Assembly (NCBI GenBank): GCA_951406725.2
Contig: OX597823.1
Coordinates: 38,212,001 to 38,274,000, forward strand
Length of the DNA: 62,000 bases
Direction of reading: 5' to 3'
Origin: Octopus vulgaris
Lineage: Eukaryota
The position numbers and the translations under genes were made by a program. Within the stretch, counting starts at the first letter, position 1. Each line of letters begins with the position of its first letter. Positions 1 through 62,000 of this stretch are shown here, piece by piece. The notes under the pieces are model-generated. The model saw nothing but the letters and a program-made list of their open reading frames with translations, was not told the origin of the DNA and searched no databases.

Positions 1-355
1 TCTGTCAAGCTGTCCAACCCATGCGAGCTTTGAACATGGATGTTAAATGATGATGATAATGTTGATAACACTGACAAGACCATCACTGATGATGATGACA
101 ATGATGATGACAGAGTGCAATATTATTTTGTAGCCTCTTTTTATTAGTACTGTAATTCTAAGCTACTTCCTCTCTCTGTAAGAGTATTCAAACAAACATT
201 TTTGAAAGTTGGCAATAACCAGTTGAAACTTGTTGAACCATTCCTGGGTTTGACCAGTAGAGAAAACCAAAATGCATTATCCATTAAGTTTATTTATATA
301 GCAAAGCTGAGTGTAGATTTATTAATGTACACATGTGAACTTATGTGTTTGTGTG

Positions 356-391
<36 letters not shown>

Positions 392-396
<5 letters not shown>

Positions 397-553
397 TTTT
401 TTCTCTCCTTGTTTCTTTCTGTGTTCCTTTCTGTGGAAGAGCGTAGGCTGGAAACATTAAAGACTTTTTCAATTCCCGAGCGTTATACTAATACATGTTT
501 GTTTTCTACATCACCTGTCTTCGTCTTTTGCTTGTTATTTTCGTGAATCCTCC

Positions 554-556
<3 letters not shown>
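392..556 (+). mobile_element. Short Penelope-type terminal fragment with degenerate hammerhead motif (family also at 39115-39281)
   Basis: About 165 bp closely matching 39115-39281; contains cttt-CTGTGGA-A-GAGC gtag GCTG-GAAAC-att-aaag; flanked by (TA)n on both sides. Confidence 0.6.
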
Positions 557-599
<43 letters not shown>

Positions 600-624
600 G
601 TATGTAAATTTAAAGTCTGTGCCA

Positions 625-962
625 AGTCTTCATTTAAGGCCTGTGATATGCAGAAGACTGACAGGGAGAACTATGCACCATAGATGGAGGAAGCTGGTCA
701 AGGAGGAGGTTGACACTTTTGAGAGAGCACACATATTCTACATGAAGAACTTAAGTATGCTGCTCGAAAGTGCACTGCTGGTGTAGTGAATGGGGAAAGC
801 TTGGTTTGCAATGTTTGCAGTTGTGTATGCTTGTCAAGAGTAGGGCTCATTAGCCACCAACAAAGCCACAAATGCAAAATATAAGTTAGTCCTAGAGCAC
901 ACTATGTTCTTGAAGGTCAGCAATGGTCTTCCTTGGTCATGAGTGGGCGACCATCATCATCA
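625..962 (+). mobile_element. RTE-clade LINE 3' fragment
   Basis: Degenerate translation ends ...LVCNVCSCVCLSRVGLISHQQSHKCKI*, the C-terminal Cys/His motif typical of RTE ORFs, then a short UTR and (CAT)n tail. Confidence 0.7.
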
Positions 963-1490
963 TCATATATATATTTTCCCAGATTCTGTACCATATGTAA
1001 TATATATACACCCCTGAACTGGATATTGGTCTGTCAGGATTATTCATTTCTCCCAACAGAGTGAACTTGAGCAAGATAAAATGAAATGTCTTACTCAAGA
1101 ACAAATGTAAACACACACACAGACACACACACATATTAGGTGCAAGAATGATTGTGTGGTTGAGAAGTTTGCATCCCAACTGCATGGTTCCTTGGGCAAG
1201 TGTTTTCTAATATAGCCCTAGGCCAATCAAAGATTTGTGACTGAATCTGGTAGAAGGAAATTGCAGCGTTGTTCATCAGAAAATGGCTGGAAAACATGTT
1301 TAATAAAGAAGAGTTGTTTACTTCATACTCCTCATGAGTCGATTCTACCCATAAGAAAGGAACAAATAATACAAAGTAGTTGTAGGTCATAACATCTGGG
1401 CAACACCGGGGTGCATTGCCAGTATATATATATGTTTAAATATACTTGTAGATATATGTATTTATATATACAGACACGTGTGTGTGTGTA

Positions 1491-1530
<40 letters not shown>

Positions 1531-2168
1531 CACACACACATACACAAATATACACACACATGCTTATGCCTATACCATGCACATACAATCTTGTAATAAC
1601 ACAAAATTAGTGATATGTATATTAAAGTAAAAAGCTTTTATATTTTCATAATTATGAAGTGAATTCTAGAAGAATTGATTATATTTCTAAATCGGACAAT
1701 TCTACAGACTGTTTCAAGTGGTGTATATCAATACTACAATCACATCATTAATATATTCTGCTTATTTGTCTCTCTCACCTCCTCTTTCCCCACCACAGTG
1801 CCAACCTCATTTTTTTTCCTTTTCCTTTTTCTCTAGGTTTATCTTGGGTTGCATTGAAATGCAGAAGATGTGTGTCTGATGCAAATTTATCTTTTAAGCA
1901 TATTTATCTATGTTTGATTTTAAGACTTTTCTTTCCTCATTAGTATATGTATGCATATGGCCATGTATTTGAATGCGTGTGTGTGTGTATATATATATAT
2001 ATGCTTGCACAATTAAATACATAGGTACATATATATATATATATACACACACACTAATACACATGCACACACACACACACACACACATATAAATGCATAT
2101 ATATATATATATAAACATAATACATGTATGCATGCATACATGCATATATATGTGTGTGTGTATATATA

Positions 2169-2660
2169 CAGGGGTTGCACAAAATAATGGAAACACCTTA
2201 AAATTTCAAACAAATTTATTTTAATATTGGGTAGGACTGCTTTGGCAGTAATTACAGTTTGAAGTCTTTGAGGTATGACTTGTACAAAGTTTGAATTGTT
2301 TCCAAAGGAATTTTTGTCCATTCTTCAGCTAAAACAGTCTCCCGCTCTGGTAGTGATGACTGTGGAGGATATCGACTCCTTACTTGTTTTTCTAAAATGA
2401 TCAATAAATGTTCAATAATATTGAGATCTGGGGACTGTGGTGGCCAAATAAGAAGTTCACCTTCACTAGAATGTTCCTTATGCCATTCGGTAACAACTCT
2501 AGCTGTGTGAATTGGTGCATTATCATCCTGAAAGATTGCATTTCCCTCCGAAAACAGTTCCGCAACCATAGGATGAATTTGATTAGATAAAATGCTTAAA
2601 TAGTCTCGACTATTAATTCTACCATGAAGAGAAACCATTGGGCTGGCGAATTTCCAAGAT
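2169..2660 (-). mobile_element. Tc1-family DNA transposon, right end
   Basis: ORF 2252-2638 has FQDDNAPIH and WPPQSPDLNIIEHL (Tc1 DD34E catalytic region); terminal CAGGGGTTGCACAAAATAATGGAAACACC follows a TA at 2167-2168. Confidence 0.9.
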
Positions 2661-2719
2661 ATAGCCCCCCCCCCTTTTATACCCTCTTATATCTCTCAAA
2701 CAGGTGCTCTGATGAATGT

Positions 2720-3600
2720 CAGATATAGTTAAAGGTACCTCATATATAAATATTTAGACATATAATACTTAAACTGCTGTATGTAACCATCCTATTCTCA
2801 TACTCACTTGTTGTCTCTTGCTCTAGATGTTGGTTGGGGTGGGGAGAAACAGTGTACCAAAGTTCTATGCTTGCTGGCAAGTGTTTTCGCAGATATTCTT
2901 CATTTCAGGTGATGACAAAATTTCCACAACTATTTTGCTATCACCACTCCCAAGTACTAAATCTCAGTGTCGCTACTATCAATATTGGCACAATGAAAGG
3001 AAGGAGCAGGGAGATGATTGAAATGCTGGAGCAATGCCATGTTGATGTGTGTAGTGTGCAAGAAATAAGATGGAGTGGAGCCTCAGCTAGATTCCTCATG
3101 GGTAAGAGACAGAGATTCAAATTCTTCTGGATCAGCAGGGAAGATGGAGTAGGTAGTGTAAGCATACCGTTAGCAGAAAAATGGGCAGATAAGGTAATTG
3201 AGGTAGTCAGAGTATGTGATAGGGTAATTACGAAGAGACTTATCATAGGTAAATTAACAGTTACATTTATCTCTGCCTATGGTCCTCAGTTTAGGCTGAG
3301 TGGAAAGACCAATTTTATGAGCCCCTTTTGCAGACCACCTTAAAAAAATGACAGAAATTTGTTATTGTGGCTGGTAACTTCAATGGACAAGTTGGACTGC
3401 ATCCCCATGGATTCCAGGGAGTGCATGGGCTCTGTGGGTTTGGACCTAGAAATAAGGAGGGAACAAGACTGCTGAAGTTCTGTGATGCAAATGATCTCAT
3501 GATCTGCAACACTAACTTAAAAAAAACAGCCAGCCACCTAATCATTTATCAGTCTGGTGAGCACAGAAGCCAGATTGACTACCTCCTCACCAGGCAACAC
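2720..3600 (+). mobile_element. RTE-clade LINE, AP-endonuclease fragment
   Basis: ORFs 2834-3343 and 3367-3771 give ATINIGTMKGRS..VQEIRW..ISAYGPQ..GNFNGQVG..RNKEG..SQIDYLL, the APE motifs of RTE elements, split by a frameshift. Confidence 0.9.
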
Positions 3601-3873
3601 GAGAATTGTTTTGGCTGCCATTTTCCCAACAGAAAACAGAATTTCATAGAAGCATGCTGTGACTTCATTTCAGCCATCGCAAAAATCAACGAACAGGTGA
3701 GAAACATTGCAAAACAAAGGTGCACCACATGGCAGTATGACTTCACTCGATGCTGCTGGCTGGCACACTGATGCCTGGGGGTCACATCAAATGGCTTCTC
3801 GTGGTAGAAGCCTGAACTACAATAGACTTGTCCTACAGAGAACATTTCAGGTTACTTTTGGGTATCCCCTCTT
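3600..3873 (-). mobile_element. mariner transposon, left end
   Basis: Minus strand MAEMKSQHASMKFCFLLGK resembles the mariner N-terminus; TIR-like segment 3845-3873 matches the one at 4090-4115. Confidence 0.75.
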
Positions 3874-4089
3874 ATATATATACTCCCCACTTATGTGTGT
3901 GCGCATGTGTGTGTGTGTGCGCGTGTGTGTGTATGTGTGTGTATGTATGTGTGTGTGTGTGTGTGTGCGTGTGTGTGTGTGTGAATAATAATATAACATG
4001 AGGATAGAAGTTACATATGTATAAACACACACACATCATCATCATCATCATCATCTACATATCTATAAATAAATATATACAAATATATA

Positions 4090-4215
4090 CAAGGGGGTAC
4101 CCAAAAGAAACCGGAATTTTGCAGTATTACTTTATTCACTTCGTTTTACATGTTTACACTTTTATTGCCTTCAAAGTATTCTCCAGTTGAAGCAGTGCAC
4201 CAGTTCAGCAATGTG
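4090..4215 (-). mobile_element. mariner transposon, right end
   Basis: TA + CAAGGGGGTACCCAAAAGAAACC terminal repeat; minus strand reads ..NWCTASTGEYFEGNKS, the mariner C-terminal motif. Confidence 0.75.
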
Positions 4216-4574
4216 AATCATGATATATGTTTCTGCACTCCACATCAACTTTAAGTTGCTGGGTTCATATTCATATAGCATTATGTAAGATTACTCTTAA
4301 TAATTACTATGTATTTGAATATTGTTCAGCAACAGCTGTCTGTGGGTGCTTCATTGGGTGAAGTCCAATTAAGAACTGCTTAATTTTTCTGAATTTACCA
4401 TGTACAATACTTTCCATCTATCAAATAATTACATTCCAGTGGTAGGTGGTGTTTATGAATAACAAACTGAAAAACTCATCACATTAATGGCAACAACAAT
4501 AACTGTGTAACAGTTAATAAAATGGTTAATATTTTCTTCAGACTTTGCTTTTGTTACATTTATTCAAATCCCAA

Positions 4575-4945
4575 AGAATTTCTCTCAACACATGGCTATT
4601 ATACTCCCCCACAATTCCTGCTAATGATCAAAGATGCATATATTGTCAGCCACTGAGGGATATGCTCAAGTGGTTAAGGTCAAGCAAGTGACATGTATAT
4701 TTGTAGTATTGAGCAGAATATTTGCTAAAACGATATTTCTGCTTCAGCAACTCAGTACTTAATCTGTCTGAATTGTAATGGAAAATAAGTCAGTTTCAAA
4801 AGATTGATCTACAGGTCACAAAAGCAAAGTTTGAAGGGAATAGTAGTAATTTCATTTGATTTCTATATAGAATCAAATAGGAAATAACACTTACTGAACA
4901 AAGACAAAAATAAATAAATAAAAATTTTGTTACACAGTGTAATAC
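4575..4945. repeat. Interspersed repeat family E, copy 1 (long match to 58905-59275)
   Basis: About 370 bp alignable by eye with 58905-59275; first ~170 bp also shared with 50060-50220 and 61395-61570. Confidence 0.8.
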
Positions 4946-5952
4946 TGACAATAACTAAGACAATGTGTCCTTACAATAACTAAGACAATGTGTCCTTCAT
5001 GTTACCTACTGTGGTGAAGAAAGAGAAAGCAACAAAGTAAAAAAAACTTATTTAAATGATAATATTGATCAAGTGAATAGTAGAGATAAAAACAAAAACA
5101 AAAACAAAATATGATTAAAACTTAGGATGACTTTTTATGCATGTAAGAAGAAGTATGTTAACAGGCCTAAAACGAATAAAGCTTTCAAGTAATCCTTTGA
5201 GATTTATGTTATTTTTTATGACCCACAATGTCTTTTGATTTCTTTCTCATCATCGTCATGCTACACTTGCTTTTACTAAGTCAACCTTACTTCATGTTTT
5301 GACCTCCTTTGCCTATTTCATTACACGACTTTTTAATTTATTATTTTTTGCTTTCCAAATGTTAAAAAGTTTTACTGGTTACCCTAATATACTTCCTCCT
5401 AAAATAATGTTATCCAGTTTAGCTGCTCTTTCTAGTAAAACCTTAAACCTCCCCTAGATTGTTTCTCTCTTGTGATTTGACACTTTGTGTATGTATTCAT
5501 GATCATTGGTGATCCCAATCGACATTTATGAATGAATTACAACCTGTTATTTAAAACTTACTAACCTATATACTTACTGGCTTAAACATACATTACGAGG
5601 TTTTTACTCAAAACACACTAAGCATGTATATATATCATAATGGGGAAGGCTGGTTTCTGGGGTTACCCTGGGTTTCTCGCTCACAAGGAGTTTAGCCTTA
5701 CAATGTATCTTCAGACCCCAATCATATAGTTATGAATGTATAGCTGCAGGCACACTGTGTGGTTGAAAAGCTTGCTACTTAACCACATGGTCTTGGGTTC
5801 AATCTCATTGCATAGCATCTTGGGCAAATGTCTTCTACTAAAGCCTTTGAATTGCCAAAGCCTTCACAGTGGGTTTCATAGTACACACACACACACACAC
5901 ACACACATACAAGGAAGTTATTTTATTGCATATGAGTAGAAATATAGAAAAC

Positions 5953-7114
5953 AAGAAGTTGAAAATGCACTGGGAGTGTTTTAGATGGTTTATTTTTAAG
6001 GCTTAACTTGTTTCACAGATTTTTTTGATTTTTAAAAATTAAGTGAGATAGAAAAATATGGGGCTATGCTGCAACTGTCTTGCTTCTGAATAGTGTTTGA
6101 AAATTTTCTTGTTTTTATTGAGAGGACATAGCTCAAATTAGTATTTGTTTAGAATACAATTTGATTGGCAGAGGAAGATCACACGATTAAAGTTCCCTAC
6201 TATGTCGGTGCATTAATGTCATGTGACAATATTTTTTTGTGCCACACCAACAGTTAAAAAGTATGATTGCTCTAAATGCGGACTTGCATTAACCTCATTG
6301 AAGACAAAACATATAGATTTAAATTAGAACAGATTCTTACTATGAAATATCATTTTACCTGTTCACCAAAAACTTCATCGTCAATAAATACAAGACCCTA
6401 GTACCAGACAGATTCCACTGAGTCTGCACATAGGCATATGTGCAAAAAGTAAGTCCCCCAGATTAAAAATCTTCCCACTTTACCATTTTTCAGTCAATAC
6501 CATAGATCAAACATGAATAAATAAAAAATAATAATCATGCAAAATTTCAAACCACAACTGAATAAACTTTAACAATTTGCATTCACCAACAACTACTCAC
6601 ACACAAACTCATTCTGCCACTTGATATGTTGAATTTTTTCACAACTAACAATGTAAACTTTGGGCACAGTCATGACATTTTCTCGCATGACACTAATGCA
6701 TGAATTTAGTGGAGAACAAAATTTTAAGCCAACCTACATACCTACATACACAGAAATCATATTCATAGAAACAACTAGTGTCTAGTTACTACTTGACTGA
6801 TTACATTTAGAGGGTCTCAATTGTTTAGGACTGTCTCTAGATATGTTCACTCAACTGTATCAGCCTTAATTTTCAAAAAATATTGTCACATGACATTAAC
6901 ACAAACAATTTCTAAGCCTAATCACTTGATCATCCTCTGCAAATCAGATTGTATCCTGAATGGATACTAATTTGAGCCATGTTCTCTCCATAAAAACCAG
7001 AGAATTTTTGAACTCTAGTCAAAAGCAAGACATTTGCAACAAAGCTGCATGTCTTTCTACCTCGTTTTTGAAAATAAACCATCTAAAAGATCCCCAGTGC
7101 ATTTTCAACTTCTT
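5953..7114. mobile_element. Old foldback/long-TIR non-autonomous DNA element
   Basis: 5953-6239 is a diverged inverted copy of 6874-7114 (AAGAAGTTGAAAATGCACTGGG at both outer ends; TTAATGTCATGTGACAATATTTTTTG at both inner ends). Confidence 0.75.
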
Positions 7115-7338
7115 TTTTTCTCCCTGATACACATATTAATCAAAGTGTACAGTACAATCAATTCTACAATTCACTTTCACACTGGGGATTCAACCAGATG
7201 TTAGATAACAGTCTGATTATGTAACCTTGTGTTCATCAGAGTTGACAGTTACAGAAGAGAATATGGTGATTACACTCTGTTATACATAGATAAATATATG
7301 TAGATACATATACATACATTCATACATTCATATATATA

Positions 7339-7403
<65 letters not shown>

Positions 7404-7516
7404 CATCATTGACATCATCATCATTTAGCCTCTATGGTTTGGATGGCTTGACAGGAAATGGCTGCATTGAGTTTCATGGTCTGTTGTATATGTGTATATA
7501 TATACATATATGAAGA

Positions 7517-8365
7517 AAGAAATGGAGTTAAATGCAGGTGTTATTCAAATCTTTATACTTTCGACATATTTTGAAGAAAACATTGATATTATTCCAGAGG
7601 GAATAAAATGATGTAAAACAATGCGATCTTCTCATCAGGGGAAAAAAGAAACAATATACATCAACAAGCCATTTACACCAAATGTGATGACTGTGTATAT
7701 GATGACTGTGTATATGATGACGGGAACACTGGCAAGTTAATCTTAAAAATAAACCCTTAATAGATTTAATATCAAATGCAATTTAGAGAAAGAGAAGGAG
7801 GAGAAAGAAAGAAAATAGCAGAAATGTAGTGTGATAGATGAATAGGAATAAAGTTTAAAGGTGTGGAAATAGATATATTTAGTGGAAATGAAATATAAGA
7901 AGTCAGTTAAAGGTCAAATTTTATAGATTGGTAGATGGCTATAAGTAATTTCTACCAATCTATAAAATTCGACCTTTAACTATCTTCTTACATTTCATTT
8001 CCACTAAATATATCTATTTCCACACCTTTAAACTTTATTCCTATTCATTTATGACACTACATTTCTCCACTCTTAGTTTTCTGCTATTTTCTTTCTTTCT
8101 CCTCCTCTTTCTCTAAATTACATTTGACATTAAATCTATTAACAGTTTTTTAAAAAATAACTTGCCAGTGTTCCCTTCATTGTATATGCAGTCATCACAT
8201 TCGGTGAAAATGGCTTATTGATGTGTGTTGTTTCTTTTTTCCCTGATGAGAAGATCGCATTGTTTTACATCATTTTATTCCTTTTGGAATAATATCAATG
8301 TTTTCTTCAAAATATGTTGGAAGTATAAAGATTTAAATAACACCTGCATTTAACTCCATTTCTTT
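7517..8365. repeat. Large hairpin: ~420-bp inverted arms, each with a hammerhead-like motif
   Basis: 7517-7935 pairs with 7951-8365 around a 15-nt spacer; CTGATGA cores at 7632-7638 (minus) and 8243-8249 (plus). Confidence 0.9.
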
Positions 8366-8454
8366 ATTTATCTGTTATACAAAAACATTTCACTAAACCC
8401 TGGAATTTCTGCCTTTATAAGTAGGCTGTAACATCCTTGGTACTTATGTGAATT

Positions 8455-8870
8455 TTTTGCTACCCTGGTTAGAAGACTGCTGTAGATTGTGGTACGTTGT
8501 ATTCAGTTCTCAAGCGTAAGCTCATGTGGAACTCAAATTCCCTCTTTGCATGTTTTCCCAATTTGCTTGAGATGTTCATGAATAGTTGAGCATGACACAT
8601 TAAATTTTTGCACCAAATCTCTGGCACTTTGACATTGTTCCAGTACAATAGTCTCATTCAAAAGGTCAGAGTGGGTTGTCTTCCAGAGTGAGGATTGTCA
8701 GATATGACACAATCACCATCTTTAAACCTTTTTAAAACTCAGATGACATGTACAAGCTTTCACTGCATCTGGATACACTTCACAAATGTTTTTCATTGCC
8801 TCTGTAATGGTATTTTTCTTTTGAAACTCATACAGTAAACAATGGAAAATATGTTGTTTGATAAAATTCT
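8455..8870 (-). mobile_element. mariner transposase N-terminal fragment
   Basis: Minus strand HIFHCLLYEFQK..TEAMKNICEVYPDAV..FKDGD..GKTCKEGI*VPHEL (helix-turn-helix region and WVPHEL motif). Confidence 0.85.
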
Positions 8871-8887
8871 TATATATATATATATAT

Positions 8888-10015
8888 ACTTTGATACTTT
8901 GATAGGTTTCGGCCATCATTGGCCCAGGCCATGTCTAACTTAATAGCACCACCTGGTGAAGTCTTTCAAGTTGAATTTGGGCACTATGGCCCACTCAAAT
9001 AGAGAGTTATTGTTTACAGAGACATATCCGGGTGTAGGGGGTTTATCCGGGATTTCTTGAAGGAATCTGTCCAAAGACTTCTTGAACCCTATAGGGTCAG
9101 TTTCTATTTTAATGTGTTTTGGTGTAATGTTAGAGAGCGGGGCCAATTGAGGTGAAATAATTGTGCCGTATTGTTGTTATGAGATGAGAGTGCGATTTTT
9201 GTTTTGGGCGGATGGCACGGGGCCCAAGCCTTGGATGTACCTTGAAGGTGATGCCAACATCATTTGGGCAATGCTGATGGAATATTTTCCACATCATGCA
9301 GATGATGTAGCGCTCACGACGACGTTGGAAAGAATAGAGTTTTAGCTTTTCTAGTCGACCCCAATAGTCGAGGCCTGTCATGCCATCTATCTTTTTTGTG
9401 ATTGCCCTTTGAGGTGCTTCAACTTTTATGATACCTTGTATTGTGTGGGGAGACCACAGTGGACAACAGTATTCAAGGTGGGGTCGGGCAAAAGTGGAGA
9501 AGAGAAGGATAATGGTGTGGATATCTCTCGACTGGAAAGTTCTGAGAATCCAGGAACACATTCTGCGGGCCATGTCAACTTTGGTGTTTATATGAGTGGC
9601 CCAGCTTATGTTGTTGTCCACAATTACTCCCAAGTCTCTGATGTTGTTGGACGCCGCGAGAGTTTCACCTGAAGGAAGGGAGTATGGGAGTTTCAGGGCA
9701 TCCTCTTTTCCAAAGTGGATTAGCTCAAATTTATCCTCGTTCAGCAGCATATTGTTTTTTTCTGCCCATTGGATAACAGCCAGTAGATCTGACTGAAGGC
9801 ATGTCCGGTCACTCGCCTCAATTATGACCTTCTGTAGCTTGGAGTCATCTGCAAAGATTTTTATGTTGCTGTGCTTGATGATGTCATTAATATCATTAAT
9901 GTAAATGATGAAAAGAAGTGGGCCCAGCACAGTGCCTTGCGGAACGCCACTACTGACTTTGGCTGGGCTTGATTTTACCCCTTCAACTACAACATGTTGA
10001 GATCTGTCTGTCAGG

Positions 10016-10018
<3 letters not shown>
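8888..10018 (-). mobile_element. CR1-clade LINE, 5'-truncated, reverse-transcriptase C-terminal half and 3' end
   Basis: ORF 9130-10245 contains GVPQGTVLGPLLF, FADD, DLGVIVD and RPHLEYC..WSP; frame continues past one stop into ORF 8940-9146; ends in (TATCAAAG)x2 octamer tail; both ends abut (TA)n. Confidence 0.95.
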
Positions 10019-10053
<35 letters not shown>

Positions 10054-10054
10054 C

Positions 10055-10102
10055 AAAAACTGTCCGATGAATGGCAACGGGAAACTCAGAGTAACAGGTT
10101 TT
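10055..10102 (+). ncRNA. Hammerhead-like motif in a 75-bp island between (TA)n tracts
   Basis: AAAAACTGT-CCGATGA-ATGGCAACGG-GAAA-CTCAGAG-TA-ACAGGTTTT: stem I and stem III pair; U4C change and weak stem II. Confidence 0.5.
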
Positions 10103-10129
10103 GTTGAATTTTCTGCTGCTTTAAATAAA

Positions 10130-10221
<92 letters not shown>

Positions 10222-11611
10222 ATATATATACACATATTCTAGCATACATGCACTGAGCTTCTTTCAGTTTCTGTCTACCACATTCACTCACGTGGCTTTG
10301 ATTCACCTGGGGCTACAATAGATGCTCGCCCAGATGCCACATATTGAAACTGAACCTGAAACCAGGTATGGGAAGCAAATTTCTTAGCCAAACAGCCATC
10401 CCTCAATATCTATGATAACTGTATTGTCAAATTCTTTCATTGTAAGAGTGTTGGAAAGGCCGTTCTCTGGTGTGAGCAAAGTTCATGGTAGTCAGTAGGT
10501 TGAAAGAAAGTAGAGATCCAGCAAAGATTTCTTGGTGCTTGGACGTTTGTATGATAATCTTTTGTGAGGTAGGATCTTGAGAATTGTTTTATCTGGCAAG
10601 AAAGATATGAAAAGCTACAGTCAATCAAACATAGCCATCAAGAACTAAATGTATGCAAGTAAAAGGAGACAAACCACAAAAACTTGAGTTTATAGTTTTT
10701 AATTTCCCTAGCAAACATGAATTCACATTTATCTTCTGTTGCATATCTGAGATTAAGGCTTCATATTATGTAAGACATCATTAATGAAAATGGCCTGGTC
10801 TCTTAATCTAGTGCATATATTTACAAAGATAAACAGTATCCATCTTTTTTCACTTAAAAAACCCCACCATCAATATTAATCTTTTTAACAAATAAACATC
10901 CAAAATATGATAATTTCTCTTCAGATTGGTACAAAAGCAAAGATTTACTGAACTGTTGGTAGAATCAATTGAATCAATCACTGCATCTTATTGTAAATTA
11001 TTATTTTATTGATCTTAGAAGCAAGGAAGACAAAATCAAAAGATAGTGTGAGGTTAGAAATAAATTTCCTTTGTAAAGACATGCCAGAGTGAACTGACTG
11101 ACTAAATCCCCAGTTTATCCTTAAAGTGATCAACTTGATAGAAATACTGAGATAAGATAAGGTTGCTTGGAAATAGGTTGTTATGTAAGATAGCTTGAAG
11201 TGAGAATTATGATGAGGATGATGATGGTGGTGGTGGTGGTGGTGGTGGTGGTGATAATGATAGTAACAATTTCAATGACAATGACAATGCTACTGCTGCT
11301 GCTGCTACTACTGCTGCTACTGCTGATGCTACCACCACTGATGTTGATGATGATGACAGTTACAAAGAATAAATGAAAAACAGAAGACTGGTAAAAACTG
11401 TCAGGAATTACATTTGGGAATTTTTGTTCTATTACTTGTGGAAGAGGGAAACCCAAGAAGTCCTTGTGTTCGTGTTTGTCGTGCCATAATCACTTGACAA
11501 CCAGTGTTGGTTTGCATATGTCCTTGTAACTTAACAGTTCAACAAAAGAGAATAAGTACTAGATTTCAAAGTAATATAAGTACTGGGATTGATTCGTTTG
11601 ACTAAAACCTT

Positions 11612-12772
11612 CATCATCATCATCATCATCATCATTTAGTGTCTGTTGTCCATGCTGGCATGGGCTAAATGGTTTGACCAGGGATGGTAAGCTGAGAGGC
11701 TGCACCAGACCCTAGTTTGATTTGGCATGGCTTCTATGGCTGCTAGAGTGTAATGGGTGCTTTTATGGGTATCAGTTTGCATGACACCAATATCTGCCTG
11801 GCTTGATAGGTCTGCTTCTCAAGCACAGCATATTGCCAGAGGTCTTGGTCATTTGCCATTGCCTCCGTGAGGCCCAGCACTCAGAAGGTGCTTTTTACGT
11901 ACCACTGGCACAGGTGCTATTTACCCAACACCAGCATTGGCCACATTGCCTCTATGAGGCCCAATACTTGAAAGGTGCTTTTTATGTGCTACCAGCATGG
12001 ATGCCAGTTAAGTGAGACTAACAACGACCACGGCTATGATTTCACTTGGCTTAATGGGTCTTCTCAAGCATAGCATATCGCCAAAGGTCTCAGTCACTAG
12101 TCATTGACTCCATGAGGCCCAACGCTTAAAGATCATGCTTCACCACCTTGTCCCATGCCTTCTTGGGTCTCCCTCTTCCACAGCTTCCTTCCACTAGTGG
12201 AGATCACCACTTCTTCACACAACTGTCCACATCCATATGCATCACCTGACTAAACCAATGCAGTCGTCTCTATTTTACACCACATCTGATGCCTGTTATG
12301 CCCAGCTTTTCTCTGTCGAACATACACACTGACAATACACATCCAGTGAAGCATGCTAGCCTAATTTCTTTCAAGCTTACACATGTCCTCAGCAGTTGCA
12401 GCCCATGTTTCACTGCTGTGTAACATGACTGTTTGCACACAGAGATCATACAAGCTGTCTTTCGCTCTGAGGGAGAGGCACTTTGTTACCAACAAGGTAG
12501 GGGTTCTCTGAACTTTACCAACCTATTCTTATTCTAGCAGCTCTGCTCTCAGAGATAACAGAAATTATCAACTACTTCTAGTTTTCCCCTTTGGAATTTG
12601 ATGGGACCTATGTTTTGCACGTTTTTAATGTTAATTGTACCTGTGCACCTACCACACACCAAAACTATTTTCCCTGTTAAGCTTCCTCTGATATTGCTGC
12701 ACCTCTTATGTATCCATAGCTTACACTGGGTACATCTTACGGAATTTCTACCTACGCCTTTCCTTATATACG
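11612..12772 (-). mobile_element. RTE-clade LINE 3' fragment with long 3' UTR
   Basis: ORF 12549-12821 RKGVGRNSVRCTQCKLWIHKRCS..LEVVDNFCYL; downstream degenerate RT tail, GGCAC-TAAAAGCACC UTR repeats and (GAT)n tail at 11612-11636. Confidence 0.85.
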
Positions 12773-12779
12773 CATATGC

Positions 12780-12876
<97 letters not shown>

Positions 12877-12878
<2 letters not shown>

Positions 12879-13896
12879 CTATGAAGGTTCAATCTAAGGA
12901 CAGTTGGCCGGCGACCTACTTTGGAATATATCCATTGTTCTGCCAGTTGCGGGTTGATTAATTAGCTCTGGGTAGACCTGCGACCCCTTTCGGGTGGACT
13001 GAAGTTCGTTCTAAATACCCCTTGAAGAAGAGGAAGAAGAAAGTAGTGAGAAAGACAGAGTAAGGGATCTGAGAGCTGTCATGAGAGAGTGACAGCAACA
13101 GCGTCGATGAAGATAGGCAGATAGGGCTGAGAGCAGATAGAGAGAGTATTTGCAGTGCTAAGACAGATTGAGGGTGGTGAGAGAGCAAGAGGTTTTACAC
13201 AGTCGGTTTTTGGGAGTCAAGGCGAGCGGTTGGAATTTAGGCAGTCGGCAGTTGTGGAGTATTGGGACAGAGAGAGATATATACAGAGGAATAGGCGGCT
13301 GATAGAAAGGAAGTACAATATGAGGCGTTGGCTAATGTAAGGTACGTGAATTGTGTATTGATATGTGAAGAAAAAGAAGGAAAAGGAATTGATGTATCGA
13401 AATGTTGAAAAGAAATGAGACAGTAAAAAGGAATTTAATGAACAATGTGAATTGAGTAAAGGACTTGTTGATGTGTCGATTATCGAGTTGTGGTATTTAT
13501 GTTCAGAATTGTGTTGATACTTGTTACAAAAGAAAGTAGAAAAAGACTTTAAAGAACTGTGAACGTTATTTGTTTAATTGGATTTGAACATTGATTTGTA
13601 ACGTGAATTATTTGTGACATGAACATTGTATACCTGTTTCTTGCATGTGTTTTCTTTAATTGATGATGTTATTGAACTTGATGTGTTGTTACCGGACAGT
13701 TATATTGTATCTGCATGTTGTTAAATGCTTTGATCTGTGGTATACCTGTATGATGTATTGAGTTGTTACTTGCATGTCCTCTTTTAAATGTACCTGATAT
13801 GTATTTGATGTTGTAACGATTGATTGTCATAAACTAGTGTTAATGTAAGCCAATTGCCTTGCCTCTTTGTGTCTCTCTCGATTGCCTCTGTGCTGC

Positions 13897-13941
<45 letters not shown>

Positions 13942-14018
13942 ATCTCTCCTCTCCTTTCTGAGTTTCCGTGGCGAAAACATTCGCTGATCGCCTGAGCGAC
14001 GGCAGGTGGTCCGTAACA
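12877..14018 (+). mobile_element. Probable solo LTR (Gypsy-like) inserted in (TA)n
   Basis: 1142 bp starting TG and ending CA; termini TGCTATGAA versus reverse complement TGTTACGGA (three transitions); ATAT on both sides; no coding potential; TATA-like CTAAATACCCC at ~13012 followed by a GA-rich stretch. Confidence 0.6.
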
Positions 14019-14801
14019 ATATATATATATACTATTTTCATATTTTTATTACTTGCTCTAGCTGTTTTTTTATGAATATGATGAATCTTTATTAGAAATC
14101 AGTCTTTCTCTCTTTTTGGACCTATCAAAAAGTTTGAATTGTTCTCTTCTGAACTTACTTTTTCCCTATATATATATGTCAGTTTCTGCCTACCAAATCC
14201 ACTCACAAGGCTTTGGTCAGCCCAAGGCTATAGTAGAATACACTTGCCCAAGGTGAACCTAGAACCATGTGTTTGGGAAGCAAGCTTCTTACCATACAGC
14301 TATGCCTATGTTGTGCTACAGAAGATTCCTAATTATTATCTATGTTGTGTCTTGGATTGTGTTCCATTAAGTTATTTATATGTATACATTTAAATATAAA
14401 TAATATAAGTTAACAAGAATATATGAAAGCTCAAATAAATATTGGCATGGTCATTGATGTCTTCACACCCAACCTGCCAAATATTGTGAATTACCAATGG
14501 AGAATATATTACTAAACTGCTTGCTAACATGATGAGGTCATTGTGTAATTGCTAAACCTGCTCAGTCAGGAGGTGTTACTTCAATTATTGAAGATCATTT
14601 TATTGATAATTGGCAGTGTTGATGAATTTTCATGTCTTATGTTATTAAGTGATTACTGAGTGAACCAATGAGAGAGAGAGTGAGAGTATGTGTGTGTGTG
14701 AGAGAGAGAGAGAGAGACAGAGAGCTAGCTTCTCACAAATTCTTGACTTACTAGAAGTCACAGCTACTTTCTTTAATCAAGAAGGATACAGTATATCTAT
14801 C

Positions 14802-14882
<81 letters not shown>

Positions 14883-15139
14883 CAAAATTGCATTTGACCC
14901 TCTGGCTGACAACTTATGAAGAGTTGGTAGCCTTCTGTGTCTGTTTTCTGTTTATGCATTTATTATTTTTTTTACCTTATATATATATGTGTGCATGTAT
15001 ATAGGTTTGTGTGTGTGTGTAAATATATATATATAGGTGCAGGCATGGGTATGTTGTAAGAGGTTTGCTTCTCAGCCACATCATTCCCGGTTCAGTTTCC
15101 CTGCATGACACCCAACCTGGCTCCTTCCCCTACTCTCAC

Positions 15140-15520
15140 CCATACTGTCACACCTGCCCCTACCTCTCCAACACCACTATCATCACCAGCATCCACCACT
15201 GCCCCTATCACATCACCAACTCTTTTATCTGCACCTACAGCAATGTCATCTACTACATCTACAGCTCTGTTTGTCCTTCCTTGTACATTGGTCAAATGGA
15301 ATGTCGTTTAGCTGATTAGTTCACTGAGCATCTCTGAGACATCGGACTTGGCAATGGGACCCCGGTCTCATGCCACTTCCATTCAACGGCTCATTTGCTA
15401 CAACATCTGTTTATGTTCAGACTGTCTTTGCACAAAGGTCACTCGGAATCCCACCATGCCATGAACAGGAATTAATATTCTCCCTTCATTCTTTTGTTCC
15501 TTATGACCTTAAATCACCAC
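15140..15520 (+). mobile_element. Penelope-like element, GIY-YIG endonuclease remnant (clade 1)
   Basis: TCPY..ITNSFICTYSNVIYYIYSSVCPSLYIGQ..RLAD*FTEHL*DI..PVSCHF: VIY/YIG motif with the intervening Cys pair and EH motif of PLE endonucleases. Confidence 0.85.
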
Positions 15521-16335
15521 TCTGCTTCATCTAGCACCAACCCCACACATATTCCCACACACTTTCCACCTTTAAGTACCCCTTCCCTCCACCCCCACAC
15601 TTGTTCACTGCCTAACTCAATACCCTCACCACACACACCATTATATGAACACCCCTATGCACTGTTCAACTCAGTACCCTCACCATTATGCACACTCACA
15701 TGCACATACATTCACACATGTCTCACTCCACACACACCAGCACCCAATACCTCCCAACTCCTAACTCTCATCACCCCTATCCCACCTCGCACTTCCATGC
15801 ATTCCTCCAGAACACACAGTATTCACTCCTAAAAATACATGCAATGCATATGCACACAACATGCCTGAACACAGACGATATACACACTCACACACAATAT
15901 CTATAGACACATACAACATTTGCTATCTAGCCACAGTAGAAACAGAGAAGAGGTTTGCCAATGTCCTACAGCGTGAAGATCAGAGACTTCCAGATTATTC
16001 CAGATTGCTAGACAATGTGTCAGTGTGAATCGAGATAATGTGGGAGAGAAGTGTATGCATATGGATAACAGAATGCTTGCACTTAGTGATGTGAACAAGA
16101 AAGAAGCATGGAAAAGTTATTATGTGAGACTGTTGAATGTAGAGAATTCATGAGATAAAGGGAGTCTCTCTCTCTCATGTGAATATAGCAGAGGGGCTGG
16201 CTATACTAATGGACAGTAGTGTGGTAGATAGGGCAATTAAAAACATGAAAACTTGGAAAGCCAAATCACAATTCCATCCAGAATCACAACTGAGATGCTC
16301 AAAATATCTGGTAAGGTAGGATATAGGTTAGTCAC

Positions 16336-16560
16336 ATCATCATCATCGTTTAACGTCTGCTTTCCATGCTAGCATGGGTTGGACGATTTTGACTGAGGGC
16401 TGGCGAGCCAGATGGCTGCACCAGGCACCAATCTTGATCTGGCAGAGTTTCTACAGCTGGATGCCCTTCCTAACGCCAACCACTCCGAGAGTGTAGTGGG
16501 TGCTTTTTACGTGCCACTGGCATGGGGGCCAGTCAGGTGGTACTGGCAATGACCTCACAC
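16336..16560 (-). mobile_element. Short RTE-tail element (non-autonomous or extreme 5' truncation)
   Basis: Matches 19515-19790 and 48540-48905 (GCACCCACTACACTCTCGGAGTGGTTGGCGTTAGGAAGGGCATCCAGC..(GAT)n). Confidence 0.8.
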
Positions 16561-18256
16561 AAATCACCTGCATAGTTAGTCAGATCATTCAAGAAGGTGT
16601 AATACCCAGTGAATAGTGTAGCAGTATAATTGTTAGCTGCTATAAGGGTAAGGGTGATGCTTTAGATAGAAGCAATTATAGAGGCATCAATCTCCTGGAC
16701 CAGGTGATGAAAATTATGGAGAGAGTTATAGTCCAATTAATTAGGAGCAGAATTAGGCTAGACGAAATGCAGTTCAGCTTTGCCTGGGGAAGAAGCACTA
16801 CTGATGCTATTTTCATAGTCAGGCAACTGCAAGAGAAATACTTGGTTAAGAATAAGCCATTATACTTGGCATTCATTTGATCAAGAGAAAGCCATCTATA
16901 GAGTGCTCTGCTGTGTGATATGGTGGGCTCTGGGGAGGCTAGGAGGCTAGGGATAGATGAATGGCTGGTGAAAGCTGTATAGACCATGTGCAAAGACATT
17001 CAGTCATTAGTCCACTCCTCTTCATCATTGTCCTCTAGGCTATAACCTGGGAATTCAAGACTGGCAGCCCCTGGGAACTACTATATACTGATGATCTTGC
17101 CTTCATAGCAGATTCCATGTCAGAGCTAGATGAGAAATTCCAGATGGGGAAGCAAAATCTGGAATCTAAGGGCTTTGTGGTTAACTTAGCAAAGACTAAG
17201 GTTCTAGTAAGCAAAAAACTGACAGGACTCTACTCCTCTCAGGTAGGTGGCCCTGTTCGATTCGTAGGAAAAGTGTGGGCAGGAACTCCATTTGGTGTTC
17301 TCAGTATAAGCTATGGTTGCACAAGAGGTGCGGTGGATTAATATGAAGGTTATCAGATAGTTTTCATATGTGGAAGATGCATAGGATCCATAAAAACTTT
17401 AGAGTCTCAGGAAATTGATTCTCTCAAATGCCCTGGTGGCTCATTATAGGTAATAGATCATTTCTACAACCTAGGGGACCAAATTAGTAGTGGGAGAGGA
17501 TGCACAGAGGGTGTGATAACTAGAATGAGAATAGGATTGAAGAAATTCAGAGGCTGTTACCTTTGTTGGTCAGAGAAGGTTTCTCTCTTCGAGTGAAAGG
17601 AAGATTGTATGATGCATGTATACGGACAGTAATTCTACATGATAGTGAGATGTGGGCCCTGAATGCAGAGGGCAAGTGAAGTTTAGAAAGGAATGAGGCT
17701 AGTATGCTCTGCTGGATGTGTAATGTAACTGTACATGTTCAACAGAGTGCTAATGTTTTGAGAGAGCAGTTAGGTATAAGAAGAATTAGTTGCTGCATGC
17801 AAGAGAGAAAACTGAGCTGGTTTGGTCATGTGATGTAGATGGATGCGATGCTAACAGCTCCATAAAGAAGTGCCAACCTCTCGAGGAAATGGAAGACCCA
17901 GGAAGTCATAGTATGAAGTACCTCAGAACGACCTCAGAACGCTGAACCTTTCAGGTGAAATGACAAAGGACCAATATGCCTGGTGCCTTGCTGTATTCAA
18001 GAAGACCTATACCCTGCAACAGAAATGTTAAGTTTGGTCCCTCTGGTAGTCTTAACCTCCCAACCTCTAACTCATGGTAGTGCCACATAAAAGGACCCAA
18101 GCAGTGCCACGTAAAACCACCTGTACAGAACCATGTAAAACTGCCTATGTGGAGACACATAAAAGCACCGATGTGGTTCCATGTAAAAGCACTCAGCACA
18201 CTCTGAAAGGTGGTTGTCATTAGGAAGAGTATCCAACTATAGAAACCATGCCAAAT

Positions 18257-18489
18257 GAAGGCAGTGAGCAGCCAGAAACGTTAGCACACCAGGTGAAATG
18301 CTTAGCGGTATTTCGCTGCCGTTACATTCTGAGTTCAAATTCCGCTGGGGTCAACTTTGCCTTTCATCCTTTTGGGATCGATAAATTAAGTCCCAGTTAC
18401 GCACTGGGGTCGATGTAATCGACTTAATCCCTTTGTCTGTCCTTGCTTGTCCCCTCTATGTTTAGCCCCTTGTGGGCAATGAAGAAATA
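18257..18489 (+). mobile_element. SINE family A with 16-bp target-site duplication
   Basis: AGAAACCATGCCAAAT at 18241-18256 and 18490-18505; B-box-like GAGTTCAAATTCC; central TTTGCCTTTCATCCTTT..GATAAATTAAGT domain. Confidence 0.9.
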
Positions 18490-19258
18490 AGAAACCATGC
18501 CAAATCAGACTGGAATTTGGTGCAGCTCCCCAGCTTGCTTGGTCTGCTCAAAGCATCCAATCCATGCCAGCATGGACAATGCTATATAAATTAATGGTAA
18601 AATATCTCTTTACCTTCACCCATTTAGTACACTAGATAATGTAATTGCAATGCAATGAAAAAACACTTGTGTATTAATAATTGGGTATTCTACCAGCAGT
18701 ATATTGGATAGATATTATCCCTTGGTTGGATTCACAACCTCTAACTTTCTTGGAGTTATATATATAATATATACATATATCCGAAATGTACAGTATTATA
18801 TATCCATCATGGCTGATCTTACCAATCAGTTTTGCGCAAGAAATACAATGGAGTGTCAGGTAACAATTTGATTATATAACTTTATACTCACCAAAGTTAG
18901 CTGATATGGAAGGTAATATCATTGTCATGTAATGACTGTCTTCCATGTTGACATGGGTTAGATGGTTTGAAAGGGACTGGTAAGCCAGAGGGCTGCCCCA
19001 AGCTCTACTGTCTGCTTTGGTATGGATTTTAAGGCTGGATACTCTTCCTAATGCCATCTATGATCATGTCTTTGTATTTTTCCCCCTGCCATCCCATGAC
19101 TTGGTAGTTTTGCAAAAGAGACCAATAGAATAAGTACCAGGCTTTTAAAAAATCAGTACTGGGGTTAATTCATTCAAAGGAAAAATGCTTCTATGAGGTG
19201 TTCCAGTATGGCTGTCATCTAATGATTGAAACAAAAAAAAGAAAGATGTATATGTATG

Positions 19259-19290
<32 letters not shown>

Positions 19291-19514
19291 TGTATGTATG
19301 TATGTATGTATGTATGTATGTATGTATGTATGTATGTATGTATGTATGTATGTATGTATGTATGTATGTATGTATGGATGGATGTGTGTGTATGTATGTA
19401 TATGTATGTATGTACCTATATGTATGTATGTATGTGTGTGTATGTATGTATATGTATGTGCATAGATATGCATATGTATATGCTTACACATGCATGCATA
19501 ACATATGTATGTAT

Positions 19515-19790
19515 TGCTAGTGCCACTAGACTGGCTCCTGTGCAGGTGGCACATAAAAAAGCACCATTTGAGTGTGGTCACTGCCAGTATCGCCTGACTG
19601 GCCCTCGTGCCGGTGGCATGTAAAACCACCCACTACACTCTTGGAGTGGCTGGCATTAGGAAGGGCATCCAGCTGTAGAAACTCTACCAAATCAGATTGG
19701 AGCCTGGTGCAGCCATCTGGTTCGCCAGTCCCCAGTTAAATCGTCCAACCCATGCTATCATGGAAAGCAGACGTTAAACAATGATGATAA
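19515..19790 (+). mobile_element. Short RTE-tail element
   Basis: Same family as 16336-16560 and 48540-48905; ends in (GAT)n-like tail. Confidence 0.8.
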
Positions 19791-20104
19791 TGATTTCCCT
19801 TTTGCTTTGTTTCTCTTCCTTTGTTTTGTTTGTGTTTTCTTTTTGTTTGTAAAATGCTAAAAATAGTATTTCAGTATAGGAATACAAAGTGAAAAATAAA
19901 AATCTGATCTAACTGTGCTTTTTATTTTACACATACAAGGAGATGCATATGCCACTATTGCAGAATGATGTTAATTGATGCAATATTGTTTATATATAAC
20001 TTACAGCAATGAACAGCTGGTAATGACATGTTGAAACAACTGTAGTGATATATGTAATAAAGAATGTTCAATCCATTTTGTCTTATTAATATTTTTGTAT
20101 GTTT

Positions 20105-20505
20105 ATAAGGTGGTGTGCTGGCAAAATGCTGAGCAGCATTTTGTCTGTCTTTACATCCTGAGTTCAAATTCTGCTGAGGTTGACCTTGCCTTTCATCCTT
20201 TTGTGATTGATAAAATAAGTACCAGTTGAACACTGATGCTGATCTAACTATCTAAACCCTACTCTGAAATTGCTGGCCTTGTGCCAAAAATTGAAACAAA
20301 TTGAGCAGCGAGCTGGCAGAATTGTTATCATGCCAGGCAAAATGGGGAGTAACATTTCATCTGTCATCTTGTTCTGAGTTCAAATTCAAGGTCGACTTTG
20401 CCTTTCATCCTCTCAAGATTGATAAAATAAGTACTAGCTGAGCTCTGAGGTTGATGTAGTTGACTTACTCACTCCTCCAAACTTGCTGGCCTTGTGCCAA
20501 AATTT
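20105..20505 (+). mobile_element. Two tandem SINE family A copies
   Basis: Two consecutive copies of the GAGTTCAAATTC..TTGCCTTTCATCC..GATAAAATAAGTAC..GGCCTTGTGCCAAAA pattern. Confidence 0.8.
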
Positions 20506-20550
20506 TGTATGTATATATTTTTATATGTGTGTGTATATATATATACATAT

Positions 20551-21490
20551 ATAGGAAAAAAGCAACAAGAATGGATTAAAATCTCGGTACGATCGTTTCG
20601 TACGAGGACATCTTTAATAAGCTACAAAAAATGCAGTGAATACAGATGGCTCGTACTCGTCAGCCGAAAAACATCAGAGAATTCCCAAACATCAAAAGGG
20701 GTAGATACAAAAGAGGTTGTAAGATTAGCTGCATTGAAGAAAGTTCGATTCGTGGAGATCCGATGAAAGGTTTTAAAGCTATAGAATTTATGCATGTCTA
20801 CATATAGCTCATATTGAATATTTGATCAAGTTGTGTGAAGAAATTTTCGGATACAGTCATGCAAAATTTCTGAAAATCCCGCTACAATATAAGACTGTCA
20901 TTTTGCTTCTCATTTGGATTCCCTGATATTTTTCGCATGATTGTACCCTAAATCTCTTCACAAAACTGGATTATGAACTATAAGGACATACACATATTTT
21001 GTAAGTTCAAGACTTTTTCATCGGATCTCCAAAAAATCGAACTTATCTGCGATTCTTGTAAATGTCAATAACAATCTGTTCCTCTACACGATATGACAGT
21101 CACTTTGCTTTTACTCAGACTTTCCTCTACATGATATGGCAGTCACTTTGCCTCTTACTCGGATTTTCAGAAATTTTGCATGACTGTATCCGAAAATTTC
21201 TTCACACAACTTGATCAAATATTCAATATGAGCTATATGTAGACATGCATAAATTCTATAGCTTTAAAACCTTTCATCGGATCTCCACGAATCGAACTTT
21301 CTTCAATGCAGCTAATCTTACAACCTCTTTTGTATCTACCCCTTTTGATGTTTGGGAATTCTCTGATGTTTTTTCGGCTGACGAGTACGAGCCATCTGTA
21401 TTCACTGCATTTTTTGTAGCTTATTAAAGATGTCCTCGTACGAAACGATCGTACCGAGATTTTAATCCATTCTTGTTGCTTTTTTCCTAT
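20551..21490. mobile_element. Young foldback element with near-perfect 329/330-bp inverted arms
   Basis: 20551-20879 is the reverse complement of 21161-21490 except one A/T-run indel (base-by-base check); 281-bp spacer. Confidence 0.95.
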
Positions 21491-21607
21491 TTGTAATCAC
21501 CCCACTTGTCGTATGGTTAACACCATATAGATTTCCGGTGCATCCTAGTTAAGGACCATATTCAAGTGAATTCTTTAGAATTCACTAGAATCTCAATTAC
21601 TTAACCG

Positions 21608-21826
<219 letters not shown>

Positions 21827-22368
21827 GTATTTGCTGGGGATTGCTGGGGAGGGTTAGCACCTATGGTCTTTGCAGTTATCCTAGACTGGTGAGATCAATA
21901 TCATTCATTAATGTTCTTTTAACAAAAGTTTAGGAAAGAAGGACTAAACATAGTAATTAGTGTAAGGCTTGGACAGGAGGGAGAGTGTTGGAGACAACAA
22001 AGATAATGAGAGGAGAAGAGACAAGTGGTTAGGGAAAACCTGAATGGAGCTCATGACGTGCACCCAGACTGTCTCAAGGAGCAGAGGCCATTATAGTAGT
22101 GGTAGAAATAGCAGAGGGAGGATGATTGTGGCTAGGAAATCTTTGATCAAGGATGACATGTTGCAGTAATATTGATATGAAATATTTTGGTGATCAAAAC
22201 TGTGTAATCTGCATCATGTTTTGGTGGAGAATGTTGCTGGGAAATTGCCATAAGTGATCATAGTTTATAGTGAGTTAGGGCTCCAAACACTAAGTGATCA
22301 TGTTGTAGTGATGGGTGGGAATAATGATGGCAGCAGTGGAGATGGAGTGGTGATAGTGGTGGTGGTTG

Positions 22369-22400
<32 letters not shown>

Positions 22401-22608
22401 ATGATGATAATGGTGGTGATAGTGATGGTGATGGTGGTGCTGATTATGTGCCATATCTATCATTAAATGAACCGTACCTGACATTATTGCTTTTGGTACA
22501 GTGAAAAATTTGGTCCAGAGAAAATTGATTTTCCAATTGATTTTATTATAGACATTGTTTTACTTACTTCAATACATTACAAGTGTACACACATACACAC
22601 ACCTATAT

Positions 22609-22725
<117 letters not shown>

Positions 22726-22847
22726 CACACATATAAGATATATATATATTATGTATAACCCATGCTATCATGGAAAGTGGACGCTAAACGATGATGATGA
22801 TGACACACACACACATATATATATATATATAATGCAGTTCTATATTT

Positions 22848-22984
22848 AAATGATGAGGAATTATGTGCATTATTTACATTTGAAGGATATTTCATCTTGT
22901 TTCGGATGATATACCCTCCAGCCTTCATCAGTTATCTTGAGGGAAATTTCAAACCTGAGTTCTCATTCCTAAGGTATTTTTTGA

Positions 22985-23073
<89 letters not shown>

Positions 23074-23313
23074 TCACTGCCTGGAATCAAACTTGGGATC
23101 TTGGCGTTAGTAGCCCAAGATTCCAAGTTCGATTCCAGGCAGTGTCCTGAATAATGATAATAATAATAATAATAATGATAATAATAATAATAATAATAAT
23201 AATAACATCGAAAAAGACCTTAGGAATGAGAACCCATGTTTGAAATTTCCCCAAGATACCTGATTAAGGCTGGAGTGAGGACAAACATCCATCAAATGTA
23301 AATAATGTAAATA
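22848..23313. mobile_element. Head-to-head hairpin of a tRNA-headed, (AAT)n-containing element with hammerhead-like tail
   Basis: 22861-23104 pairs with 23115-23313 around a 10-nt spacer; B-box-like AGTTCGATTCC at 23126-23136; CTGATGA..GAAAC on minus strand at 22899-22931. Confidence 0.85.
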
Positions 23314-23334
23314 ATATATATATATTCATCCTTT

Positions 23335-23570
23335 TACTCTTTTACTTCTTTCAGTCATTTGACTGCAGCCATGCTGAAGCACTGTTATAGAAATCAACCC
23401 CAGAACTTATTCTTTATAAGCCTAGTACTTATTCCATCAGTCTATTTTGCCGAACCACTAAGCTATGGCAACATAAACACACCAAAAGTGGTTGTCAAAT
23501 GATGGTGTGAGGACTTACACAAACACACAAATACATACATACATACAAACATATATATATACATATACAT

Positions 23571-23635
<65 letters not shown>

Positions 23636-24105
23636 AAATTACAGTCTTAAAGATATCGTTAAATTCCATGAATTAACAAGAAGAGTGAGATGGAAGGCTC
23701 TCTTCGATGATAAATAACAGAGTACAGAAGAGAACTTATCCAATAATACCAACGAGGAACTTACCAAAATTAGAAGCAATTTTAAATCTAGAAAAGTCCC
23801 CCCAGCAAACTGAAAATTAGAAAATTTTGAAGATAGTGTATGGAAACTACTTAAAAATATCAAATTTAAGAAAAACCATATATTAAAGTACAAATTCAAA
23901 GAGCTTAGTAAATTATATATATATATATATATTACATACATGCATACATACGAAGTGCTTCTTTCAGTTTCCCTCAAATAAATCCACTCACAAGGCTTTG
24001 GTCGGACCATGACTATAGAAGATACTTGCCCAAGGTGCCACACAGTGGGACTGAACCTGGAACCATGTGGTTGGAAAGCAATCACACAGCCACTCCTGCA
24101 CCTAT
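23335..24105 (-). mobile_element. Bipartite SINE family B (head 23945-24105, tail 23335-23520) split at its internal microsatellite
   Basis: Head and tail halves match intact copies at 41690-42108 and 47045-47445; a PLE fragment sits between them. Confidence 0.8.
23640..23910 (+). mobile_element. Penelope-like element, N-terminal ORF remnant
   Basis: VKFHELTRRVRWKALF..FKSRKVPPAN*KLENFEDSVWKLLKNIKF resembles the conserved N-terminus of PLE ORFs; two stops; bounded by (TA)n. Confidence 0.7.
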
Positions 24106-24249
24106 AAATATATATACATATATATATATATATATACAAATATATATGTATACATGTATGTATGTGTGCGTGCATACATGTGTGTATGTGTGTATTTGAG
24201 TAGAAATGCAGAAATAATAGAAACATTAGTTGGCTCATATTCCACGAGG

Positions 24250-24930
24250 GTGATCCCACCAAGGGAAAATCTGGCATTGTCAGAGGCAGATCCAGCTGGT
24301 TTCCTCGAATGTTTCCTAAACCAGGATGAGTGTTAGATTCATCACTTTGAGTCAAAGACAAAGAAGCAATCAATGTAGTGGGAAACCCTACCTCACCTGT
24401 TTCAAAGAAAACCAAGGTTGTTTCATCTGCAGGAAAAGTGATGGACTCTGTTTTTTGGGGGGTATGTAAAAGGCATTGTGTTTAACTATCTTTGAAAGGG
24501 CCACACTATCAATGGAGAATACTATGCAAACTTGCTGAGGCAGTTATCAAAGGCTATCAAGAACAAACACCAGGAAAACTGACAAAAAGGGCCTTGTTTC
24601 TTCAGCACAATGCTCCAACACACAAGTCCTTGGTTTCAATGGCTGCTCTGCATGACTGTGGCTTTGAACTGGTTGATCAGCCTCCCTATTTTCCCAATTT
24701 GCTCCCATCTGACTATCATTTGTTCCCCAACATAAAAAAAAAACACTTGGCTGGGAACCAGTATTGCAGTGATGAGGACAACATATCTACTGTTGATGAC
24801 TTTTTTGACCAACAGGATGACAGCTCCTTCACCAATGAGATCCAAGTACTGCAACACTGATGGAAGGAATGTGTGGACTGCTAGAGGGACTATGTTGAAA
24901 AGTAAACCTCATTTGGTCACATTCCAATAA
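24250..24930 (+). mobile_element. mariner transposase catalytic fragment (D,D34D)
   Basis: FLTQDE-like motif near 24320, SAGKVM, FLQHNAPTHKS, PPYFPNLLPSDYHLF, and C-terminal ..*WKECV..DYVEK*. Confidence 0.9.
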
Positions 24931-24934
24931 TACC

Positions 24935-26220
24935 CCACCATATTATAGGCACAGTTAATTTTCCTAATCTATGTGATTGCAGAGATAAAAATACTTGTGA
25001 ACTCTTGAATAAATGTAAAACTAAAAATGTAATCTACCAATGTGACTTATTCTCCAATAATTACAAGAAAATTTATATAGGAGCAACTAAAAATGAAATG
25101 AAACTTAGATATAATTCTCATTGCTCAAGTTTCAGAAAGAGAAGTAAGACTAACTCTTCCGTATTAAGTAGTTACATCTAGGAACTGAAAGATAATAACA
25201 TTAATTATAGATTAGGATGGCGTATCCTAGCCAAAACATCTTCATAAAACCTTAAAAATAATCGCTGTAATTTATGCATAAATGAGAAAGTCTTAATTTT
25301 AATGGCCAAATCAGAATTACTTAATAAACGAGACAAGAAAAATATTGCATGTTTACATAGAGATAAATTCTTATTCTGTAAATACTGCTAATACCTACAT
25401 TATAGGTTATTAGCTGACCTGCCTAACATCTGATTACTTACCCTAAACCCCTCCCCCTCAATACAGAGCATAATTTAACATCACATCACAATTAAATTAA
25501 ATCAAATTATCCCAATTAACTGAATTATCTATCTTACATTCTACGATGTACACCAGGACATAAAATACTCTATAATATATTCACTTTAAAGTTAGATCGC
25601 TGACTAACATACCAATTGCTAGGGCAGCCACTGACATAAACATTATTAAATGAGTGATTTAGGTTGTCCTAGCTGACTGTATTGGTTTTTAATTATATTA
25701 ATGAGTAGATAGATAGCACCACACATAGCAACATATTATTTTTATTTATATATTTTATTATTATACCTTTTACGTAACCCAAATTTATACATTATATCAC
25801 ACTAACTTTTTAAAAGCATCCTTAGGTTTTAACAAGGGGATTATGTGTAATCATAGGGACTTATCTAGCAGTCACAAACAGCGTTATATATTACAATTAA
25901 CAACACCAGATATTAATACCAGGTACAACACCTTTGACTAACACTGCCGGTCAACTAGTCATTTCCCCCACTTATTTCTCCATTCATCTAACTGAAGAAA
26001 TGTACACACCCGTGGAATCCAAAAAGGGCACAAAAATGTAAGCCTAAAAACTTAATGAACTTTTTCCTTTTTTCCTTTTCTCCTTTTCCTTTCCATTTCC
26101 CTTTTTCTCCTATCTATATTTCTCCAATAAACTCTAAATCATTCTGATGATGTTTGTTAAATGGAACAAGATAAATGCAAATTTACTTTGAAATAACAAA
26201 CTCAAACAGCAGTAAATGTT
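24935..26220 (+). mobile_element. Penelope-like element, GIY-YIG endonuclease (clade 2) plus terminal region with hammerhead-like motif
   Basis: 24963-25390 reads CDCRDKNTC..NVIYQC..KIYIGAT..RYNSHCSSF..LSSYI*ELK..WRIL..CNLCINEK..LLNKR..CLHRDKF with two premature stops; CTGATGA at 26144. Confidence 0.9.
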
Positions 26221-27753
26221 CTTGAACTACAGTTAAACTATGACCTTTTAATGCCATTGATCAACTTGTAATTGTTAATTGTTTCTCCATTTCTTTTCTT
26301 ATCTGTATATATACATATATATAAAATTGTTAAAGAGGACAACAAACGTTTTATATATCTGCTATATCGGAAGTCTGCAATAGCTCCATAATTACTGTTT
26401 CGGCTATAACTTTGGAACTTTGGTAATCTGTTACAACACTTACCTAGTGTACCTAATTGTTTAGATCAACTGTGAACTAAACTTCCATATTTTGTATATA
26501 TATATATATTAAAAATGTGAAAGGCTGGTTTATGGCATTACCTTAGGTTTCCTGTCCATGAAGTGTTTAGCTTTATGGCATATTGTCAGATCCCAAACAC
26601 CTGTTGGCCCATGACCTCTTAAAATATGGAGGGGCAAATGCCTCACTACTCAAAGTTAACAAGTGGGGATTATCTCTATTGCTAATGACCATCAACTTCT
26701 GGCTGTGCCGCCATCTTACAGGCTCCAAAAGGCTAGCAGGAACTTCCTGAAATGTAAACATGGCCCGAAAATCTCTGTTCTGGAGATTTTTGAAGTGAAA
26801 TTTCTGGGTAAAGTGCTGGTTAAGAAGTGCACAATACCCCGAAATAAGGAGACCCTACAGTTCGAATGCTGGAAGTTATTCAAGACATTTGCCAAAAGAT
26901 TACTTGAAGTTCAAAGATGTCAACATGTAAATTGGCACAGCAGTCTCACATAAGCAGGAGGTCATGCCAAAGTCTAAAGTTGAAGCCATATCATTTCACA
27001 TGTGTACAGCAATTAAAAGTGGATGACTAGAGCACACAGGTTTCTGAATAGCAATTACAAGCAGCTAAAATAGCACAATGACAATTGCAAACAAAAGGCT
27101 GGGTGTTTTTTTTGTGTGTAAATTTATTTCTGTATTTACACAATGCAATGAACTTCAGGGACATGCACATAAATAGGTAACTAGATACTTAGGCAGATAA
27201 TTTATACATACATATATATATTTACTTGAGTCTAAGAGACCTTAAGTCAGGGAGAATATGCACTCATATAACTGTTGGTATGCACTACACTTTACACATC
27301 ACTTTATGCATCACATATTACATCACATTACGCATTAAACATTTCACACCACACAGTAATATGTAAAAAAAAAACCCCACATAACTTTATCCTTTACATG
27401 CACCATGCACCCCACCCCCACAGAGAAACCACACATTTTTATACAATCCTTCTCAACTTCACAATTTCCTTCTGCCAACTCAGCAGCAAACTTAATCAAG
27501 GGGCATAACTCATAACTGACTCTCCTGGAACATTTTTATCCTACCACCTTTACACAGCAGATGCTGACTGGTCATGCTCATTTCCACCTCCAGCAGTGGA
27601 GAGTGGTCGCCATTTCCCCTCCCATGTTGGCTATTTCTGATGCGCATATATTATATAACTGGTTTGTGGCTTAACACTCCATTATATAGTTTCACACAAA
27701 ACTGATTGGTAAGACCAGCCGTGATGGATAATTAACACTATAAAATTCAGACA

Positions 27754-27796
<43 letters not shown>

Positions 27797-28805
27797 GGGA
27801 GAGAGATACATATATGTATATACATACATATATACATACAGTCACACACACATATGTACATATACTTTTGTGTGTGTGTGTGGTGTACAGGTGTGTATGT
27901 GCATGTGTGTGTATGTTTTTGCCTGTGTTTGTGTTTATTCCTCTGTCCACCACTCGACAACTGGTGCTGGCTTGTTTACATCTCTGCAACTTAGTGGTTC
28001 AGCAAGAGAGACCAATAAAATAAGCATCAAACTTTAAAAAAAAAAATCAAATACTGGATTTGATTTGTTCAGCTAAACTCTTCAAGGCAGTGCCCCAGCC
28101 AGGTGGCAGTCCAGTGACTGAAGCAAGTAAAAGATAAAAGATAACAAAATAGATATGTTATTAACAAGGAAATTTCCCCAAGATTTAGAGATTGACTGCA
28201 ATGTTATAGCAAAACTTCAAAATGAAAATAAGCATTAATAGTTTGGTATTTAAATTTCAAGAGTCATATTTGGAACATTTGTGAGAACAAATTCTGTTCC
28301 AATGTAGAATAACCTATAATTGTTCTGAGATGTAGGAATGTTGAAGAAAACAGACTTGCTGTTGCTTTGATGGAACATTGCCAACATTTGTTCAACTCAT
28401 AAATACATTAGTTACTGACTTGTGAACATAGTGCTTAAAGGAGTGCAAGTTCAGTTGTTAAAATATTCACTTCATTATAAATTTATAAGTTTCAACTTAG
28501 TTTCCCTTGAGTCGAGTTACGGAACTAATAAAGCATGAAATAGTTACTTTATTAACTAATATAAAAAATACCGTTTCCATTATAGTGTCATCTTTTAATT
28601 TGATATTTACAATATTCTATTTGTATTGAGTATGTTTGACTTTTTAATCCTCTTTCTTGTTAGAATGGCTGTTAATTTGGTAACAATTGCATGTATTATT
28701 GACTACTCTTCTGTTGAAGAATTGAAGAATTCTGGCTTATGTCTGCAACAATATGATGGTGTAGCAGTAAACTCTTAAGGAATTCGATCCACAACTGGTT
28801 TTAAA

Positions 28806-28886
28806 TCACAACTGGAACTGCTCCATTACTAATGTCCTTGGGAAAGGCACAAATAACTCAACTTCCAAATGACCTTGTTTGTTCTT
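28806..28886 (-). CDS. Candidate terminal exon of an unidentified minus-strand gene (KNKQGHLEVELFVPFPRTLVMEQFQL*)
   Basis: Strong acceptor TTCTTTTTAATTTTATTTTTAATTCTAG; phase 0 matches the 40761-40858 candidate; AATAAA at 28548-28553 on the minus strand. Confidence 0.35.
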   Translation of the reverse strand, partial: KNKQGHLEVELFVPFPRTLVMEQFQL

Positions 28887-28920
28887 CTAGAATTAAAAAT
28901 AAAATTAAAAAGAATATATG

Positions 28921-28989
<69 letters not shown>

Positions 28990-30283
28990 CATATAGTTAT
29001 ATTTTATTGCATGTGTGTGTGTGTATGTGTGCATGCATGCATGTGTGTGCGTGTGTGCATGCATGAGTGTGTGTGTGCATGAGTGTGTGTGTGTGTGTGT
29101 CTTTCTGTATGTCTTTCAACTTACAGACAAAACAACACAGACTTTAAAAAAAGACTTTCATTTTAAACAATTTATGAAGGTTTGAGCATAATTAACGAAT
29201 ACTTTTACCAGTAGCATAGCAATGGGTAATGACCTAGTAATTATAATGCAACTTTTATCAAATTTCTTGATATTGATACAAAATCATGAAATTAATATTT
29301 AAAATTAAATTTAATAAAACAAAACAAAGATGTACATATTCATTCTTAATACATTCTGACAGATTTGAAAGTTAATTATGCTAATTACTGTCGTATTTTA
29401 TGTATGGAGAACAAATTTCTTATTTCTTATTTGTATAATTCATCCTATAAATACTCTCAATTATACCTCCTCCTCCTCTTTAAGATTATATCTTGCTGTG
29501 TGCATAGTGTTCTTTAAGTCATTGCCTGTCACTAAGCCTTGTATGTGCACTTGTCTTCCACCTCTTATGTTAATTTTCTCTGTATCAGTCTTTTACTCTC
29601 TCTCCCATTCTCTCTAAATGACTGGAGAAAACAACCACTAACCAACATTTGTATTGGCTAACATTATGCAGAGATGACTTGTAAATAATGGTTTATTACA
29701 TGGACATGATATAGCAAGTATCTTTAGTAGGATTATGTGTATTATTGTCTAGTTGTCCTTATTGGACAAATTGTCATTGTTGTTTAGCATCAAAGTCCTT
29801 CTTTACATAAAATGGTGGAGGTGTGATTTGAGGGCAATTTGACAGTCTGTGTAATTGAACAGTTCTCCACCAACACAGTAATAGAATGCAGTGGAGTTTA
29901 GTAATGATAAGCACTTAACAAGCTGAGCTTTTAACATTGTTCCAAGCTGTGGACATTTTACCTGCATATTTTCCTTCTAGAAATCTGAGGCTTTTGTGTT
30001 CGTTCAGTTATGTTCATTTTTCCATGCTAGTATGGGTTAGATGAATATGTCATTGAAGCATTGTTTTTCAACTGGATGCCCTTCCTGTCACTAACCTTAA
30101 TCTGGTTTTGAAGGTACAGAGTTACCTAATGATTTGTTCACAAGGAAAATGACAATAAATTTCACTGTTTGAATCTCAGCAATTTTTTCAGTGAAGCACA
30201 AATGTAAACATTCAAATAGATGCCTCATATATACGTACACCATGTACTTGCATACATACACATCCATACATCCACACATGCAT

Positions 30284-30337
<54 letters not shown>

Positions 30338-31840
30338 GATGCTCTGTACAGTTTCTGTCCACAAAAATCATTTACAAGGCATTATCAGTTGGCCCAAGAC
30401 AATTGTAGAAGACACGTGTCCAAGGTGCCACATTATAGGACTGAATCTGAAACTCTGTGATCATGAAGTGAACTTCTTAACCACGCAGCCTGTACATGCT
30501 CATGAGTAAGAAATCCAGTTGCCTATTCCTCTTCCAAATGCAAATTCTAGTGAAGGAAAATAAAATGGTAGAAATATTTAGTTTATATTATATAAAAAGG
30601 GTTGGTAAATTATCAAATGTAATAAAGGGTTAATAGATTAAGATTTTATTATATGTAATAAGAGTTAATAGATTAAGATTTTTTTCCTTATTCGCTAAGG
30701 GTTAATAAGTTGACTCTTTATAAATTAAATGCTTATCATGTATCATAAGGGTTAATACATTCGTCTGTTATAGAAGGTGGTGAGTTGGCAGAATCATTAG
30801 CACACCTGGTGAAATGCTTAGCAACATTTCATTTATCTTTATGTTCTGAATTCAAATTCTGCCAAGGTTGACTTTGCCTTTCATCCTTTCAGTCTTGATA
30901 AAATAAGTAACAATTGAGCACTGGATGGCAGGGGAAGGGGGGGGGGCAACGTAATCCCCTGAAGTTTTTGGCTTTTTGCCAAAATTTGAAACCTACACAT
31001 TAATATGCTATTATTTGTCCAAGTGACAAAACACGGGTGTTTTCAGTTAGATTCACATTACAAAAAATGCAGTTTAAGGTTTTCTGACACAAAAAATGTA
31101 GGTAGTTGTATAAATGATCTAAACTTTGTAAGTAGTCAGATAAATGTTATATTTAGATGAATATTGTTTAGGCCACTAAACACACTGTTTAGTTACAGTG
31201 TTATTTTGTTTAAATTTATACCTGTATATGTTTAATTTTGTAGAAGGGATTGTAGGGGACAAAATATGAAGATGATGCAATAACATCAAGGACTGGATGG
31301 GAGGACTCTGATGAAGTGTATGACTAGCATGAGAGCAGTGTAAGGTGAGGAGTGGGTACTGTGTCTGAGCCACAGGGAAAGATTTTGGCAGAGTGTGTGT
31401 GTGTGGGGGGGGTGTATTTTAGCAAGTTTTATATTATGGTTGGTTACAGAGTGACCATTGATTTCGCCCCTATGAAGTACTTAGCTGTGTAGGTGACTTG
31501 TCAGACTCAAATGGCCAAAAGCACATAACTTCTTGAATTCAGTGAGTAGCTTAAACTGCTAAGCGCTTTGTTGGTGCAAAACCAATGGTCACTTTCTGAA
31601 TGGCCGTAACTTTTTACTTCTTAAAAATATATTACTGCTCTAATGCTTTAAAGTATGCTTCTTTTTCCGATGTATGAACTACCGACGATTTCTATATAGG
31701 TGCAAGAGTGGCTGTGTGGTAAGAAGCCTGCTTTCTAACCACATGGTTCTGGGTTCAGTCCTACTGTGTGGCACTTTGGGCAAATGACTTCTACTATAGC
31801 TTCAGGCTGACCAAAGCCTTGTGAAACTGAAAGAAGCCTG

Positions 31841-31878
<38 letters not shown>

Positions 31879-31884
<6 letters not shown>

Positions 31885-32422
31885 TAATATCAGGGTAAGA
31901 AAAAATTTTAGAAATTTTTACTACCAGTGGTCTTGAAAAATTATAATATATAAGCATGGAGCACATGCTGGATTGCCTCGTATTTATATGTTTAATCTAG
32001 GTATACCTGATGATGAAGACTTTACCTAGCAAATTATTTTATTTGCTAATTTAAAGTCAGAAACCATGGTCCGGGAAATAGATGGTAAATGTTTTTATTT
32101 TTCATTCTCTTCGAAATTTATCCACAATAGTGGTTTGGATTTTGGCTATTCCTTCTAGTGTGCCAGGTATCCTATGATTGATACCTCTTATGTGTTTAAA
32201 TGTAGACAGTATTTATATGAATAATATATAGTCTATTGACTAATTTTTCTACATGCTAGGCCACTGGTAGTAAAAATTTCTAAAATTTTTTCTTACCCTG
32301 ATATTATTAATTATTGATAAATTTTCTGTCAAATTTTCAAAGTAACACCGACATTATTTTATATGCTGCCGATAAAAAACTGCGCTTGCACGGTGGATTT
32401 GAAAAATTATAATATATAAGCA
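31879..32422 (+). mobile_element. Small non-coding hammerhead-bearing element with terminal direct repeat and upstream inversion
   Basis: 24-bp direct repeat 31933-31956/32399-32422; perfect 52-bp inverted repeat 31879-31930/32261-32312; hammerhead fold at 31995-32083; (TA)n on both sides. Confidence 0.8.
31995..32083 (+). ncRNA. Type-I hammerhead ribozyme-like motif
   Basis: Stem I ATCTA..CCTG / CGGG..TAGAT; core ATGATGA; stem II GACTTTA/TAAAGTC with inner TAGCAAAT/ATTTGCTA; GAAA; palindromic stem III ACCATGGT; GTC cleavage triplet ending at 32071. Confidence 0.65.
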
Positions 32423-32429
32423 CTGTATT

Positions 32430-32460
<31 letters not shown>

Positions 32461-32604
32461 GTATAAGGAAAAATAAGAAAAGACAATATCGCATCTTACA
32501 ACTGTTTCTATTTGCACTATTTTGGGCATAATCAGTAATTCATTGGATACAAATATCCCTTAGACAGTTTTTATAACCTCTAACTGAACTCACCTATATA
32601 TATA

Positions 32605-32635
<31 letters not shown>

Positions 32636-32863
32636 TTGTGCATCTATGTTTGTCACTCCACTATCACTTGACAACCAATATTGGTGTCTTGTTTAAATCC
32701 CTGTAACTTAGTGGTTCAGCAAAGAGATCAATAGAATAAGTACTAGTCTTACAAAGAATAAGTCCTGAGGTTGGTTCCTTTGACTAAAGGCGGTGCTCAA
32801 ACATGGCCACAGTCAAATGAGTGAAACAAATAAAAGAATATATGTATACACACACATGCATAT

Positions 32864-32896
<33 letters not shown>

Positions 32897-33351
32897 AGGT
32901 TTATTACATGGATAGGTATGAGATATGTGGCCTTATAGTTCGGGTACTAGATTTACAATAGCAAGATGATGGTTTTGATTCCCAAATTGGTGCATTGTGT
33001 TCTTGAGTAACACACCTTATTTCATATTGTTCAGTGATCACTTTGAACAGAAAATGTCATTTTGATGGAGGGAGTGAGCTAATGTACAGCACACACGTTT
33101 GATAAATTTAAACAAATCATCCATGCAAATTGTTCAGCAAGAAGTTGCACAGTTCTCATCTGTTGTATACAGTAAAAGGGTCCACAAAATGACAAGCATC
33201 TTTTCAGTTTCTTTCAGCTTTGGCCATCCCAGGGCTATAGTAGAGAACACTTGCCAAAGGTGCCATGCAGCAGGATGGAACCCAAAACAAGGTGGTTAGA
33301 ACAAACTTCTCAATGCCTGCATATACACATACACATACACATACATACATA

Positions 33352-33465
33352 CATTATGGCTGCCCCCTCGTTATCGAGAATGGCCATTGCACGAAGCTTA
33401 ACTGTTACTGGTGCTGTGATCGAATGTGACTTTTTAGCCCAGCTAAAGATCTACAATGTATTGTA
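33352..33465 (-). mobile_element. RTE-clade LINE extreme 3' end
   Basis: Minus strand HCRSLAGLKSHIRSQH followed by a short UTR, same C-terminal motif class as 625-962 and 43900-44850. Confidence 0.65.
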
Positions 33466-33594
33466 CATACATACATACATACATACATACATACATACAT
33501 ACATACATACACACACATACATACATACATACATACATACATACATACATACATACATACATACATACATACATACATACATACATACATACAT

Positions 33595-34105
33595 AGAAAT
33601 CTGCAGTTACTCTATCCAGATTGCAAGTTCAGGTTTATACCTGTAATTGTTGGAACCTTGAGATCTGTAACACACTGCCTAAATACCAATCTTGAGAAAT
33701 TAGGCTTCTCAAAACCAGAAAGGAGAAAGCTAATTTGAAGACTACAGATCATATCCATCACTGGAACTGTAAAAATATGTAAAACTTTCCAGAAGTTTAT
33801 CATTTAAATATATATATGAGCATGTCTAGATATGCTGCTATATGCATGAAAATATATACATAAAGCAAAACATATAAATCTGCACATATACATCCATCCA
33901 TCCATCCATCCATCCATCCATCCATCCATCCATCCATACATACATACATACATACAGACAGACAGACAGACAGGCATACATACATACATACAAACAAACA
34001 AACAAACAAAAATACCCTGTTGTTGATGTTGAAATTCCAATGAAGGAGCCTTGAATTTAGGTTAGAAACCAGCTCTTTATTAGCAAGAAATCTTGAAATG
34101 AAACT
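33595..34105 (+). mobile_element. RLE-type non-LTR retrotransposon 3' end between (TACA)n tracts
   Basis: LQLLYPDCKFRFIPVIVGTL..LEKLGF..LI*RLQIISITGTVKICKTF resembles the C-terminus of restriction-like-endonuclease elements. Confidence 0.55.
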
Positions 34106-35674
34106 GAACAATGACATACATACATACATACATACATACATACATACATACATACATACATACATACATACATACATACATACATACATACATACATACA
34201 CACATACATACATACACACATATATATTATACATATATTCAAATATACATGCAAGCACACACACACACATACACACACCAATGCTATTGGTTTAGAATTC
34301 TCTTTTAGGCACCATAAATAAAGGCATCATATATTAGGTTTGAGTGTCCCCAGAGAGGACCAAATAATAGCTTATTTTGATCAGTTTTGGCAGAGAAAAT
34401 AAGGTTTATTTCCCCCATGGGAACATTGAGATAGGAATGTCATTTCCATTGGTGGTTGTTGTTTTCTAGAACTCTAGCATTATTGATTTCAGGTAGAGAT
34501 GTGACTTGCTGGTTATCAATGAGTTTCATTTTTTTGTGCATTGTACAGCTGCTCTAGATGTATCTCTGCAAATATATTACTTATATAACTACAGAGCTGT
34601 GTTATTAATTTTCTCTTTTTTTTTCTAATTGCTTTGTTTTATTTGGAGTTTTTATAAGCGCATTACATGTCCAACACAGAGATTATAGTAAGCTTATGCT
34701 TTCTTGTTAACAACGCTGTATTACGCAATATACCTTTAGCATTATTTCCATTTAAAATGTATGATACAAATAAAAATTACTCTAAATATTGCTTTCAAAT
34801 TTTGGCACAAGGCTAGCAAGCTTGGGGAAGGGGTAAGTTAATTACATCGAACCCAGTACTCAACTGGTACTTATTTTACCGACCCCAAAAGGATGAAAAG
34901 CAAAGTTAATCTCGGGGGTATTTGAACTCAGAATGTAAAGATAGACAAAATGCTGCTAAGCACTTTGTCTGACATGGTAATGATTTTACCAGATCACTGC
35001 CTTAATAACACTAAATATTAATATTTATATTATATTCTCATTTATTTGTGTATTTTTCAGTTAATGTTTTAGAAATAATATTCTGATTGTTACAGTCCAA
35101 CACACTAACATCATTTAAATACCATTAAAATACACACTAACCCCATTAAAATACTGTTAAAATACCATTAGAAAATATTTATACACACATGCATATATAA
35201 GGTTTATTACATGGCTAGGCATGAGACATGTGGCCTAATAGTTACACAAATGAATGTGTAACTCAGTTGTGACACCTAGTTGGAACTAATTTTGTTTTAG
35301 TTTACCTCTTCTCTTAATATTCTTGGGAAAGGCATGAATGCTATATCTTCTGTTTCCTCTTAGTCTGGATATCTATGAAAAACTCTTGAGAAATGATATT
35401 ATTACTGTTGCTATTGTTTTTGCTTAGCCCCAGGTTAGCCTTACATGAGTGTACATGAAATTTAAGGGATTCTTCTCTCTCTCATTCTCTCTCTCTCTCT
35501 TTCTCTGGGATTGAGTATCTAGGAACTACATTATCAAAGGTACCATTTCAAAATGGTAGGGTATAATTTAAAGGAGATTTAGTTGTTATTCCTAGCAGGT
35601 CTCACAATTTCATAGAGGCTTTTCTCCCTTTACATCACCCCGTGTTCCTTCAATATTTTGTTTATATTCTTAAC

Positions 35675-36500
35675 GGTGGCAAGCAGACAGAGCCATTAGT
35701 GCACTAGACAAAATACTTAGTAGTATTTCTCCTGACTCATTACATTTTGAGTTCAAATTCTCCCAAGGTCAACTTTGCCTTTCAGCTTTTCAGGGTTGAT
35801 AGAATAAAGTACCAGTTGATCACTGGAGAAGATCGATGTAATCAGTTGACCACCTTCCCACTAAAATTACTGGCCTTCTTCCAATATTTGAAACCATTTT
35901 TAGAGGGTGGATAAAGGTGGCAAAATATTTAAACAATTGGGCAAGATGCCATGCCTATTTCTTCCAACTTTTTATGTTCTGACTGTAGTTCCTACTGGGG
36001 TCAACATTGCCTTTTGTTATTTTGGTGTCAATAAAATAAAGTACCAGCTAGATACTTGGAATGATGGTATCAACTATCCCGCTTTGTCCCTGAATCATTA
36101 TTATCAAAGGTTATGAGTTGGTAGAACCATTAGCATGCCAGGCAAAATGCCTTCACTTTTTAGGTTCAAATTCCGCTGAGGTCGACTTTGCCTTTCATCC
36201 TCTTGGGATGGATAAAATAAGTACCTGCTGAATACTAAGGTTGATGTAAACAACTGACCCCCTCCTCTGGAATTACTGGCCTTGTGCCAGAATTTGAGAT
36301 CATTATTATCAAATAGAATGGTGGGATCATTACAGTGTTTCTTCTGCTTCTTCATGTTCTAAGTTCAAATCCCACCAAAGTCAACACTACTTTTTATCCT
36401 TTCATGGTCAATAAAATAAAGGACTGATCAAGTACTGAATTCGATATAATCAGCTGTACCCCTCCCTCTAAATTTCTGGCCTTGTGTCTTTGTTAGAGAC
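35675..36500 (+). mobile_element. Array of four head-to-tail SINE family A copies
   Basis: Four successive TTCAAAT/TTGCCTTT/AAAATAAAGTACC modules starting near 35675, 35905, 36110 and 36320; mutually diverged. Confidence 0.75.
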
Positions 36501-37854
36501 AATTATGAGAAGAGAGATGAGAGATGAGTTCTCTCTCTTTACCCTCCTTCCAATTCTACGTTTTGGATACCTCCAATATCAGAAGCTTCTTTCAGTTGTC
36601 AAATTCTTAATTTAAAAAAGAGACAACCATATATTCTAATGGGACACTGCAATCAATAGTGAGACATTTAGTTTTTGGAATATTTTCTTTCTTACAATAT
36701 TGGTTTCAAATTTTTGCACAGAGCCAGCAATTTTGGGGAGTGGCTAAATTGGTTACATCAGTGCCAGTGCTCAACTGGTACTCATTTTATTGACCCCAGA
36801 AGGATCAAAGACAAAGTCAATGTCAGTGGAGTTGAACTCAGAATGTACAAACAGATAAAATGCTGCAAAAGCATTTTGACCATCCCGCTAACAATTCTGC
36901 CAGCTCGCCTTTTCTCTTGTTTTCAATATTAAATATGAGAACATTTTTAAACATTCATTTTGGTTTTCTCATTATAATTAATTTTGAATTTGGACTTAAT
37001 TAATATTCTAATCAAGAAAATTTCCAATTCCAACAGAGCAAATTGTATATTCCTTTCTATCTGTTCAGCTATAACTGGCTCTTAGTGTATCAATAATTAT
37101 CAAACCTTTCCTATGACAACTAACTCTCCTGGCTGTTAACATTTAATTCAACACTCTACACTCATTCTTTTTCTCAAGTGGTTTGCTGTCATGTAAAGAG
37201 AATGGGATGGGGAAAGGTGAGCTGGGAATTAGGGTAGCAACATGTCCACTGAATGGACATGATTTAATGATACTTCAGCCAAAAGATAACTCCCTATTTG
37301 CAGGGTCCTCCCCATTCCACTGCTCTGACAAGCTCAAAGGAACTTCCATGGCAGAAAATTTTATTGTATTTTAGTGTGCAGAAATTTTATCATGCTAACC
37401 ACCTCCATAACAACCACCACTGCCACTGCCACCACCACCACCACCACCACCACCACCACCACCCATCATAATCCCATCATAAATTTTGCTAGTCTGTGGG
37501 TATTTCAAGCCACAAACAAACCAGTATTATAGTCAATAATGATTAAAAATACTGACTGTTCTTCTCCTGTTTAAAATAATATAGATTTTTAAATAAAGCT
37601 TTTTGATGTTTTTGGCAACCAAATCGGTATTTATGGTTTTATTTTGTTTTGTGTTTTTAGATCTAAGAGAAGACACCACATCACTCTAATGAAGGATACC
37701 AGTGTTAATCAATGTTAGTTTTGCAGGTCAGAAATGAAGCCTTTTATTAATTTTCTATTTTGTATTGATATCAGAACTATTACTGCAGAAGTTTCTCTCA
37801 GGATATTTACTGTGTGTCTGTATATATATATATACATATATTCTTTTATTCTTC

Positions 37855-38051
37855 TGCTCTTTACATGTTTCAGTCATTTTGACTGCAGCCATGCTAGAGC
37901 ATGCCTTAAAGGGTTTTTAGTCTAAGTAATTGACCCTAGTACTTATTCTATTGGTTTCTTTTGCAGAACTGCTAAGTTACAGGGAATGTAAACACAGCAA
38001 TATTAGTTGTCAGGAGATGATGGGAGAACAAACACAGACACACACGCAGAA

Positions 38052-38139
<88 letters not shown>

Positions 38140-38187
38140 GTATATATGTATGTTGTTTGTTGTTTAAACACCTGTCTTCGTCTTTTG

Positions 38188-38228
<41 letters not shown>

Positions 38229-38420
38229 ATGTATATATATATATATATATATATATACAATAAGCTTCTTTCTGTTTCTGTCTATCAAATCCACTAACGA
38301 GGCTTTGGATGGCCCAAGGCTATAGCAGAAGACACTTGCCCAAGGTGCCACACAGTGGGACTGTACCTAGAACCATGTGGTTGGGAAGTGAGCTTCTTAC
38401 TATAGAACCACACTTGCACT
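37855..38420 (-). mobile_element. Bipartite SINE family B with expanded internal microsatellite
   Basis: Tail 37855-38040, head 38270-38420; 38152-38188 inside matches the 3' end of the 392-556/39115-39281 family. Confidence 0.75.
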
Positions 38421-38734
38421 TAACACACACACACACACACACATCATCATCATCACACATCATATATATATATATACTTGTAATATTATATGTATATATA
38501 TATATATATATTATATATATATATATATATATTGTTTGATCCCCCTTCGGTCATGAATGACCATGGGATTGCACCTAGAAAGTTACCCTCCGAGGCACAA
38601 GTCTGGGCAAAGTTGTTCATGGAAGACCAGCAGTCGCCCATGCATACTGGCCTCCCCTCTCCATGCCACCGATGTTATCCAAGAGAAAGGCAAAGGCCGA
38701 TACAGCTTGGCACCAGTGACGTCGTAGCTCATTT

Positions 38735-39050
38735 ATTAACGTGCAAGTGGCAGAGCATTCCACAGACATGTGTACTCTTAACATAGTTCTCAGAAAGATT
38801 CAGCGTGACACAGAATGTGACAAGGCTGGCCCTTTGAAATACAGGTACAACAGAAACAGGAAGAAAGAGTGAGAGAAAGTTGTGGTGAAAGTGTACAGGA
38901 GGGTTCCCCCCCACCCAGCCGGAGTCTTGTGGAGCTTTAGGTATTTTCGCTCAATAAACACTCACAATGCCTGGTCTGAGAATTGAAACCATGATCCTAC
39001 GACCATGTGTCTGCTGCCCAAACCACTGGGCCATTGCGCCTCCACATACA
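38735..39050 (-). mobile_element. tRNA-derived SINE (family C)
   Basis: Minus strand GGAGGCGCAATGGCCCAGTGGTT (A-box-like) and GGTTTCAATTC (B-box-like) followed by a unique body. Confidence 0.75.
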
Positions 39051-39061
39051 CACAAACACAC

Positions 39062-39092
<31 letters not shown>

Positions 39093-39114
39093 GAGAGAGA
39101 GAGCGCTAGCCACT

Positions 39115-39279
39115 ACACATTCTTTATTTTCTCTCCTTGTTTCTTTCTGTATTCCTTTCTGTGGAAGAGCATAGGGTCGAAACGTTAAAGACTTTTTCAC
39201 TTCCTGAGCATTATACTAATACATCTGTTTGTTGTCTACATCACCTGTCTTCGTCTTTTGTTTTTTTGTGAACTCCTCC

Positions 39280-39281
<2 letters not shown>
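39115..39281 (+). mobile_element. Short Penelope-type terminal fragment with hammerhead-like motif
   Basis: CTTT-CTGTGGA-A-GAGCATAGGGTC-GAAA-CG-TT-AAAG at 39155-39190; ends in (TA)n; second copy at 392-556. Confidence 0.65.
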
Positions 39282-39337
<56 letters not shown>

Positions 39338-39484
39338 ATAACTATAATAAATATTAGGGAATAAATCCAAATAATGACAATCTTCAGGTGGATTTCCGAT
39401 AAATCAGAAACAATTGTAGTGGTTTTAACTTTTTATATATGTATATACTTTTGTTTGTTTTGAAAATAGTGGTTTTGTCTCTAA

Positions 39485-39530
<46 letters not shown>

Positions 39531-39607
39531 TAAATATGTATTAGGCAAATCAAACTGAAAAACATAAATCTAATTTTTCCCTGTAAGTTTGGATTTACCT
39601 ATATTAT

Positions 39608-39657
<50 letters not shown>

Positions 39658-39696
39658 GTATGTATATAAACATATATATATATATGTGTGTCTGTG

Positions 39697-39742
<46 letters not shown>

Positions 39743-40396
39743 TATATATACATACATATCTATACTTGTATATATCCTTAGAATACTGATTTTAAATTTT
39801 GGCACAAGGCCAGCAAGTTTGAGGGAAGGGGCTAGTCAATTACATCATATATAGGTCAAGTGCTGGTGGGGGACAAACACAGAAACAAAGATACACACAC
39901 ATAGGTTTATATATAATTATATATGACACTCTTCTTTCAGTTTTTGTCTACCAAGTCCACTGACTAGGTTTTGGCTGGTCTGGGGTTATAGTAAAAGTTA
40001 CTTGCCCAAGGTACCACACAGTGGGTCTGAACCTGGAATCATGTGTTTGGGAAGCAAGTTTCTTACCACATAGTCATGCCTACACCAATATATATTCATA
40101 TCTATACCTATCTCTCTCCTTCTCTCTCTTTCTCTCTTTCTCTTTCTCTCTCTCTCTTTCTCACTCTCTCTCCTTTTTGCATACACACTCGTGCATGCAC
40201 ACACACATACACACACACATGCACACATACATGTGAGTGTATAGGTATGCATACTGTGCGCATATCTATATATCTTGGATAGAGTATGTATTTTCATTTT
40301 CACTGCCTGACACAATTTAAAACTGGCATATGTATATAACTGTATGTATGAATGTATGTATATATATATAGTATACATATGCATACATTATCTATA

Positions 40397-40427
<31 letters not shown>

Positions 40428-40760
40428 TTATCTATTTATCTATCTATCTATCTATCTATTTATTTATATATACACACACATGCATATAAGCATATATATA
40501 CACATACATATACTTATATGTTTATATATATATAAATACAAACACATAGACACACATATTCCCTAGAACACTTGGGAGGAACAAAACTTTCATCTGATCA
40601 AATCAATACATTGATTTCTGATCTATAGACATAATCACTGCCAGTTTGTGAAGAGTCTAGCTTGGAAACTAGTCATTTAGAAGAAATTCTTTGTAATTTC
40701 TCGTCTCACCTCACCCTCTCCTCATGGAACCTGAGAGGCTAAACTCAGCTCATCTTTTAC

Positions 40761-40858
40761 CTCAATGCCTGACACTTTTGTGATGACCAAACAAAATAAG
40801 TCATGATTGATTCTCTTCCACATTTCATTTCTCTTTGTTCTCTGACCGAAAAATCTGA
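40761..40858 (-). CDS. Candidate internal exon (RFFGQRTKRNEMWKRINHDLFCLVITKVSGIE)
   Basis: Acceptor ATTTATTTTTCAG, donor GAG/GTAAAA, 98 nt, non-repetitive; two frames are open so the reading is uncertain. Confidence 0.5.
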
Positions 40859-41689
40859 CTGAAAAATAAATTATTTCAAATATTTTAACTGGAACGACTT
40901 TTGGTCCCAATTGATTTGACACTGCTGTATGTTACAGTTGAGTTTAATAATAAGTGGTGGGAAAGGAGAGAGAGAGACAGAGAGAATGAGCGTATGTATT
41001 GTGTGAATGATGTGTGTGTGAGTGGAAGAGAGAGTGTGTGAATAAGAGAGAGACAGAGAGAGAGAAAGTATGTGTTTATGAGTGTATGAGAGAATGATTG
41101 TGTGTGAGGGTGTGTGTGTATGTGTATGCATGCGCGCATGTAAAGTAATACTGTGTGCATATTAAACTTGATATTAAAGTTGTTATTCAACATTTAGCTC
41201 ATTGTGACTCATGACTATGACCGGGTAGCATTGTCTTAGGTGTGTATGCAATCACGAACAGGCACTCATGGTCCCCCACACATCTCGACTCAGTAGAACT
41301 TCCAAGATGTGAAAATTAGAAAGAAAGACACTGAAAAGAGATGGTAGATAGTGGTAATGGGGACTACACCAGCATCAGAGTAGTTCTAGCCTTTGTTACA
41401 GCTGATCAGATATGAGCAACATGAAATAAAATACCTTGCCCAACGACACAATGTATCATCTGCTTCAGAAATTGAACTCATATCTTTGTGATTGTGAGCC
41501 AAACAGTTTAACCACTATGCCACTCACTTTTACAATGTTGCTACAATACTGTGCTTTCAATTTATTTCATAAATTAATGCAGTTTGTCTTCTGTGGACAT
41601 CAAATACATTTATATCGATCATTTAAAATATTTTACATTTATTTTCCTTGGGTACAACAACCCTGAAAGCTGTGGTCTATGATATACTC

Positions 41690-42108
41690 TCTTTTACTTG
41701 TTTCAGCCATGTGACTGTGGCCATGCTGGAGCACCACCTTTAATCGAGCAAATCAACTCCAGGACTTATTCTATGTAAGCCTAGTACTTATTCTATTGGT
41801 TGCTTTTGCCGAACCGCTAAGTTACGGGGACGTAAAACACCAGCATCGGTTGTCAAGCGATGTTGTGGGGGACAAACACAGACACACAAATATATATACA
41901 CACACACACACATGTACATACATACATATATATATATACATATATTCGACGGTTTTCTTTCATTTCTGTCTACCAAATCCACTCAGAAGGCTTTGGTTGG
42001 CCTGAGACTATAGTAGAAGACACTTGCTCAAAGTGCCATGCAATGGGGCTGAACCCAGAACCATGTGGTTTGTAAGCAAGCTACTTACCACACAGCCACT
42101 CCTACACC
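41690..42108 (-). mobile_element. Intact bipartite SINE family B
   Basis: tRNA-like head (GGCTGTGTGGTAAG..GGTTCAGCCCC), CORE-like TTGAGCAAGTGTCTT, internal (TA)/(TG) tract, tail ending ..GACTGAAACAAGTAAAAG-like. Confidence 0.85.
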
Positions 42109-42389
42109 TATAAAAGAAGATTCGACCTTGACCGAATTTGAACTCAGAACACAAGACGGACAAAACACCGTTCTTCATTTTCCCCGACGTGTTAACGATT
42201 CAGCCAGCTCGCTGCCTTGAATAAATATATTCATTTATTTTTAAGTAACAATTTGTAAATGGCAGTGTTATTAATTACAGATATCTATTGGGACAATCAC
42301 TGATTCGCACTTCAGATGATGGGAGTGATGAGGGAGTGCTTGTAACTTATTGCAGAACAAATTCCAATGGGGGACCTTGTTTGAAGATC

Positions 42390-42446
<57 letters not shown>

Positions 42447-42559
42447 AGTTTCTTATTGACCCTGAAAGCATAAAAGGCTATACCAAAAAAGCTCTAATGA
42501 CTGCCAATTCACAGCTTAGTTAAGACTTCTTAACCATTTTGTTACCATATTTAGATACA

Positions 42560-42690
42560 GGCATGGTTCCGGGTTCAGTTCCACTGTTTGGCTACTTGGG
42601 CAAGTGTCTTCTGCATATAGCCTCTGGCTGACCAATGCCTTGTGAATGGATTTGGTAGATGGAAACTGAAAGAAGCCCATCATATATGCA

Positions 42691-42724
<34 letters not shown>

Positions 42725-42960
42725 TGTGTGTGCGTGCGAGTGTGTGTAATTGTGTCTGTATTTATCCCCTACCACTGCTTGACAACTGGTGCTCATGTGT
42801 TTATGTCCCTATAACTTAGCAGTTCAGCATAAGAGACCAATAGAATAAGTACTAGGCTAAAAAAAAAATATAATAAGTACTAGTGTTGATTTATTTGACT
42901 AAAAATTCTTCAAGGCAGTGCCCCAGCATGGCCACAGTCAAATAATTGAGACAAATAGAA
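42560..42960 (+). mobile_element. Bipartite SINE family B
   Basis: Same head/microsatellite/tail order as 41690-42108 in the opposite orientation. Confidence 0.8.
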
Positions 42961-43899
42961 GATATGATATTTATGTGGAAAATTTACTGCCTATGTTTCA
43001 ATTAATTTTGAAAATAATTAAGAATTTAGTAAAAATGAATTTGTCATAAAAATCTGGTGTAAGAAGATAACATGAAATTTTGGTGAGAAGTGGAATGACA
43101 TGTTCTATTTGCATGTTAAATTACTTTTCTACTTCATAATCAAAATTAATAATGAAATAAATAAATAAATGCTTAAGAAACTGGTTTGGTTAAGGTAGTG
43201 AATAGTGTGCTGAAGTAAACCAATCCTTTCATCTCATACACTTTACTCTTTGGAAAATACAAAGTTTCCTTATCACTTAATATACAGCAGTGTTGTGAAT
43301 GAGTAAAGTATGCATTTCCTGATTGATCTAACAACAACAAGGATACAGTAATCACAATGATAATAACAATAATAATAATAGTGTCAAATTTTGGCACAAG
43401 GCCAACAACTTTGGGGGAGGAGGTGAGTTGAATACATTGACCCCAGTATTCAACTAGTACTTATTTTATTGATCCTGAGAGGACGAAAGGTAATGCTGAC
43501 ATTGGGGGAATTTGAACTTAGAACATAAAGAGAGATGAAATGCCGCTAAGTGTTTTGCCTGGTGTGCTAATGATTCTGCTAGTTTGCCGCCTTAACAACA
43601 ATGACAATAATGATATTTACTTTATTTATCATTGGGTAAAAACAAATACATTTAAATATGATACTACACACACATGCACACGTACACAGTGCACACACAT
43701 ATATGCACACACATTCACACACATACATATACATACACATGTACACATACATGAGCAATACAGTGTAAGTGGAATTTGATGGGCTGAAACTGTGTAGAAA
43801 CCTGTCATAAACATAGCCATATCTTATGTTCATTTTCCATATTAACATGTGTTAGGTGAATGTATTATTAGTCTTGGTGGTTTGTATAAGATTTTATTG

Positions 43900-44818
43900 T
43901 TAAAATTTATCTGCAATAAACTGGGTATACTTCTGCAGCCTGACTATCAGTCTGAAGAAGACCAAAGTACTGGGCCAAGGTACCAAGCACTCCTCCCCTA
44001 CCATCGCCATCAACAACTACAAGCTGAAGATAGTCCATGAATTCACCTATCTTGGCTCTACCATTGGTGATGACCTCTCCCTGGACCCTGAGATCAACAG
44101 GTGAATCGGACAAGCATCATCCACATTTGCCAGGCTCACAAAGAGTCTGGGAAAGCAAAAACCGGTTGCAAATATCAAGATTGCTGTCTATAAGGCATGC
44201 ACCCTTAGTACACTACTTTACAACAGTGAGACATGGAACCTCTACTCCAGACAGGAGTGGCGTCTCAACATCTTCCAGCTTTGTAATTTGAGACACATCT
44301 TGGATATCAAGTGGGCAAACCACATCACTAACACCAAAGTTTTCAACTGTGCCAAGATACCCAATACACTCACTCTGCTCCAGCAGTGTCATCTGTGTGT
44401 GTGTGCTTGGTCATGTACATCACATACTGAACGGGAGGAACCAAAAAGGCCTCCTGCATGAGGAATTGACTACCAGCACAAGAGCACAAGGATGACCTCA
44501 TCTTCATTTCAAGGATATCTACAAGAGAAATATGAAGTCAACTGATATGGACGTCCTGGGATGGGAGGAGGTTGCAAATGATTGCCCACACAGGAGATGA
44601 AGAGAGCAGGAAAGAAAAAAAAAAAGACAGGAACTTGCCACCAAAGAAAAGGGCACCTGACAGAAAGAAAAACCAATAGCACTGGCAGAGAGTTCCTTCA
44701 AATGCAATCGCTGTATGCATGACTACCACTCCCATGTGGTGCAGATACTGCACCAACATCAGTAGCTGACACGATTTCTTCGAGTACAGATCCATGGCTT
44801 CTCGAGACCAATGGCTAC

Positions 44819-44850
<32 letters not shown>
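43900..44850 (+). mobile_element. RTE-clade (BovB-like) LINE 3' fragment
   Basis: IKIAVYKACTLSTLLYNSETWNLY..LRHILDIKW..LGHV..PHLHFKD..; ends TCCATGGCTTCTCGAGAC..(CTA)n. Confidence 0.85.
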
Positions 44851-45020
44851 GTATATAAAATATTTTAATAATTTTTTAATACAATTCCTTATAATATTTA
44901 AGTATAAAAATGATAGGATTATTTTTAAACGTTGAATGGCTATGAAGGTCCTTCCAAGTAAAATAGAAATTAAAGGGGTCCATAGGAAAAACATAGTTGG
45001 AAAACACTGGTCTGTTCTGA

Positions 45021-45110
<90 letters not shown>

Positions 45111-45897
45111 ATTAAGTTATATTAAATATACAATAATAATTCTTGATTTATTGAAATTATCTTTGGTTTGGAGATAATAAACTAACAACAAATGGTGATT
45201 GCAACAGATTCTTAATGAGAAGAGATGATCTCAACATTAAAGAATTCTCTGGAATTGATATGTCACTAAGAAGAAGACAGTCTCTCTCTTGCACACAGAT
45301 ATAACACACACATGCACACACACATATGCATGCATACAGATGTACACACACATGACACATATACATGCACATGCAGCACACACACATATGCATGCATATA
45401 GATGCACATACATACACACATACACACATACATACATATGTGAACACACATACACACACACACACACATACCTTATCATCATCATCTTTTTAACATCCAC
45501 TTTTCTATGCTGGCATGAATCAAATAAAATTCATTAAGACAGATTTTCTGCTGTAGAATGCTTTTCCTATCAACAACCCTCATCTGTTTCCAAATAAGGA
45601 AGTATTCCCCCTTGTCATCCATTCAGGAACAGCACACTGGCCAAACATAATTTCACAGAAAATTGCAATCATACTACTTTGTTTGATAGCGATGTTTGTT
45701 TGCAAGACAAAGAGACACAAACACACTCAAGTACAAACATACATTCTTTCAGTTACTGTCTATCAAATCCATTCACAAGGCTTTGGTCAACCCAGGCCAC
45801 TTGCTCAAGTGCTGCACAATGGGACTGAATCTAAAACCACTTGGTTGCAAAGCAAAGTTCTTAACACTCCTTAACTGCACAACAATGCCTGCTCCTA

Positions 45898-45931
<34 letters not shown>

Positions 45932-45933
45932 TA

Positions 45934-46752
45934 TAGTGTGTCCCAAAATTAGAGCAATCAGCTTTTTTCAATTTTGCCAAAGCAAAATATTGCTATATTT
46001 CGGGTCTGAGTGTTGCAATGCAATGGTAAAGGAAGCACTATTATGACACTACCATATTTATTTGATATGACAACTTCGATTTATGAGTCCACACTTGACG
46101 GAAACAGATACACTCCAAAGTCGATCGTTCTGATTGTTTACTGTCTGTTCGATGTCAGATTTCTGTTCATCAGTGAATACCAGGTTGGGCAGCATACCTT
46201 CAGCAATTTGATGCAGGATAAGATGACTTCTCTCCAATTTCATGGCCTTATAAACTTGTATGAGCTCATGACGATTGATCATCTTGTAGGGATAGGTCCT
46301 GAGATCCTCCTTTAGTACTTGATACATCAATGTTCAGCATATTTTTGTTGTGGTAGCCAGTTTTCTGACAGAACGATGAGGATTTTGCCATATCTTTTCT
46401 CTGGTATTTTTGATAAGCTGAGGGGTCCGGACACTTCTTTTTCAGACACATCCAGGCTGAGTAGCAGTGGAACCAGTCTCTTTGAAATTTCTCAACAATT
46501 TTTCAGACTGCTGTTTAGTTAATTTTAAGCTTTTTTGCTATAGCTGTATTACTTTTGCCTTCTTTGTGGAGGGTTATAATTGTATTTTGGTCTATAGCCA
46601 TTATTTAATTTATAAATCTGAACTTATTTAGTTTGAAACAAAAAGAAGATACACTAATATTTTATAATGATGTATAATTTTCATAGCTTATCACATTTAT
46701 TAATAGTTATTAAAGCCCGAAACTTCGGTTGCCTTAATTTCAGGACACTTTG
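45934..46752 (-). mobile_element. Internally deleted maT-like (Tc1/mariner superfamily) transposon with both TIRs
   Basis: TIRs (T)AGTGTGTCCCAAAATTAG and reverse complement CAAAGTGTCCTGAAATTAAG, TA on both sides; ORF 46058-46330 has LVFTDEQKSDIEQTVNNQNDRLW. Subfamily call is from motif memory. Confidence 0.75.
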
Positions 46753-47044
46753 TATATGCATACACACATATGCTCAAACAAATAAATAGTATATATATAT
46801 ATATATATATATATAGATGTTTTCAATCTAGTTTGGATTCTTTGCCATCAAATTTGAATTCTTTGCAATCAAATTTGAATTTTTCAATTGGTACTCAAGC
46901 CTTGAAAAAAAAACAGAGTTAAACTACATCAGCCGTAAGGGAATACATGTCTATCTTATCTAACTCGTCCAGTGGAGCCCACTGTTGCTCAAACTTCAAT
47001 CTAACCCTGAGCTTATATATATATATGTGTGTATGTGTGTGTGT

Positions 47045-47190
47045 GTGGCTGTGCTTTCCAACCACATGGTTCTGGGATCTCTCCCACTGTGTGGAATCAT
47101 GGACAAATGTCTTTTACTATAGCTTCAGGCTGACCAAAGCCTTGTGAGTGGATTTGGTTGACGAAAACTAAAAGAAGCCTATTGTATATA

Positions 47191-47246
<56 letters not shown>

Positions 47247-47445
47247 GTGTTTGTGTTAGCCCCACACCCCCACTTTACAACTTGTGTTGGTTTGTTTATA
47301 TTCACATAACTTAGCAGTTCAGCAAAAAAGAGTGATATAATGAGTACCTAGCTTAAAAAAATAAGTCCTGCAGTTGATACATTTGACTAAAATTCTTCAA
47401 GGCTGTGCATTAGCATGGTCACTCTCTGATGACTGAAACAAGGAA
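47045..47445 (+). mobile_element. Bipartite SINE family B
   Basis: Head, (TA)n, tail in the same order as other family B copies. Confidence 0.8.
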
Positions 47446-47448
47446 AAC

Positions 47449-47512
<64 letters not shown>

Positions 47513-47660
47513 ATAAATAAATACATACATACATACATACATACATACATACATACATACAAATATATGTACATGTACATACATACATATACATATATGC
47601 GTATGTGTGTGTGTTTTTGTGCATGTATCAATAAAACTGTACATTATATAGTTACATCCA

Positions 47661-47714
<54 letters not shown>

Positions 47715-48539
47715 CCAACATTTATTACCATTCCTGCACTACCCACATAGAATTCTAACCATTCTAGGTTCTAATTACATCTGTTACATAATTCATAGAT
47801 CTTCAGATTTTATTTCCCTAAGAAATCTTGAAAGTGCTATAATGTTCCCACCATTTTGATCTCGGCTGTTTACAAGATTCATTATATAACATCCATTCTA
47901 ATCAATCTCTTTCTTTCTTTCTTTCTTTCTTCTTACTTTCTTCTTTCTTTCTTCCTTTCTTTCTTCTCTTCCTACTCCTTCTTTTTCTTCTTTCATGATA
48001 AGTGAGAACCATCCAGAAATCAATACTAATGTAAACAATTTTCATGGACAGTTTAACTAAATCTAATATTTAATTAAGTCATGTCATACTGTTCTGCCTA
48101 TTAAGATGTCAGCTTCCATGATGGAAAGATATCAAGTTCCATCTTAGTTTACAGCAGTAAACTGGGATTATACTCAGTAAGTGGGTGTCAGAATATTTAA
48201 ACATGGGGTTTTGAAAACCTTAAGTAGAATGATGTATGTGAGTAGAAAAAATATGTAAAAGTTACTGGATTTTAATATTGATTTCAAATTTTGGCACAAG
48301 GTCAGCAATTTCAGGGGAGGGGGTAAGTTGATAACATTGACCCCAGTATTCAACTGGTACTTATTTTATCAACCCTGAAAGGATAAAAGGTAAAGTTTGA
48401 GCTCAAAACATAAAGATGGACGAAACACTGCTAAGTATTTTGCTCGGCTTGCTAACAATTCAGCCAGTTCGCCATCTTAACTGGATTCTAATCATTTTTG
48501 TTTTCAAGCAAATATGGAAAATACTGCTAACAAACTTGT

Positions 48540-48905
48540 ATCCAATCCAGCCAGGTCACACACCAATCACTATGCTCAGTTCTTCTTTTCCCGAATGTGG
48601 CACATAAAAAGCACCATCCGATCGTGGCTGTTGCCAGCCTCGCCTGGCCTCTGTGCCGGTGGCATGTAAAAAGCTCCATCCGATCGTGGCTGTTTGCCTG
48701 CCTCGTCTGGCACCTGTGCCGGTGGCACATAAAAAGCACCCACTACACTCATGGAGTGGTTGGCGTTAGGAAGGGCATCCAGCCGTAGAAACATTGCCAG
48801 ATCAGACTGGGCCTGTGCAGCCTTCTGGCTTCCCAGACCCCAGTTGAACCGTCCAACCCATGCCAGCATGGAAAGCGAATGCTAAACGATGATGATGATG
48901 ATGAT
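48540..48905 (+). mobile_element. Short RTE-tail element with internal ~63-bp tandem duplication
   Basis: TGGCAC-TAAAAAGCACC units at ~48598, ~48660 and ~48723; (GAT)n tail; CpGs largely retained. Confidence 0.85.
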
Positions 48906-49309
48906 GATGAATTCTCTCCTTGCTTATATCTACTCTGCAGGGGTTGGCTCTGAGTTACACTAAAAAGCATTTGTTTAAAGTACTGTGCAGTGAAATTGAA
49001 CCCCTAGTCACTTGATTGGAAAGCAAACCACCAAACAACAAAATCCTCATTCCTATACTCCAATAAAGAACTGGGAACATAATCCAATTTTTCTAGCCCT
49101 GAGCAAACACTACTTCTCAGTCCTGTTATTGCATAGTTCACCCAACTACAGTGAAAAATTAATATTTTCTGTAAGAATTTCATTTCTGAATAACAAAGAC
49201 GAATTATTGTTAGACACATTGGAGGTTTCCACACAATTAATCTCAGTTGATGTAGTTCTGTTTTTCCATTACATTGCTCTAATAGCTATATCATCATCAT
49301 CATTATTAT

Positions 49310-49560
49310 CGTCAACATTCTCCTTTCCCTCCTTCCTTCCCACTCCACCTCCTCCTCCTCCGTTCTCTTCCTCTCCCCTCCTCCTCTTCTTTATCATTAA
49401 CGTCATCGTCATCCTCCCCTCTCCTTCCTCCTCCCCTTTTCCTCTTCCTCCCCCTCTTCCTCCTCATCCTCCTCTTCCTATTGCTTTTCTTCCTCCTGCT
49501 TCTCTTCCTGCTGCTGCTGCTCCTCCTCCTCCTCCTCCTCCTCCCCCTCCTTGTTGTTGA
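49310..49560. repeat. Imperfect (CCT)/(CTT) polypyrimidine microsatellite
   Basis: Directly visible; explains ORFs 49012-49560 and 49312-49563. Confidence 0.9.
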
Positions 49561-49754
49561 CAAACACTATTGGTGACAGTATCATCATCATTGTCGTCGT
49601 TGTCATAATCAATCGTCGTCATCATCATCATCATTTTATGTCCATCTTTTCATGCTGGCAAGGATTGGAAAAGTCTTGTATTGTTCTCACCAATCATTCA
49701 ACAGAGGTTTCTTCTGCAAATTTGTTTTCTGGTGCCATTGTTAAAAATTGTTAT

Positions 49755-50266
49755 TATTACTAAGCAAGAAAAAAGCACACACCATCAAAGAGATGCTGGG
49801 GTATAAATATACAATGCTCAATATACACATCACCACTACCCATATGATATGTGTACACTAGGCATATGCATCACATCTATATGACTACAACATGGTGACC
49901 TTATATCATCAATATAAATAGTGCATTGCCTTGCAGGTGGGGTCCAGTTAGAATTTCTTCAGGACAAAGAAGCCCATCCTACTCAAAAGGTCCCTGAATA
50001 AGGGTTGTTTAAGAATGATGAATGAACACCCATATTTCCAGGGGGGAATTATTCAAACCTCAAAGAATCCTTTTCAACACATAGCTATGATGCTCCCCAA
50101 CTACTCTTGCTCATGATTAGAGATGTACATACCATCAGCCACTAAAGGACATGCTCAGCTGGTTAAGGTCAAACAACTGATAAGCAAATTTTTGGAACTG
50201 AGTAAAATATTTGCTCTCTTTCAATCTGTTTGGATCAGAAGCCATGCCACCACTGTCTGGTACAGC
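49755..50266 (-). mobile_element. Family E element, longest copy, (TTA)n at both ends
   Basis: TTATTATT at ~49750 and 50267; right half matches 61395-61660. Confidence 0.7.
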
Positions 50267-50271
50267 ATTAT

Positions 50272-51515
50272 TATTATTTCACATACACACAACAGATTAA
50301 CTGTTGGAAAAGATTTCCTAACATCGGGCTGCAACAAGTAACCTTACATGCCAAGAACCTTCCTAAATATCCTACATGTCCCTAATAACACTGTTTTCTG
50401 GAGCTGCACTAAACTAGGCTTTATGCCTAATTCCTCTATCTATCTATATATCTCTTCAAATCTTTAGGGCTAGTCCCTAATGCATTTATAACAAGAGAGA
50501 TATATTTTATTTGCACTTTCTATAGCCTCTGCAACTCAGTGGCTAGGTTCTGGTACTTTGCTATTTTCTCTATACCTCTCATATTGACTTTCTTATCACT
50601 TGGGACTGTAAAGTCAATTACTTGGCATTTTCTATTCTCTTTGTCCAATACTATATTCTACTCAGTCAGTCTGAATGCAAAAATTCCACAACATCTTTTA
50701 TTTCTAAAACTTTCTTAGACTTTATTAGGTTCATGTTCATACCATTTATCAGTATAGTAAAATCCTAGCATTCTATGTAAATCCAAATGGATTAATCTCC
50801 CTAGGTTTTCCTGTCTTTTCTTGTATTCTTTCTGTCCCAGCAGCATGCTACATTCATTTACTATATGAGTAACACTTTCCGTTTCTTGATTTACATGACC
50901 AACATTGGGAATCTACCTGATTTTTGTCTATTTTTGCTTTTATTCAATTAGTCCTCAATGCTTAATCTTGTGCTGCTCCTAACAAACTTATTACTATTAT
51001 TTGTTGAAAACTCTAGGCTTATTTTGTTGGGCATGATGGACAGTGTCAGCTGTCCACAGCCAGCAGACTAAGGTGACATTTGTTTACTGGTCATGCTTTA
51101 AGAACTCTGTGAAGAATTCTTGCAGTTCCAAGTAATGCTGATTTTTGCAGGTGTTCTACCTTTACACTTGTACCAATCATTTTGAACCATGTTGGTAGTT
51201 GGGTGCTGATACTTCCACGTGCACCAATTACTATTGGTATCATGTCTATTCTCCTCATTGACCACAACTTTTGTATTTTCTACATCAAATTGTCATACTT
51301 GTTCAGTTTTACTTTTTTTTTCTCTTTGATCCTGTTGTCACCGAGATATGCTATGTTGATTATCATGCAAGTTTTTCTTTGTCATTCACCAAAAAAATGT
51401 CCTGTTTCTGATGTCTGGTCAAGTGATTGCATCAAATCATTGCATCACACAGGAATTTTGCAATCTTCATTCTCGGTGACTCCTTCTGGGGTTTTCTCAT
51501 ACCACATCTTTGCTC
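50272..51515 (-). mobile_element. Two chained R4/Dong-like RLE-LINE 3' fragments (50272-50990, 51000-51515)
   Basis: Degenerate HEPNKV..F..D....P..K..E..PVVIGALG-like RLE motifs; each 3' end abuts TTA repeats; 51000-51515 is paralogous to 54780-55330. Confidence 0.8.
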
Positions 51516-51616
51516 TTTGTTATCTTGTATTATTATCATCATCACCATCATCATCATCATCATCATCATCATCACCACCACCATCATCATCATCATCATC
51601 ATCATCATCATATTAC

Positions 51617-51669
<53 letters not shown>

Positions 51670-52232
51670 TATTTTAAAAGGATTGACGTAACTCTTCATG
51701 ACAGTAAATAGACAATACGAAGAGCGTCATGTAATGCAATAGATATTTTATTGGTATGAATGATATTTTGACTACTTGCCTGTCTTTGTCAAGCTCAAAA
51801 TGAAAAGTGATACATAGAAATTCAAAATTATAGAAATTCAAATTCAAAAGTTTGAATGAGGAGATCCTGCATTCCCACTTTCACAGAATGACACCATCAG
51901 TGTTCAATTTTCAATTTTACAACTGGCAAAAAGAAAAAAAAAAAAAGGAAAATCAAAGAAAAAAAAAGAATACAAGTCACAAAATGAGAAACTGACAATT
52001 CTATCAGTTAAAAAACTTAATTGTTTTCGTGCTAATATCAATAGTCAGTTATCATTTCAGGATGCATGCAAATAGGAAGGTCTTACATCAAATATACCAA
52101 TGTGTGCATCACAGCCTGATGATTCATTGCTTCAAAACTTTAAATTGATTAATGAGAGCAATTTATTTCACATAATGGAAGCTATTATTCAACACCATTG
52201 TCAAAATTAATATCACTTGGTGCAGACATTAC

Positions 52233-52329
52233 GAAGAATTTGAGTGTCCTTGAACAGGTATGTTCTAAAAATCGTTTCAGCTATTTCTGTAATTGTCTGA
52301 TGAACTTTGAAAAACTGGAAATTTTGTCC
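52233..52329 (-). CDS. Candidate internal exon (GQNFQFFKVHQTITEIAETIFRTYLFKDTQIL)
   Basis: Strong acceptor TTCTTTTCTTTTTGTCTTCAG; only frame 0 open; donor C/GTAATG is modest. Confidence 0.45.
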
Positions 52330-52671
52330 CTGAAGACAAAAAAGAAAAGAAGCTGAAAAGGCTGATTTCCCATTTCTCTGAGACAATGGGCAAAGGAACA
52401 TTTTGGTTGAGAACATTTGCTTTGAAATATGAGAATTCATTTTTACTTTCGGGACAAACTTATTGATGTCAGCTCAAAAATCATAGCAGAAACTTTTCCT
52501 GAAATTCCAAAACAACCAGCCATTTTTTTCTCACATACATTCCACACAGCTCATCATTCATCCATCACACCAGGAGCATCACTTTTCATTTTGAACTCAA
52601 CAAAGACAGGCATGCTGTTGAAATATCGTTCAAAATATCTATTACAATCACATTGTGCTCCTCATATTGTC

Positions 52672-52712
<41 letters not shown>

Positions 52713-52714
<2 letters not shown>

Positions 52715-55330
52715 TACTTTTAATCTGTATGTTTGTTACAATCATTTGCCGAGACACAACCCTTGTTACAATCACTTGCCAAGACACAGCCCTTGTTATA
52801 ATCACTTGCTGAGACACATCTCTTGATTTCACTTGCTCCGGCTAATTCTATAAGAGTGAACAACAGCCTGTTGTTAAGGTCTCACAGTGTCTCTTTCCAT
52901 GACACTTAACATCCATGTGCCAATCTCAAAATTCCTCAGTAATGCAGGTTTCTGAGAATTGTTCTGCCCCCATGTCAATCCCAATTTCTCCAACAAATTT
53001 CTCAGATCATGTTGGTAATGCTCCCAGTACCCCTACAACTACTGGGATGACAGTCACTTTCTTCATTGCTGATAGTCATAGAACCTTATCTTTTAGTGGC
53101 TTATACTTCTCAATCTTTTCCAGTTCTTTAGCATCAAATCATACAACTCCAAGTATGGCAATATCTATGATCTTGAAGGCGGCGAGCTGGCAGAAACGTT
53201 AGCATGTGGGCGAAATACTTAGCAGTATTTTGTCTGTCTTTACATTCTGAGTTGATAATTGAATGCCAGTTGTGTACTGGGTCGATCTAATCAACTGGCC
53301 CCCACTCTCCACAAAAATTTCGGGCCTTGTGCCATGACTATAAAAGAATATCTATGATCTTGATTTCCTTCATCATTTTTTCAACTACAACAATGTTTAT
53401 ATTATTATTATTTTCATATACACTCAACAGATTAGACTGTTGGAAAAGAAAAAATCCTAACACCAGGCTACAAGTAACCTAAGCACCTGATCTATTCGGA
53501 TTAGGAAATTCCATAAGATTTTGCAGGTCTCTGATTTTACCACTCCCTGTGGTTTGTGCTCAAACCACGTCTTGCCTACTTCTAGACCACACTTTTCACA
53601 CAGTTTCCAATGTAACACTTTCATTACTTTATTGTGTCACCTCAACTTGTACTAGTTTGGGCAAGCTGAGGGCATTCATTCATGATATGGGCAATGGTTT
53701 CATCAACTCTGGTGCAGTGGAAACACTTGCTCATTTCTAAGGTTGACCATCTAATTAGTGGCCAAAGCTTGATCTTGTACTACCAGTACTGTGCTCTCAG
53801 TTTCTTTTATCAGTGCTCATTTCTTTAGCCAGTCCCACCTATGTTTTCCAGCAGCTACATGGGATTGATTGTTTAGTCCCTTGTTGCATAGTGCTACTTC
53901 ATGTCCTTCTTGTACTTCTCGTTTTGTTCTTTTCTTTTTCCCTGATTTCAATCAGCCCTTATTTTTAACTGACCCTAGCAAGGTTTCCTCACATTGGGAT
54001 AGATACTTCAGCAGGTTCCTCTCTTCATGTATAGACTATATCTGTGCCTGCACATGGATGATGGGCTCCATGCATCGTTAGGCACTTTCTTGTCTTCCCA
54101 TCCTACTCTTTTAGTTCATCCTCCATCCACTTCCGAATTCCAGCCCCATACTGAACCACTTCAGCTGCATGCAAGTTTATTGTCAAAATTATGATTTTGT
54201 CATTCAACTTTGAATTCAAAATTTTTCTCAATTGTTGATACTCGTCTTTTCTTTCCTTTCATATTATTATTATCATTCTATGTTTGACTTTTGCTTTATG
54301 TCTGTACAAGTTGGCTCCAAGTCTCACCCAGAGACCTCAAGAGACAACAGGTTGGAAGTTCTGTGCCATATATTTGGGTTTTTTTTTTTTTTTGGTGTTG
54401 TACTAGTGAATGTCTAATACATAAAAATAAAATTAAAAAAAAAAAAAAATAAATAAATAAAAAAGTTCGTTTTAAACCTTGGGATTACATAGAGAGTATT
54501 TTGCGTAGGATATGAGCAGTTCCCATGAGCACTATCTTTTGAATTTCTGCCATTTTGGGGTTTCCTGGTATCTGAGTTAGGTAGCAATCAGTCCCTTTTC
54601 GCTATCATTCCCAGGGCACCTATGACAACAGGTATTGTTTTAGTCTTCAGCTTTCACATTTTGCTGATTTCTATTTCAAGATCTTTATATTTGCTCAGTT
54701 TTTGGTAGGTCTTGACAGATACGTTTATATCGATTGGGACAGTCATTATTAATATTATTATTATTATTATTATTATTATATGAAGACTCACAGCTTATTT
54801 TGCTGGGTATGGTGGACAGTGTCAGCTGTCCACAGCCAGCAGACTAAGGTGACATTTGTTTACTGGTCATGCTTCAAGAACACTGCAGAGAATTCTTCCA
54901 TTTCTAAGCAATGCTGATTTTTGTAGGTGTTCTACCTTCACACTTGCACCAATCTTTTTTCAGCCATGTTGGTAGTTGAGTGCTGATACTTCCAAGTGCA
55001 CCAACTACTATTGATACCACATCTACTCTTTTCATTGATCCCAACCTTCATATTTCCCACTTCAAATTGTCATAGTTGTTTTATTTTTTTCTTCTTGTTT
55101 CACATTGATCCTGTTGTCACCAGGGTGTGCTATGTTGATTATCATACATGTTCTTTCTTTTTTATTCACCACAACAATGTCTGGTCAGATAATTGCACTG
55201 GGTCATTGCATCCCACAGGATTTTGCAATTTTCATTTTCAGTTACTCCTTTTGGATTTTGCTCATACCACGCCTTTGCTCTTTGTAGGCTGTGATTTCCA
55301 CAGAGCTCCCAATGGAGCCATCATCATTGT
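52713..55330 (-). mobile_element. Four chained R4/Dong-like RLE-LINE fragments (52713-53385, 53410-54150, 54255-54745, 54780-55330)
   Basis: RLE C-terminal motifs such as KIEKYKPL..KKVTVIPVVVGVLG and DMTVP..LSKYKDL; every 3' end abuts (TTA)n; 30-bp x3 tandem in the first 3' UTR (52733-52822). Confidence 0.85.
53177..53346 (+). mobile_element. SINE family A with 17-bp target-site duplication
   Basis: AATATCTATGATCTTGA at 53160-53176 and 53347-53363. Confidence 0.9.
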
Positions 55331-55410
55331 TATTATCATTGCAGTAATGGAATATGAAGAACAAGCTATAACAAAATCATTCTGCATGCAACTGGATACA
55401 TGTGGGATAC

Positions 55411-55468
55411 CTAGGACTGGTCCTTGATGCAACACCAAAATATCTGGTTTAAGCAAATCAGATCTCAG
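55411..55468 (-). CDS. Candidate internal exon (LRSDLLKPDILVLHQGPVL)
   Basis: Acceptor CATTTTGTCTCATTTTCTGTCTAAG, donor TAG/GTATCC; only frame 0 open. Confidence 0.4.
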
Positions 55469-56164
55469 CTTAGACAGAAAATGAGACAAAATGATTATTA
55501 GATTAATTAATTTTCACCAAAATTGGTTGAATGGGAGTGATTGTGGATATGTAGCATGAGCTATCCCAGCAGCAAAATACCAGCCAACCAGCCTGTTAGC
55601 CAACCAACCAACCAACCAACCAACCAACAAACAAACAAACCAGTAGTTAGCTAAAAACTACTTTAGTGATATATTTCTGCTTTCGTTAGATGGCTGATTG
55701 CCATACTTTTTTTTCCAGAAAATATCAGAACTGATTGGAATGTTTGTCTTTTTGTATCTTATGAAGGGTTAGTTGGCTATGGTGTTAAGGTCTAGTTCTA
55801 TATTCCTAACATCAATTATATTTTTAGACTGGTCTGGTTGTTGATGTCTAGGAATGTGTTGAGGATATGACATTTTTAAAGATCCCTGATTATCAATAGG
55901 CATGGCTACTACATCTGAGGCACTTCTTTCTTTGTTTGAACTGCAGATGGGGCTAGGTCCATAGGTGAGGCACCAAATAGCTGATGTGTCCTCAACTATT
56001 CTTAGCCCCAACCCTATTTACATGCATTTGCGTAACCCCACATCATATTACATCATTTCATATTGTATCATATAGAATTATCCTCAATCTGTTTGTAAAC
56101 CTTTAGTGGTTAAAGAAATCGTCATTCTCATCATCGTCATCATCATCATCATCATCATCATTAT

Positions 56165-56525
56165 AAGGCAGCGAGCTGGCAAAATCATTAGCACACTGAG
56201 CAAAATGCTTGGTGGCGTTTCATCCATCTTCATGTTCTGAGTTCAAACTCTGCTAAAATTGACTTTGTCTGTCATCCTTTCAAGGTTAATAAAATAAATG
56301 TCAGTTGAACGCTGGGGAGAAGAGATGGTGAGGTGGCAGAATTGTAGCACACCAGACAAAATGCTTTGTAACATTTCATCCATCTTTAAATTCTAAGTTC
56401 AAATTCCACCATGGTCTTTCATCCTTTTGGGGTCAATAAAATAAGTACCAATCGAGTACTGGGGTTGATGTAATTGACTTATCTCCTCCCCCAAAGTTGC
56501 TGGTCTTATGTCAAAACTTGAAACC
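56165..56525 (+). mobile_element. Two tandem SINE family A copies ending in (TTA)n
   Basis: Two head/central-domain modules; tail runs into TATTATT at 56527-56555. Confidence 0.8.
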
Positions 56526-56554
56526 ACTATTATTATTATTATTATTATTATTAT

Positions 56555-57425
56555 AATGTTTGGATTTTGCTTTGTGGTTTGTACAAATTGAGTTCAAGTC
56601 TCACCCAGAGACCTTAAGAGACAGTATATTATAAGTTCAAGTGGGCATAATGATTAGGTTGTTGATAGCTGTCATGTTTTGGGGAAGAATGTTGTTTGGT
56701 GAGAGGGATGTGTTTTAATTGTGTACGTTGGGTTCATAAGAATTATTGCTTTCAAAAAATGTTTTTGATGACAAGTGAAAAAGGTTGTTTTGTTGTTTTG
56801 GAATTATATAGACAGTATTTTTTTTGTTTTTTTGTAGGATATGAGCAATTCCTGTGAGTTCTTTCTTTTTAATTTCTTTCATTTTTGGATTCCCTAGGAT
56901 TTGAAACAGGTAACATACTCAACCCCTTTTGTGAATATTCCTAAGGCACTTACAACCTTGGGTATTGTTCTAATCTTGAGTTTCCACATTTTATCAAATT
57001 CTATTTTAAGATCTTTGTACTTGCTCAATTTTTGGTTAGTTTTGACAGATACATTTATATCAGCTGGGACAGTCATATCGATGAGGAGGCATGATTTTCA
57101 TCTGAAATCTTTGAGCATAATGTCTAGCCTATTTGTATCTATTTTTCTGTCAGTTTGAACAAAAAAAAAAATTCCATTGGAGTAAGGTATGATCTTTTTT
57201 CAAGCACTGGAAGTGGTTTGCGCTTCCACCAGTTTCTATAATGGAACAAATCTAGATTCTTGTATATTACCCAGTTAATATACTGTGCAGCTCTGTCATG
57301 CTCGTTGAGATACTCTAAGGATCCAAGAGGGCTAGAAATAGAAACAATGTGATCAATGGTTCCTGACTGTTTTTTACACTCTTAACATGAGCTGCTGCTG
57401 TTCTGTAAGATGTTGGTCTGACAGA
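56555..57425 (-). mobile_element. R4/Dong-like RLE-LINE 3' fragment
   Basis: C..CKKQSGTIDHIVS (zinc-knuckle region), DIMLKD..CLLIDMTVPAD..KYKDLKIE..W..VSALG (PD..D-type RLE); 3' UTR paralogous to 54255-54370. Confidence 0.9.
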
Positions 57426-57657
57426 ATTTTCATTTCTTTCTTTAATTGTTATTGATCAGTATGAACGGGCTATCCCTAAGACCATTGTAAACACTCCAAG
57501 ACCAGTGAGATCAATGAAGTTAATGTTCTCAGCTGTTACACTCATTTAAAACATTTCTCCATATTTAATTAATTCCCAAAGTAAGAAGCACGAATGTTAT
57601 AATCCATCATTTCTGCCTAAACCTATGTAAAAAGATCACCATGATTGGGTATGAGGT

Positions 57658-57705
<48 letters not shown>

Positions 57706-57749
57706 CAGTAGTAGTAGTAATTCTTTGGCAAAACAAGATCATGGCCCAC

Positions 57750-57819
57750 TTTCAGTAGCCTAGTTTTATCTTGGGGGTTAGGAAAAACTATTAATATTCG
57801 AATTTCTCCTTTTCTATGT
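57750..57819 (-). CDS. Candidate internal exon (HRKGEIRILIVFPNPQDKTRLLK)
   Basis: Strong acceptor TTTTTTTGTTTTACTTTTATATTAATTACAG; one frame open; donor AAA/GTGGGC is weak. Confidence 0.4.
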
Positions 57820-58272
57820 CTGTAATTAATATAAAAGTAAAACAAAAAAACCATCCTCATTATTGTTAGTCATGCTTTATATCACCCACCTTCACAGAAT
57901 ATAATGATGTATTTTCCAAACATTACATAACATTAGGGAGTTATTTTGACAACTGCAGTTAGCTTAAAAAAAGAAAAGAAAAGCTTCATATAATGGTATA
58001 TATATTTAATACACAAAAACGTAGCAGGCAGGTTACCAACTTGTTGCCAAGGTGTAGGAAGAAAGAGCAGTAACTGTGTTAGTTGCTCAGCCTAAGAGTA
58101 CACAAATGATAAAGTATGATCTAATATGTCCCTAAATACATTTCACTACCATCTGTTTTATTATTGTTCATGTTTATTCTGAAAGTGCCTAATTCTGTTT
58201 CCCCTCTTTAAAGTATTTTCAGGGCATATTTATTACACACTATATAGTTTAGCTACCAGAGGCTAAGGTTAC

Positions 58273-58335
58273 TTTAAGCTTTCTTCTTGTGCTAGAAACT
58301 CTGTATTCTTTCTTCTTCTAAACTGTTTCTGATAG
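58273..58335 (-). CDS. Candidate internal exon (YQKQFRRRKNTEFLAQEESL)
   Basis: Acceptor ..TCTATTATAATAG, donor AAA/GTAACC; only one frame open and its phase 2 end matches the 57750-57819 candidate. Confidence 0.35.
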
Positions 58336-58904
58336 CTATTATAATAGATATGTAGAGTAAGTATTAAAAGGATTTCCTGACGCAGTTGATTGTATGAAAA
58401 ATCTACCCTAGCACTTATGTTATGTCTATCAAAATTATGATATTTAATACAGGAAAAGTCAACTGACTCGGTTGTTATTCAGTAACAGCTAGGTATGGAT
58501 CAGAGGTGAGGAGCCTTTCTAATGCCTGGGGCAAACTGAAAGTGCTGAAGTACCCATAGGGTTGTTTGTACCTGTTTTGAGAAAATAATGAATCTAATTT
58601 TATAAATTCATAGGTATGGCATTGGTAGTCAATTACTTGCTCCTAAGGTTTAAGCTGTTCCTTGTAGATTTTTAGAGATATTGTTTGTATTTGTATATCA
58701 TTTTAAATTTAAATACAGGCAAAATTTCACTGGCAGTTAATGGTGGTGGTGGGGAACCTCTTGTCCAAATGATTAGTTATTGCTGATATTTTCCTGAATT
58801 ACACTGTGTATCACGATTTTTATCCTTGGGTAGCAACTGTTCCCTAGAAAGCATAAGAATGGCTAATATTTCCTTCAAACTTTGCTTTTGTTACATTTAT
58901 TCAA

Positions 58905-59275
58905 GCCTTAAAGAGTCCCTCTCAATACATGGCTATGAAGTTCCCCACAACTCTTGCTCATCGTCAGAGATGTACATATTATCAGCCTCTAAGGGACATG
59001 TTCAAATGGTTAAAGTTAAGCAACTCTGTGGTATAGAGCAGAATATTTGCTATAACTACACTTCTGTTTCAGCAACTCAACACTGAATCTGTCTGAAATG
59101 TAATGGAGACTAGGTCAGTTTCAAAACATTTACGTCCAGATCACAAAAGCAAAGTTTGAAGGGAATAGTAATCATTTCCTTTGATTTCTAGATAGAAGAA
59201 ATAGGAAATAGCACTTACTGACCAAAGACAAAAGATAAATAAATAAATAAATAAATAAATGTTTTGTTACACAGT
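58905..59275. repeat. Family E copy (long match to 4575-4945)
   Basis: Alignable by eye over about 370 bp. Confidence 0.8.
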
Positions 59276-59489
59276 GTTATTGAAGTATAAATTTTTCTTT
59301 TTACTTCACCCTCTCCCATGTTCTCAAGTGCACAAATTTAAATCCATGCAAAGTAAAAAATAAATAAAAAACGCAAATTTAAAAATATATGAGATTACAA
59401 GCAAAAGAAAATCTTTATTGGCTACAGAAGAGATTTAAATGAAATTCTTGAAACTGTTAGAGTGAGTTAGATACGTTTTAGCCATTATT

Positions 59490-59870
59490 TGGTCTAGGCC
59501 ATGTGTAAATTAATAGAACCACTTGGGATAATCTTTTAAATTATGTTTTAGGAAACCACAGTCCTTTCAAGTGAAGTGATGTTATTTACTGAGATGTATC
59601 CAGGCATTGGTGGTTTATCTGGTATTTCTTAGAGGATTTTGTCGAGTTACCATTTAAATGTTATGGAGTTTCTTTCTCCTTTGATTTCTTTCGGAATAAT
59701 ATTGAATAAGCAGGACCAGTCAAAGTCAAAAAGTTGTATCACAATGTTGTTATGTAATGTAAACTCAATTTTGCTGAGGGTGTGTGGCTCTGGGGTTAAG
59801 TCTTGGGTAATTTGTGAGGTGGATACCAGCACTGTTTATATATTACTGATGAATATTTTCCACACTGAAA
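59490..59870 (-). mobile_element. Older CR1 3' fragment related to 8888-10018
   Basis: LFNIIPKEIK..LDKIL*EIPDKPPMPGYISVNN matches NITPKHIK..LDRFLQEIPDKPPTPGYVSVNN; 3' UTR GGTCTAGGCCATGTG matches GGCCCAGGCCATGTC. Confidence 0.8.
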
Positions 59871-61114
59871 ACATTATGTAGCAACTTTAGTTGCATTGCA
59901 GAGAATAAAATTTGAGCTTTCTGAAGTGATTCCAATAGGCAAAGCCTGTCATGCAATTTACTATTTTTCTTTTTCTTTTCCTTTGTGATTAGTCTCTGGG
60001 GGTGTTTCAATTCTTAGCATTCCAAGAAGAGTATCTGTGGAATAATTTCATTCTAGCATTGTTCTTATAAAAACAGAAAAGAGAGAGACAGAGATTGCCC
60101 TAGGAAAAGTTAATTTATTAGAAATGCTTACATTTTTCCAGTGAAATGTGCCATCTAAATGAAGCATATCACAGCTGAAGACTATTTACTTCTCCGTTTA
60201 TACAAATTATCAGTTTGGATGATAACAGTTCCACATAAAAATAAAAAAGAAGCCATTATTGTGCATGCTGTTAAATTTACAAGATTGAGAGTCAAGGTTG
60301 ATATGAATTAAAATGGATTGACTAACATGAATATTTTTGTTACATGGCTTTTAATTAGACAATCAGTAAATGTGCAGCTTCACTGATTGCTAACAAGACA
60401 ACTGACAAAGTAATCACTATAAAGTATATTATATTATTTAAATCATAGATTTTATTTTCTGTGGTTTAAAAAAAATAAAATGCTAAAATTATATGAAAAA
60501 ATTAGAATATAATACTTGTTAGAATCACAAGCAAATATTATCTTCAATTAATTGCTTTTTTTCAAAAAATTAAGTCTTCTTTTATCATGATAATATCTGT
60601 CTGTCTCTCTGTGTATATCTAAATATTTATCTTCCTAGTATGCTAGCATTTTTATGTGTGTTGCTAGACATACACTTACATATTACTTTCTGCTTGTCTC
60701 TCAATTTATCTCTATCTATATTTCTCCCTTTCACACACACACTCTCACACACTTACACTCACACACACAATCTCACCTTCATAGTTTTAACAATCACTTT
60801 TCCATGCTTGCATGGATCAGACAGAGTTTAATGAGGCAGGTTTTCTATGGAGGGATGCTCTTCCTGTCACCAACCTTCATCTGTTACCCAATAAGGTAAT
60901 ATTTCCCCAGGGCCAGACAAGTTTTTGCAGAATTATTAGAATGTCAGAAGAATTGCTTTGTGCTTCAGCTCTTTCCTTTCTGATTTCAATTCTCACAGGT
61001 GCTGTCTTTGCCTTTCATTCCTCTGAGGGCAATAAATAATGTACAGGGGCTGAAAGTAGACTACCCACTCGTTTAAAAAGTTCATATCTTGTGCCTCAAT
61101 GTAAAATCATTATT

Positions 61115-61771
<657 letters not shown>

Positions 61772-62000
61772 ATTGTTGTTGTTGTTATCTTATCTTTCCA
61801 CTCAGTGTAGGTGTTAATTGAACACAAGTATCAGTAATGGTAAAAGCAATCAAGAACAGTTTAGCTCCTGAATAGGGAATCATCCATCCTCCATGCTAGC
61901 TTGGGTTGGATGACATGGCAAAATCTGATCAGTCAGAGGACCTTGTTACACTTCACAGTTTGTGTTAGTATGGTTTCTGTGACTTGATGCCTTTCCTAAT

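What the first reader, a model, noticed from the sequence alone, without database searches (positions are those of the whole stretch)
22848..23313. tRNA-headed element with a hammerhead tail, folded back on its own anticodon-like stem
Read outward from the centre, each arm has a tRNA 3'-half-like head (GGGCTACTAA(C)GCCAAGATCCCAAGTT(C/T)GATTCCAGGCAGTGACC), an (AAT)n linker, then a tail with CTGATGA-A-GGCTG..CATCC-GAAAC (left arm; probably CAGCC originally). The right arm has lost the second half of the motif. The inversion point is the CCAAG microhomology at the anticodon-like hairpin (spacer 23105-23114), as expected from snap-back priming. Inference: a Pol III SINE that uses a PLE-type, ribozyme-bearing 3' end. 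SINEs are normally partnered with LINE tails, so a PLE-dependent SINE would be unusual.
Basis: partly seen in the sequence, partly recalled or inferred. Interest (0 to 1): 0.8.

Follow-up and report, generated by a model that had tools for sequence, protein, structure and literature searches.

The report
Inverted twin Penelope-element end, ribozyme broken
The inverted repeat is an old, decayed double insertion of the end piece of an abundant octopus Penelope-like retrotransposon; it is an ordinary footprint of that element class, and the hammerhead ribozyme that the family carries is broken in both copies here.

Summary
Two arms (about 22830-23116 on the minus strand, 23114-23315 on the plus strand) are 88% identical. 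Each has a head remnant, (AAT)n and a tail.

It is not a free-standing SINE with a borrowed tail. Head, (AAT)n and tail are collinear with an abundant RT + GIY-YIG Penelope-like element (PLE) of this octopus genome. They form its inter-ORF spacer plus its first 44-54 codons, which is a pseudo-LTR.

The family consensus tail holds a textbook PLE minimal hammerhead: ACAC-CUGAUGA-A-GGCUGG..UCAGCC-GAAA-CGUU|GUGU. It occurs 2,935 times at one mismatch or fewer. Both window arms have lost the cleavage site. The left arm carries a rare 18-nt deletion form (13 copies genome-wide).

Four features match the published PLE insertion signature:
- a head-to-head inverted pair;
- 5' truncation of both arms;
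- a roughly 35-nt extension at one outer end only;
- (TA)n on both flanks.

One SINE-like point survives. About 85% of well-preserved heads start sharply at the head, 14 nt upstream of an A-box-like motif. However, tRNA models do not recognise the head, and Pol III use is untested. The PLE's own promoter combined with internal RT initiation explains the sharp start equally well.

The parts
22815..22829 (.). (TA)n microsatellite, left target flank
   Evidence: Read directly. It matches the (AT)n on the right flank. PLEs favour AT-rich and microsatellite targets (PMC8557442, PMC11167929).
22830..23116 (-). Left arm: a 5'-truncated PLE pseudo-LTR unit (head nt 33-85, (AAT)n, tail with extension)
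   Evidence: 90% identical to the family consensus. It is arm 1 of the inverted repeat.
22830..22866 (-). PLE 'tail' extension (ACATAATTCCTCATCATTTAAATATAGAACTGCATTA), present on this arm only. In the full element it is coding and runs on into the ORF.
   Evidence: Family copies end either before or after this roughly 34-nt piece. It continues into the ORF N-terminus in L050 and at 101 genomic places. The one-sided 30-40 bp tail is a PLE hallmark (PMC8557442, PMC11167929).
22899..22931 (-). Hammerhead remnant: CUGAUGA box, extra A, helix II GGCUG/CAUCC (one mismatch), GAAAC. An 18-nt deletion follows that removes the 3' half of helix III, the cleavage site and the 3' strand of helix I.
   Evidence: Alignment to the long-variant consensus. 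No full descriptor match in the window. The short form has 13 genomic copies against 2,935 for the long form.
22964..22966 (-). Start codon of the PLE ORF (GGA-ATG-AGAAC), left arm
   Evidence: The consensus frame from this ATG is open through the hammerhead and the extension, and it is continuous with the PLE N-terminus.
22987..23069 (-). (AAT)n linker, left arm
23070..23116 (-). Head remnant, left arm (GGGCTACTAACGCCAAGATCCCAAGTTTGATTCCAGGCAGTGACCTG). The B-box-like motif is kept and the A-box-like motif is lost.
23114..23116 (.). Junction of the two arms: a 3-nt overlap (CCC)
   Evidence: Read from the alignment of each arm to the head consensus.
23114..23315 (+). Right arm: a 5'-truncated PLE pseudo-LTR unit (head nt 44-85, (AAT)n, tail without extension)
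   Evidence: 91% identical to the consensus. It ends at ...AAATGTAAATAATGTAAATAAT, the inner of the two family end points.
23150..23205 (+). (AAT)n linker, right arm
23226..23228 (+). Start codon of the PLE ORF, right arm
23260..23275 (+). Hammerhead remnant, right arm: CUGAUUA (G8 changed to U), extra A, 5' strand of helix II. A 39-nt deletion follows.
23316..23325 (.). (AT)n, right target flank

Best explanation
The feature is one old insertion event of an abundant octopus Penelope-like element (PLE). It left two 5'-truncated copies of the element's pseudo-LTR unit, head to head, in a (TA)n microsatellite.

The unit is the PLE's inter-ORF spacer plus the first 44-54 codons of its ORF. The spacer consists of a head with A-box-like and B-box-like motifs, then (AAT)n. 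The codons embed a minimal type-I hammerhead.

Shown here:
- collinearity of the unit with the RT + GIY-YIG ORF on both sides;
- the hammerhead in the family consensus and its loss in both window arms;
- two alternative 3' end points about 34 nt apart;
- the high frequency of inverted pairs;
- the (TA)n flanks.

Inferred from published PLE biochemistry: the PLE protein cut both strands of the AT-rich target. It primed reverse transcription on both strands from internal start sites about 130 and 165 nt into the ORF. This gave the extension on the left arm only. The two cDNAs stopped inside the head and were joined at a 3-nt overlap.

Both arms are now inert. Neither has an A-box region, a cleavage site or an ORF. 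They are roughly 9-10% diverged from the consensus.
For: Family size and link to the PLE:
- The tail is a genome-wide repeat, with at least 1,712 candidates.
- Upstream of the head in several loci lies an ORF with YVDD and CVYSIPCSCG..YKGET (GIY-YIG) motifs.
- That ORF has at least 13,244 candidate places in the genome. Its homologues carry RVT_1, HTH_animal and DUF8422, and some carry GIY-YIG.
- In 11 of 12 ORF-bearing loci the ORF end runs straight into head and then tail.
- The tail consensus from its ATG reads MRTQVRNFPKTPDEGWRVYQPKRCVNNKQDEDKYPSNVNNVNNVHNSSSLKYRT. It continues into the PLE N-terminus in L050. A relative, L083, gives one continuous ORF across the same junction. The extension-to-ORF junction occurs at 101 places.

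Hammerhead:
- The consensus meets all published min-HHR hallmarks of PMC4209133.
- 0 of 200,000 shuffles match the descriptor.
- The 51-mer occurs 2,935 times, with 0 for the reversed control.
- Five base pairs show changes on both sides across five relatives, including a sea urchin PLE.

Insertion signature:
- About 21 of 30 head-selected loci and more than half of the tail-selected loci are inverted pairs.
- Inverted 5'-truncated partners, a one-sided 30-40 bp tail and microsatellite targets are described for PLEs (PMC8557442).
- Cleavage and extension of both strands, and two internal RT start sites, are described in PMC11167929.
Against: - No Rfam hammerhead model scores the motif, even on intact copies. 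This is expected for min-HHRs that lack helix III, but it means recognition rests on my own descriptor and on the literature criteria.
- Cleavage was not tested.
- Two-strand priming at this particular site is inferred, not shown.
- The arms share a few non-consensus bases, which would also fit self-copying.
The pseudo-LTR layout therefore rests on L050, the pattern counts and the relative L083.
Confidence: 0.85

Rival explanations
1. The short unit is a true Pol III SINE. The head's A-box-like and B-box-like motifs drive Pol III transcription from the head start. The roughly 300-nt RNA carries the PLE's RT start sites and is mobilised in trans by the PLE. The window holds two 5'-truncated copies of that SINE. 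This differs from the best explanation only in which RNA served as template.
For: - There is a sharp 5' boundary. The head 5' 35-mer occurs 2,162 times, while the ORF-to-head junction 35-mer occurs only 319 times.
- All 30 of the best-preserved heads start at (TG)CCCATGGGCATATGG, and none is preceded by ORF sequence.
- 13 of about 23 tail-selected copies that reach the head stop within 6 nt of its start.
- That start lies 14 nt upstream of TGGCGTAGTGG (A-box consensus TRGCNNAGTGG, from my own knowledge). GAGTTCGATTCC resembles a B box.
- Both blocks are conserved in PLE relatives of 57-69% protein identity, and L083 has TGGCGCAGTGG and GGTTCAATCC.
- There is no TTTT run in the sense strand of the unit consensus.
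- SMalpha of Schistosoma is a precedent.
Against: - The head is part of the autonomous element itself, which is not the case in LINE/SINE pairs.
- No tRNA model or ARAGORN hit was found, and the head folds no better than shuffled sequence (z = +0.87).
- No diagnostic differences separate ORF-linked from ORF-free heads (only 8 ORF-linked heads were available).
- The head sits where the PLE's own promoter must be. An mRNA starting there, with RT starting at the 5'-proximal internal site, would give the same short unit without Pol III.
- The absence of TTTT is only weakly informative.
Confidence: 0.25
2. The inversion arose by snap-back. A single first-strand cDNA folded back on the CTTGG/CCAAG hairpin in the head and copied itself.
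For: - The arms share some non-consensus bases (for example AAGATA instead of AAGACA). They are closer to each other (12% different) than the sum of their distances from the consensus.
- There is a short complementary stretch at the turn.
Against: - The arms differ at their outer ends, with the extension on one side only.
- In sister loci the two arms of a pair are different structural variants. In L002, L003, L019, L020 and L021 one arm is the short form and the other the long form. Self-copying cannot produce this.
- Inner break points of partner arms are scattered over the whole unit.
- PLE protein is known to prime on both strands.
Confidence: 0.12
3. It is a foldback or MITE-type DNA transposon, or a hairpin RNA (miRNA-like) gene, and not a retroelement footprint.
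For: - It forms a long hairpin.
- Rfam gives sub-threshold hits to miRNA precursor models over the centre (MIR7533 at 69.8 bits against a gathering score of 230).
Against: - Those hits are generic hairpin matches far below threshold, and nothing reaches gathering score in the window.
- Each arm on its own is a dispersed repeat that also occurs solo and attached to a PLE ORF.
- Partner arms in other loci break at different points, so there is no fixed terminal inverted repeat.
Confidence: 0.02

Closest known systems
Canonical endonuclease-positive Penelope-like elements (Penelope/Poseidon type), in particular the Anolis Poseidon element PAc (PMC11167929) and the general PLE insertion architecture (PMC8557442)
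   Same: [quoted passage not shown]
- A hammerhead at the pseudo-LTR/ORF junction, with the ORF starting just upstream of or inside the ribozyme.
- Two reverse-transcription start sites 100-170 nt into the ORF, giving an optional 30-40 bp 'tail'.
- Frequent 5' truncation.
- Inverted 5'-truncated partner copies.
- AT-rich or microsatellite targets.
   Different: - The octopus family and its closest relatives carry a conserved module with A-box-like and B-box-like motifs, followed by a microsatellite, in the spacer between the stop codon and the next start codon.
- About 85% of well-preserved copies begin exactly at that module.
- The PLE clade was not determined here. No CX2-5CxxC motif lies upstream of GIY-YIG in P0122.
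PLE minimal hammerhead ribozymes (Cervera and de la Pena 2014, PMC4209133)
   Same: - CUGANGA and GAAA boxes.
[quoted passage not shown]
- A G10.1-C11.1 pair.
- A long helix II (5-6 bp).
- A short helix I (4-5 bp).
- Palindromic ACGU in place of a helix III hairpin, which implies action as a dimer.
   Different: - The window's own copies are deletion derivatives without a cleavage site.
- Activity was not assayed.
- Rfam hammerhead models do not score the motif.
SMalpha SINE-like retrotransposons of Schistosoma (Ferbeyre et al. 1998, as cited in PMC8490949)
   Same: A short, abundant, non-coding unit with Pol III-type boxes (from my own knowledge of that paper) and a type-I hammerhead, in a genome that also has PLEs with hammerheads.
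   Different: - SMalpha has a canonical hammerhead and is treated as a separate element.
- The whole octopus short unit is a sub-segment of the autonomous PLE.
- No sequence similarity between the two was tested.
Animal non-LTR retrozymes (bioRxiv 10.64898/2026.07.22.740005)
   Same: Non-coding, hammerhead-bearing sequences related to PLE pseudo-LTRs and proposed to depend on PLEs.
   Different: Retrozymes are tandem arrays thought to give circular RNAs. The octopus units seen here are dispersed single or inverted-pair copies, and no tandem arrays were seen in about 80 loci.

Membership tests
Penelope-like element (insertion footprint / pseudo-LTR) | Physically linked to an ORF encoding RT plus a GIY-YIG endonuclease | tested here: met
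   For the family, the ORF end runs into head then tail in 11 of 12 loci. YVDD and GIY-YIG-type motifs are present. Homologues carry RVT_1, HTH_animal, DUF8422 and GIY-YIG. The window copy itself has no ORF, because it is 5'-truncated.
Penelope-like element (insertion footprint / pseudo-LTR) | Hammerhead motif in the pseudo-LTR | tested here: met
   Met for the family consensus. Not met by the two window arms, which carry deletions.
Penelope-like element (insertion footprint / pseudo-LTR) | 5'-truncated copies, often with an adjacent inverted 5'-truncated partner | tested here: met
   The window pair. About 21 of 30 head-selected loci, and L002, 3, 4, 7, 14, 19, 20, 21, 24, 27, 29 and 30 among the tail-selected loci. 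Also seen in the relatives L047 and L085.
Penelope-like element (insertion footprint / pseudo-LTR) | [quoted passage not shown] | tested here: met
   The left arm ends with a 34-nt extension plus about 3-5 further nt (22830-22866). The right arm stops before it. Both end types are common in the family.
Penelope-like element (insertion footprint / pseudo-LTR) | AT-rich or microsatellite target | tested here: met
   (TA)n lies on both outer flanks in the window. L083 and L038 also abut (TA)n. This was not quantified across the family.
PLE minimal hammerhead (PMC4209133) | CUGANGA and GAAA boxes, with helix II closed by G10.1-C11.1 | tested here: met
   Both the consensus and the left window arm have them. 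In the left arm helix II has one mismatch (CAUCC).
PLE minimal hammerhead (PMC4209133) | [quoted passage not shown] | tested here: met
   It is A in octopus, L083, L047 and L084, and C in the sea urchin L085.
PLE minimal hammerhead (PMC4209133) | Palindromic 15.2-16.2, followed by U16.1-H17 and a helix I 3' strand complementary to the 4-5 nt before CUGANGA | tested here: met
   The family long form has GAAA-CG-UU|GUGU pairing with ACAC. Not met in the window, where this segment is deleted in both arms.
PLE minimal hammerhead (PMC4209133) | Self-cleavage (as a dimer or with protein help) | not testable with these tools
   Needs an in vitro assay.
tRNA-derived SINE | Head recognisable as tRNA-derived (cloverleaf or tRNA model) | tested here: not met
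   No Rfam tRNA hit at E up to 10 on short stretches holding intact heads. ARAGORN finds nothing. The MFE fold is not a cloverleaf (z = +0.87). Only A-box-like and B-box-like motifs, and a by-eye resemblance to a tRNA, remain.
tRNA-derived SINE | Internal A and B boxes at tRNA-like spacing | tested here: inconclusive
   TGGCGTAGTGG fits TRGCNNAGTGG. GAGTTCGATTCC fits GGTTCGANNCC at 10 of 11 positions. The two start about 40 nt apart. Both blocks are conserved in relatives. The consensus strings are recalled from memory, and function is untested.
tRNA-derived SINE | Discrete 5' end at the head; short, non-coding, high copy number | tested here: met
   2,162 head starts against 319 ORF-linked ones. 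30 of 30 best heads start at the same place.
tRNA-derived SINE | Only the 3' tail is shared with the autonomous partner, and the head is foreign to it | tested here: not met
   The whole unit, head included, is part of the PLE.
tRNA-derived SINE | Transcribed by RNA polymerase III | not testable with these tools
   No expression data are available here.
Non-LTR retrozyme | Tandem arrays of hammerhead-bearing monomers | tested here: not met
   No head-to-tail arrays appeared in the window or in about 80 fetched loci. Copies are solo or in inverted pairs.

The most novel reading that the evidence does not exclude
A PLE lineage in cephalopod-like genomes has built a conserved, tRNA-derived Pol III promoter module into its pseudo-LTR. 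Every pseudo-LTR would then be a self-transcribing SINE that carries the PLE's internal reverse-transcription start sites, so the autonomous element and its SINE are one and the same sequence. This would explain why about 85% of copies are short units starting 14 nt upstream of the A-box-like motif. It would be the first PLE/SINE partnership in which the partner carries the SINE head.
Probability: 0.22. Interest if true: 0.65.

Novelty: new member of a known kind. Interest (0 to 1): 0.35.

Why it matters
For the window itself it matters little. This is a dead, roughly 15-30-million-year-old retroelement footprint. The age is a rough figure, obtained by applying the rate implied in PMC13282606 to 6-10% divergence.

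At family level three points are useful:
- The octopus element independently shows the layout found biochemically in the Anolis PLE: the ORF start and the hammerhead overlap, there are two internal RT start sites, and the tail is one-sided. This supports that model in a distant phylum.
- An 18-nt, in-frame, hammerhead-destroying deletion form exists in at least 13 dispersed copies. This fits the in vitro finding that hammerhead cleavage is not needed for insertion. Recurrent slippage between AAAC repeats is an alternative explanation.
- The conserved module with A-box-like and B-box-like motifs at the sharp 5' boundary gives a concrete, testable candidate for how PLE pseudo-LTR units are transcribed.

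Tried and rejected
- **Rfam.** Six searches covered the window, 20 loci and three short stretches holding intact heads and ribozymes. They gave no hammerhead or tRNA hit. The only results were sub-threshold miRNA-like hairpin and microsatellite matches, which I set aside as generic.
- **ARAGORN.** It found nothing in the window or in seven loci.
- **Pfam on the 300-aa ORF fragment.** It returned nothing at E up to 0.1. Domain content was taken instead from the precomputed Pfam hits of homologues.
- **Consensus tail as a DNA query.** It 'rang nothing' because its words are too common in this genome. Exact-pattern counts replaced it.
- **Genome letters.** In particular I could not read a full-length copy with its 5' pseudo-LTR.
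- **MAFFT on the short urchin ribozyme.** It was mis-registered. I padded its loop with N to keep register.
- **Diagnostic bases.** I looked for bases separating ORF-linked heads from ORF-free heads and found none, with only 8 ORF-linked heads available.
- **RNAcofold.** Folding two ribozyme segments together did not return the double-hammerhead as the MFE structure. This is uninformative.
- **Readings considered and rejected.** Assembly artefact (the arms are only 88% identical), MITE or foldback element, miRNA gene, and retrozyme array.

Full report
**What is in the window**

The window lies on contig C10 of a 2.8-Gb, 227-contig genome. The nearest named protein match to the element studied here is from Octopus sinensis (77% identity), and the flanking repeats are octopus-like.

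At 22830-23315 there is a long inverted repeat. The repeat finder reports two arm pairs:
- 23015-23104 with 23115-23204, 94% complementary, 10 nt apart;
- 22941-23042 with 23150-23251, 93% complementary.

Aligned from the centre outward, the arms are 88% identical to each other. The quoted head motif occurs only at these two places in the window, with none expected by chance.

The left arm reads CTGATGA-A-GGCTGGAGGGTATATCATCC-GAAAC at 22899-22931 on the minus strand. The right arm reads CTGATTA-A-GGCTGGAG at 23260-23275 and then has a deletion.

**The unit is a very abundant repeat, and most of it is PLE sequence**

The window's tail finds at least 1,712 candidate places in the genome. The 40 that were scored are 81-96% identical to it.

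Reading 30 of these loci showed a complete head, CCATGGGCATATGGCGTAGTGGTTAAGAGCGCGGGCTACTAACCCCAAGATTCCGAGTTCGATTCCAGGCAGTGACC, followed by (AAT)n and the tail. Many were head-to-head inverted pairs like the window's.

In several loci the head is preceded by shared coding sequence. One 300-aa frame (P0001) contains YVDD and CVYSIPCSCG..YKGET..EH, that is, the end of an RT followed by a GIY-YIG endonuclease. It has at least 13,244 candidate places in the genome. Its homologues elsewhere carry RVT_1, HTH_animal and DUF8422, some carry GIY-YIG, and they reach about 850 aa.

In 11 of 12 loci chosen through this protein, the end of the ORF runs directly into the head and then the tail. So head, linker and tail lie downstream of the ORF of an autonomous Penelope-like element.

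**The 'tail' is the start of the next ORF**

From an ATG at tail position 23 (GGA-ATG-AGAACC), the consensus is open to the end of the unit. It reads MRTQVRNFPKTPDEGWRVYQPKRCVNNKQDEDKYPSNVNNVNNVHNSSSLKYRT.

In locus L050 the sequence after ...ATATAGAACTG continues in the same frame into ALSNRYGANTGLQW..., which is homologous to the N-terminal region of a relative. That extension-to-ORF junction occurs at 101 places in the genome.

In the relative L083 (68% protein identity, from another assembly), joining the 3' end of the unit to the partial copy in front of its ORF gives one continuous frame across the junction.

Head-(AAT)n-tail is therefore what the PLE literature calls a pseudo-LTR: the spacer between tandem ORFs plus the first 44-54 codons. 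This is the layout described for the Anolis Poseidon element. There the ORF starts at the hammerhead and reverse transcription starts at two internal sites 111-118 nt into the ORF (PMC11167929).

**The hammerhead**

Two forms of the tail exist.

The long form reads ACAC-CTGATGA-A-GGCTGG-AGGGTATA-TCAGCC-GAAA-CG-TT|GTGT. It shows every hallmark that Cervera and de la Pena list for PLE minimal hammerheads (PMC4209133):
- both conserved boxes;
- the G10.1-C11.1 pair;
- a long helix II and a short helix I;
- a palindromic ACGU in place of a helix III hairpin, which implies action as a dimer.

Four results support it:
- A descriptor written from these rules matches the consensus tail and none of 200,000 shuffles.
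- The 51-mer spanning the motif occurs 2,935 times at one mismatch or fewer. The reversed control occurs 0 times.
- Helices I and II appear in the MFE fold of the consensus.
- Across five relatives, including a sea urchin PLE (ACUC-CUGAAGA-C-GGACAG..CUGUCC-GAAA-CGUC|GAGU), five of ten pairs show changes on both sides. 88% of cells pair, against 15-40% when partners are slid. This set is small and was registered by hand.

Rfam's hammerhead models do not score the motif, even on intact copies. That is consistent with the special descriptor the original authors needed.

The short form lacks 18 nt (GTTGTGTTAACAACAAAC, lying between two AAAC repeats). The deletion removes the 3' half of helix III, the cleavage site and the 3' strand of helix I. 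It has only 13 copies at the same stringency.

The window's left arm is this short form with a further 5-nt loss and a mismatch in helix II. The right arm has a 39-nt deletion and a G8-to-U change. No full descriptor match exists in the window. The guess that CATCC was once CAGCC is correct.

**Why the copies are inverted and unequal**

Craig et al. describe PLE insertions as follows (PMC8557442):
- they are strongly 5'-truncated;
- there is often an inverted 5'-truncated copy immediately adjacent;
- a 30-40 bp tail is present at one end only;
- there is a bias for microsatellite targets.

Frangieh et al. show that a PLE protein cuts and extends both strands of an AT-rich target. They also show that the optional tail is the sequence between two internal RT start sites.

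The window shows all of these features:
- two truncated arms, starting at head nt 33 and nt 44, joined with a 3-nt overlap;
- a roughly 35-nt extension on the left arm only (22830-22866);
- (TA)n on both outer flanks.

In the family, about 21 of 30 head-selected loci and more than half of the tail-selected loci are inverted pairs. The inner break points of the partner arms are scattered across the unit.

In five pairs one arm is the rare short form and the other is the long form (L002, L003, L019, L020, L021). The arms of those pairs are therefore not copies of each other. This argues for independent priming on the two strands and against snap-back, although snap-back cannot be excluded for this one locus.

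**What remains of the SINE idea**

One SINE-like property is real: the short unit has a sharp 5' end.
- All 30 of the best-preserved heads (95-99% to consensus) begin at (TG)CCCATGGGCATATGG, and none is preceded by ORF sequence.
- Of about 23 tail-selected copies that reach the head, 13 stop within 6 nt of its start.
- Genome-wide, a 35-mer at the head start occurs 2,162 times, while a 35-mer across the ORF-to-head junction occurs 319 times.

That boundary lies 14 nt upstream of TGGCGTAGTGG. This motif and GAGTTCGATTCC resemble Pol III A and B boxes (consensus strings from my own knowledge). Both blocks are conserved in relatives of 57-69% protein identity. A strict A-box...B-box pattern was not found in the sea urchin and beetle relatives.

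Several points count against a classical SINE:
- The head belongs to the autonomous element.
- tRNA models and ARAGORN do not recognise the head.
- The head folds no better than shuffled sequence.
- No diagnostic bases separate ORF-linked heads from ORF-free heads.

The head also sits exactly where the PLE's own promoter must lie. Drosophila Penelope has an internal promoter (PMC2377424). An mRNA that starts at the head, with reverse transcription starting at the 5'-proximal internal site, would yield the same short unit as an automatic by-product. I cannot decide between these two readings without expression data. I put the Pol III reading at about one in four.

**Comparison, novelty and verdict**

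The feature is a member of a known kind: a PLE insertion footprint with a PLE minimal hammerhead. Penelope-like elements are already listed as a major repeat class in Octopus vulgaris (PMC13282606). A SINE-like element with a hammerhead is known from Schistosoma, and PLE-dependent non-coding derivatives have been proposed.

The conserved module with A-box-like and B-box-like motifs at the pseudo-LTR boundary is a possible new variant worth testing.

Both window copies are inert. Neither has an A-box region, a cleavage site or an ORF. They are 9-10% diverged from the consensus.

Interest is modest.

Noticed in passing
window 23326-23520 (minus strand): This is the 3' part of a different, very abundant octopus repeat (…CAGTGCTTCAGCATGGCTGCAGTCAAATGACTGAAAGAAGTAAAAGAGTAAAAGGATGA) with an internal (CA)n/(TA)n run. 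It directly abuts the right (AT)n flank. The same repeat appears beside PLE copies in L010, L017, L023, L065 and L070. The PLE pair may have landed in or next to this repeat's microsatellite.
   Followed up: no
window 22751-22803: ACCCATGCTATCATGGAAAGTGGACGCTAAACGATGATGATGATG matches, in reverse complement, a sequence upstream of the PLE copy in L017 (…catcatcaacgtttaacgtccgttttccatgctagcatgggt). This is the end of another dispersed repeat with an (ATG)n tail.
   Followed up: no
window 22338-22457 and 22560-22745: Long compound microsatellites lie just left of the feature: (GTG/GAT)n, and (CA)n followed by (TA)n.
   Followed up: no
L002, L003, L019, L020, L021 (octopus loci): Within single inverted pairs, one arm is the rare 18-nt-deletion form with the extension and the other arm is the common long form without it. 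Either two different RNAs served as templates, or the deletion arises during reverse transcription of one arm.
   Followed up: partly
L018, L024, L029, L040, L044, L061, L070 and window 23275/23276: Independent internal deletions cluster in and around hammerhead helix II and the AAAC repeats in many copies. This suggests that reverse transcriptase jumps at this structured segment.
   Followed up: no
family consensus, tail positions ~128-155: A 9-nt unit GTAAATAAT is present in one to three copies among family members. It lies in the ORF frame (Val-Asn-Asn), just before the inner RT start site.
   Followed up: no
ORF-to-head junction, e.g. L012, L022, L028; pattern hits: A 12-nt palindrome TGCCCATGGGCA sits exactly at the sharp 5' boundary. 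Many ORF-linked copies read CCCACGGGC instead, so CATGG may be the CpG-decayed form. Many inverted pairs are joined at this palindrome.
   Followed up: partly
L047 1409-4350; L085 93-3508; L049 1020-3549: ORF-bearing PLE copies in two other assemblies (one of them the sea urchin Lytechinus variegatus), and in this genome, also sit as head-to-head inverted pairs. In L047 the two 449-aa ORFs have identical lengths.
   Followed up: partly
L047 4630 and L084 6180: In these relatives the ribozyme reads CGGCC-AAAA-CGUU, with G12 changed to A. This change should abolish catalysis. It is shared by both arms of the L047 pair.
   Followed up: no
L033 4920-5972 (minus strand): A 351-aa open frame (…RIEGGRGLIQLENYYKITTIGLQKY…) lies next to the PLE copy. 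It looks like the C-terminal part of a different, LINE-type reverse transcriptase.
   Followed up: no

What the first reader, a model, noticed from the sequence alone, without database searches (positions are those of the whole stretch)
31879..32422. Retrozyme-like 466-bp unit: best hammerhead fold, terminal direct repeat and upstream inversion
Seen: a non-coding unit bounded by a 24-bp direct repeat (31933-31956, 32399-32422; period 466 bp), preceded by a perfect 52-bp inverted copy of an internal segment (31879-31930 vs 32261-32312), inserted in (TA)n. It holds a complete type-I topology: stem I with bulge, 7+8-bp stem II, palindromic ACCAUGGU stem III and GUC site at 32071. Deviations are C3A and an extra A before GAAA. 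Established: animal non-LTR retrozymes are small hammerhead elements that yield circular RNAs, and PLE insertions show terminal redundancy and 5' inversions. Inference: a monomer copied from a circular or concatemeric RNA by PLE reverse transcriptase, i.e. a candidate cephalopod retrozyme family.
Basis: partly seen in the sequence, partly recalled or inferred. Interest (0 to 1): 0.82.

Follow-up and report, generated by a model that had tools for sequence, protein, structure and literature searches.

The report
Hammerhead-like Penelope-type retroelement insertion
A 543-bp non-coding insert in the (TA)n tail of an octopus-type SINE has the anatomy of a Penelope-like retroelement insertion and carries a flawed hammerhead ribozyme motif, so it is probably a dead single copy of a known kind of parasite-of-a-parasite, with no evidence here that it makes RNA circles.

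Summary
The 24-bp direct repeat (period 466), the perfect 52-bp (really 54-bp) inverted copy and the (TA)n flanks are all at the stated coordinates and far beyond chance.

New findings:
- A likely ~42-bp target-site duplication brackets the insert.
- The inverted and direct parts join at a GTGG microhomology.
- The hammerhead-like motif has every hallmark of Penelope-element hammerheads: 7-bp helix II, 4-bp helix I, an unpaired base after A9, G10.1-C11.1 and a palindromic helix III.
- It still has A instead of the essential C3, and an extra A before G12.
- It is not the best hammerhead in the window. Two canonical-core copies lie at 20588-20663 (-) and 21378-21453 (+), in a second insertion of the same architecture.

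Structure-aware scans find hammerhead-type motifs only in these two insertions.

Best reading: a non-autonomous unit with 466-nt periodicity, inserted by a Penelope-type reverse transcriptase/endonuclease that primed on both nicked strands.

"Retrozyme" is only partly supported. This locus has one defective ribozyme and 1.06 units, the window holds no second copy, and no collection I could search holds the host genome. A circular template, a tandem template or template jumping all explain the redundancy. It would be a new member of a known kind; interest is moderate to low.

The parts
31838..31879 (.). Left copy of the candidate target-site duplication: CTGTCA(TA)18, the 3' tail of the SINE at about 31680-31837.
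   Evidence: It is 42 nt against 43 nt on the right, and both copies are preceded by AAGC. Other SINE copies in the window end in the same ...GAAGCC(T/C)GTC(A/G)TATATA tail.
31880..31930 (-). Inverted partial copy of unit positions 32261-32312. Identity runs on through TA at 31877-31879, which overlaps the (TA)n.
   Evidence: Exact 52/52, and 54/54 with the TA microhomology.
31927..31933 (.). Junction between the inverted and direct parts. The observed GTGGTCT lies between GTGGCCT (continuation of the inverted template) and GTGGATT (continuation of the direct template), which marks a microhomology-mediated join.
   Evidence: junction print-out.
31933..31956 (+). Upstream copy of the terminal direct repeat. 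It is the last 24 nt of the unit (30 nt at 28/30 from 31927) and plays the role of a very short pseudo-LTR / partial tandem.
31957..32422 (+). One 466-nt unit: 30% G+C, no reading frame longer than 42 codons, no relative elsewhere in the window.
32006..32075 (+). Hammerhead-like motif of type I, PLE style: CCUG / AUGAUGA (A3 at 32010) / unpaired A 32017 / helix II G32018-C32058 (7 bp + 8 bp) / extra A 32059 / GAAA 32060-63 / palindrome ACCAUGGU 32063-70 / C17 at 32071 / CGGG.
   Evidence: Hallmarks compared with PMC4209133. No Rfam match, but Rfam also misses the canonical motif of the other insertion.
32261..32314 (+). Segment of the unit that was copied in inverted orientation. Its right end (about 32312-32314) is the inferred start of reverse transcription on the top strand.
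   Evidence: The model follows PMC11167929.
32313..32422 (+). 110-nt 'tail': the part of the unit present at the right end of the direct copy but absent from the outer end of the inverted copy.
   Evidence: Coordinates. The equivalent offset in the other insertion is 117 nt (21490 vs 21607).
32399..32422 (+). Downstream copy of the terminal direct repeat. Its end is the inferred start of reverse transcription on the bottom strand, with AAGC shared with the target.
32423..32465 (.). Right copy of the candidate target-site duplication: CTGTATT(TA)n..TGTATA.
   Evidence: The local alignment with the left copy has 3 mismatches and 2 single-base gaps over 47 columns, most of it (TA)n.

Best explanation
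The segment 31880-32422 is one retrotransposition product of a short non-coding element with 466-nt periodicity. It was mobilised in trans by a Penelope-like element (PLE) protein, which combines a reverse transcriptase with a GIY-YIG endonuclease.

Inferred mechanism:
1. The endonuclease made staggered nicks on either side of the (TA)18 tail of a SINE. That stretch was later duplicated as a ~42-bp target-site duplication.
2. The bottom-strand 3' end primed cDNA at the position now at 32422 and copied 496 nt. That is 1.06 units, so the last 24-30 nt appear twice.
3. The top-strand (TA)n 3' end primed a second cDNA 110 nt further in, at about 32312, and copied only about 52 nt.
4. The two cDNAs were joined at a GTGG microhomology. 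This gives the order inverted piece, short repeat, full unit.

The unit carries a descendant of the type-I hammerhead that PLEs keep in their pseudo-LTRs. In this copy the catalytic core has A at position 3 and an extra A before G12.

Consequences:
- The RNA of this copy is predicted to cleave poorly or not at all.
- With a single motif, the locus cannot release a unit-length RNA.
- It is best seen as a dead 'monomer' offspring of a non-autonomous PLE / retrozyme-type family.

Shown: the repeats, the junction, the flanks and the motif anatomy. Inferred: the enzyme, the order of events, the family and the loss of catalysis.
For: - Exact 24-nt direct and 52-54-nt inverted repeats, far beyond shuffles.
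- The repeat-defined ends abut (TA)n on both sides, with a 42/43-nt candidate target-site duplication that begins CTGT after AAGC.
- The junction has GTGG microhomology.
- PLE insertions are described as partial tandems with an adjacent inverted 5'-truncated copy, a one-sided 'tail' and a microsatellite/(TA)n bias (PMC8557442).
- A purified PLE protein nicks and extends both strands of AT-rich DNA and starts reverse transcription at internal sites. The tail is the sequence between those sites (PMC11167929).
- The motif matches the PLE hammerhead hallmarks: helix II 7-8 bp, helix I 4-5 bp, an unpaired nucleotide between 9 and 10.1, G10.1-C11.1 and palindromic 15.2-16.2 (PMC4209133).
- Three descriptor scans hit only three places in 62 kb on both strands: this motif and the two canonical hammerheads of the insertion at 20554-21607.
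- Chance gives about 0.2-0.26 loose hits per window and 0.008 of this quality. A reversed-sequence decoy gave one weak hit.
- That other insertion has the same anatomy: an inverted copy abutting a direct copy, an exact 14-bp target-site duplication TATATACATATATA, and a 117-nt tail.
- In both insertions the motif lies on the strand that would be the RNA sense.
- There is no coding capacity in the unit or within about 6 kb.
- Octopus genomes hold low-divergence PLE families that could supply the protein (PMC13282606).
- Retrozyme families of 51-972 bp with many dispersed monomers, related to PLE pseudo-LTRs, are described (preprint 10.64898/2026.07.22.740005).
Against: - Only one copy was seen. 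There is none elsewhere in the window and none in any reachable collection, so 'family' is an inference.
- No PLE ORF is in the window among ORFs of at least 120 aa.
- The core lacks C3. C3G or G8C abolish cleavage in a PLE hammerhead (PMC11167929).
- The repeats are undecayed (0 differences in 78 nt), so the defects were probably already in the template.
- The predicted minimum-energy fold pairs the core strand with the helix-III strand (probability 0.73-0.99). It is 6.8 kcal/mol below the hammerhead-type fold.
- The tail is 110 nt, against the 30-40 bp usually reported.
- The motif lies 241-351 nt from the inferred start sites. That is further than in the other insertion (37 and 154 nt) or in the studied anole element.
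- The two target-site duplication copies differ by about 5 changes, although they are mostly hypermutable (TA)n.
- There is no sequence homology with the other insertion beyond the motif.
Confidence: 0.6

Rival explanations
1. A true non-LTR retrozyme copy. The family lives as tandem 466-bp repeats, its RNA is cut by the hammerhead (as a dimer or helped by protein) and ligated into 466-nt circles. This locus would be a slightly more than unit-length cDNA of such a circle or concatemer.
For: - The direct part is 1.06 units long, as expected from copying a circular or multimeric template.
- Unit size, low G+C (30%) and lack of coding capacity fit the family (PMC7229834; preprint).
- The motif has a palindromic helix III of the kind that works in dimers.
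- The unit RNA folds somewhat better than shuffles (z = -2.4 and -2.6).
Against: - There is no tandem array here or anywhere in the window.
- The core has A3 plus an inserted A, and these were probably already in the template.
- The fold is branched, not the highly self-paired rod described for retrozyme circles.
- The repeat boundary is 115 nt away from the predicted cleavage site.
- In vitro, PLE insertion does not need hammerhead cleavage, and no reads ending at the cleavage site were found in the anole (PMC11167929).
Confidence: 0.12
2. A severely 5'-truncated copy of an autonomous PLE, consisting of pseudo-LTR/UTR only. The short terminal repeat would come from a template switch from an internal position to the start site of a second RNA, so there is no separate non-autonomous family.
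For: - 5' truncation, partial tandems and inverted copies are the rule for autonomous PLEs (PMC8557442).
- Hammerheads sit in their pseudo-LTRs.
- Octopus genomes have PLE families.
Against: - A periodicity of 466 nt with no ORF means the template repeated itself after 466 nt. An autonomous unit would be about 3 kb or more.
- The switch would have to land exactly at the same start site as the first cDNA.
- No PLE coding remnant adjoins the insert.
Confidence: 0.18
3. Not a PLE product. Either it is a LINE-mediated insertion with twin-priming inversion of some transcript, or it is a DNA-level event: replication template switching at a fragile (TA)n, or a MITE with 52-bp terminal inverted repeats and a TA duplication. 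The hammerhead likeness would then be fortuitous.
For: - Twin priming gives 5' inversions with microhomology and long target duplications.
- LINEs (RTE-type endonuclease, RT) and mariner fragments are in the window.
- (TA)n tracts are common, 49 in 62 kb.
- The inverted repeat alone resembles MITE ends.
Against: - A MITE model leaves the exact 24-nt direct repeat unexplained, and also the 110 nt between the right arm and the (TA)n.
- Twin priming on a single linear RNA does not duplicate the same segment in both orientations.
- There is no poly(A) or LINE-type tail at 32422.
- The chance that a loose hammerhead hit falls inside this 543-bp insert on the sense strand is about 0.001 to 0.002.
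- The only other such motif pair in the window sits in the only other insertion of this architecture.
Confidence: 0.1

Closest known systems
Penelope-like element insertions and their non-autonomous derivatives (pseudo-LTR partial tandems; e.g. the non-autonomous Chlamys elements such as MRC1 described in PMC8557442)
   Same: It shares the partial tandem giving a terminal direct repeat, the adjacent inverted 5'-truncated copy and a one-sided tail. It also shares the AT-rich/(TA)n target, a target duplication of variable length, a hammerhead-type motif on the sense strand and the lack of an ORF in the non-autonomous forms.
   Different: The repeat is only 24-30 nt and the tail is 110 nt rather than 30-40 bp. 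The hammerhead core is non-canonical (A3, extra A before G12). No autonomous partner or other copy was seen.
Animal non-LTR retrozymes (Cervera and de la Pena 2020, PMC7229834; Li et al. 2026 preprint)
   Same: It is a small, AT-rich, non-coding unit within the reported size range (51-972 bp) with a type-I hammerhead topology. Dispersed monomers are a described class of retrozyme offspring, and the family is thought to derive from PLE pseudo-LTRs.
   Different: There is no tandem array, only one motif, a defective core and no evidence of circular RNA. The unit boundary is not at the cleavage site.
Minimal/dimeric PLE hammerheads (Cervera and de la Pena 2014, PMC4209133; Lunse et al. 2017, cited in PMC6765202)
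   Same: Helix II is 7 bp and helix I is 4 bp. There is an unpaired nucleotide between A9 and G10.1, a G10.1-C11.1 pair, and a palindromic helix III that can only form between two copies.
   Different: Position 3 is A rather than C, and there is an extra A between C11.1 and G12. Helix II carries a further 8-bp extension. Covariation and cleavage are untested.
The insertion at 20554-21607 of the same window
   Same: It has the same layout: an inverted copy abutting the direct copy, (TA)n target, target duplication, a 117-nt versus 110-nt tail, and a hammerhead with a 7-bp helix II base, a long helix II insert and an 8-nt palindromic helix III on the sense strand.
   Different: There is no sequence homology. 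Its core is canonical (CUGACGA...GAAA...GUA). Its inverted copy is 326-329 nt rather than 52 nt, it has no terminal direct repeat, and its hammerhead is close to the 3' end.

Membership tests
Hammerhead ribozyme (type I) | Conserved core C3-U-G-A-N-G-A9 ... G12-A-A14 ... U16.1-H17 | tested here: not met
   The only register that gives helices reads A3-UGAUGA, with an extra A (32059) between C11.1 and G12. The true CUGAUGA at 32007-13 gives no helix I and only a 3-bp helix II.
Hammerhead ribozyme (type I) | Three helices around the core, with helix I open | tested here: met
   Helix I has 4 bp (+5 bp), helix II has 7+8 bp, and helix III is the palindrome ACCAUGGU. This quality is expected 0.008 times per shuffled window.
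Hammerhead ribozyme (type I) | Match to the curated covariance models (Rfam hammerhead families) | tested here: inconclusive
   There is no hit even at E<=10. The canonical-core motif at 21378-21453 is missed as well, so the models do not cover this long-helix-II, loopless-helix-III architecture.
Hammerhead ribozyme (type I) | Compensatory changes in the helices across copies | not testable with these tools
   No second copy exists in the window or in any reachable collection.
Hammerhead ribozyme (type I) | Self-cleavage after H17 | not testable with these tools
   This needs a bench assay. The thermodynamic prediction favours a non-hammerhead hairpin by 6.8 kcal/mol in the monomer.
PLE-type (minimal/dimeric) hammerhead | Helix II 7-8 bp, helix I 4-5 bp, unpaired nucleotide between 9 and 10.1, G10.1-C11.1, palindromic 15.2-16.2 / loop 3 | tested here: met
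   All five hallmarks are present: 7 bp, 4 bp, A32017, G32018-C32058 and CCAUGG (against PMC4209133).
Non-LTR retrozyme | Tandem repeats (at least 2 units), so that two ribozymes flank a monomer | tested here: not met
   The locus holds 1.06 units with one motif. Tandem Repeats Finder and self-BLAST find no array.
Non-LTR retrozyme | Small non-coding unit with low G+C | tested here: met
   The unit is 466 nt with 30% G+C, and the longest open frame is 42 codons.
Non-LTR retrozyme | Expressed as linear and circular RNA of unit length | not testable with these tools
   No transcriptome is available.
Non-LTR retrozyme | Multi-copy family in the genome | not testable with these tools
   The host genome is not in any searchable collection. 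All DNA and ORF-based searches returned nothing.
PLE-type insertion | Partial tandem (pseudo-LTR) giving terminal direct repeats | tested here: met
   The repeat is 24 nt exact, or 30 nt at 28/30, with period 466.
PLE-type insertion | Inverted 5'-truncated copy adjacent to the 5' end | tested here: met
   A 52-54 nt exact inverted copy abuts the direct part at a microhomology.
PLE-type insertion | One-sided 'tail' between two reverse-transcription start sites | tested here: inconclusive
   The outer ends of the inverted and direct copies differ by 110 nt, against a reported tail of 30-40 bp. The sister insertion shows 117 nt.
PLE-type insertion | AT-rich / (TA)n target with a variable target-site duplication | tested here: met
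   Both ends abut (TA)n, and there is a candidate 42/43-nt duplication. No empty site is available to confirm it.
PLE-type insertion | RT plus GIY-YIG endonuclease ORF (autonomous element) | tested here: not met
   There is no ORF in the insert or within about 6 kb, so it can only be non-autonomous or truncated. Degenerate remnants elsewhere in the window were not searched with a PLE profile.
MITE / TIR DNA transposon | Terminal inverted repeats at both element ends, flanked directly by the target duplication | tested here: not met
   The right arm ends 110 nt before the (TA)n and the candidate duplication. The exact direct repeat is left unexplained.

The most novel reading that the evidence does not exclude
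The unit belongs to a live cephalopod retrozyme family whose hammerhead naturally carries A at position 3 and an extra A before G12. It would still cleave, as a dimer in tandem transcripts or with help from the PLE protein, giving 466-nt RNA circles. That would be a natural, active variant of a core position held to be invariant.
Probability: 0.08. Interest if true: 0.6.

Novelty: new member of a known kind. Interest (0 to 1): 0.33.

Why it matters
Hammerhead-bearing Penelope-like elements and their non-autonomous retrozyme derivatives are well described in other animals, including a mussel. My paper searches found no report of hammerheads or retrozymes in octopus repeat annotations.

If genome-wide copies confirm the family, this window would add cephalopods to the list.

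The window also offers two clean, young insertions whose anatomy fits the recent in vitro picture of PLE integration: nicking and priming on both strands, and internal start sites. Each has an inverted copy joined to a direct copy, a target duplication, and a 110-117-nt offset between the two cDNA starts. That offset is a concrete prediction about where the responsible enzyme starts copying.

The finding itself is a dead single copy with a flawed ribozyme, so its direct biological weight is small.

Tried and rejected
- **Rfam.** Gathering scan of the whole window and E-value scans of the locus and the whole window gave no hammerhead hit. This is uninformative, because the canonical motif at 21378-21453 is also missed.
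- **Other copies in the window.** blastn with word size 7 found none.
- **Other copies elsewhere.** Exact-pattern scans of metagenome, viral and prokaryote-genome collections with pieces of this unit and of the canonical hammerhead gave 0 hits.
  - Exact look-up of ten small ORFs from both insertions found none on record.
  - Homology searches with the longest open frames of both insertions found no candidates.
  - No tool here reaches the host genome at the DNA level.
- **Homology between the two insertions.** None beyond the motif; local alignment scores fall within shuffles.
- **Rod-like fold of the unit RNA.** Only z = -2.4 and -2.6, and the fold is branched.
- **Alternative hammerhead register.** Using the true CUGAUGA at 32007-13 fails for helices I and II (and inspection).
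- **MITE reading, and reading the direct repeat as a target duplication.** Both were rejected because each leaves the other exact repeat unexplained.
- **Bacterial promoter/terminator and tRNA scans** of the region are irrelevant or empty.
- **The dimer energy** of a double hammerhead could not be evaluated, because the design is a pseudoknot for the energy function.

Full report
**1. The observation**

- TTGAAAAATTATAATATATAAGCA occurs at 31933-31956 and again at 32399-32422, 466 nt apart. The repeat extends to 30 nt with two mismatches.
- 31879-31930 is the exact reverse complement of 32261-32312. Identity continues for two more bases, giving 54 nt.
- In 200 shuffles of the unit, the longest exact direct repeat averaged 9.3 nt (max 13) and the longest inverted repeat 10.8 nt (max 22).
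- A pure (TA)18.5 tract ends at 31879, and an interrupted (TA)n starts at 32426.
- The unit has 30% G+C and no open frame longer than 42 codons.
- There is no other copy in the 62-kb window.

**2. The hammerhead-like motif**

Only one register gives three helices. In 5'-to-3' order it reads:
- CCUG (helix I, 5' strand)
- AUGAUGA (core, positions 3-9)
- an unpaired A
- GACUUUA...UAAAGUC (helix II, 7 bp, extended by a further 8 bp)
- an extra A
- GAAA
- CCAUGG
- UC, followed by the predicted cleavage site
- CGGG (helix I, 3' strand)

The genuine CUGAUGA three bases upstream cannot be used, because helices I and II then disappear.

Rfam finds nothing here even at E<=10. It also fails to find a canonical-core hammerhead elsewhere in the window, so that negative result carries no weight.

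My own descriptor gave these results:
- Allowing one core mismatch and one unpaired base on each side of helix II, it hits three places in the window on both strands.
- A second, differently relaxed descriptor hits the same three places.
- Dinucleotide shuffles give 0.26 loose hits per window, and 0.008 hits of the quality seen here (2400 shuffles).
- Local-composition shuffles give 0.19.
- The reversed sequence gives one weak hit.

The motif has every trait reported as typical of hammerheads in Penelope-like elements (PMC4209133):
- a long helix II (7-8 bp)
- a short helix I (4-5 bp)
- a G10.1-C11.1 pair
- palindromic positions 15.2-16.2

Two real defects remain: A instead of C at position 3, and an A inserted between C11.1 and G12. 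C3 pairs with G8 in the active site. C3G or G8C abolish cleavage in a PLE hammerhead (PMC11167929). That C3A is likewise strongly deleterious rests on the classical mutagenesis literature, which I cite from memory.

In the monomer, the predicted fold pairs the core strand with the helix-III strand. It is 6.8 kcal/mol more stable than the hammerhead-type fold. The canonical motif of the window does something similar as a monomer, but as a dimer it forms the intermolecular helix III.

**3.

The other two descriptor hits are identical canonical hammerheads: CUGACGA / GUACGAG...CUCGUAC / GAAA / CGAUCG / UA, then the cleavage site, then CCGAGA. They lie at 21378-21453 (+) and 20588-20663 (-). This finding is therefore not the best hammerhead fold in the window.

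These two motifs sit in the arms of a 329/330-nt, 99.7%-identical inverted repeat. That structure is an insertion spanning 20554-21607:
- It is flanked by an exact 14-bp target-site duplication, TATATACATATATA.
- It lies in a (TA)n-rich stretch.
- Its layout is an inverted partial copy abutting a direct copy.
- The direct copy runs 117 nt further at its outer end than the inverted copy does.

It shares no sequence with the finding apart from the motif architecture.

In a whole-window self-comparison, these two loci are the only near-perfect local inverted duplications. They are also the only places with hammerhead-type motifs. In both, the motif lies on the strand that would be the RNA sense.

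**4. Anatomy of the insertion**
- The left (TA)18 is the 3' tail of a SINE. Other copies of that SINE in the window end in the same ...GAAGCC(T/C)GTC(A/G)TATATA... sequence.
- To the right of the insert the sequence starts again with CTGTATT(TA)n, preceded by AAGC.
- So CTGTCA(TA)18 (31838-31879, 42 nt) and CTGTATT(TA)n...TGTATA (32423-32465, 43 nt) look like a target-site duplication that brackets the insert 31880-32422.
- The join between the inverted and direct parts reads GTGGTCT. This lies between what the inverted template (GTGGCCT) and the direct template (GTGGATT) would give, which is a microhomology junction.
- The outer end of the inverted piece overlaps the (TA)n by TA.

**5. Mechanism**

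The published picture of PLE insertion has these elements:
- Partial tandems form pseudo-LTRs, with an adjacent inverted 5'-truncated copy, a one-sided tail and a microsatellite bias, (TA)n in Naiads (PMC8557442).
- A purified PLE protein nicks and extends both strands of AT-rich DNA.
- It starts reverse transcription at internal sites of the RNA, and the tail is the stretch between those sites.
- Hammerhead cleavage is dispensable for insertion (PMC11167929).

Applied to this locus, the steps are:
1. Staggered nicks were made around the SINE's (TA)18.
2. A bottom-strand cDNA started at 32422 and ran 496 nt, which is 1.06 units.
3. A top-strand cDNA started at about 32312 and ran about 52 nt.
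4. The two were joined at GTGG.

This accounts for every repeat and both junctions. It is an inference from anatomy, not a demonstrated pathway.

The 1.06-unit length needs one of three things: a circular RNA, a transcript of tandem copies, or a jump from the 5' end of one RNA to the start site of another. One copy cannot tell these apart. The repeat boundary (31956|31957) is 115 nt from the predicted cleavage site. So if the templates were linear monomers, the hammerhead did not make them.

The repeats are undecayed (0 differences in 78 nt). The two core defects were therefore probably already in the template, not acquired after insertion.

**6. Rivals**
- **A true retrozyme copy.** This is possible but unsupported. 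There is no tandem array, one defective motif, a branched rather than rod-like fold (z = -2.4) and no RNA data.
- **A truncated autonomous PLE.** It would not be expected to repeat after 466 nt without any ORF.
- **A MITE, or reading the direct repeat as a target duplication.** Each leaves one of the exact repeats unexplained.
- **Twin priming by a LINE on one linear RNA.** This does not duplicate the same segment in both orientations, and there is no LINE-type tail.

**7. Context and novelty**

The window is a SINE- and microsatellite-dense, gene-poor stretch, with 49 (TA)n tracts and no meaningful ORF within about 6 kb of the insert. A LINE reverse-transcriptase ORF has its best named relative in Octopus sinensis at 69% identity. 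An octopod origin is therefore plausible, but the species is unknown.

Octopus genomes contain low-divergence PLE families (PMC13282606; PMC8967140). I found no paper reporting hammerheads or retrozymes in cephalopods.

Retrozymes as PLE-derived non-autonomous elements are already described, with 51-972-bp units and many dispersed monomers (preprint 10.64898/2026.07.22.740005). So this is at most a new member of a known kind.

**8. Limits**

Every attempt to find further copies failed, because no searchable collection holds the host genome. Family status, covariation, permutation, linkage to a PLE ORF and any RNA phenotype therefore remain untested. The decisive test is a simple genome-wide search with the 466-bp unit.

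Noticed in passing
window 20554-21607 (hammerheads 20588-20663 on the - strand and 21378-21453 on the + strand; target duplication 20540-20553 / 21608-21621): This is a second non-coding insertion of the same architecture, with two identical canonical-core type-I hammerheads (CUGACGA...GAAA...GUA) in the arms of a 329/330-nt, 99.7%-identical inverted repeat. It has an exact 14-bp target-site duplication and a 117-nt one-sided tail. It is a stronger hammerhead/PLE candidate than the finding itself, and Rfam misses it.
   Followed up: partly
window 32313-32422 and 21491-21607: In both insertions the direct copy extends 110 and 117 nt beyond the outer end of the inverted copy. That is about three times the 30-40-bp PLE 'tail' in the literature. 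The similar size may mark the spacing of two reverse-transcription start sites of one enzyme family.
   Followed up: no
window about 31680-31837, with relatives near 14179-14255, 23914-24116, 41983-42112, 47052-47147 and others: An abundant SINE family has 3' ends that run into (TA)n or (TR)n microsatellite tails. Many of the 49 (TA)n tracts in the window are such tails. ARAGORN finds no tRNA-like head in 31000-34000.
   Followed up: partly
window 22916-23042 / 23150-23275: A 127-nt inverted repeat (92% identical) has (TTA)n-rich arms around a 108-nt centre. It looks like a foldback or MITE and is unrelated to the finding.
   Followed up: no
window 2252-2638 (-), 24492-24860 (+), 2834-3771 (+), 9130-10245 (-): These are fragments of mariner-type transposases, a LINE endonuclease and a LINE reverse transcriptase. 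The best named relative of the reverse transcriptase is Octopus sinensis XP_029654199 at 69% identity, and the best hit overall is 75% on a contig of assembly GCA_024449705.1.
   Followed up: partly
window 50988-51520 vs 54764-55285, and 4517-4922 vs 58853-59247: These are longer dispersed direct repeats at about 82% identity. They are presumably other transposon families and were not examined.
   Followed up: no
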